From a virus (lineage: Duplodnaviria > Caudoviricetes): DNA of 36,178 bases. Shown here piece by piece: positions 1 through 36,178 of the stretch (position 1 is the first letter of the stretch; each line of letters starts with the position of its first letter). The notes beneath the pieces are model-generated. The model was not told the origin of the DNA. It saw only the letters and a program-made list of their open reading frames with translations, and did not search any database. Location of the stretch: IMG/VR virus record IMGVR_UViG_3300036794_000132, positions 1-36,178 of that record. The stretch is one strand, 5' to 3'. The position numbers and the translations under genes are program-made.

Positions 1-276
1 TTAATTCGGTACATTACGTTTTTCATTTGGGTTCTTAGTATAATAATCATTGTAGCTATCGGCTTGTTTCTGTGTAATTAACCCACCGGAGACAAGTTTC
101 CCTAAGCTAGGACTATCCTGTTTATCAAGTTGATAAAGTTCGGCTTGACCTTCGACAACTTTAACAACCGCTGTTTGACCCGTATTTTGGATATTCTTCT
201 TTTCTTTAGACAAATTTGGGACAAACAATAAAAGTAAGACACTGATAATAAGTAAGACGACAAGCATTTCAATCAA
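1..276 (-). pseudogene. comGC: ComGC competence major pseudopilin, 5'-truncated by prophage integration
   Basis: LIEMLVVLLIISVLLLLFVPNL is a type IV pilin N-terminal helix. The basic leader and the (G/A)F-T cleavage site are missing: upstream in-frame codons read R-N-L-L-S after a TAA at 292-294. Confidence 0.9.
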
Positions 277-300
277 AGATAGTAAATTTCTTTAGTTTAG
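241..300. other. Prophage attachment junction (host comGC arm / phage arm), probable core TCAAT at 269-273
   Basis: Pilin similarity ends at about 276. CTGATAAT...CATTTCAATCAA resembles the TP901-1 attB arm in comGC (TCAAT core, from recall). The exact crossover cannot be fixed without the other junction. Confidence 0.7.
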
Positions 301-320
301 TTACTTTCTTCTATATAAAT

Positions 321-348
321 AAAAAAACTCCCCCACCGAAGTAGGGGA
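321..348 (-). terminator. Intrinsic terminator after the abi gene
   Basis: Minus strand CCCCUAC-UUCG-GUGGGGG followed by AG and U7. Confidence 0.85.
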
Positions 349-385
349 TTACCTATAAGAACAGACTTGTTCATTATAGCATATT

Positions 386-1387
386 TTATTCGTTTGTCTC
401 TATGTTTTCAAGAAGAGGGGCAAAGAAATTTCCAGTATTTATATTAATGAACTCTGAGTCCATCGGGAATTTTCTTAGGTGATCTTGCAAGCATCCATAT
501 ATACTAAGGCCTAAATCTCGGAAAGGATCCCCATGTGTAGAAAACCATGATACTGCAGCAAGTAGTACATCCAGACCAATCCTACCATTTCCATTTTTAA
601 AAGAAGTTTTGCTTACCCCTATTCTTTTGTGAAAACTCTCGTGATACTTCATAAAATACATATCAGATTTATAATTGTATACTCGTCCTCCATGATCCGC
701 TCTATTCCGATAAGCTAAAAACAAATAAAGCATTTCCATAAACATTTGTTTTGTATCCTCTGTAACAAATTCTTCTGGAATATCAGTCATCATTGAAATA
801 ATTTCCGTTTTTACACTGCCTTTTTGTAACCGATAAAAGGTGATCAGGTTCCCAAAAGTGGTACCTTTTAATAAAACCCAAGGCGGAATATTGCCATGAC
901 ACTCTCTGTAGTGCTTAAACGGCTGAACATCATCCTCTTTTATTTTTTGTAATTTACGAAGCAAACCATCTCTTTCAGATTCTTTTTTATTTCTTCGCGA
1001 ATTCCATTTTATTTTACCTCTTAAAAAATTATCAGGATGACTATATTGTTCATACTCTGCAGTGTAATGACTTGCAACTGTATAAGCAACAGCAGTTCTT
1101 AAATGAAGTTCTATGTCATGCATGGTTTTTGAAACAGCATTTGCAATACTTTTATCCATTTTAAATAAAGAAAATAATTGTTCGAAAGTTGCACCCTCAA
1201 TAAATACATCTTTCTCTTGATGCTTAGGGTCCTTATCTAAAATTACATCTTTATACCCATTTACAATTTCATAATATCCATATGTGGATAGTGCTTTAAC
1301 TGCCATTTCTTCGTCTAAAAAAAGAAGATTTCTTGATTTAAGCAGCTTAATCTGTTGTTCTAGTGTCGTGAAAGGTTTTGTATCCAA
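386..1387 (-). CDS. Abi_2 (AbiF/AbiD-like) abortive infection HEPN RNase
   Basis: N-terminal KPFTTLEQQIKLLKSRNL, GYY, IELHLR, IPPWVL, TFGNL and HEPN R-x4-H motif RNRADH. TTG start with GGAG RBS. Confidence 0.88.
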   Translation of the reverse strand: MDTKPFTTLEQQIKLLKSRNLLFLDEEMAVKALSTYGYYEIVNGYKDVILDKDPKHQEKDVFIEGATFEQLFSLFKMDKSIANAVSKTMHDIELHLRTAVAYTVASHYTAEYEQYSHPDNFLRGKIKWNSRRNKKESERDGLLRKLQKIKEDDVQPFKHYRECHGNIPPWVLLKGTTFGNLITFYRLQKGSVKTEIISMMTDIPEEFVTEDTKQMFMEMLYLFLAYRNRADHGGRVYNYKSDMYFMKYHESFHKRIGVSKTSFKNGNGRIGLDVLLAAVSWFSTHGDPFRDLGLSIYGCLQDHLRKFPMDSEFININTGNFFAPLLENIETNE

Positions 1388-1404
1388 GTCTACTCCATAC
1401 TATC

Positions 1405-1468
1405 AAAAAAGGCCTCCTAAAAAAGGGGCCTCTTTCTAGGCTACAAGGGTAACCAGTCTTTATGATTA
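1405..1468 (-). ncRNA. Putative AbiF-associated small RNA (antitoxin or leader)
   Basis: About 60 nt between a consensus promoter and a terminator: hairpin GGUUAC-CCUU-GUAGCC (1454-1439), then an AGGCC/GGCCU stem plus U-tract (1431-1405), directly upstream of the abi RBS. Confidence 0.7.
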
Positions 1469-1473
1469 AAGAT

Positions 1474-1502
1474 ATTTTAACACTCCATTTTGGCAATGTC
1501 AA
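1474..1502 (-). promoter_or_regulatory. Sigma70 promoter of the ncRNA-abi unit
   Basis: TTGACA (1502-1497), 17 nt spacer, TAAAAT (1479-1474), with extended TG. Confidence 0.85.
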
Positions 1503-1567
1503 GAAAAATGATAAAAAATAACAATTTTTGATCACTTTTGCGTACTAATTTTGTATCTTTATGTATC

Positions 1568-1651
1568 AAAAAAACTCCCAGTCACGGAACCAGGAGCTAA
1601 GAAAAACAAAATTAGAAGCAAGCTTCTTCTTTTGATAATTGTATTATATCA
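1568..1651 (-). ncRNA. Putative ~70-nt sRNA unit (promoter, hairpin, terminator)
   Basis: TGA-TATAAT at 1651-1643, AGAAGC/GCTTCT inverted repeat 1614-1627, terminator GCUCCUGGUU-CCGU-GACUGGGAGU plus U-tract. Confidence 0.55.
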
Positions 1652-1673
1652 CTATTCAATATCAAGACAAAAC

Positions 1674-1703
1674 AAAAAAACATCCGATCAATTGACCGGA
1701 CGC
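1674..1703 (-). terminator. Terminator of the late/lysis operon
   Basis: GCGUCCGGUC-AAUU-GAUCGGAUGU followed by a U-tract, just after the lysin stop. Confidence 0.85.
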
Positions 1704-1710
1704 TGTGCTT

Positions 1711-2424
1711 TTACCAGATTACGTTCTTTTCATCGAACTCACCTTTTTTACCGAACAATTCTGAGCTGTAAATGTTATCGGTTTTCAAATTCATTTTTGC
1801 ATATTGATTTTGATAACTCGCAAGCATACGCGGGGTACGGATATAACGTAAATGTGTTCCATTTGAGATGAACCATTTACCTTTGTGTGGACCTGTTGTA
1901 TCTACAATTTTTAATAACATCATTTCTTCTTCTCCTTTGATATTGCTGTTTTCTGAATTATTATTTGGTGGTTTGGGTGCTGCTTTTTTACGAACTATAC
2001 CATCAAATCCACCATACCATGACCAGCTATTGTCTCCTGGCAATTTTTGAACATATTGAGCATCAAGTACATTCTGCTCAAATGTTGTGATATTACCATT
2101 TACAACACTTGCTACCAAGCCTGTGTGTCCTGTAGGTAATCCTGGACGAGGGGCGATATAAAATGTATCATCCGCTTTAACTTGATCAACTCGTGGATTA
2201 TTAATATACTCAAACCCAATCGCATTCCAGTCAGTCTGAGTATAAACATTCCAAGCACTCATTGCATCGGTATGAGGAGGTAACTCGCCGTCTCCTGGTT
2301 CTCCTGCCCATTGGTATTTACAATCAGTCATATATCGCATGTAATCACTTGTGAGTGCTCCACATTGACCATTTCCAACTTTTTGACCAATAAGCGGATC
2401 ATAAAGTTTTTCTAGTTCTGCCAT
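1711..2424 (-). CDS. Endolysin: CHAP catalytic domain, linker, C-terminal cell-binding domain
   Basis: VGNGQC (Cys), GHTGLV (His) and EQN motifs. P/N-rich linker. Follows the holin. Confidence 0.9.
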   Translation of the reverse strand: MAELEKLYDPLIGQKVGNGQCGALTSDYMRYMTDCKYQWAGEPGDGELPPHTDAMSAWNVYTQTDWNAIGFEYINNPRVDQVKADDTFYIAPRPGLPTGHTGLVASVVNGNITTFEQNVLDAQYVQKLPGDNSWSWYGGFDGIVRKKAAPKPPNNNSENSNIKGEEEMMLLKIVDTTGPHKGKWFISNGTHLRYIRTPRMLASYQNQYAKMNLKTDNIYSSELFGKKGEFDEKNVIW

Positions 2425-2637
2425 TTATTCCTCCTTTTGTTGTTTATTATAATTTAGAGCACTTACCCCTGTAACTGCTCCAAAAAAGACTGTCACAGCA
2501 TTTATGGTAAGTACTGCTAAATCAGTATCTGCCCAACCATAAGCTTTACCCAGAGCCCCAACAAGTACGCTTAGAGCTGGTAATACTGTTAGTACTACCC
2601 ATTTGATAATGTCATACGTTTTATTATTTAAATTCAT
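2425..2637 (-). CDS. Holin (Dp-1-like, 2 TM)
   Basis: MNLNNKTYDIIKWVVLTVLPAL... Start moved to the ATG at 2637 (GGAG upstream). Confidence 0.88.
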   Translation of the reverse strand: MNLNNKTYDIIKWVVLTVLPALSVLVGALGKAYGWADTDLAVLTINAVTVFFGAVTGVSALNYNKQQKEE

Positions 2638-2642
2638 TTTGA

Positions 2643-2984
2643 TTATACTCCCAATAATTTTAAAGATGCTGCAATTATAGTTCCTGCAACACCCCCAATA
2701 GCAAATACTGCCTTCCAAAAATTTTGCTTATCTATAATTTTCATTTGAAATTGACGCTCATCTGACGTGTCATTACGCTTAATAACTGCTTGAAGAATTT
2801 CTGCATTTTGTTCCGACTGTCGTGTATTCTGCTCACGTAAAAAACGATTCGATTCATCAACCCTAGTCAAGCCCTCATTCATTGTTTTTTGCATCTGAAC
2901 AGTAAAGTCATTCAAACGAGACAACTCTTTATCATGTTGCTTGAGTTTATCATCGTGCAATTGCACTTGTTTTTCTAACTCCAA
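2643..2984 (-). CDS. Lysis-cassette coiled-coil protein with C-terminal TM (XhlA-like / second holin)
   Basis: Coiled coil plus hydrophobic C-terminus, immediately upstream of the holin. Confidence 0.65.
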   Translation of the reverse strand: MELEKQVQLHDDKLKQHDKELSRLNDFTVQMQKTMNEGLTRVDESNRFLREQNTRQSEQNAEILQAVIKRNDTSDERQFQMKIIDKQNFWKAVFAIGGVAGTIIAASLKLLGV

Positions 2985-3013
2985 TTTTTTCCTTTTCTCC
3001 CTTTCATGTCATA

Positions 3014-4507
3014 TTAAGTTGTTCTCAGTGGTATCATCATATTGAAGCTATATCTGTGATTCGATCCAATGGTAACCGAACTAGGTGAAGCATATAGCTG
3101 TACGTCCCCTGTATTTAATATTCCTCCGGAATATGCTGCGCCTCCACCTTGAAAGTTACTCCACATAAACGCTTCTGTATGACTTAGATGCTTAACGATT
3201 TCAGAGGGTAGTTTCAAGAAAGTGTAGTAACTTGACCCTGTCTGATTTGATGTAGGCCTAGCTCCCTGTACTGTTATGAATATCCATCCCCCCTTAATAC
3301 AGTACTCTGCAGCGTTTGCAGCATATCCGGAAGCCATGGTTAGAGGAGTGAGGTCACGGTCTGTGCTCAAAGCTTGACCGTCCGCATCAAAAGTCGCTGT
3401 TCTAAGTGGTGTTCCGTCTGACGACAAAAGTTGTACTTCCAGACTCCCCGTAAAAGTCTTTTTACCTTCAATTGTTTCATCACCTGTAAGGTGGACTACT
3501 TCAGAATTATTGGCAATTCGCTGCCATGGTAAATTGAACCCAAGCGAAGTATTTCCAACACGGTAATATATCCCTCTAGTCGCATAATCATATAGGGTTT
3601 GAAAAATCCCACTTGATCCTACCATAGATCGAACAGACAAACGAAAAGCACCAGTTACTCCTTCTGGTGCTCCTGTGACTACTGTTGGTGTTTTCTTTGA
3701 GAACTCTCCTTCTTTTTTGTAATCATCAAGATTTGCTCCTGCTGGAATATCTTGAGAAACAATCAAATCATTAACGACTTTAAATTTCGTATCAGTTTCT
3801 GATTTAGTATAGAAATCCCCCGCTTCAAATTGTTTCAAGGCATCATCCACAGCTTTAATTGCTGCATTAGAGCTTGTTTCAATTTTGCTGGCCGCATCTT
3901 TTGCACTATTTTCCACAGACGTTATTGCATTACTTGAGATATTATTGATTCGCTCTATTGCATCATCTGCTGTGTCTTTAACATTTTGATTGTACTGTTC
4001 AATTTTTGTGTCAATAGCAGCTATTTTATTATTAATATCCACAAATTTTGCATCGGTATCTGCAATATATTTGTCTGTAATTGCATGTAATTCTTCAACC
4101 AACTTGTTATATTCTGCGATATAACTCCTTGCTTCTTCGGCAGTAATATCTACAATTTGTAAGATGGTCATATTAATATCTGCGCTAGTAATTCGCTTGT
4201 CATCTTTTTCAAAAGCAAAATACGCTCTTTCTGCATTACCCGCAGCACCAGTAATTTCTTTGGGAATGGTATATGAAAATTCCCCTTCTTTAGCTGCAGT
4301 AATCTTGGCATTTACTGCATCAATAGATATTGTTTTGGCACTCGTTGTCAGTTCGAATTTGATTTTCCAACCTGTTAAATCAAAAGCATCACCATAGGCC
4401 AAAGCAGTCGCCTGTATTTCGTGCTGCCCGCCATCATTTACTCGAGTCGTTATTCCTTGCGAAATCGATGTCTTTTGGTAGAGGTCTAATTTCAATCTTT
4501 CTTGCAT
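3014..4507 (-). CDS. BppU-family baseplate / receptor-binding fibre protein
   Basis: N-terminal BppU-like domain (FDLTGWKIKFE, AYFAFEK), coiled coil, FYTKSETD, NLDDYKKEG knob and VVHLTGDETIEGKKTF fibre motifs. Confidence 0.8.
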   Translation of the reverse strand: MQERLKLDLYQKTSISQGITTRVNDGGQHEIQATALAYGDAFDLTGWKIKFELTTSAKTISIDAVNAKITAAKEGEFSYTIPKEITGAAGNAERAYFAFEKDDKRITSADINMTILQIVDITAEEARSYIAEYNKLVEELHAITDKYIADTDAKFVDINNKIAAIDTKIEQYNQNVKDTADDAIERINNISSNAITSVENSAKDAASKIETSSNAAIKAVDDALKQFEAGDFYTKSETDTKFKVVNDLIVSQDIPAGANLDDYKKEGEFSKKTPTVVTGAPEGVTGAFRLSVRSMVGSSGIFQTLYDYATRGIYYRVGNTSLGFNLPWQRIANNSEVVHLTGDETIEGKKTFTGSLEVQLLSSDGTPLRTATFDADGQALSTDRDLTPLTMASGYAANAAEYCIKGGWIFITVQGARPTSNQTGSSYYTFLKLPSEIVKHLSHTEAFMWSNFQGGGAAYSGGILNTGDVQLYASPSSVTIGSNHRYSFNMMIPLRTT

Positions 4508-6807
4508 AATTCTGCTACTATCCTTTCTAGTTTTTCTATTTTTTCCCCTTGACTTTCTACTACCTCAATGATCTGTTTATTTGTCAAACTGTTCAACATG
4601 ATTTGCTTACTAGTATCAATTGAAAGATAATGATCATCTCCTGCGACGTCTTCGGGATAAGTTAACAGAAAAGGAGTTTCTTGTGCAATTAGTCCGAGTT
4701 CTCTTTTTTTCGAAGGTTGCAGCCTCTCATCTCGAAATTGATATTTTTGTTTTCGGTCAAACTCATAAAACTTTAATTTCTTCGTTTCCTTAATTCCATC
4801 AATTTCAGTGGGATCAATATTTTCTTTCAATCGCATATCTGACTGATTAACAATCGAGTACCCATGCATATTCAGATTTGAATAAAAATCGATAGGAACG
4901 TTATTATAAACAGTGAAAGCACTTGAAACCCCTGTATTTTTAAGGCGGGCATTATTAATCGTTGCATTACCACCTACATAACTCCCGCCCATATAAAGGT
5001 CTCCAATATGAGCGCCTTGAGAAGAAACCGCAAACTGCCTAGTATAAGTTGTAGCGGATGAAGAAGCCATAACAGAATATGAACCGATATTTCCTGCTTC
5101 CACATTAATCGCTATTTCTTCTTTTCCCGTGTTTGCATCAGTCCCACGGCCTAAATAGCCAAGTTGAGTGGTAGTATTTTTCTTGTTTATACGAATACCA
5201 CTGGAATCAACTTGAACCACATTTCTAGAACTAGTATCTTTGAATGACAATGTACTAGGAGTCAAAGAACTCCTAAGAGTGCTACTAATATAGTTATTTA
5301 GTGTACCATAGCTCATCACCATCCTATTACTTCCACTTTCTGAAGTAATAGTTGATCCTTTAATATTTACACCTTCAATCTCAATAGCTCGCAAGATACC
5401 CGTTGTGATATTAGCGGCATTAAGATTGATAACATTAATTTTTGCAGCATCTATTCTGCCTTTAACAAGTCGGTCCGCATCAGCCATAGCAGTATCAACA
5501 ATCTTGTTCCATGTAGTACCATCAAATTCCCACATTTCTATGTCCTGCTCACCTTTAGCATTAATACCAATATATTTATAAAAGAGATCACCTTTCATAG
5601 CTTTAGTAGGGAATTCTTTACCAAAATAGACTTTGTTTATTCCATTAGCTGCACCTACAACTTTTCCATTTACGTATTCATAGATATTGTTGTTGTTTTC
5701 ATGGATAATATTTTGAACTTCTTTATAAGCGGAGCGATTAACCTCATCTCCAAATGTATATTCATTCTTGAATGACTCTAGTGGAAATCTTTTCATTCTA
5801 AATATACGAGTTCTTAGGTCATATACCCGCTCATAATTTACAACCGTTACAATATCTCCAAGAGATAAAGGAATATCTGTGGGAGCAACAACTTTAAACT
5901 CGGCTTTTGGTACACCATTAAGCTTTAAAGTTTCATAAGCTAACTGAATTAGTTCACTTGGTTCTTCGCATGAATCATAAATAACAACTCCTGTCCGAGG
6001 TTTCCCAGTATGCAAAGGGTTAAGAGCAGTCAATTCGGGATCTTCTAACCATTCTTGACCTTTTGGCTTATCAAGCGGGCGACCACTTGATTTTTTCCAT
6101 TCAACATCTTTAATAGTGATACGACGAGTAAAATTCCCCGTATTCTCGCCATCATCATCTTGAAGTTCTTCTCCTTTACCACGTGGATAGACACGAGTGA
6201 TCAAGTCCGCATTATCTTCTGCTTTTGTCACAGAAAGAAGATTACTTCCGTACTCAAAGCGTTTCTGGGTCTCTCTTCCAATCTCCTTAAAGAAATTGAT
6301 ATACCGACGTGAAATTTTATTATTACTTATCGCACAAACAAATTGAACTTCACACCCTAACTCTTCAATAACAGCTTGAAGACAATCCCATCTGCTTTGA
6401 TAATAAAATGATTCGTTTGTTTTAGCGGAGAAATCAATATTCCCTCTCTCCCAAGATGAACCTTTTAAAATTTGATTTGTGATTACACTTGAAAAGTCAG
6501 CACCATTATTTCTAAATTCAATTACGACACCATCTCTTTGAAGGTCCTTAATCGCAAAGTCTACTCCTGCAAATTCATCTTCAAATTCATTTTCTTTTCG
6601 CTGATTGATTTCATAGATTCTATAGAGTTCTTCGTTTTCTACTCTGATACCAATGTATCGTATATCTTCTGAAATGATATTAGGCTCAGTTGCTAAGTAG
6701 AATTTGTTGCCTACCCCAGTGACTTCGAGTTCTTCATAAACTTCTGTTATATCATCCTCATTGACTGGGGCAACGACATTCATGTATTTATCAAATGTGT
6801 AAATCAT
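4492..6807 (-). CDS. Tal / tail spike with C-terminal intramolecular chaperone (peptidase S74-like)
   Basis: FEYGSNL...ITRVYPRGKG prophage tail endopeptidase motifs, INAANITTG repeats, SDMRLKENI autocleavage motif. Confidence 0.85.
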   Translation of the reverse strand: MIYTFDKYMNVVAPVNEDDITEVYEELEVTGVGNKFYLATEPNIISEDIRYIGIRVENEELYRIYEINQRKENEFEDEFAGVDFAIKDLQRDGVVIEFRNNGADFSSVITNQILKGSSWERGNIDFSAKTNESFYYQSRWDCLQAVIEELGCEVQFVCAISNNKISRRYINFFKEIGRETQKRFEYGSNLLSVTKAEDNADLITRVYPRGKGEELQDDDGENTGNFTRRITIKDVEWKKSSGRPLDKPKGQEWLEDPELTALNPLHTGKPRTGVVIYDSCEEPSELIQLAYETLKLNGVPKAEFKVVAPTDIPLSLGDIVTVVNYERVYDLRTRIFRMKRFPLESFKNEYTFGDEVNRSAYKEVQNIIHENNNNIYEYVNGKVVGAANGINKVYFGKEFPTKAMKGDLFYKYIGINAKGEQDIEMWEFDGTTWNKIVDTAMADADRLVKGRIDAAKINVINLNAANITTGILRAIEIEGVNIKGSTITSESGSNRMVMSYGTLNNYISSTLRSSLTPSTLSFKDTSSRNVVQVDSSGIRINKKNTTTQLGYLGRGTDANTGKEEIAINVEAGNIGSYSVMASSSATTYTRQFAVSSQGAHIGDLYMGGSYVGGNATINNARLKNTGVSSAFTVYNNVPIDFYSNLNMHGYSIVNQSDMRLKENIDPTEIDGIKETKKLKFYEFDRKQKYQFRDERLQPSKKRELGLIAQETPFLLTYPEDVAGDDHYLSIDTSKQIMLNSLTNKQIIEVVESQGEKIEKLERIVAELCKKD

Positions 6808-7595
6808 AAGTCATAAACCTCCACATCTACAATGATTTGTTTTGTTGTTACAAGGGACATGGTGATTTTATCGCCATCTTTTATTCTGATATTTCCGAAG
6901 TCTGACATGATATTCAAGTAAGAAGTGATTTCTTGATTTCCCAAATAAATTGATAGTTTCTCAAAATCAATTTTTAAAACTTTTGCTGTTAGAGTTGGTA
7001 GACCAGTAAAATTCATGGTATAGTCACCTATTCCGATTTTCAAGGTCGTTGATGTGGATGTAAAAGCCGGAAACTCAATATTTCTAATTCTCAAAGGGAA
7101 ATTACTATCGAGGTTAATTTTTCCGTTTTGTGCGACTGACTGTTTTGAATTAGCATGATACTTATAAGGTTGAGGGCAAATAATTTCAAAACTTCCTGTG
7201 GCTTTAACATAGTTTGTATCAAAATCATTAATTACTGCGAGATCACCTTCATAATACAAGTCCGGCTCATCATTAAAAAATATTCTTAACGGTTCTTCTT
7301 TATATAGGTGCCGCTTCAACTTTTTGATCGCATCATAGTATTCAGTTGTGTCTTTTGCATTGATATGGAATTTAACAATAAGCCTACGCTCTTTTAGCTT
7401 TTTGTTTCTAACCTTGATGCCATGCTTTTGAGCAATCGAGTAGCTATCCATGTCTACAAATAAGCTCTCTCGTCCATAAACAGAGAGTGTTTGAAAACTA
7501 TTGATTTCTTTATCCAAAAAGAAGCCATCAATATTAATAGCTTCTTTTGGTAATCCTATCGTTCCTTTACTAACTGTATCTGTAAAGTTGTACAT
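6804..7595 (-). CDS. Distal tail protein (Dit)
   Basis: MYNFTDT, FQTLSVYGRE, FNDEPDLYYEG, CPQPYKY. Start moved to 7595 (AGAAAGGAG RBS). Confidence 0.88.
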   Translation of the reverse strand: MYNFTDTVSKGTIGLPKEAINIDGFFLDKEINSFQTLSVYGRESLFVDMDSYSIAQKHGIKVRNKKLKERRLIVKFHINAKDTTEYYDAIKKLKRHLYKEEPLRIFFNDEPDLYYEGDLAVINDFDTNYVKATGSFEIICPQPYKYHANSKQSVAQNGKINLDSNFPLRIRNIEFPAFTSTSTTLKIGIGDYTMNFTGLPTLTAKVLKIDFEKLSIYLGNQEITSYLNIMSDFGNIRIKDGDKITMSLVTTKQIIVDVEVYDL

Positions 7596-7691
7596 TACTC
7601 TCCTTTCTATATTTTTCATTTCCTCCTTGATATAATAGCTATGAGTAGGTATTTCCAGTACTTACTTAGAACTATTAGAAAGGAGATCTAC

Positions 7692-7934
7692 ATGAGTCAA
7701 AAAATCAACGCAGAATCGTTTGCTCAAGCCGTTGTTTCTTCATCAAACGAAACTGACATCAATAAATTGCTTGATTTATACGTTAATGCAATTTCGGCAG
7801 CGAATGATTACAATTCTTCCCTACCCATACCTAAAGGTAAAGTTGGAAAGTATCCCCGGTGGTTTTTAATTTTCAGCAATCGCACTATAAAGCTCTGCAA
7901 TGGCCGATACCATTTCAGGGCTTTTGTCATCTGA
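7692..7934 (+). CDS. Small hypothetical protein, antisense moron in the tail operon
   Basis: AGAAAGGAG RBS at 7677-7685, ATG 7692, own TGATATAAT promoter at 7628-7636. The 3' end may be frameshift-extended. Confidence 0.7.
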   Translation: MSQKINAESFAQAVVSSSNETDINKLLDLYVNAISAANDYNSSLPIPKGKVGKYPRWFLIFSNRTIKLCNGRYHFRAFVI

Positions 7935-8045
7935 GAGGACTCGGGCAGCTAAATATGATATCACAAGCTCCTCTACTGTCATTTCTTTACCTTCTGCAAA
8001 TTCCGGATTATTTTCTTTTGTAATCACTACTTCTATTTTTTTCAT
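7866..8045 (-). CDS. 59-aa hypothetical protein (not in ORF track)
   Basis: AGAAAGGA RBS. MKKIEVVITKENNPEF...SPEMVSAIAELYSAIAEN*. Confidence 0.7.
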   Translation of the reverse strand: MKKIEVVITKENNPEFAEGKEMTVEELVISYLAARVLSDDKSPEMVSAIAELYSAIAEN

Positions 8046-8060
8046 CTTTTGTCCTTTCTA

Positions 8061-11000
8061 TTAAAAACTACTATCAAGCCTCATATTTGTGTTTTGCATT
8101 TCAGTAATACCTTCAACAATTGCTCTAAAATCTTTATTCAACATTTGTAATGTAAGATCTAGATTAAGATTCAAACCACGACCATCAATCGAATCGCTAG
8201 CAAATGAAGAAGGACTAACCATACTTGCTTGGGCAAGACTTTCACTTGCTTTACCCACCAATTTTGTACTGTCTTCCATACCTATAGCAAGTCCTTCTCC
8301 TACAAAGTTACCTATAGCTTGCATCACTCGTGATGGTGAGTGAATATCTAATGCTTTGCGCATCGTATTAGCAACATCATTTGCGATACTGTTTGCAGTA
8401 TTCATAACACTGCCACGTGCTGATACAAGACCATTATTAAGTCCTATCATGGCATTATAACCAATGTTCTCGAATTGATTTGGTAAACTATCCAAACTAT
8501 TTACAAGAGCAGTTGCTAGACTAGTCATTGAACTTTCTGCTTTATTTTGGTTATTTTGAATACCTTGAACAAGACCAGCGATTGTAAATCCACCATTTTC
8601 AATCATTACTCGAGAAGGAGAATGAATACCTAAAGCGTGTTTATAACTTTGGTCCAATTTATTTGCAGAGTTTTTAGCTGCTTCTTCGACTTCATTTACA
8701 TTTACACCAAGCCCTTTTGCAATTCCTGCATTTACATCTTTACCGAGTTGTTGTAATTCACTGCCCTCAAATTGACCTTTCAGTGATTGCATAGACTTCT
8801 TACCGGTTTTTTCAAACTCAGCTACAATAGGCTCGCTTCCATCACCAGCCATTTTTGCCATTCCACTTGTAGTCGCAGCCATGCCATCTTCCATTGTCGC
8901 CTTAAGATCATCGATTTTCTTTTGACCCTCTGGCGATAAATTCCCAAGACCATCAGAAGTTTCTCTAACAAGCCTTTCAGCTTGTTCTGCTCCGGCAGGG
9001 CCCATTTTTTCAAGCTGAGCAATTATCCCTTGATCCACGCCGCGCTCTGATAAGATTTTTACATTTTCAGACCACTTACTCATGGCCTCCTCATTCTTTT
9101 TGAGGTTCTCAATCATCTTATCCAAACTGATAGTTTGTTTCTGTTCAACTTGATCAAACACGTTGGTTGTTGTTTCCAATAATGAGTTATATTGAGTTTG
9201 CATGCTATCAAAGGAAGCTTTTTGAGCATCACTCAATTCTTGATAATCAACCTTACCTTGGTTGACCATTTCATTGCGTGTTTGTTTTAGTTGTTCTAAC
9301 CTAGCTTTTTCAGCCTCATCTATCGCCGCTTTGGCTTCTGACAACTGTTTATCTATTTCAACGCTATTTTCTTTTGCTGTACTATAAGCTTCCTCTGCAT
9401 TTTTTGCGTTTTTCAAGTCAGAAAAGTTAGCGAGCAACCAATTAGAAGTTTTTTCCCTCGCACTATTCATCACATCTTCTGCTTCTTTTTCCGCTTTTGT
9501 GGTTTCAACCTTTTGTTTTTGTAATTCAAGAAGGTTCTCTTCTGCACTCGCTCCAGCTTGTATTTTCGCTTGTAAATCCAGTCGCTTTTGAGCCTGTTCA
9601 TTACTTAAGTTTAAGCTATTTGTTTCTTCATCATAGGCTAAACTTAACCCATCAACTTGGCCATTAAGCTGTTCTATTTTCTGTGAAAGCAACTCTTTCT
9701 GTTCAGCTGTTTTATACTCCTCCGCAGAAAGCTTATAAATTTCATCTTTTAGCTTAGTAGTATTATCAGCCTGTTTTTTTAATTTTATTGCGTTGTCATC
9801 TTGAGATTTAGCTGATTGCTCAAGTGATGCTTTTATTTCTTTTTGTCCTTCTGCAAGAGCCTTGGTTTCAGCTGTGTTTTGTTTATAATTTTTTGTCAGT
9901 ACAAAAGCTGCTGCAGATACTACCGCAAGTGCAATACCAACTGGCCCGAGAGCTGCAAGCAGACCTTTAGTCGCAGTACTGGCAACAGTTGTTGCTTTAG
10001 AGAAAAGCAACTGCGTAGCAGTCGTCGCCTTAATTTTTCCAGTCAATGCACCAAATAATATAGAAGAAACTTTTACTGACGCATTCCCTCCTACAACTGC
10101 TATTTGATATGCTTTTGTTGCTCCTGTACCCATTTTCATTGCTGCTTCATAGTTCTTGAAAATAGTAGTTGATGCTTTAACAGAAGTATTCAATGCATTA
10201 ATCATCGGTGTTACTGTTTGTACTATCTTAAAATACAAAAAAGCAGCACCAGCAGCAACTAGGACAGGAGTCAAAGTATTCACAACCGGAGTAAGCTGAC
10301 TAGTCACTTTCATAAAACCAACTATATAAGGTGTTGAGCTATCAATAGACTTATTAATAAAAGTAAACGAATCATTGATTTTCACTTTCAGAACATCAAA
10401 AATACCTGCAATACCGTCTGCGTTAATTCCGGTGTTTCTCACCAAATTATCAAGAGTTTTAATAATATTGGCAACACCTTTTGAAACTGCATTTGACATA
10501 TTAGAGAATGATGTAGCTATCCCCTGTGTATTAGTCTTCGCTAATTCCCCAAGTTCATTGCTCATTCCAACTAATGCGCCATTAAAACTATCAATACTAA
10601 TTTCACCACTTTGCAGTGCCTTATATAAATCAGTAGTACTAGCTTCAGCACCTAGCATTTCTTTAGCAACCTTGTCAAGACCAATTCCCATTGTATCTTG
10701 CAAGCTCATCCAAGTATCCATGTCAACTTTACCTGAACGGAGCATTTTTAGATATGCCTCAGTCCCGCGAGCAGCTTTGTCACCACTTGAACCACTTGCT
10801 AGCAAGGCATTGTTTAATGCGATTGTACTCTCAGATGCCTTATCCGCATCTCGAAATACCAAGAACATTTGTTGGGAAGTTGCTGCTACATCATCAAGCT
10901 TAGTCGGCAAACCATCGATACCATCTGATAGAATTTGAATACCTCTATCAGAATCTTCCGCACTCGCTCCTAAAGATTCCAGTACTTTTGGATATTGGTT

Positions 11001-11231
11001 CAAGGTATCAAATCGAGAAACTGCAGCACCTACTGAACCAGTCACTGCATTCATACCAACTTCTAAAAGCTTAAATACACCAACACCTTTGGCAATATCC
11101 ATGATACTGGTATTAGATTTCTGTACTCCGTTATCTAAATCGTCGGAAGCCCCAGCAGCATCTTTCATTGTGCTAGAAAAGTTCTTATCTACGGCGGAAA
11201 GGACAGCCTGTATACTATATGATTCAGCCAT
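8061..11231 (-). CDS. Tape measure protein
   Basis: 1056 aa, MAESYSIQAVLSAVD start, AVSRFDTL tape-measure domain, two IHSPSRVM motifs. Confidence 0.95.
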   Translation of the reverse strand: MAESYSIQAVLSAVDKNFSSTMKDAAGASDDLDNGVQKSNTSIMDIAKGVGVFKLLEVGMNAVTGSVGAAVSRFDTLNQYPKVLESLGASAEDSDRGIQILSDGIDGLPTKLDDVAATSQQMFLVFRDADKASESTIALNNALLASGSSGDKAARGTEAYLKMLRSGKVDMDTWMSLQDTMGIGLDKVAKEMLGAEASTTDLYKALQSGEISIDSFNGALVGMSNELGELAKTNTQGIATSFSNMSNAVSKGVANIIKTLDNLVRNTGINADGIAGIFDVLKVKINDSFTFINKSIDSSTPYIVGFMKVTSQLTPVVNTLTPVLVAAGAAFLYFKIVQTVTPMINALNTSVKASTTIFKNYEAAMKMGTGATKAYQIAVVGGNASVKVSSILFGALTGKIKATTATQLLFSKATTVASTATKGLLAALGPVGIALAVVSAAAFVLTKNYKQNTAETKALAEGQKEIKASLEQSAKSQDDNAIKLKKQADNTTKLKDEIYKLSAEEYKTAEQKELLSQKIEQLNGQVDGLSLAYDEETNSLNLSNEQAQKRLDLQAKIQAGASAEENLLELQKQKVETTKAEKEAEDVMNSAREKTSNWLLANFSDLKNAKNAEEAYSTAKENSVEIDKQLSEAKAAIDEAEKARLEQLKQTRNEMVNQGKVDYQELSDAQKASFDSMQTQYNSLLETTTNVFDQVEQKQTISLDKMIENLKKNEEAMSKWSENVKILSERGVDQGIIAQLEKMGPAGAEQAERLVRETSDGLGNLSPEGQKKIDDLKATMEDGMAATTSGMAKMAGDGSEPIVAEFEKTGKKSMQSLKGQFEGSELQQLGKDVNAGIAKGLGVNVNEVEEAAKNSANKLDQSYKHALGIHSPSRVMIENGGFTIAGLVQGIQNNQNKAESSMTSLATALVNSLDSLPNQFENIGYNAMIGLNNGLVSARGSVMNTANSIANDVANTMRKALDIHSPSRVMQAIGNFVGEGLAIGMEDSTKLVGKASESLAQASMVSPSSFASDSIDGRGLNLNLDLTLQMLNKDFRAIVEGITEMQNTNMRLDSSF

Positions 11232-11244
11232 TTTTCTCCTTTCA

Positions 11245-11601
11245 TTATGTCTTAGCTAACATTTTGTAGATGTCTATTTCATTTTCTGGTACGTCCAAAG
11301 CCTTGCTTGATATTCCTGTTTCGATTAGTTTTCTATCAAAGAATTCCTCAAAGTTTTTAAACTCTGGAACAACTTTGCCACCGACTTCCTTGGTGTTTTT
11401 CACTAATTGATTTTTAAAGGCAAGCAAATGTAAGTTTTCTAACTCATCAATACGTCGAAGTTTTATTCCTTCCATAATCAAGCTATATTGGACAATGGTC
11501 ATGCGATCAATCACAGAAAAATCTGTAATATTCGCATACCTCACCAGTCGAACAACCACATCTTCGTATGTGATTACTTCAGATTGAGCTGTTCCTTCCA
11601 C
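11245..11601 (-). CDS. Tail assembly chaperone, frameshift extension (gpT-like)
   Basis: Overlaps the upstream chaperone in the -1 frame, after A AAA AAG. Confidence 0.8.
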   Translation of the reverse strand: MEGTAQSEVITYEDVVVRLVRYANITDFSVIDRMTIVQYSLIMEGIKLRRIDELENLHLLAFKNQLVKNTKEVGGKVVPEFKNFEEFFDRKLIETGISSKALDVPENEIDIYKMLAKT

Positions 11602-11924
11602 TGCTTTACTTTCTTTTTTGACACATTGGCTTCTGAAAGCTCAGCCATAACCTGATCAAATAACTCATCAAGATTCTCATATTTCTCTACAAATGCATCA
11701 ACCTGATTGCCACTTGGACGGCCTTTTTTAATATGAGCTGTACCATGATAGATAATTTCCGAAAGAGCAACTACACTCCCAGACAGTACTTCAGGGATCA
11801 CAGTATCAAGACCCGCACCAAATGTAAGTCCATTCCCTTGAACCTTATGAAGAATATCTAATTCTCGGTTGAATGCAAGACCAAATACAATCTCAATATC
11901 TTTATCATTAATTTTTAGTTCCAT
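11574..11924 (-). CDS. Tail assembly chaperone (gpG-like)
   Basis: MELKINDK...FGLAFNRELD, located between major tail protein and TMP. Confidence 0.85.
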   Translation of the reverse strand: MELKINDKDIEIVFGLAFNRELDILHKVQGNGLTFGAGLDTVIPEVLSGSVVALSEIIYHGTAHIKKGRPSGNQVDAFVEKYENLDELFDQVMAELSEANVSKKKVKQWKEQLNLK

Positions 11925-11938
11925 GATTTTTTCTCCTT

Positions 11939-11968
11939 AAAAAAATAAAGAGCGGTTCTTTCCGCTCT
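11939..11968 (-). terminator. Terminator/attenuator after the major tail gene
   Basis: AGAGCGG/CCGCTCT stem plus U-rich tail on the minus strand. Confidence 0.7.
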
Positions 11969-11979
11969 CTAAATATCTT

Positions 11980-12546
11980 TTATTTTTTTGCAGTTTTTGC
12001 ACTCGCTGCATCAGCTTGGGTTTCTGGGATATATTTTCCTGTGTCACGGAAGGCATACTGAATAACTTCAGATTGATCTTCTGTAACTGTAGCCATTCCT
12101 TTAGCGCCTGTTCCATTGATTGCTAACCCAATAGAAAGCTCTGTCAAATCTTCTGCACCAAATGTTGAATCGGTTGAAGTAATATATCCTTGGTAGTAAG
12201 TCGCAGGGTACTTCTTGGTTTCCGCTGCCTTTGAAAGACCTTTCTCATCTTCATTTTCAGTCTTGGTAATTTCCCAAATTTCATATAGTGATCCATCAAT
12301 AACTGCTTCTTCAAGCTCATCTTGCAATGTATCCCCTTGCGCAAGAATAGATGTTACTGAAAGCTCAACTGTCGGTACCCCTGGTACATTAACATTGCCA
12401 TCTTTAGTAACTGTATTGCTTGAATCAGCCGCAACATTACGACCGTGCTCTGTTTGGAATGCCAAACGTTTAGCTTCTGTATTTTCCGCTTCTGATAGTT
12501 TACGGAACAATAGGAATACGTTAATACCTTTAATTGCTGTTGCCAT
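11980..12546 (-). CDS. Major tail protein, TP901-1 family
   Basis: AKRLAFQTEH, TKDG, ATYYQGY, INGTGAKG, QYAFRDT motifs. Confidence 0.92.
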   Translation of the reverse strand: MATAIKGINVFLLFRKLSEAENTEAKRLAFQTEHGRNVAADSSNTVTKDGNVNVPGVPTVELSVTSILAQGDTLQDELEEAVIDGSLYEIWEITKTENEDEKGLSKAAETKKYPATYYQGYITSTDSTFGAEDLTELSIGLAINGTGAKGMATVTEDQSEVIQYAFRDTGKYIPETQADAASAKTAKK

Positions 12547-12556
12547 GTTTTCTCCT

Positions 12557-12916
12557 TTATTTCATATAAATTGGCACGACTAAAACGCCATGTAAAAGGA
12601 CGTCTTTTGTAGTTGTGTCTGTGATTGTTCTGTCATCAATATCCCCTTCTTTAACAGAAAAATTCTGTATCAAGGTAGTAATGACTTCTGATTTTATTGT
12701 TGAAAATTCTTTTCTTTTTTTAGCTAATCCCCATACATCAACACTCAATAGAACAGTTCCAATACTCCCGCTCTTTGTCGGAATTCTGTCAATTTGAGCA
12801 TTTGATACTTCAACAAATGGATAGCCTACATCGTTCATTTGCTTATAAGGATAAATTTTATATCCTAGCTCTTGGAGTAGTCCATAAGCTTTATCATAAA
12901 TATCCTGTTCGTTCAT
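12557..12916 (-). CDS. Tail terminator protein
   Basis: YPFV, VDVWG, LLHG motifs and position. Confidence 0.8.
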   Translation of the reverse strand: MNEQDIYDKAYGLLQELGYKIYPYKQMNDVGYPFVEVSNAQIDRIPTKSGSIGTVLLSVDVWGLAKKRKEFSTIKSEVITTLIQNFSVKEGDIDDRTITDTTTKDVLLHGVLVVPIYMK

Positions 12917-13251
12917 TTTACTATCCGATCCAAGTCCTTTTTGAACTGTTTAGATTGCTTCCTAAATGCTGGACCAAGATAGGGCTGTGCGGCAGCAAAT
13001 CGAGTGCCGAATTCTACATACCCTTCATAGTCAGTGTTTGGTTCAACAATCCCTGTCATTCCCCCATCTTCGATATGCATATTAATTGAACGTTCAAGTG
13101 TGCTCGTATCAACGGGTGCTTCATACTGTGCCTCACGAGTCAGCTCCGCTGTATTCATCCGGATTACGCTTTTTAAATCACTCAATGAAGTGTTTTCACG
13201 TAGTTTTTTATTAAGTACCTTAGTACCAGTAATCGTAAATCCTCTCCCCAT
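12913..13251 (-). CDS. HK97 gp10-family neck/tail completion protein
   Basis: APVDTSTLERSI, YVEFGTR, AQPYLGPA. Confidence 0.9.
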   Translation of the reverse strand: MGRGFTITGTKVLNKKLRENTSLSDLKSVIRMNTAELTREAQYEAPVDTSTLERSINMHIEDGGMTGIVEPNTDYEGYVEFGTRFAAAQPYLGPAFRKQSKQFKKDLDRIVK

Positions 13252-13252
13252 A

Positions 13253-13552
13253 TTATGAGACCTCCTCCAAAATATAGGTTGCTTTGTTTCTCAACATGCG
13301 CTTCATAGAAACTTTATACTTAACATCTCCACAATGAGCATGGGTAGGACTAAAAGAAACCTTTCTAAGCAGTCGAGCCACTTTGGAGCCTTGTCGCACC
13401 TCCCCAAAAGCTACAAGCATTACTTTTTCTGAAGCATCAGTCAAATTCGCTTTTACCTTTTCTGAGTGCAGCTCTTTAGAAGGTGATTCTCCTAAAATAG
13501 GAGCATACTCTTCTTTTTCTTCTGTAAATTTCAAGACTTTGTCATACCTCAT
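13253..13552 (-). CDS. Head closure (stopper) protein
   Basis: MRYDK start coupled by ATGA overlap to the upstream gene. Position in neck module. Confidence 0.7.
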   Translation of the reverse strand: MRYDKVLKFTEEKEEYAPILGESPSKELHSEKVKANLTDASEKVMLVAFGEVRQGSKVARLLRKVSFSPTHAHCGDVKYKVSMKRMLRNKATYILEEVS

Positions 13553-13884
13553 TGCATGGACCACACTCCGTTCTTTTTCGCCTCACTGTTCTCTTCATTC
13601 CAGTTTGCAATATCTTCTTCAAACTCATCAAAAATAGAAGAGAGAGTTAAGCTCTCGCCCTCTTGTGAGCGTGAGGAATATCCTTCGTCTCCGAGCTGAT
13701 TATATCGTTTCACACAAACTTCCAAAAGAATGTAGGTCAATTCGCTTGGCACACTCGTTTGCCCCTTTATGAGCTTACCCACAAGGCGCTGAGTCATAGT
13801 AGAAATGATTGTATCAATCTTCTCTTTTTCTAACTCCAAGTCAGCCTCTGTTAAAGCCACTAATTGAGTTTTAATATCAGCCAT
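13549..13884 (-). CDS. Head-tail connector (SPP1 gp15-like adaptor)
   Basis: VPSELTYILLEVCVKRYNQLGDEGYSSRSQEG. Confidence 0.88.
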   Translation of the reverse strand: MADIKTQLVALTEADLELEKEKIDTIISTMTQRLVGKLIKGQTSVPSELTYILLEVCVKRYNQLGDEGYSSRSQEGESLTLSSIFDEFEEDIANWNEENSEAKKNGVWSMQ

Positions 13885-13892
13885 GTCTACTC

Positions 13893-14138
13893 CTACTCTG
13901 CTGCAGTTACTGTGATTTTACATTCAACAGTCAAGCCATTTAATGTTGTTCCGATAATAGTTGTGTTCCCTTCTGCTAGAGCTTCAACTTTACCTTGTTT
14001 AGGTGTCACTTTTGCGATAGATTCATCACTTGATGTGAAAGTAACAGTTTTATCTTCTGCTTCTTCCGGAATAACTGTAGCAATGAGTGTTTCTGTATCC
14101 CCAACTTTTAAATCTAACGTTGTTTTATTCAACGTCAC
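13893..14138 (-). CDS. Ig-like (Big_2) domain, probably a -1 frameshift extension of the capsid protein
   Basis: VTLNKTTLDLKVG...FTSSDESIAKV. No RBS. In the -1 frame from A AAA AAA at the capsid gene end. Confidence 0.85.
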   Translation of the reverse strand: MTLNKTTLDLKVGDTETLIATVIPEEAEDKTVTFTSSDESIAKVTPKQGKVEALAEGNTTIIGTTLNGLTVECKITVTAAE

Positions 14139-14149
14139 ATCCGTTGGGG

Positions 14150-15016
14150 CTAGGCTTTTTTTGTTGAAGCCTTTAGGATCGCTTTTTTATTTTTTTCTGG
14201 AAGGTATTTACCATATTTTGCTGCTGCTTGCAGTGCTGTTCCTGCAAAATCTTCTGAGTCCATTGCACGGGCTACTTGAATACCCACTCCTGCAACACCA
14301 ACATTATCAGCTACAAAGTAAGCAACTTCATCTTCTTGGAATTTTTCATCTGGAAGCTCTACAAGGATGAAACCTTTAAACTTATAAAGCGTTTGTTCAT
14401 CAACATTTGCACTTGAATTTTTAGCAGTTGTCGCAAGTTTCGAGTCAATAAGCAGATCAAAAACATCGGCATTGACATAAGCAACCCAAGCCACAGCATT
14501 TGAAACATTGTTGTTCACAAATTTCTTGTGGGCATTAGAAAAGAGTTTAGTAACTGAATCTTCATCAAGAGTGACTTCCATATTGTCACTAGCATTCTCA
14601 GAAATAACTTTTCCAAGCATTGCATCGACATATTGTGCCCATGCCACACCGTGTAGCGCTAAACGTTCTGCAACAACCTGATCTTTGATATCATTTACTG
14701 TGAAGTCATCAATACCTTCATTGATTGCCAACGGTTTATCATACCCCACAGTTTTGTTGACAGATTTAACTTCTTTACGTTCTCCGAAACGTGACGTTTT
14801 CCCAGTTCCTTCGCCAAAACCTGTATTTTCATCGGTTGAATACTCTTGGATAACCACATCGGTATCGCTCGTTTTCAATTCCAAGAAAGTATCACTTTGA
14901 GAGATACCATCTTTTACTTGCAACGCACCACCAAAGGCACGAAGGAAAGCTGTTTTCTTTGCAAAAAGGTCTGGCAGCATACCTGTAAATTGTTTAGTAA
15001 AAATTTTAATTGACAT
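14150..15016 (-). CDS. Major capsid protein
   Basis: 288 aa after the scaffold gene. SRFGERKEV, EGIDDFTVND motifs. Confidence 0.88.
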   Translation of the reverse strand: MSIKIFTKQFTGMLPDLFAKKTAFLRAFGGALQVKDGISQSDTFLELKTSDTDVVIQEYSTDENTGFGEGTGKTSRFGERKEVKSVNKTVGYDKPLAINEGIDDFTVNDIKDQVVAERLALHGVAWAQYVDAMLGKVISENASDNMEVTLDEDSVTKLFSNAHKKFVNNNVSNAVAWVAYVNADVFDLLIDSKLATTAKNSSANVDEQTLYKFKGFILVELPDEKFQEDEVAYFVADNVGVAGVGIQVARAMDSEDFAGTALQAAAKYGKYLPEKNKKAILKASTKKA

Positions 15017-15034
15017 AATTGTTTCTCCTATTTT

Positions 15035-15643
15035 TTAATATTTTTCGATTGCTTGTTTAAAAGCATCTACTTCTTTTTGTTGTGGCACCTTTTTAGGTGT
15101 TACTCCAGTGTTTCGTTCTTTTTCCCACTGGACACGTTGATTTTCAAGTAAGCCCAAAAGCGTTTTAATATTACTGAAGGTCTTTTCTTCATCAACATCA
15201 ACCAATAAAGCTAGCTCTTCAGCTTTAAGAGCAATCCCGCTTTCTTTTAATACTTCGTCAGCTTCACTAGTAATATTAGAAAGTTTGATTTGTGCTTTTA
15301 AGGCAGCAATTTCGTCATCTTTTTCTTTTTGGATATCTGCGGCTTTTTCTTCGTCAGATTTTTCTTTAATCGACTTCTTGCCACCTTTTTCCAATTCTTC
15401 AATACGTGCTAAGGCTTGATCAAGCTGCGTTTTCGTTTCATTCTTGTCAGCTTGTTCTTTGCCGATACGCTTTTGAAGTTTTTCAATGACTTTTTCTGGG
15501 TCTACTGAATTGGTTTCTTGACCTTGGTCATCACTTTCTGTCACATTTTCGTTTTGATTGTTTTCTGTTTCAGACGTCTCATCAACATCAACCTCATCAG
15601 CGAAAAGTTGTAAATCAAGTGGTAAAAGTGTTTTTTGTTCCAT
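15035..15643 (-). CDS. Capsid scaffolding protein (DUF4355-like)
   Basis: LDLQLFA N-terminal motif, acidic coiled coil. Confidence 0.88.
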   Translation of the reverse strand: MEQKTLLPLDLQLFADEVDVDETSETENNQNENVTESDDQGQETNSVDPEKVIEKLQKRIGKEQADKNETKTQLDQALARIEELEKGGKKSIKEKSDEEKAADIQKEKDDEIAALKAQIKLSNITSEADEVLKESGIALKAEELALLVDVDEEKTFSNIKTLLGLLENQRVQWEKERNTGVTPKKVPQQKEVDAFKQAIEKY

Positions 15644-15742
15644 TTCTGGTTCCTCCTACTCGCATTTAAAGACTTGGGAGTCTGATTTTACTCGTGTTTT
15701 ATTTAACGTCCACTACAATCGGAAAAGGACATAAGAAAAAGT

Positions 15743-15919
15743 CTAATTCTTACTAGACTCTGTTTTAACTTTTATATATTTACATGAATTATTTTTGAAC
15801 TCATTCTCAATAAAGGTTTCTACATGCTTATTCTTGAAAATAATCAAAAAATAAAGTTTAAGTTTTAATATAAAAAATTTAACTTTTCTAGTTTTAATAT
15901 GCAATGTAATTTCGTTCAT
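15743..15919 (-). CDS. 58-aa AT-rich hypothetical protein (not in ORF track)
   Basis: ATGA-coupled to the minor capsid stop. MNEITLHIKTRKVKFFILKLKLYFLIIF...ESSKN*. Confidence 0.55.
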   Translation of the reverse strand: MNEITLHIKTRKVKFFILKLKLYFLIIFKNKHVETFIENEFKNNSCKYIKVKTESSKN

Positions 15920-16851
15920 AGTCCCTTGCCTTTCAAATACTCTTCAAATTCTTCACGGTCAAAATAAGGCGCTGTGCTGCACCTACAATTAGGATGTATT
16001 GGTGCTGTATTCACTCCAACTTCAAAATCACTTAATTTGATTGGATCGGTAGAAACTGATTTACAAATAGGGCAAGCATCTAACTCTCTGATAAAAACAA
16101 ATTTATTTATACCAGAGTCCTTATAAGACTTTCTTTGCACCTCTGTCTGCACTCTGGCAAGCTCTGTGCGAGCTAATCTTTGAGCTTGGTTGACAGTTAC
16201 ATCAAAGAGCTTTTTCAACTCCTGAGCTATCTTTGAGGGGTGCTTGCCCTGTATCATTGCTCGGAATAGTAACTTCTCTAATTCCGCCTGCAAATCTTTT
16301 TGAATTAATCCCCAAATACGGTCACTAAATGTTGCGTTTTTGTACGAGCCATTAACCACAGCTTCGGACCCTCTTTTAATTTGTCTGAAGTTAGAACCTA
16401 ATATTCCAGCTTGCCTTTTTATTTCAGCTAATGCTTCATCGGATAAGTATCGCTTCATCAGTCTTTCAAGCGAATCACTCGAAGCAAGTGTCTCAAGCAT
16501 AATTTCACGTTTCAAAAGCTCTAATCGATTCACTTTCATTTTAAGATTGTATAGTCGCAGCTCATCATTTGCTTTTTTAGAGAAATCTTTGTTTTTTACA
16601 TACTCCTTCGCTTTATTAGAGAACTTCTCCACATCTAAGTCTGAAACCCTTCGTCTAGCCTCAGACATGGTGATGCCTTCTTTATCCGAGTAACGAGTTA
16701 GAAAATCATTTATTTCTTTTTCAATATCTCGCATTGTTCCGGAGTAAAGCACACGAATCTCTTTTTCAAGTTGAGCTTGGGATTTTTTCCTTGAAGAAAT
16801 ATTTTTTTGTTCTCGTTTGATCCAGTAATCAGTCTGCTTCGTCATCGGCAT
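15916..16851 (-). CDS. Minor capsid / head morphogenesis protein (SPP1 gp7, Mu F)
   Basis: FSDRIW, RLARTE, CPIC, PIHPNCRCS. Confidence 0.92.
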   Translation of the reverse strand: MPMTKQTDYWIKREQKNISSRKKSQAQLEKEIRVLYSGTMRDIEKEINDFLTRYSDKEGITMSEARRRVSDLDVEKFSNKAKEYVKNKDFSKKANDELRLYNLKMKVNRLELLKREIMLETLASSDSLERLMKRYLSDEALAEIKRQAGILGSNFRQIKRGSEAVVNGSYKNATFSDRIWGLIQKDLQAELEKLLFRAMIQGKHPSKIAQELKKLFDVTVNQAQRLARTELARVQTEVQRKSYKDSGINKFVFIRELDACPICKSVSTDPIKLSDFEVGVNTAPIHPNCRCSTAPYFDREEFEEYLKGKGL

Positions 16852-18193
16852 CTTCCTCTTGTTCTGGGATATCTCTCAATGAATCGAATTTATCTTTATA
16901 ATCCTTCTCTTCTGTTTCTATACGCTTAATTTCGTTTCCGACATCATCAATACGACTAAAGACACCGAGCTGAGTTTCTTTTGAAACAATTCCATCGATA
17001 TTTTGCATGATTTGAGATTCTTCCAAGAGGTTGCGGGGGATATTTCTATCAAATGTGTATTCAATATTTGCGTACTCATTTGCCTGAGTTTGAGGCACAT
17101 TTTCGGTAATGATAAAGAAAAGACGATACCTTTCTTGAAGGCTCGCCCTTAGTTTTCTTTGCATATTTAAAGCAAGATTACTCATTGCTTGAAGCTTATA
17201 TGCCAGTGATGTGCCGCTAGAATTACCAAAGCTTTCATCCGATATATTTGCAACCATTGAAGTTTGATATAACCACTGCTCTAGTCTATTAATCAGATTT
17301 TCTTGCGTACTATCCGCATTAGGTTTATCTAAGAACCTCACATCCACGTTGCTTGTGCTATTTGGATCACCTTTGTAAGTAATAACTCTATTTTCTCGGA
17401 TGTTTTTTAATTCCTCTTCAGTAAAATCAGCTTCACCGCCAATAAATGCAAGGTAGGCTTCGGCAAAATAGTCCACATCATTAGCTTTTTCTGAAATTGC
17501 TTTATTGAGTTGATCTATGATAGGAATTACCGGTTCAAATATTCCCATACGTTCTGTGTTATGCACATACTCAATCATAGGCACGGTTTCAAACGGATGC
17601 GTTTGAGGTTCAAGTAAACTCTCGCCTTTAAATTCATAGAACTCACTACGAGTATAGAAAGCTCCGACTAATTCGTCCTTATCATTTACTCCATAACGAA
17701 TTCCATAAAGTGGCTTTGGTTCAATAGATTCATCCCAAACAATAAATGCTTCGGTTGGTTTTAAAGCTGTAGTGCGAGTCTTGGCATCTTCATTTTGATA
17801 GAGTAATTCAATTGAACTCCCATAGATACAAGCCCACTTACCTAACTCAAAGTTTTTATCTTCGATATTGTTTAAATTGTTAAACTCAACCAATTTTTCA
17901 TTGATTTCATCTGCGAGATGTTTGACCTTTACTGGCTTACCTATAAAATAGCCCATAAATGTATCAACAATATATTTTGCGAATGGCACAGCTACTCGAT
18001 TGTCTGGTTTCCACGAATCCTTTTTCTTAAGCTCATGAATTGCCATTTCTCCATAATACATTGCTTCAAGTTTTTCATATCTTCCAAGCTGTATTTTATG
18101 TTTATCTATTAATTTCTTTATATTTTCAATAGTGACTTCTATTTCGTCACTGTAAATAACCTGTGGCCTTGTGAGTGTGTAATCAGTTCCCAA
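16829..18193 (-). CDS. Portal protein, SPP1 gp6-like
   Basis: KPDNR, AKYIVD, FGNSSGTSLAYKL. Confidence 0.93.
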   Translation of the reverse strand: MGTDYTLTRPQVIYSDEIEVTIENIKKLIDKHKIQLGRYEKLEAMYYGEMAIHELKKKDSWKPDNRVAVPFAKYIVDTFMGYFIGKPVKVKHLADEINEKLVEFNNLNNIEDKNFELGKWACIYGSSIELLYQNEDAKTRTTALKPTEAFIVWDESIEPKPLYGIRYGVNDKDELVGAFYTRSEFYEFKGESLLEPQTHPFETVPMIEYVHNTERMGIFEPVIPIIDQLNKAISEKANDVDYFAEAYLAFIGGEADFTEEELKNIRENRVITYKGDPNSTSNVDVRFLDKPNADSTQENLINRLEQWLYQTSMVANISDESFGNSSGTSLAYKLQAMSNLALNMQRKLRASLQERYRLFFIITENVPQTQANEYANIEYTFDRNIPRNLLEESQIMQNIDGIVSKETQLGVFSRIDDVGNEIKRIETEEKDYKDKFDSLRDIPEQEEDADDEAD

Positions 18194-19582
18194 CTAGAAC
18201 CCTCCTTTTATTGTTCCTATTTTTGCTTTTGGCTTATTCATTGTTTCGGCTATTCCGGTTGTTGCATCCGGTGCATCATCATGTTTGTTTTTACCTTCTT
18301 TTTGATAAGTTGTCATAGCATGATAGTATTCTGGAAAACGTGTACGCCAGTCACTCGGAAAGCGTACGTGCTGCTCAATCCAATAGCTGTTTGAATAAAT
18401 ACGGGCTTCTTTGTTATTTCCTTGATAGAAGTCCTCTACTGCACAAGCTACATTTCCTTGTATCTTTTCTCGTACTGAACGAGCAAAAGACCGACCACCA
18501 TTGTTGCGCTCGATCCTTGATACATTTACTTTATGAGTGATTAATTGTTGAGCTACTGCTTTTTCTGTGTACTCCATTGGTTTTTGTGTGTAAACAACAT
18601 CTAGGACATCCGCAAAGCCGTCTGAGGTTTCTCCCCATACAATAGAGCAAAGATAGTCTTTACCAGTGTCTGCAGTATCGCAGTAATTCCAAATCTTAAT
18701 GTAATTTGAGCGTGATTGATAAGTTTTAAACTCTCCGTACAAGCGACCTTTAATATCAATTGGTTCTTGTTGGTAGTTGGCACTTGCAATATCTGGGCCC
18801 ATTGTCTTTACTTTACGTTTATAATCTTCCAAAGTAAGTACATCATCACAGAGCATTTCGTTTGTTTGTTCATTGTAGGCTTTAAGATTAACGTGTTTCA
18901 CTCTGTAACCATTTTGAGGTAACTCTCTTAAAGCTCGTCCTGCTAGGTCTTCACTATGCCAACGTGTCATGTTAATAATTATCTTACCGCCTGATTCCAA
19001 GCGTGAAAGCATGGTATTAACAAACCATTCCCAGTGCTTATCTAAGACTGCTACATTGTTTGCCTCCTCGGCATTTTTGATAACATCATCAATGATAATA
19101 ATATCAGCACCGAAACCTGTCGCAGTACCTGTTGGAGAAGTTGCGAGATAGTTGTTATAACCATCTTCCAAACTCCAGAGGTTCATTGCACCATCACCAA
19201 ATTTTATTTTGGCATCAAATATATCTGAATAAACAATCTTATTCACATCTGCTTTTGTTTCTTGAATAGTGTTACGCACATTTTTAGAAAAAACTGTGGA
19301 TAAGGTTTCATTATATGATCCTGTCATGATTTTCTTTGTATGGTCATTCCCTAGAATCCATTCAACAAAGCGGCCAAGCGAAAGAGACTTTCCGTGACGT
19401 GGTGGCATATTTAAAACTAATACATCGTGTTCATCATCATTTAAAAAGGATTGAAATTCATTACACACAGAGACCAAATAAGCCCTATCTCGCTTGTAAA
19501 AGCTAGGCATAATCAAATTACAATAATCAAAGAAAAAACGCTTAGCCAGCTCAATTTTAGCCCCTAGCGCAATCTTATCCAT
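18194..19582 (-). CDS. terL: Terminase large subunit
   Basis: MPPRHGKS Walker A, IIIDD Walker B, MTRWH, YQQEP, HDDAPDA. Confidence 0.95.
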   Translation of the reverse strand: MDKIALGAKIELAKRFFFDYCNLIMPSFYKRDRAYLVSVCNEFQSFLNDDEHDVLVLNMPPRHGKSLSLGRFVEWILGNDHTKKIMTGSYNETLSTVFSKNVRNTIQETKADVNKIVYSDIFDAKIKFGDGAMNLWSLEDGYNNYLATSPTGTATGFGADIIIIDDVIKNAEEANNVAVLDKHWEWFVNTMLSRLESGGKIIINMTRWHSEDLAGRALRELPQNGYRVKHVNLKAYNEQTNEMLCDDVLTLEDYKRKVKTMGPDIASANYQQEPIDIKGRLYGEFKTYQSRSNYIKIWNYCDTADTGKDYLCSIVWGETSDGFADVLDVVYTQKPMEYTEKAVAQQLITHKVNVSRIERNNGGRSFARSVREKIQGNVACAVEDFYQGNNKEARIYSNSYWIEQHVRFPSDWRTRFPEYYHAMTTYQKEGKNKHDDAPDATTGIAETMNKPKAKIGTIKGGF

Positions 19583-20066
19583 CTCTACTTGCCAACTTTC
19601 TGAGTTCTTCTTCTGTCAAGTTTTGGAATGGATCATTCATTTTCACATTTCCAGTTAATTCAACTTGACTTCGATCATTCCAACGCTTAGGATCTGTATT
19701 TTTCAGAGCGAAAATAATTGCAGTTGTATCTGCTGGTATTAATTTTTTTACTTTCTTTATATGTTTTTTTGAAACCACACCATTTTTATCAACCCATTGT
19801 TCCTGGTGAACCTCTTCAACCTCACGATCTTGTAATTTATCTCGAAGTGCTGCTTCGGCTTTAATAGCAATATAACGTGGTTTTGCTTTTTCTGCCTTTT
19901 TTAATAGGTCCGACAAGTCCGAATACTCTTTTTTATATTTTAAAAAAGTTGACTTTGCAATTCCTAATTCTGCTGCAATAGCTACCAAGTCCCAATCATG
20001 AGAACGCCAGAAAAATATATCATCAAAGTGAGGTTTTACATGCGTTTCATATTTTGATTTTGCCAT
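19575..20066 (-). CDS. terS: Terminase small subunit
   Basis: N-terminal HTH, DTTAIIFALKN, overlaps the terL start. Confidence 0.8.
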   Translation of the reverse strand: MAKSKYETHVKPHFDDIFFWRSHDWDLVAIAAELGIAKSTFLKYKKEYSDLSDLLKKAEKAKPRYIAIKAEAALRDKLQDREVEEVHQEQWVDKNGVVSKKHIKKVKKLIPADTTAIIFALKNTDPKRWNDRSQVELTGNVKMNDPFQNLTEEELRKLASRDG

Positions 20067-20096
20067 TCATAACCCCCATTCTTTTAATATAATTTC

Positions 20097-21263
20097 TTAA
20101 TTTATTTTAGTGGCCTTTTGTCCCGTCAACAGTTCCCAACGTCGAATGATCACATCAGCATAACGTGGATCATATTCCATGAGATAAGCATTCCTTCCAT
20201 TTTGCTCTGCAGCAATCATAGTTGTACCAGAACCCCCAAAGAGATCTAAAACAATATCACCTTGTTTACTTGAATTCTGCATTTGATAATCGAACAAAGC
20301 AACAGGTTTCATAGTTGGATGATCACCATTTCTTTGTGGCTTATCAAAATTTAAAACAGTTGTTTGTTTTCTATCAGAATGCCAAGAGTGAGAAGCCCCT
20401 TCTAGCCACCCATAAAGACACGGCTCATGTTTCCACTGATAATCCTGTCTTCCCATCACCATTTGATTTTTATTCCAAATAAGCTCTTGTTTAACCATGA
20501 AACCCGCTTCTTCAATTGAAGTGTGGAAATTTACAACTTCTGATGATGCATACCAACAATAAAAGGCTGCACCTTTTTTCATTGCGCTTCTTGCTGCTTC
20601 AAATACATCAACTAAAAATAAGTGGAAATCCTCAGAACTTTTAGAGTCATTTTCAATTGTGAGAGCATCTTCGGTTTTTCCTTGGTATGCTACGTTATAA
20701 GGGGGGTCAGTAAGTAACAAATCCGCCTTCTGTTCGCCCATAAGGGCCGCTACTTGCTCAATGTCGGTAGAATCCCCAACCATTAAACGATGGCGTCCTA
20801 ATTGGTAAATATCCCCTAATTTTGCGGTTGGTTCCTCAGGTGGAGTAACATCAAAATTTTCATCTTCAACAACTTCTTCAAGATCTTTAAGTTCTTCAAA
20901 TCCGAATTCGGACATATCAAAGTTCAACTCCAAATCAGAGATTTCGCTGAGTTCCATTGACAAAGCTTCCATGTCCCATGTTGCAAGCTCAGAGACTTTA
21001 TTATCAGCCAAACGAAACGCTTTGACCTTTTCTTCTGATAGATCGTCTGCAACAATTACTGGAACTTCTTCAAGACCTAACTTTTGAGCAGCTTTTAAAC
21101 GAGTGTGGCCATTAATGATTTCATTTTTACTGTCAACTACAATAGGGACCTTAAATCCGAAATTTTTAATCGCACTTGCAACTGCATCTACAGCATTGTC
21201 ATTATTTCTTGGATTGTTGATATATGGTATCAAGTCACCAACTTTTTTATTTACTATTTGCAT
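20097..21263 (-). CDS. ParB-like N-terminal domain fused to N6/N4 DNA methyltransferase (beta class)
   Basis: LIPYINNPR, GHTRLKAA, TDPPY, HPTMKP, LDLFGGSGTT. Confidence 0.92.
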   Translation of the reverse strand: MQIVNKKVGDLIPYINNPRNNDNAVDAVASAIKNFGFKVPIVVDSKNEIINGHTRLKAAQKLGLEEVPVIVADDLSEEKVKAFRLADNKVSELATWDMEALSMELSEISDLELNFDMSEFGFEELKDLEEVVEDENFDVTPPEEPTAKLGDIYQLGRHRLMVGDSTDIEQVAALMGEQKADLLLTDPPYNVAYQGKTEDALTIENDSKSSEDFHLFLVDVFEAARSAMKKGAAFYCWYASSEVVNFHTSIEEAGFMVKQELIWNKNQMVMGRQDYQWKHEPCLYGWLEGASHSWHSDRKQTTVLNFDKPQRNGDHPTMKPVALFDYQMQNSSKQGDIVLDLFGGSGTTMIAAEQNGRNAYLMEYDPRYADVIIRRWELLTGQKATKIN

Positions 21264-21430
21264 AATTATCCTCCAAAAATAAAAGCCAGTAGAATAATCT
21301 ACTAGCTTTATGTGGAATCCATTTTTATATTAATTATTAAATATTTGATCGTTACAATTTCCGAAAGCAGCATGTCAGCACCGCAACCGTACTTTTTCAA
21401 ATATTTAAGCTTTTATATAAAACTTTCATG

Positions 21431-21482
21431 ATACTATTAAAACACTTTTTGGATGTCAGGTTCTATACCCTAAACATGACAT
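21431..21482 (-). promoter_or_regulatory. Putative late promoter with activator-binding inverted repeat
   Basis: ATGTCA (21453-58) N18 TGACAT (21477-82) just downstream of the activator gene, upstream of a -10-like TAGTAT. Confidence 0.6.
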
Positions 21483-21493
21483 TTGAGCATTTT

Positions 21494-21919
21494 TTACCAA
21501 AAACCACCACTTTTTTTATCATAAAGCTCTAAAATAGCTCTTCTTTTACGATAAATTTGCCTTTCTGTGAGTCCAACTAATTCGGTAATTTCTTCCCATG
21601 TGTAAAGATTAGAGTCAATCCACCGATAGTGAAATATTAGTTTTGTTTTATCATCAAGTTCAGTCAACATCTCATCAACTAAATTTCTGAAATTGTTAAA
21701 ATTTTGTATTTGTGGATCAGCATCCCATTTCATAACCAACTCTTCAACTGGCTTTGAAATTTTGTTAGAACGGCCACCGCCAAAATTTTCGTCACGATTT
21801 TCTTTGATTTTTAGTTCTTGTTTTCTCACTGCAATAGCATTATCAATTCTTTTATACATGAACAATTTATTTTCAATCATCTTTAAATCATTCTGTGATA
21901 ATGTGTATCTTCTACTCAC
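21494..21919 (-). CDS. ArpU/RinA-family late transcriptional activator
   Basis: DENFGGGRSNKISKPVE, C-terminal HTH (TWEEI...QIYRKRRAIL), upstream of packaging genes. Confidence 0.88.
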   Translation of the reverse strand: MSRRYTLSQNDLKMIENKLFMYKRIDNAIAVRKQELKIKENRDENFGGGRSNKISKPVEELVMKWDADPQIQNFNNFRNLVDEMLTELDDKTKLIFHYRWIDSNLYTWEEITELVGLTERQIYRKRRAILELYDKKSGGFW

Positions 21920-21938
21920 GTCCTAACTCCTTTTCATT

Positions 21939-21998
21939 TGATATAATAGAGTTAGAAATTTTCTAATTACCTAAGCCCGTTGCTTCCGGGTTTTTTTT
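21939..21998 (+). ncRNA. Putative antisense sRNA unit upstream of the late activator
   Basis: TGA-TATAAT 21939-21947, TTAGAA/TTCTAA hairpin, GCCCG/CGGGT stem plus T8. Confidence 0.6.
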
Positions 21999-22003
21999 AT
22001 TTA

Positions 22004-22822
22004 CTAATATGACTCAACATAGACCGCAAGACCAACCGCACCTAATGCAACAACAATCATTATTACAATTGTGATGATCGTCCAAATAATTGGATGAGGT
22101 GTATTTGATTCCAGCTCATCTTGTAAGAATACTTTTATAGGTTGATTCTTATGTAGTCTAATCTGCTTATCTCTACTTTGATTAGGAAACTGTATAGGTT
22201 TCAATCCGTTATCTGTCAAATCAGCATAGAATGTTGTACCAAACTTAGCTGGCACTCCACACCAAATTGTCCGTTTATCTCTGCGTGTGTACTGCTTATT
22301 GCCAGTTTCCTTAGAACCTTTGATTATATCTTTAACTGGAATAGCTTCTTCATACTTCTCTAACATGAACAAATTAGAAGAATAGCTATGACCAAAGAAC
22401 GAGAGAGTTTTAGCTTCCTTATGTTCTTTTCCGACATTCTCCCACTCCCATACAGTTCGTGTTTTAACTTCAGTAGTCACATTCCCTTTACTGTCGGTAT
22501 GAGTCTCAGTATAAGTTTCTGTGTGTGGTAGATACTCCTGATACTTTGCTGTGATTGAAGCATATTTCTTGCCAGTGTTTACTTGAGAAAGCGATACAGA
22601 ATCAACTGCAGACAGATCAGCTTGAACAATAGAACGGCCTCCACCAGTATCAAGTAAATAATCAAAGTCTTCTTTATTATCAATACGATTTGCACTTTGA
22701 TAAAAGTGTCTATTGTCTGCTTTGTTTGCAAAATCTTTGTTATACCATTTTAAAGATACTGTTCCAATGATGGCCCATAATATAATAAGCACTATTCCCA
22801 TAATTAATTTCCTCATTTGCAC
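22004..22822 (-). CDS. Membrane protein (N- and C-terminal TM), LemA partner
   Basis: Two terminal hydrophobic segments, T-rich ETYTETHTDSKGNVTT...WEW segment. Confidence 0.75.
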   Translation of the reverse strand: MQMRKLIMGIVLIILWAIIGTVSLKWYNKDFANKADNRHFYQSANRIDNKEDFDYLLDTGGGRSIVQADLSAVDSVSLSQVNTGKKYASITAKYQEYLPHTETYTETHTDSKGNVTTEVKTRTVWEWENVGKEHKEAKTLSFFGHSYSSNLFMLEKYEEAIPVKDIIKGSKETGNKQYTRRDKRTIWCGVPAKFGTTFYADLTDNGLKPIQFPNQSRDKQIRLHKNQPIKVFLQDELESNTPHPIIWTIITIVIMIVVALGAVGLAVYVESY

Positions 22823-22824
22823 CT

Positions 22825-23376
22825 CTAGAATAAATCTCTAGCATCCTTATTATCAACATGGAAATCAAGATATTTATAATCTTGTTTTTCATATCCTGTC
22901 ATATTCAATACGATCTTAGGAAAGAATGAACGAACATATCTGTTATAGCTTTTCACACTTGAATTATAGGATTCACGATAGTTGGCCAAACGATTTTCTG
23001 TCATGCTAAATTCTTTATTGATCTGTGAATAATTAGACTGTGCTTTTAGATCTGGATACTTTTCTACAACAATATTCAAAGACTTCATAGCTTCATGAGT
23101 ATTTCCTTTGTCTGCTTGTTTACGTGCTTCTGTGACAGCTTTAAGTGTCTCAGACTCATGATTGTTATAAGACTTAACAGAATCTGCTAAGTTATTAAAT
23201 AAATCAACTCGCCGCTGTTCTTCTTTACTGATATCTGACTTAGAGCTACTAACAGCCTCCTCAAGGACAACTGTTCTATTATTAACATTTGATACGATTA
23301 AAGTGCTCGTCAGTGCAAGGATTAATAATAATCCCATGAATACACCAATTGATATTGCTACTATTTTTTTCATCAT
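22825..23376 (-). CDS. lemA: LemA family protein
   Basis: QRRVDLFNNL, HESETL, VVEKYPDLKA, ENRLANYRESYN, FP. Confidence 0.92.
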   Translation of the reverse strand: MMKKIVAISIGVFMGLLLILALTSTLIVSNVNNRTVVLEEAVSSSKSDISKEEQRRVDLFNNLADSVKSYNNHESETLKAVTEARKQADKGNTHEAMKSLNIVVEKYPDLKAQSNYSQINKEFSMTENRLANYRESYNSSVKSYNRYVRSFFPKIVLNMTGYEKQDYKYLDFHVDNKDARDLF

Positions 23377-23486
23377 TTACCTTCATTCTTCTTTCTCAGC
23401 TCATTCAAGATATTACTCAGTTGCCCAAAGTTTAGCAAAGAGAATATTGCTGTAATAACCAATGACACAGTTACAATTAAATTCAT
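23373..23486 (-). CDS. 37-aa single-TM peptide (not in ORF track)
   Basis: ATGA-coupled at both ends. MNLIVTVSLVITAIFSLLNFGQLSNILNELRKKNEGK*. Confidence 0.6.
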   Translation of the reverse strand: MNLIVTVSLVITAIFSLLNFGQLSNILNELRKKNEGK

Positions 23487-23668
23487 TCCACTACCTCATC
23501 TAACTCATAGAATGCAGCTTTAATTGCATCAGCTACTGGTAAATTTTCTTCTTCACATACTCCAACAAATGCTTGTGCTAAAACTGTTAAATAATCAACT
23601 GTCTCACCTCCGTTACATTTAAATTCTCCATCTTGCTTTTTCCCTTTTGTAATTTCAATCTTTATCAT
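23483..23668 (-). CDS. Hypothetical phage protein
   Basis: GAGGAG RBS, co-oriented with the operon. Confidence 0.7.
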   Translation of the reverse strand: MIKIEITKGKKQDGEFKCNGGETVDYLTVLAQAFVGVCEEENLPVADAIKAAFYELDEVVE

Positions 23669-23776
23669 CTTTTTTATTCTCCTCTAACTATGGTAAATAT
23701 ATAATATAATCGGAAGTGGCTTTATAAGCTGTACTCCCTGGTAATCACTGCCTTTATACGGCTTTTTTTATTTTGG

Positions 23777-23998
23777 TTAAAACGGGATATTTTTGAATGA
23801 CTTACTAAGATATTTTTCTAACCTATCAGCTATTGGAATAATAAGTTTTTCAATCTGTTTCTGAAATTCTCGAATTGAACTTTTAAGCTTTATTCTGTGC
23901 TCACAATCACTACAAAGCTGTTCTTTTAGCTGTGGAATAAGCTCTTCATTATCCATAGGGTATTTACATACTGAGCAAAAATATAAATCTTTACTCAT
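23777..23998 (-). CDS. Hypothetical zinc-finger protein
   Basis: CSVC...CSDC. Confidence 0.65.
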   Translation of the reverse strand: MSKDLYFCSVCKYPMDNEELIPQLKEQLCSDCEHRIKLKSSIREFQKQIEKLIIPIADRLEKYLSKSFKNIPF

Positions 23999-24309
23999 CC
24001 CTCAACCTCCACAAAAGGTCTAGTTAGTGGATTAATATAAGCATGCATGAGTCTAGTATTATCACGACAGAATTTATAAAGCTGTTCACTACACTTGCCA
24101 TGTCCGAGATAAGCCCATGTATTAATTTTTCCTTTTTCTTCAATTACTGAGTAAGGAGTACTTTCCCAGTTTGTTTTACCTGTTAATTCTTCCAACTCCT
24201 CCGCAATCTTCTTCGGTATGCTGAGTTTTTTTCTAATTTCACGGTACTTTTTTGCGTCTTGCTTTATCATTTCCTCAGCAACTAATTCAGAAATTCTTTT
24301 ATTGTTCAT
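23995..24309 (-). CDS. Hypothetical phage protein
   Basis: Coupled ORF with RBS. Confidence 0.7.
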   Translation of the reverse strand: MNNKRISELVAEEMIKQDAKKYREIRKKLSIPKKIAEELEELTGKTNWESTPYSVIEEKGKINTWAYLGHGKCSEQLYKFCRDNTRLMHAYINPLTRPFVEVEG

Positions 24310-24625
24310 CTTCCCCTCCGATTTCTGCGAGTGCTTGCTTGGCTAATTTCTGCAATTCGTCTGGGCTACATTCTTCGCCATTAATAATCACTGAATCAGA
24401 ATCATAATTATATCCCTCAGCAAATTGATATTCAGCATCTCTTATATTCTCCAGTGCTTCAACAGCCGTGGCAAGCTTCTTTTCAAGACATAAATTATCC
24501 ATATGTACCTCAGCAAACTCTGCAGCAGTTACAAGCTGTGTTTTTTCTTCACGAATTATTGCAATATCCTCATCACTGTAAGGCCACAAGTGATCTTTCA
24601 AATTATCTTTTGCTGTTTTTGTCAT
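24299..24625 (-). CDS. Hypothetical phage protein
   Basis: Coupled ORF with RBS. Confidence 0.7.
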   Translation of the reverse strand: MTKTAKDNLKDHLWPYSDEDIAIIREEKTQLVTAAEFAEVHMDNLCLEKKLATAVEALENIRDAEYQFAEGYNYDSDSVIINGEECSPDELQKLAKQALAEIGGEDEQ

Positions 24626-24786
24626 GCATATCTCCCATCAAAATCTACTATTTCCAAAACTTTGTCGTCATAAAAAGATTCATTAATTCCAATAAATGCA
24701 GCCCCACAAGTGTACATCCTTGTTAATTCAATCTTCATATCATCTGGAAATTCTTTCAATTTGTCTTGTAATTCTTTATTTGTCAT
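24622..24786 (-). CDS. Hypothetical phage protein
   Basis: Start moved to MTNKELQDKLKEFPDD (GAGGAG RBS). Confidence 0.65.
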   Translation of the reverse strand: MTNKELQDKLKEFPDDMKIELTRMYTCGAAFIGINESFYDDKVLEIVDFDGRYA

Positions 24787-24788
24787 CT

Positions 24789-25055
24789 TCACTCCTCTAT
24801 CAATTCTTCTACCGAGCATCCGAGGGCTTGGGCAATAGTCAAAACTATTAATGATTTTTTTGTATAAATTTCGCCAAAAGTGAAAGCATTATTTTCAATT
24901 TTATTTAAATTCAAAATTAAACCTTTTATATCAACTATCTCGTGGCCCATTGGCAAATTCCTACGTATTTCTTCTAATCTGTTAACTTCATGCGCTAGCT
25001 GCTCAACAGTCAAACCTCTTTCCTCACGCATGATTTGCAGTTTTGTTTTTGTCAT
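24789..25055 (-). CDS. XRE-type HTH protein
   Basis: MREERGLTVEQLA...IAQALGCSVEEL. Confidence 0.8.
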   Translation of the reverse strand: MTKTKLQIMREERGLTVEQLAHEVNRLEEIRRNLPMGHEIVDIKGLILNLNKIENNAFTFGEIYTKKSLIVLTIAQALGCSVEELIEE

Positions 25056-25858
25056 TTCGCCTCCTCAAACAAATCTAGTTGCTTCGCTGGTTTAAAATTC
25101 ATCCACAGCACCTCATTTTGTGTTTTTCCTGTAAAGGTTGCTGTCGGAATAATAATTTTTTCCCAGTCTTTTAAGTAACTGTTGTAAAGATCACTTTCAT
25201 ACCCGCTTAAAATTATCTTTGAGTTTGATGCATTCAATGTTTTAAGAAGCTCAATGTGCTCTTCATCACTCATTTCATGCTGATAATATGATCCACTGAG
25301 TAAAGATTTCAAGTAAGGTGGGTCAACATAAATAAGTGTTTCTGGATCATCAAATTCTTTAATAAGCTGCACTGCAGGTCTATTTTCAATTTGTGCATTC
25401 TTCAATCGGTCAACTGCTTCTAGGATTACCTCTGGAACTTTGCCCCATGTCTGAGTATTATATGGGCCTTTCCATGTCGTATTTCTTTTAAAGCTTGAAT
25501 GATGACTTGTTTTCCCACCAATTGAGAACCATAATCTAACCATCATACGTCTGGCATCTTCCAGCTTATCTGCAGCAATCTCATAAGATAAAACTTGTTC
25601 TTCTCGCGAATAAGGAGTGAGAGAAATCATACTGGCCAGTTGTTTTGGCTGCTCTCTTATTTGCTTGTAAAGATTGATTAACCTACTGTCCAAGTCATTT
25701 ATAGTCTCACAAAGGACTTTTTCTTTATTGAAAAATACTGCTAAACTACCCGCGTATGGCTCAAGATAGTTTTTATGTTCTGGACAAAGGGAAATAATAA
25801 GCTGTGCCATTTTCCATTTGCTGCCTGGATAATTAATTATCCGTTTCATATCGTCCAA
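25052..25858 (-). CDS. D12-class (Dam-like) DNA adenine methyltransferase
   Basis: NYPGSK, YLEPYAGS, IND, YVDPPY. Confidence 0.92.
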   Translation of the reverse strand: MDDMKRIINYPGSKWKMAQLIISLCPEHKNYLEPYAGSLAVFFNKEKVLCETINDLDSRLINLYKQIREQPKQLASMISLTPYSREEQVLSYEIAADKLEDARRMMVRLWFSIGGKTSHHSSFKRNTTWKGPYNTQTWGKVPEVILEAVDRLKNAQIENRPAVQLIKEFDDPETLIYVDPPYLKSLLSGSYYQHEMSDEEHIELLKTLNASNSKIILSGYESDLYNSYLKDWEKIIIPTATFTGKTQNEVLWMNFKPAKQLDLFEEAK

Positions 25859-26042
25859 TCCCTCCTAAAATTTCTTCACGGCTCATGCTCGCATATGGTT
25901 CTGGAATCTGTGGGTCGAGTGTAGCACTGATTTTATTGATCGTATCAACTGCTGCTTTTCTAAGAGGACATAGATTGAGTGGGCAATCAAGTTCATCATG
26001 CTCCTTGATGAGATCAAACATCTCGCTTATTTCAGGGTTCAT
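25833..26042 (-). CDS. Hypothetical phage protein
   Basis: GGAGG RBS, coupled. Confidence 0.65.
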   Translation of the reverse strand: MNPEISEMFDLIKEHDELDCPLNLCPLRKAAVDTINKISATLDPQIPEPYASMSREEILGGIGRYETDN

Positions 26043-26351
26043 ACTTCTTCCTCCACAGGAACAAGCTCAATGAGCGGGTTAATCCATTCCCAATCATTCC
26101 CAATCATTTCCAATTATTCTATCCCAGCCATCAGAAATTAGTTGATCAATCGTTATATTTCTTGGTTTTTGTTTCACTTTGTAAAACGCACCGTTCATTA
26201 TTTCAGCAAGTTCTGATTTTGTAAAAGAATCAACCGAATAATCATAATCAAAAGTTCTGTTTTTAGTTAACATTATAGGAGCATCTGCATAAGTTAATCC
26301 ATCTGCTTGTAACTCCTTTTTTATCTTCACATAATATTTTTGATCACTCAT
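26039..26351 (-). pseudogene. Hypothetical protein truncated at 26094 by a 10-nt tandem duplication
   Basis: Removing one CATTCCCAAT copy restores ...DWEWINPLIELVPVEEEV* with ATGA coupling to the next gene. Confidence 0.7.
26085..26114. repeat. 10-nt tandem repeat x3
   Basis: CATTCCCAAT CATTCCCAAT CATTTCCAAT. Confidence 0.9.
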
Positions 26352-26995
26352 TCTCCCACCTCAATCTGCTCATAGCTTTCAGTTTCCATGCTGTCGATTT
26401 CTGATTGGGTGAATTTTCCAGCACGAGTTTTATCTGTTGTTAAATATCCGTCATTCTTTAAGTATAAAGTTACGTATCCAATACAAGTATTGCCTACAGA
26501 TTCAAGTTCCCTGTTATCTTTCAGATAAAACCGTTTCTCCTTAACTGTGTAGCCTAGGCGTTTCATATCAATAAGTATTTCTATAGAATTATTATTTTCC
26601 ATAAACCATTTTTCAAATTCAGATGATGCACTTGCACCTCTTTGAGGATTGCTCAAAATGAAATCAAATATGCATCCTTCTAAAAAGATTGGTGATACCT
26701 TTTCATACCAATTAGCAACAAACTGCGGAACTTCTGGAATCTCTGGCTGCTGCTTTTCGAGCTGGGATTTGAGAGAAAGTATCTCTTCAGCCATTACTTC
26801 AAAGCGTTTATCTTTTTTGTAGTAATCTAACTGAGCCTCTAAGCCATCAATATATTTATTCATCTCGTTAAAAGCGTTATGATATTCTTTAACTTTATCG
26901 GTATAAAATTCGATTACTTTCCCTAAAGATGGCTTAATACTGCTTTGTTCAATACCAATTGCTGGTCTTTTTACTTCTTCAAACTTCTTCATCAC
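26348..26995 (-). CDS. DUF1642-like phage protein
   Basis: PEVPQFVANW...GYTVKEKRFY...FTQSEI. Confidence 0.75.
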   Translation of the reverse strand: MMKKFEEVKRPAIGIEQSSIKPSLGKVIEFYTDKVKEYHNAFNEMNKYIDGLEAQLDYYKKDKRFEVMAEEILSLKSQLEKQQPEIPEVPQFVANWYEKVSPIFLEGCIFDFILSNPQRGASASSEFEKWFMENNNSIEILIDMKRLGYTVKEKRFYLKDNRELESVGNTCIGYVTLYLKNDGYLTTDKTRAGKFTQSEIDSMETESYEQIEVGE

Positions 26996-27179
26996 GTACC
27001 TCTACCTTTATTTTCCCACTGACAATATAAAATAAGACTGTTATTGGATTTTTTCCATACTTTCTGCTTAATTGATTTATTTCAACATCAAACTCGGATG
27101 TTTCGTGATACCATTCCCGAAGCTCAACAAGATTGTCAATTTCTTTTAATGACTCAAGTAATTCTTTAGATACACTCAA
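26979..27179 (-). CDS. Hypothetical phage protein
   Basis: TTG start with GAGG RBS. Confidence 0.6.
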   Translation of the reverse strand: MSVSKELLESLKEIDNLVELREWYHETSEFDVEINQLSRKYGKNPITVLFYIVSGKIKVEVRDEEV

Positions 27180-27180
27180 T

Positions 27181-27411
27181 TTATTTTTCCTCGTTTTCTA
27201 TGATCAATCCCCCAGTTAATTCGTCATATCCATCTAAAATTTCAAAAGTTCCATTTTTAATTTTCTTAGTAGTGACTTTAAGCCGGCTAACGTCATACGT
27301 TTTCTGAATACACAGCTCAAATACTGGGTATTTCTGTCGCAACTGCTTAATGGATACTGGCTTTATTTTGATAATAGGGAAGATGCACTTCCCTTTATAT
27401 TCATAGATCAT
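27181..27411 (-). CDS. Hypothetical phage protein
   Basis: Coupled ORF. Confidence 0.65.
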   Translation of the reverse strand: MIYEYKGKCIFPIIKIKPVSIKQLRQKYPVFELCIQKTYDVSRLKVTTKKIKNGTFEILDGYDELTGGLIIENEEK

Positions 27412-27728
27412 AAACTCACTCCTCGTTGTATTTTGCGTTTCAGTCTGTTTTTTAGGCGTACATTGTTTGAAACTTTAAGCTCGAGTAAAAAGCTATCTGC
27501 TTCTTTAGGAAGTAACTCATAGGATCTAAGTGCTTCAAACAGCTCGTCATCTGTAAAAAAACCTTTAAATTTCATTAGTTTTGTTGGTGTTGGGAAATTA
27601 TTTTTCTTATTTTTAAGATTTTGAAGATAAGTTTCAGGCAAGCCGACATATCTACTCACCGCTCTAAGTGTCATATTCTCTTCTTTACGAAATTTGTTGA
27701 TTTTCTCCCAAAAATATTCTGGTGTCAT
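27408..27728 (-). CDS. HTH DNA-binding protein
   Basis: Start moved to MTPEYFWEK (GAAAGGAAGGA RBS). MTLRAVSRYVGLPETYL helix-turn-helix. Confidence 0.7.
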   Translation of the reverse strand: MTPEYFWEKINKFRKEENMTLRAVSRYVGLPETYLQNLKNKKNNFPTPTKLMKFKGFFTDDELFEALRSYELLPKEADSFLLELKVSNNVRLKNRLKRKIQRGVSL

Positions 27729-27846
27729 TTCCTTCCTTTCATACAAGCCTATATTTCGCCCTGTGTTGCGTTTTGGGATATAAACGCACAATCTATCCAG
27801 ATTAATCTTACAAGGCGAATTTGGGCAGATTTTTTGGCACGTGTAC

Positions 27847-28266
27847 CTATAATTCATCAACATCAACTTCTAATCGATAACCATTGTGACCAGATAGGCC
27901 ACCAAACTGATATTTTGTGAACTTCACGACTTCGTGATTATCATCGGTCCAAAGTTTAGATTCAGTAAATCCATCCATGAGAGCTTTCAAAGTTGGCTGT
28001 AAGTTATCTGGATCACTTCTGCGCTTGGTTGGTGTATATACTGTAAGTGTCACTCCACAAGGGCTTGCTGTGTTAAAAATAGGTAGCTTTTCAAGGTTAT
28101 TGAGTGGATTTTGAACTTGATTAAAGGCTAGTTTCTTTAGCTCCTGGATCACTTTTGCTTTCTGGTGGAAATGCATGCGATCATTTGAGTTCAAAATTAA
28201 TTTTTTCTGTTTTGGTACAACTTTAGATTTGCTGCTTGCTCGATATAAATTAAAGATAAATTTCAT
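27847..28266 (-). CDS. RusA-like Holliday junction resolvase
   Basis: RRSDPDNLQPTLKALMDG...WTDDN. Confidence 0.82.
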   Translation of the reverse strand: MKFIFNLYRASSKSKVVPKQKKLILNSNDRMHFHQKAKVIQELKKLAFNQVQNPLNNLEKLPIFNTASPCGVTLTVYTPTKRRSDPDNLQPTLKALMDGFTESKLWTDDNHEVVKFTKYQFGGLSGHNGYRLEVDVDEL

Positions 28267-28268
28267 GA

Positions 28269-28568
28269 TTATACTTCCTCAAAATCTCCATCAATTGTAT
28301 TTGGGGCTGGTAACTCTTCTTTTTCTTCAGTTACATCCTTTCGCTCTGCCTGCTCAAACAAGTCCATCTGATCATTTGCTTGTGCATCAAATTCGGAAGC
28401 TTGAATCAAGATGTTGTCAAAAAGTTCATCTGTAAGGTTTGCGATTTTGTATGTCATACCTTTTTTGGCATAATCAAAATTCATTTCATTTAGCCAACCT
28501 TGGAAAGGTTGAACTGCTCCAAGTTCAGATAATGTAAATTCGCCTGTGATTTTTTTATTTGCTTTCAT
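28269..28568 (-). CDS. Hypothetical phage protein
   Basis: AAGG RBS, co-oriented. Confidence 0.7.
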   Translation of the reverse strand: MKANKKITGEFTLSELGAVQPFQGWLNEMNFDYAKKGMTYKIANLTDELFDNILIQASEFDAQANDQMDLFEQAERKDVTEEKEELPAPNTIDGDFEEV

Positions 28569-28587
28569 TTTGTTTACCTTTTCTTTT

Positions 28588-28878
28588 TTAGTTTTTGAGT
28601 GGTGGAGCTGGAATTAACTCAAAGTGATCATTAACTCGCACCTTTTTTCCATTTTTAATTTCCATGTGCCAAGCGAACAAGCGATTTGTTACCTCGAGAC
28701 GTGATAACTTTGTTAAATCACAAATAAATTTAACTGGGTCTGTTCGCAAATTGTTCTGTTCCCGCAATTGTTTCCAGCGTTCGTAGTGTTCAACAGTAAC
28801 CCCAGAACACACTCGACTAGCTCGCTCCAGATAGTAATCTCTGAGTACTTCTGAAAAACTAATTATTTCTTCATCCAT
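28588..28878 (-). CDS. Hypothetical protein following the replication initiator
   Basis: Overlaps the initiator stop, has RBS. Confidence 0.7.
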   Translation of the reverse strand: MDEEIISFSEVLRDYYLERASRVCSGVTVEHYERWKQLREQNNLRTDPVKFICDLTKLSRLEVTNRLFAWHMEIKNGKKVRVNDHFELIPAPPLKN

Positions 28879-29797
28879 TAGCTAATCCTTTCTCTCTAAC
28901 AAGCCGATATATTTCATTTTGACTCATTCCTGTTGTATCAATGCCTGCTCGAATGAGCTTGGCTTCGTCCGACCAATCAGGAACTTTCTTTCCTGCTCTA
29001 GGTTGTGATTTTATATTCGTGGATTTGGATTTCTTCCGTTCAAAGGCAGCACTCTCTGCCATTGCATCTTCAAGTGTTTTAATACCATTCTTATCCCAAT
29101 AGCTAAGGATGTTTAACGCACTTTTAAATGTTTTACTTTGTCTAACTGCTCTTTTCATTGCTTCAAGCGTTAAATCAAAACCATAATCTAAAACAGAATA
29201 TTTTAAATCGTCGTAGATAAGAGGTGAGATACTCCCGAAGTTTCCCTCGTAAAATTTTATTAATTGATCAAAATTTGAGTCATCACTACTATTATTTTCT
29301 TTACTCTGATTTACTTTACTTTCCTTTACTTTACTTTGTTGATTATCATGTGAATTTATCGGGTTATCAGATTCACTATTCGAATTATTGGAGGGTTTAT
29401 TCTCCGGAAACTCCTCTTTGATTAAGTAAATGTCGGAAATGACTATTTTCTTCCTCTTTTTCGCTGCTTCTTGATATCTACTTTGAATACCTCTTGAAGT
29501 AAGAATATTGTATTTTTCGAATTTCTCTTTATTAAAAAACCCAACTTGTACAGCTTTATTAACTATTTCCTTAACTAGACTTTCTTCAATACCAACTTCA
29601 TCAGCAACTAAAAATATTGTGTCTTCGTCCCAGTCAAAGTAATAACCGGTATCTTGGTAAATATTGCATAGTAAGCAAAGTAGCACCTCAACAGTAGCCG
29701 GTCCACAAGCTCGTTTTATTTTTCTAATTTTTATATCTTTCAAAAAATTTATATCAAGCGGGAAATAATCAAGTCCTTGTTTAAGCGGTCTTGCCAT
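28871..29797 (-). CDS. Replisome organiser / replication initiator (DUF4373-like N-terminus, DnaD-like C-terminus)
   Basis: MARPLKQGLDYFPLD, LTSRGIQ, QSKVKESK linker, FYEGNFG...ILSYWDKNGIKT. Confidence 0.9.
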   Translation of the reverse strand: MARPLKQGLDYFPLDINFLKDIKIRKIKRACGPATVEVLLCLLCNIYQDTGYYFDWDEDTIFLVADEVGIEESLVKEIVNKAVQVGFFNKEKFEKYNILTSRGIQSRYQEAAKKRKKIVISDIYLIKEEFPENKPSNNSNSESDNPINSHDNQQSKVKESKVNQSKENNSSDDSNFDQLIKFYEGNFGSISPLIYDDLKYSVLDYGFDLTLEAMKRAVRQSKTFKSALNILSYWDKNGIKTLEDAMAESAAFERKKSKSTNIKSQPRAGKKVPDWSDEAKLIRAGIDTTGMSQNEIYRLVREKGLANG

Positions 29798-29833
29798 TCT
29801 TAATTCCTCTTGTTTTATTTTATTTCCTTATAA

Positions 29834-30055
29834 ACAATAGGTTCTGCTGTTTTGCCCCGAGGGAATCTTACTACATGCAGCGACTTACATGTCCTTCCTG
29901 CACAAAGCCTATTGTGTGATGCTGATCCATTTAATATTCAGATAAAACTATGACTTTCTAACGTGTTTCAATGACAAAATACGATTTTCTGTTATTACCG
30001 TCTTATTACTGAACAAATGAATCTACGGTGCTTTTAATGTGGTTCCGAACACATT
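29834..30055 (-). ncRNA. Candidate ~220-nt structured RNA between recT and the replication initiator
   Basis: No ORF of 60 aa or more. At least seven nested helices, many with G-U pairs only on the minus strand (see findings). Confidence 0.7.
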
Positions 30056-30058
30056 ATT

Positions 30059-30865
30059 TTATAATTCTAAATCAAGTACCTCGGGTTCTCCTTGAGGTTC
30101 TTGATAATTTTCAGAAGCTACTTGATCATTGATAATCTCATTTTCTTCGATTTGTTTAGAATCTTCCACAGCTTCTAAAACCAAATCATCTGTTACTGGA
30201 GTAGCATCTTTTGGTGTTGCTGATTCGTTATCTGCCACAATTGCTTGCTGCATTTCTGTCGATAATGGAGCGTAAGTACTAAGCATTGCTTTTAATACCG
30301 TTTTGGTTGCCATTGCATCAAAATCTGTTTGCCATGGGCTTGATGATCTATTGAATGATTTTGAAAATCGTTTGCCGTGGGCAGTAACTTTTTCTTTGTC
30401 CCAGTAAATAATTTTTCTGAATCCATTCGCAAGCTCCATACTAGCGAAATATCCTGCGATTTCGACCCCTTGTGGCATTGAAAAATCAATCTCTAGTTCT
30501 TCAAACAAACTGTCATATTTAATAAATTGATTTTCATAGACCGGGCCAGCATTCAGTTTTGTAACTTGTCCACTTCTAATTGCAAGCTGGATAAGCCCTT
30601 TATATCCAATTTGAAACTGTGCTTCTCTTCCATAAGGGATGACATAAGCAAAGCCCAAGCTCGGCTCAATGGGTAGATCAAGTGTTGCAGCTTTCATTGC
30701 TGCTGTCATGACACTATTTGAATCTACATTTTTTAAATTTGTAGAACCCACTAAACTAAGAAGGCTTCCCACAAATCCGTTAGTTTTTTTGCCTAATACT
30801 TCTTCGAATTTTCTTTTTGCAGCATCACTTTTGAGTACTGTTTGTGTTGGTGTTAAATTAGCCAT
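30059..30865 (-). CDS. recT: RecT/Red-beta family single-strand annealing protein
   Basis: AATLDLPIEPSLGFAYVIPY, AQFQIGYKGLIQLAIRSG, PWQTDFDAMATKTVLK. Confidence 0.93.
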   Translation of the reverse strand: MANLTPTQTVLKSDAAKRKFEEVLGKKTNGFVGSLLSLVGSTNLKNVDSNSVMTAAMKAATLDLPIEPSLGFAYVIPYGREAQFQIGYKGLIQLAIRSGQVTKLNAGPVYENQFIKYDSLFEELEIDFSMPQGVEIAGYFASMELANGFRKIIYWDKEKVTAHGKRFSKSFNRSSSPWQTDFDAMATKTVLKAMLSTYAPLSTEMQQAIVADNESATPKDATPVTDDLVLEAVEDSKQIEENEIINDQVASENYQEPQGEPEVLDLEL

Positions 30866-31694
30866 TTAGCAACTCCTTTATCTTATTGAGTACGTTTAAT
30901 ACTGATTTACCTGAGTAATTTTTTTCTGGTTCAATCTTCATTTCGAGAGTTTCAATTCTCTCTATGATCTCTTCAATTTTTGATTCGCCTTTATTTGCAA
31001 TGTTTGCATTTTGATTTTCTAACGCTTTATTTTTTATACGTTCTTCTTCAAGTTGCTGAGATAGGGCTTGTGTGTCGCCTGTTTCACGTTTTTCTAATAC
31101 CTGCTCACGTTGTCGCAATTCTTTTTCTTTTTCAGCAAGTTGTTTTTCTTTTTCAAGCTTTTCTTTTCGAGCTGCTTCAAGTAATTCTTCTTGCTCCAAA
31201 TCTGCCTGAGCTTGTAAAGCTGCGTTAGTGATTTTATCTTTGATTGTTTTCTTTAATTCTCCTTGAGTTGTCAATGCATCAACACTTGAAAATCTTCCGG
31301 GAGTGAGCACCCAACGAGTGCCTGTTAATTGATAAATATTATTTGTCTGATTGACAAATAGTTCTATCGCCTCAAATGATTCACGTCTGCGGCGATCATC
31401 AAATGCTGTATTAACCTCTCCAATTTTTTTAACAAGTCCTGCTAATTCACTTCGAACTTCCCAAACTTTAAAATTCTTAGTTCGGAATACATCAATCAAC
31501 TCATTAATTTGCTTTTTCTCTGCCAAATCAATTTCATTAACTTTGGCATTCAGTTCTTTTTTCAATTCAATAAGAGCTGTTTTTGTCGCCTTATCTTGTA
31601 CCATCTCCGGCACTTGTGCTTTGACTTTTTGTAAATAATCAAAGACATCATCATTCTGAAGAAGTCCATCTTCAAATTCTACTGGCATTCCCAT
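30858..31694 (-). CDS. Coiled-coil phage protein upstream of recT
   Basis: GGAGG RBS, long charged coiled coil. Confidence 0.75.
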   Translation of the reverse strand: MGMPVEFEDGLLQNDDVFDYLQKVKAQVPEMVQDKATKTALIELKKELNAKVNEIDLAEKKQINELIDVFRTKNFKVWEVRSELAGLVKKIGEVNTAFDDRRRRESFEAIELFVNQTNNIYQLTGTRWVLTPGRFSSVDALTTQGELKKTIKDKITNAALQAQADLEQEELLEAARKEKLEKEKQLAEKEKELRQREQVLEKRETGDTQALSQQLEEERIKNKALENQNANIANKGESKIEEIIERIETLEMKIEPEKNYSGKSVLNVLNKIKELLNG

Positions 31695-31713
31695 TTTTTA
31701 TTCCTCCGAATTT

Positions 31714-31779
31714 TGTTATAATCAGAGTAGAATCTTTCCAAAGTTTCTACCCGCTCCTAGTTGCCGCTAGGAGCTTTTT
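31714..31779 (+). ncRNA. Putative antisense sRNA unit upstream of the recombination genes
   Basis: TGT-TATAAT 31714-31722, GTAGAA/TTCTAC hairpin, GCTCCTAG-TTGCCG-CTAGGAGC plus T5. Confidence 0.6.
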
Positions 31780-31915
31780 CTTTTGTCATAAATCGTAAAA
31801 AGTCTAGTAAATAGAAAAATTTTCGTTCTATTTTTCCACCAGATACAATCCAAACTTGTTTATCAGGCCATGCTGTTACAATAAGACCATCAGTTGTTGT
31901 GTACTGCTCAAGCAC
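31757..31915 (-). CDS. 52-aa hypothetical protein (not in ORF track)
   Basis: GTG start after GGGAG. MLEQYTTTDGLIVTAWPDKQVW...KAPSGN*. Confidence 0.55.
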   Translation of the reverse strand: MLEQYTTTDGLIVTAWPDKQVWIVSGGKIERKFFYLLDFLRFMTKEKAPSGN

Positions 31916-32102
31916 TCTGCTCCCCCTCTCTTTTTTCGATACCAGATAAGATAATTCTGCCTATTTCTATAGCTATATCTCCAGTCAATGGATTGTTTCT
32001 GCACCACTCTGGCCAGTCTTCTTCACTGATTCTAGTTCCATCAGCTAAGATATTTGTAACCTTGTACTTTTTAGGTGGCCTCCTTTGTTTTCCCATCTTC
32101 AT
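31908..32102 (-). CDS. Small early protein, candidate recombination directionality factor
   Basis: 64 aa, basic N-terminus, third gene of the early lytic operon. Function inferred from position only. Confidence 0.55.
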   Translation of the reverse strand: MKMGKQRRPPKKYKVTNILADGTRISEEDWPEWCRNNPLTGDIAIEIGRIILSGIEKREGEQSA

Positions 32103-32239
32103 TCCTTTCTATGCACTATTGCATGCAAACGTTCAGCGATAATATTTAACGGCCAAACATTTGCGCATTTTCCTGCAAAAAACTCGTATATAATCTCACC
32201 CGTCTCTATGATGACAATTTGATATGTGATTGTTTGCAT
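32099..32239 (-). CDS. 46-aa hypothetical protein (not in ORF track)
   Basis: AAGGA RBS. MQTITYQIVIIETGEII...HRKE*, ATGA-coupled to the next gene. Confidence 0.6.
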   Translation of the reverse strand: MQTITYQIVIIETGEIIYEFFAGKCANVWPLNIIAERLHAIVHRKE

Positions 32240-32296
32240 GCTATAATATCCTTATCTAAATTCATCTAGCTCACTGTATCCAACAGTGGGCTTTTT
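32239..32296 (+). ncRNA. Putative antisense sRNA unit downstream of cro
   Basis: TGC-TATAAT 32239-32247, then GCTCACTGT/ACAGTGGGC stem plus T5. Confidence 0.55.
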
Positions 32297-32301
32297 ATGT
32301 A

Positions 32302-32535
32302 CTAACTTGCTTTATTCTTTATACCATTTAATGGTATATCGGGATAAAAATTAATGAGCATATAATTCGTATCATATAGCTCACATAATTTGTCAATACT
32401 TGGTGGTTTAGGAAAAGTAACTCCACGCTCCCAATTAGATAATGCTTCCTTTGAAACTCCAATCGCTTTGGCAGCTTCCTCCTGAGTTAAATCACTCAAG
32501 AGACGATACTTTTTCAATGTTAATTTTTCTCTCAT
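32302..32535 (-). CDS. cro: Cro-like HTH regulator
   Basis: LTQEEAAKAIGVSKEALSNWERG, divergent from the repressor. Confidence 0.9.
   Translation of the reverse strand: MREKLTLKKYRLLSDLTQEEAAKAIGVSKEALSNWERGVTFPKPPSIDKLCELYDTNYMLINFYPDIPLNGIKNKAS
32321..32337. promoter_or_regulatory. Distal operator (perfect palindrome)
   Basis: ATACCATT-T-AATGGTAT inside the cro 3' end. Confidence 0.75.
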
Positions 32536-32597
32536 GTTAACTCCTTTCTTTTATCAAACTGTGTCAGATTTATATTATCTTGTTTGACTATAAATTT

Positions 32598-32626
32598 ATT
32601 ATATACCATTAAAAAGTATATGTCAA
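32598..32626 (-). promoter_or_regulatory. Lytic promoter with overlapping operator
   Basis: TTGACA-17-TATAAT. Operator ATACCATTAAAAAGTAT (32603-32619) occupies the spacer. Confidence 0.9.
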
Positions 32627-32676
32627 CGGATAAGCAGTAAAAAAATAAAAAAAATGGTATTTATATACTTTTTCAC

Positions 32677-32708
32677 TTTACTTTTCTACCATTAAACAGT
32701 AATATAAT
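32677..32708 (+). promoter_or_regulatory. Lysogenic promoter with overlapping operator
   Basis: TTTACT-17-TAATAT. Operator TACCATTAAACAGTA at 32687-32701. Confidence 0.75.
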
Positions 32709-32711
32709 AGT

Positions 32712-33248
32712 ATGAACAAAAAAATAAATGGAAGAATCGGTAATCTAGGTAATAAAGAGACTATGGCAAAGAATCTCAAAAGATTTTTAGACAGCCGCGG
32801 CCTAAACCCTCATCAGTTTTCAGAAATAATGGGATTTAAGTATACAACAGTGATGAATTGGATGAAAGCTAATTCTTATCCTCGAATTGATAAAATTGAA
32901 TTGATGGCCCAGTACTTTGGAGTTGATAAATCTGATTTAGTAGAAGAATATACCGGAATCTCTTCTACTCTATCTGAAATAAATCGTATCAGTTCTGAAC
33001 TTGATGAAAATCGTCAAGAAGTAGTCCTTAATACAGCTAAAGAGCAACGTGATGAGCAAGAAGCAGAAAGAAAAGCAAAAGAACCGATTCCGGTATATAT
33101 GGATGATGACGCTATTTACGGACATATTGATCGTGCTGCTGCTTGGCAAGGGGAAGAACTTACTGATGAAGACCGCGATGCTATTATGATTGCATTAAAA
33201 AAACACCTAGAGGAAAAAGCGAAGGAAGAATCAGAAAAAGGTGAGTAA
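32712..33248 (+). CDS. cI: CI-like (ImmR-type) repressor lacking an S24 autopeptidase domain
   Basis: N-terminal XRE HTH (YTTVMNWMKANSYPRIDKIELMAQYFGV), C-terminal AAW-GEELTDED. Confidence 0.88.
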   Translation: MNKKINGRIGNLGNKETMAKNLKRFLDSRGLNPHQFSEIMGFKYTTVMNWMKANSYPRIDKIELMAQYFGVDKSDLVEEYTGISSTLSEINRISSELDENRQEVVLNTAKEQRDEQEAERKAKEPIPVYMDDDAIYGHIDRAAAWQGEELTDEDRDAIMIALKKHLEEKAKEESEKGE

Positions 33249-33646
33249 TGAAATCTGTTCAAGAAATACTTCAAGAAACTGGTTGTACGATAATATGGAA
33301 TCATAGTAATGCTAAAGGACTTTACATGAAAGAATTGAATTGCATTTATCTTAGTCTTGACTATGAGGAATTAGAAACTAAATCATTTCTTTATCATGAA
33401 TGTGGACATCTACTTTCTGAAGACACAAAAGCTCAACTAAAATCTGTCGAGCTAAAACAAGAAAGAAAAGCTAATGATTTTATGATAGGTGCTTGTATTG
33501 ATGAAGTAGCTCCGGATTATGAAGATTGTCCTTACTTATTGACTGCTTGCGAAATAATAGCTCGCTTCAATTTACCAGACATACTATTTGACGATATTAC
33601 TGTTGCGATAAAAAAATATTTAGTAAAGCATAATTGGGTAATGTAA
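33248..33646 (+). CDS. ImmA/IrrE-family metallopeptidase (anti-repressor)
   Basis: HECGH (HExxH) plus ERKANDF, coupled to the repressor. Confidence 0.88.
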   Translation: MKSVQEILQETGCTIIWNHSNAKGLYMKELNCIYLSLDYEELETKSFLYHECGHLLSEDTKAQLKSVELKQERKANDFMIGACIDEVAPDYEDCPYLLTACEIIARFNLPDILFDDITVAIKKYLVKHNWVM

Positions 33647-33658
33647 AGGAAACTTGTA

Positions 33659-33982
33659 ATGGAATTTGAAGATTTCAAAAAATATGTAGAAGAAAATTGC
33701 AATGCAAAAAGCAACTTCTTTAACAAGATGACTGCTTATATGCGGCGAATGGTTGAATCTGAAGACAATAATGTTTATTTAACTGAATCACAAATCGAGT
33801 CTGAAGTTAAAAAGAACTGGAATGCCTCACTCCAAAATATGTATGACAAAGTTAGTAAAGAAGTTAAAACAAAGAAAACCGATTCTGCCCCAGTAAAAGT
33901 AGAAAAGTGGCTTGCTCAAATGAGCGAACTTGAAGTATTGGATAACTTTGCTGAAAGTATTGATAATATTGAGTTTGATTAG
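33659..33982 (+). CDS. Hypothetical protein in the lysogeny module
   Basis: AAGGA RBS, 107 aa. Confidence 0.75.
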   Translation: MEFEDFKKYVEENCNAKSNFFNKMTAYMRRMVESEDNNVYLTESQIESEVKKNWNASLQNMYDKVSKEVKTKKTDSAPVKVEKWLAQMSELEVLDNFAESIDNIEFD

Positions 33983-33989
33983 GTAATAT

Positions 33990-34190
33990 ATGAAATTTGG
34001 AATAAGAAAACCCAGTTTAAAAAAAAGCTTTAAAGCTCGAACAACTGGAAAAGTCAAAAGAAAATTTAAAAAAGCCCTAATTCCAGGATATGGAAAAAAG
34101 GGCATGGGAGTCATTAAGAAACCTAAGAAAGCAATGTATAATAAAGTTTATAGAAAGACAACTTTTTCTTTCTGGAACCTATTTAAATAA
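33990..34190 (+). CDS. Very basic 66-aa phage protein
   Basis: MKFGIRKPSLKKSFKARTTG...PGYGKKGMG...YNKVY. Confidence 0.75.
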   Translation: MKFGIRKPSLKKSFKARTTGKVKRKFKKALIPGYGKKGMGVIKKPKKAMYNKVYRKTTFSFWNLFK

Positions 34191-34235
34191 AAAATACGTG
34201 CGCTAATCACGATAAAAGGGTAAGGAGATAACCAA

Positions 34236-34610
34236 ATGATCGATTTTAACAATGCTGCTTTTGTCAAATTAAAACCTGCAAATGATGATGCTTTTATTGA
34301 CAATATCTCACCTATTTTTGTAAATGGTGAATCCGTCTTGGGAACTTATAAAGGCATACGCGATGGCGTTGTTTTCACAACACATCGTATTATCGCTATC
34401 AACGTCCAAGGAATTACTGGTAAGAAAAAGGACTTTACATCTCTTCCTTACTCAAAAATCCAAAGCTTTTCTATCGAAACTGCTGGTACCTTCGATTTAG
34501 ACAGTGAACTTGAATTGTGGTTCTCTGGTCTCGGGAAAGTAAAGCTAGAGTTCTCAAGTCGAGCAAATGTATCGGAAATTGCAAAGATCATCTCTGAAAG
34601 AATTCTATAA
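34236..34610 (+). CDS. Bacterial PH-domain protein (bPH_1)
   Basis: RDGVVFTTHRII...QGITGKK...SLPYSKI..FSIETAGTFDLDSEL. Confidence 0.88.
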   Translation: MIDFNNAAFVKLKPANDDAFIDNISPIFVNGESVLGTYKGIRDGVVFTTHRIIAINVQGITGKKKDFTSLPYSKIQSFSIETAGTFDLDSELELWFSGLGKVKLEFSSRANVSEIAKIISERIL

Positions 34611-34612
34611 AT

Positions 34613-34712
34613 AAAAAAACCGTCCTGGGACTCTCCAAAGTTTAGGGCGGTTTTAAACAATAAGTATAGAAAATTCACGACTCACGTATTTTTTCTATAC
34701 TCTATTATATCA
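34613..34712 (-). ncRNA. Putative antisense sRNA unit / structured leader upstream of the integrase
   Basis: Minus-strand TGA-TATAAT 34712-34704, 11-bp hairpin 34663-34673/34691-34701, bidirectional terminator-like stem 34613-34654. Confidence 0.6.
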
Positions 34713-34732
34713 AATAGAGAGGTAAAATTACT

Positions 34733-36178
34733 ATGAAGAGAGTGGCAATCTATGTTCGAGTCTCAACTCTCAATCAAGCTGAGGAAGGTTATTCAATTTC
34801 TGAACAAACCGACAAATTAAAAGCATATTGCGTTGCAAAGGGCTGGGCTGTTGCTGAAATATACACCGATGCAGGATTCACTGGTTCAAATATTGATAGA
34901 CCCGGGATGCAGCAACTTATAAATGATATATCAGTACAAAAATTTGACACAGTACTTATTTACAAATTAGATCGACTATCTCGGAGCGTTCGTGACACTC
35001 TTTACCTTGCAAAAGATGTATTTGCAAAAAATAATATTGACTTTGTATCATTAAGTGAAAACATAGATACATCTTCTGCAATGGGTGGTTTATTCCTAAC
35101 AATATTGTCAGCAATATCTGAATTTGAGCGTGAAACGATCAAAGAAAGAATGCAGCTCGGGAAATTAGGCCGTGCAAAATCTGGAAAATCTATGATGTGG
35201 TCTAGAACAGCTTTCGGTTATTTGCATAATACTGATACGGGAGTTCTTGAGATTGAGCCATTACAAGCAGAGGTTGTAAAACAAATCTTCCAAGAATATC
35301 TAAATGGCATGTCCATAACTAAACTACGAGATAAATTAAATTCAGAAGGGCACACTGGAAAAGATAAGCCTTGGTCATATAGAGCACTAAGAGCGACACT
35401 TGCTAATCCTGTTTATACTGGCAAAGTTAAATATAACAATCAAATATTTGACGGACTACACCAAGCGATAATAAGCCCTGAATTATTCCAAGCTGTACAA
35501 TCCGAGTTAGAAATTAGACAGAAGGAAGCATATCAGAAAAATAATAATCCGCGACCATTTCAGTCAAAATATATTTTATCTGGAATTGCAAAATGCGGCT
35601 ATTGTAAAACACCACTCCAAGTAATACTGGGGTCTGTTCGAAAAGATGGATCTAGAGATATTAAATATCAATGCAAAAATAGATTTCCCCGGAAAACTAA
35701 AGGGGTAACCATATATAATGACAATAAAAAATGTGATTCCGGCTTTTATTATATGAGTGATATTGAAGCGGAAGTTATTGACCAGATTTCTCTTCTACAG
35801 TTAAATAACGGTGCTTTAGAAAATCTAATATCTATAAACTCTGAACCGGTTATTGATACAACTGAGTTCGAAAAACAACTGATAAATATCGATAACAAAA
35901 TAAAAAGATTATCCGACCTATACATTAACGATATGATTTCTCTTGATGAAATGAAGCAAAGAAGTGAGAACTTGAAAAAAGACAGGGATGCTTTAAAAGT
36001 CAAAATAACATCATCTAATAAAACCAGCACCACTGATCGACTTAAAGCCGCAAGAAAGTTGATTGGGAATAAGCCTATTGAAAGCTTAAGCTATGAGCAA
36101 CAGAAGAATATCATCAATCGAATAATTAGTCGCGTATATGTTACAGCTGAGACTGTTGATATTACATGGAGCCTATAA
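34733..36178 (+). CDS. int: Large serine recombinase (integrase)
   Basis: YVRVST catalytic Ser, KLDRLSR, FERETIKER, NPVYTG, zinc ribbon CGYC...C...C, coiled coil. Confidence 0.97.
   Translation: MKRVAIYVRVSTLNQAEEGYSISEQTDKLKAYCVAKGWAVAEIYTDAGFTGSNIDRPGMQQLINDISVQKFDTVLIYKLDRLSRSVRDTLYLAKDVFAKNNIDFVSLSENIDTSSAMGGLFLTILSAISEFERETIKERMQLGKLGRAKSGKSMMWSRTAFGYLHNTDTGVLEIEPLQAEVVKQIFQEYLNGMSITKLRDKLNSEGHTGKDKPWSYRALRATLANPVYTGKVKYNNQIFDGLHQAIISPELFQAVQSELEIRQKEAYQKNNNPRPFQSKYILSGIAKCGYCKTPLQVILGSVRKDGSRDIKYQCKNRFPRKTKGVTIYNDNKKCDSGFYYMSDIEAEVIDQISLLQLNNGALENLISINSEPVIDTTEFEKQLINIDNKIKRLSDLYINDMISLDEMKQRSENLKKDRDALKVKITSSNKTSTTDRLKAARKLIGNKPIESLSYEQQKNIINRIISRVYVTAETVDITWSL

Follow-up and report, generated by a model that had tools for sequence, protein, structure and literature searches.

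A candidate phage RNA complementary to the start of host rpsF alternates with ssb genes in phages of Lactococcus

What does a phage that lacks a gene for the single-strand binding protein SSB carry in the place where such a gene often lies? We addressed this question in a stretch of DNA of 36,178 nt (the window), a prophage of the Lactococcus garvieae group. A first-pass annotation, made from the sequence of the window alone, had pointed out a gap of about 260 nt without a long ORF on the minus strand between recT and the replication initiator gene. This gap was confirmed at 261 nt within the following neighbourhood:

29798 to 30058, minus strand: ORF-free gap (261 nt) between recT and the initiator gene
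30059 to 30865, minus strand: gene for a RecT-family annealing protein (phrog_148, PF03837), with its stop 4 nt before the RNA module
28871 to 29797, minus strand: gene for the replication initiator with a DnaD-like C-terminus (phrog_2562)

The same annotation saw neither ssb nor a DnaC-like loader in this phage, and our searches likewise gave no SSB for the window, while the 12 and 16 ORFs scanned did not include a DnaC-like loader. Its remark that the gap takes the place often occupied by ssb, in a phage without this gene, turned out to be the key to the finding. Among 50,697 phage records the gap matched only the L. garvieae phages Bacchus and PLgT-1. The left end of the window is a host fragment with 94% identity to genome G523, which we take to be comGC-like; a Pfam search of this flank gave no match. 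The prophage, which encodes a large serine integrase, is inserted in this presumed comGC-like competence gene (window 1-276 and 34733-36178).

The first-pass annotation described the gap as a single ornate RNA of three domains (D1, D2 and D3). The helices that it quoted are present in the sequence and agree with the MFE fold, but the stability of the structure did not rise above chance (z -0.22 for the whole gap, or -0.2 rounded; -1.7 for D2, -0.8 for D3 and -0.9 for D1). Nor is the RNA a single unit. The gap consists of two separately inherited modules, D1+D2 (module 1) and D3 (module 2): D1+D2 was present at nine viral loci, each time directly 5' of D3, and at every locus where D3 follows an ssb gene, D1+D2 is absent. 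The two modules comprise the following elements:

30023 to 30054, minus strand: 5' pseudoknot of module 1, formed by D1 and the AGCACC stretch (32 nt; covariation)
30053-30050 with 30041-30038, minus strand: pseudoknot stem 1
30047-30046 with 30027-30026, minus strand: pseudoknot stem 2, with an A-rich linker and UAG
29924 to 30023, minus strand: carrier helix (D2) with an antisense guide in its 5' arm and apex
29834 to 29915, minus strand: module 2 (D3), a three-way junction (covariation)
29915-29908 with 29841-29834, minus strand: D3 P1
29904-29902 with 29892-29890, minus strand: D3 P2, around a purine-rich loop
29881-29878 with 29849-29846, minus strand: D3 P3, with a variable apex and a conserved AAGUC linker

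D1 had been read as a hairpin; its helix stands, not on its own but as stem 1 of the pseudoknot. Pairing in the pseudoknot was kept in 63 of 63 cells in nine sequences, well above slid controls, and four of the seven pairs showed double changes, which fell in both stems, i.e. the crossing stems of an H-type pseudoknot covary. In the lactis variants stem 2 is longer and shows compensatory changes of its own. H-type pseudoknots such as preQ1-I aptamers, type III antitoxin RNAs and exonuclease-blocking RNAs have a short stem 1, an A-rich loop 3 and a compact stem 2, and module 1 shares these features; unlike these examples it comes without an Rfam match, repeats or a downstream metabolic gene. 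Covariation was seen in the pseudoknot and D3 but not in the D2 helix, where the 32 consensus pairs showed three one-sided changes and no double change. The apical hairpin proposed for D2 is missing from the consensus fold, this stretch being the antisense guide described below. The antisense stretch was unchanged in all 11 distinct garvieae-type copies, and a divergent D2 contig carried nine gaps and most of its substitutions in the 3' half and none in 29969-30007. The proposed AGCA(C/U)C repeat is a coincidence: the first copy lies within the pseudoknot and varies (AGCAGC, AGCAAC), and the second is absent from ssb alleles. As to expression, no promoter or terminator consensus was found in the gap, and the sole strong consensus promoter on the minus strand lies at 32626. 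A contig of 172 nt covers 29895-30059 in one transcriptome; since such contigs have neither strand nor ends and break where alleles diverge, we do not count it as evidence for a discrete RNA.

The place of D3 is taken in L. lactis P335-type phages by a related motif, B (85 loci), whose carriers among 63 Lactococcus records include r1t, TP901-1, ul36.k1, BK5-T and bIL309. Motif B is preceded by ssb, by a 100-nt element A or by the rarer variants E and F. We scored 120 loci for an antisense module or an SSB tail upstream of the D3/B core, which was parsable in 118. In this Lactococcus slot 66 loci had the antisense module only, 49 had ssb only, none had both, two had neither (primase-type phages) and one was too short. 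The loci are related and partly duplicated and the counts not independent, and we therefore place no p-value weight on the exclusion. As far as sequence comparison can tell, its strength is that three SSB families, several recombinase types and two genera all show it. The three SSB families that alternate in the slot are unrelated (that of PLgT-1 being an SSB by annotation), and the content of the slot is independent of recombinase type. Gene order is recT, gap, initiator without ssb in r1t, and sak, ssb, motif B, rep in TP901-1; in PLgT-1, D3 occurs by itself and is flanked by ssb and an HNH gene. In six-frame searches of 46 records, none of the 32 module-bearing contigs (the window, eight further records with D1+D2, 21 with A, one with E and one with F; three of the eight D1+D2 contigs are less than 90% complete) matched any of the three SSB families, nor was an acidic-LPF tail seen in any of them. 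All 13 ssb controls matched, as they had to by construction, the profiles having been built from such proteins. This alternation suggests that on balance D1+D2 replaces the ssb gene in these phages.

Because of the exclusion with ssb we examined the host ssb operon, which has the order rpsF-ssb-rpsR in G523, as a possible target, and found extended complementarity to its first cistron:

29968 to 29984, minus strand: perfect 17-nt antisense to the host rpsF start, from 3 nt before the AUG to +14
29985 to 30014, minus strand: imperfect antisense extension over rpsF codons 6-15 (duplex -36.8 kcal/mol, z -7.7)

With the extension the antisense totals about 35 nt. The duplex was equalled by none of 300 shuffles, and the controls (D3, recT and ssb 3' ends) gave z-scores of -0.3 to 0.4 against rpsF; motif B against a non-cognate host gave -3.4. 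When 1.3 kb of the operon was scanned for duplexes in five genomes of the host genus, the rpsF start was the best site for D1+D2 in three and for element A in the remaining two. It also headed the 12 BLAST matches in the whole G523 genome (E 0.0058) and was the top match in G511 and G533; element A alone had a weak genome-wide match (15 nt, E 0.8). The complementarity tracks changes in the target. Host rpsF genes differ at codon 2 (ACA, ACU or GCU) and codon 11 (CGU or CGC), and D2 from garvieae paired best with ACA/CGU hosts, element A from lactis with ACU/CGC hosts and the streptococcal element L043 with GCU hosts, so that garvieae, lactis and L043-type streptococcal elements mirror the codons of their hosts at the level of sequence. 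Among 67 distinct elements, 66 pair within codons 2-5, 45 reach the AUG, 43 cover +31 to +34 and none covers the Shine-Dalgarno sequence (SD). About one third leave the AUG unpaired and could open the start instead of blocking it. From these comparisons rpsF is very probably the target of module 1. A pairing of the lactis loop with the CC bulge of the leader was dropped, as codons 10-13 pair better. In the host mRNA the rpsF start codon is itself predicted to lie in a helix, formed with +39 to +45 or the leader bulge (L543-L545, L559-L563), its predicted unpaired probability being 0.06-0.34.

The pseudoknot is common to Lactococcus and streptococcal phages. A search with a pseudoknot-only pattern and model, blind to the antisense, fetched 107 loci, of which 29 were not pseudoknots and 78 were true. 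Downstream of 72 of these 78 pseudoknots there was an rpsF duplex of -22 kcal/mol or lower (a threshold of our own; shuffles gave about -13 +/- 3, from shorter queries), and no ssb was found in the flanks (43 loci with 2 kb on either side). Named carriers include SM1, SpSL1 and 315.3, and by eye the streptococcal members end in terminator-like hairpins. Among 39 records examined from 49 recT loci, mostly streptococcal, nine had the pseudoknot without PF00436, nine had PF00436 without the pseudoknot and 21 had neither. The module is therefore not required by every ssb-less phage. Of these 21 records (L044-L059, L065, L071-L075), five combined another type of 5' structure with an rpsF antisense of 10-15 nt and the others showed nothing clear; L044-L059 and L065 possibly represent a second family. 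E-values of the pseudoknot model (R2) were miscalibrated, with 133 and 137 of 151 genomes "matching", and only scores above about 27 bits were followed; at this level no pseudoknot was found outside Streptococcaceae among the searched genomes. A streptococcal AUG-antisense pattern (120 loci) gave no new member among the matches listed. Two pairs of pseudoknot copies lie close together (G153:C12:108442 and 111449; G534:C2:114540 and 115459, the latter L695). L695 has a pseudoknot without rpsF antisense, and the fold may also serve other RNAs.

The mechanism that we propose starts from complementarity, codon mirroring, pseudoknot covariation and ssb exclusion, all of which can be read from the sequences. 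D1+D2 would, on the better part of this evidence, be an sRNA that blocks translation of S6, lifts the feedback by S6:S18 and so makes more host SSB available to phage replication. The RNA would be cut from the early lytic transcript, as the gap lacks a promoter or terminator consensus, and the pseudoknot would shield its 5' end. Pairing over codons 1-5 would stop rpsF initiation or invite RNase III, free S6:S18 would fall and the operon mRNA would escape repression. Host ssb has its own SD (partly paired in L561) and would be translated more, yielding more SSB per message. S6:S18 is described to bind the rpsF leader (PMC3895269, PMC3854524), and its excess to lower native operon mRNA about 4.5-fold in E. 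coli (PMC4647458). The regulation is known from E. coli and the binding from B. subtilis, and their use in Lactococcus would follow by extension. Staphylococcal phages are reported to lose 100-500-fold in titre without the phage SSB; without its ssb, phage 80alpha fell from 1.3e10 to 4.0e7 in a host whose SsbA is 79% identical (PMC5499656). Loss of a phage SSB is costly, and therefore something must replace it. The authors' own reading is specificity for the cognate SSB and not quantity. We consider it quite probable that the net effect on host SSB is an increase. The wider reading, that a widespread phage RNA interchangeable with three unrelated SSBs breaks the S6:S18 loop and lets the second cistron overproduce SSB, has in our view slightly better than an even chance.

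Blocking the first cistron could also lower SSB, via coupling or decay. The same RNA and target might then silence the rpsF operon, lowering host SSB or starving ribosome assembly of S6, and a lowered SSB would make annealing easier for the phage recombinase. Repressive sRNAs usually pair in this way, over codons 1-5, and messages whose translation is blocked are often degraded as a whole (PMC4647458). Silencing would however leave the exclusion with ssb unexplained, as less host SSB, or host shut-off, should be no less useful to phages that encode an SSB themselves, and the module is also present in SM1, where no recombinase is annotated within the 10 kb examined. We regard silencing as unlikely, though worth keeping in mind beside the preferred increase in SSB.

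A reading closer to the first-pass annotation, which had listed a cis-regulator of the initiator, a ribozyme and a trans-acting RNA tied to replication among its options, is that the gap in its entirety forms a single cis-acting RNA (attenuator, processing site or ribozyme) and controls expression of the initiator. It draws on D3, which lies 36 nt upstream of the initiator start and has a conserved core of fixed length with a weak U-rich tail in most members. P1, P2 and P3 of D3 covary (P1 and P3 with 96% of cells paired and 11 pairs with double changes, in an alignment of two main clades), and the 3-bp P2 is kept in 35 of 36 distinct cores, in a register that replaced our first one. The inner pairs ACAUGUA/UGCAUGU and UUUGU/GCAGA drawn earlier are impossible in most homologues, which form P1, the 3-bp P2 and GCUG/CAGC instead. 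Against one cis-acting RNA stand the separate inheritance of D1+D2 and D3 and the several unrelated genes that D3 precedes: it is also found 5' of HNH or HTH genes and 3' of a primase module, and the streptococcal module lies far from initiators. Host complementarity would be unaccounted for, and neither a ribozyme nor a riboswitch of Rfam matched (for D3, no known ribozyme core at E up to 10), which leaves the ribozyme option without support. We consider this reading improbable for the gap as a whole; it may still hold for D3 alone. The trans-acting option is the one that gained support, for D1+D2.

For D3 itself we tentatively favour, at somewhat below even confidence, a boundary recognised by a protein or nuclease that would define where the ssb message or sRNA ends and where the following message begins; the remaining share goes to an attenuator, a separate sRNA or a ribozyme. 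The ssb alleles join D3 at about 29915, and its 3' junction varies (AA, CG, UG, AG or AGAA). The D3 core was found at 16 viral loci, with one copy per phage in five of five records tested. Model R1 matched five genomes strongly and one weakly among 151 Streptococcaceae genomes and five of 20 genomes of the host genus. Three weak matches in 151 Lactobacillales genomes lay within coding sequence and were set aside as chance, so that D3/B was found in Lactococcus-type phages only among the genomes searched. D3 showed no pairing with rpsF and only chance-level genome matches and was discarded as an antisense RNA. Also discarded were a match of motif B to pfl mRNA (23 of 25 nt, E 0.015), which B variants break, and an extra 2-bp pseudoknot in D3, broken in L407. 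Motif B may resemble a 16S rRNA helix. Loose-pattern scans of genomes (120 loci) and metagenome contigs (125 loci) gave nearly all chance matches, with L227, L407 and L408 genuine.

A DNA element, either a single-strand priming or primosome-assembly site or homology for recombination with host rpsF, is very improbable. Single-strand priming and primosome sites are about the size of the gap element, which lies near a replication gene and could stand in for an SSB-dependent step. Yet relative to phage transcription the match is antisense in every case, it is divided into two with segments looped out, and it is freely rearranged; three of its four single interruptions are G-U and none is A-C, albeit in a small number, and the prophage integrates in the presumed comGC-like gene, not in rpsF. 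The sequence evidence points to RNA pairing rather than to a single-strand initiation site. A decayed ssb gene or ORF remnant, suggested by the shared slot and by an 11-nt word common to the 3' part of some garvieae-type ssb genes, is hardly credible given that there is no ORF and no SSB HMM match, that the pseudoknot covaries across two genera and that the antisense is invariant in the 11 garvieae-type copies.

By analogy, PreS (LPR1) of phage lambda appears to be the nearest known case. It is likewise a phage RNA that pairs with the mRNA of a host replication gene and aids phage replication; it activates dnaN initiation directly, depends on Hfq and has a poly-U tail (10.1101/2024.10.31.621285). 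Module 1 differs in its target, which is rpsF and not dnaN: it pairs at the start of a ribosomal-protein cistron upstream of ssb, with an indirect effect via autoregulation proposed, has a pseudoknot at its 5' end and is exchanged for a protein gene in other phages. These hosts are not known to encode Hfq. The S6:S18-binding rpsF leader belongs to the same operon, and stem 1 of the phage pseudoknot resembles the 5' hairpin of host rpsF leaders. Host leaders carry a CC bulge before the SD, whereas the phage RNA pairs with sequence 3' of the operator and, by inspection, has no unpaired CC(R) beside an SD-containing helix like that described for these leaders (PMC3854524). The phage RNA is likely a saboteur of the S6:S18 circuit and not a copy. 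The ssb genes of P335 phages (TP901-1 orf12, PLgT-1 orf53) occupy the same slot directly 5' of a D3-type motif, but module 1 is non-coding, has no general ssDNA binding and would act via a host protein.

The Rfam search that had been suggested for the gap returned no family of Rfam 15 at the gathering threshold (E up to 10 for gap searches); Rfam also failed on four host rpsF leaders (L543-L546). We found no published description of this RNA in a literature coverage that excludes most subscription papers. The transcriptome of L. lactis MG1363 lists 28 unnamed prophage sRNAs (PMC4829306). The letters of neither motif occur in its supplement, a search that a listing by coordinates would escape. 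Module 1, with no Rfam family and no description found, is likely undescribed. The gap RNA is real and likely functional, and the earlier proposal of a functional, previously undescribed non-coding RNA holds, with a structure that was partly wrong and with the two-module layout, the pseudoknot and the host target all missed.

If the proposed increase in host SSB is true, these phages would replicate without making phage SSB, a known trigger of several defence systems. This would account for the replication of many dairy and streptococcal phages that have no ssb gene, provide an example of an RNA taking the place of a protein in a modular slot of phage genomes, and identify the autoregulation of ribosomal proteins as a point that viruses can exploit. 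Classic models are available, as r1t carries the RNA and TP901-1 carries ssb, which would bring within reach whether S6:S18 limits SSB in Firmicutes and whether a dropped phage SSB evades SSB-sensing defences.

Several minor observations were made at these loci. Recombinases that precede the RNA module often have acidic C-termini like SSB tails (..EELPLL, ..EELPLF, ..VLDLEL; window 30059-30100, L001, L109, L135). In L002 (3905-4075), L005 and L015 two hairpins and an ORF of 30 codons stand in place of motif B, which may mark a second slot open to either RNA or protein. Later in the P335 early operon (TP901-1 orf16-orf17) there is a second pseudoknot-like motif (L318:4344-4377, L484:11081-11114, L531:16011-16044). 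The chance matches in metagenome contigs included repeated sites that we take to be attC-like (L334-L336, L345-L348; L209 excluded). The window further encodes an Abi_2 (PF07751) gene on the minus strand (386-1387) that has a promoter-like site of its own and a short leader rich in hairpins (1395-1455), which presumably fit an AbiF-like toxin with an RNA antitoxin.
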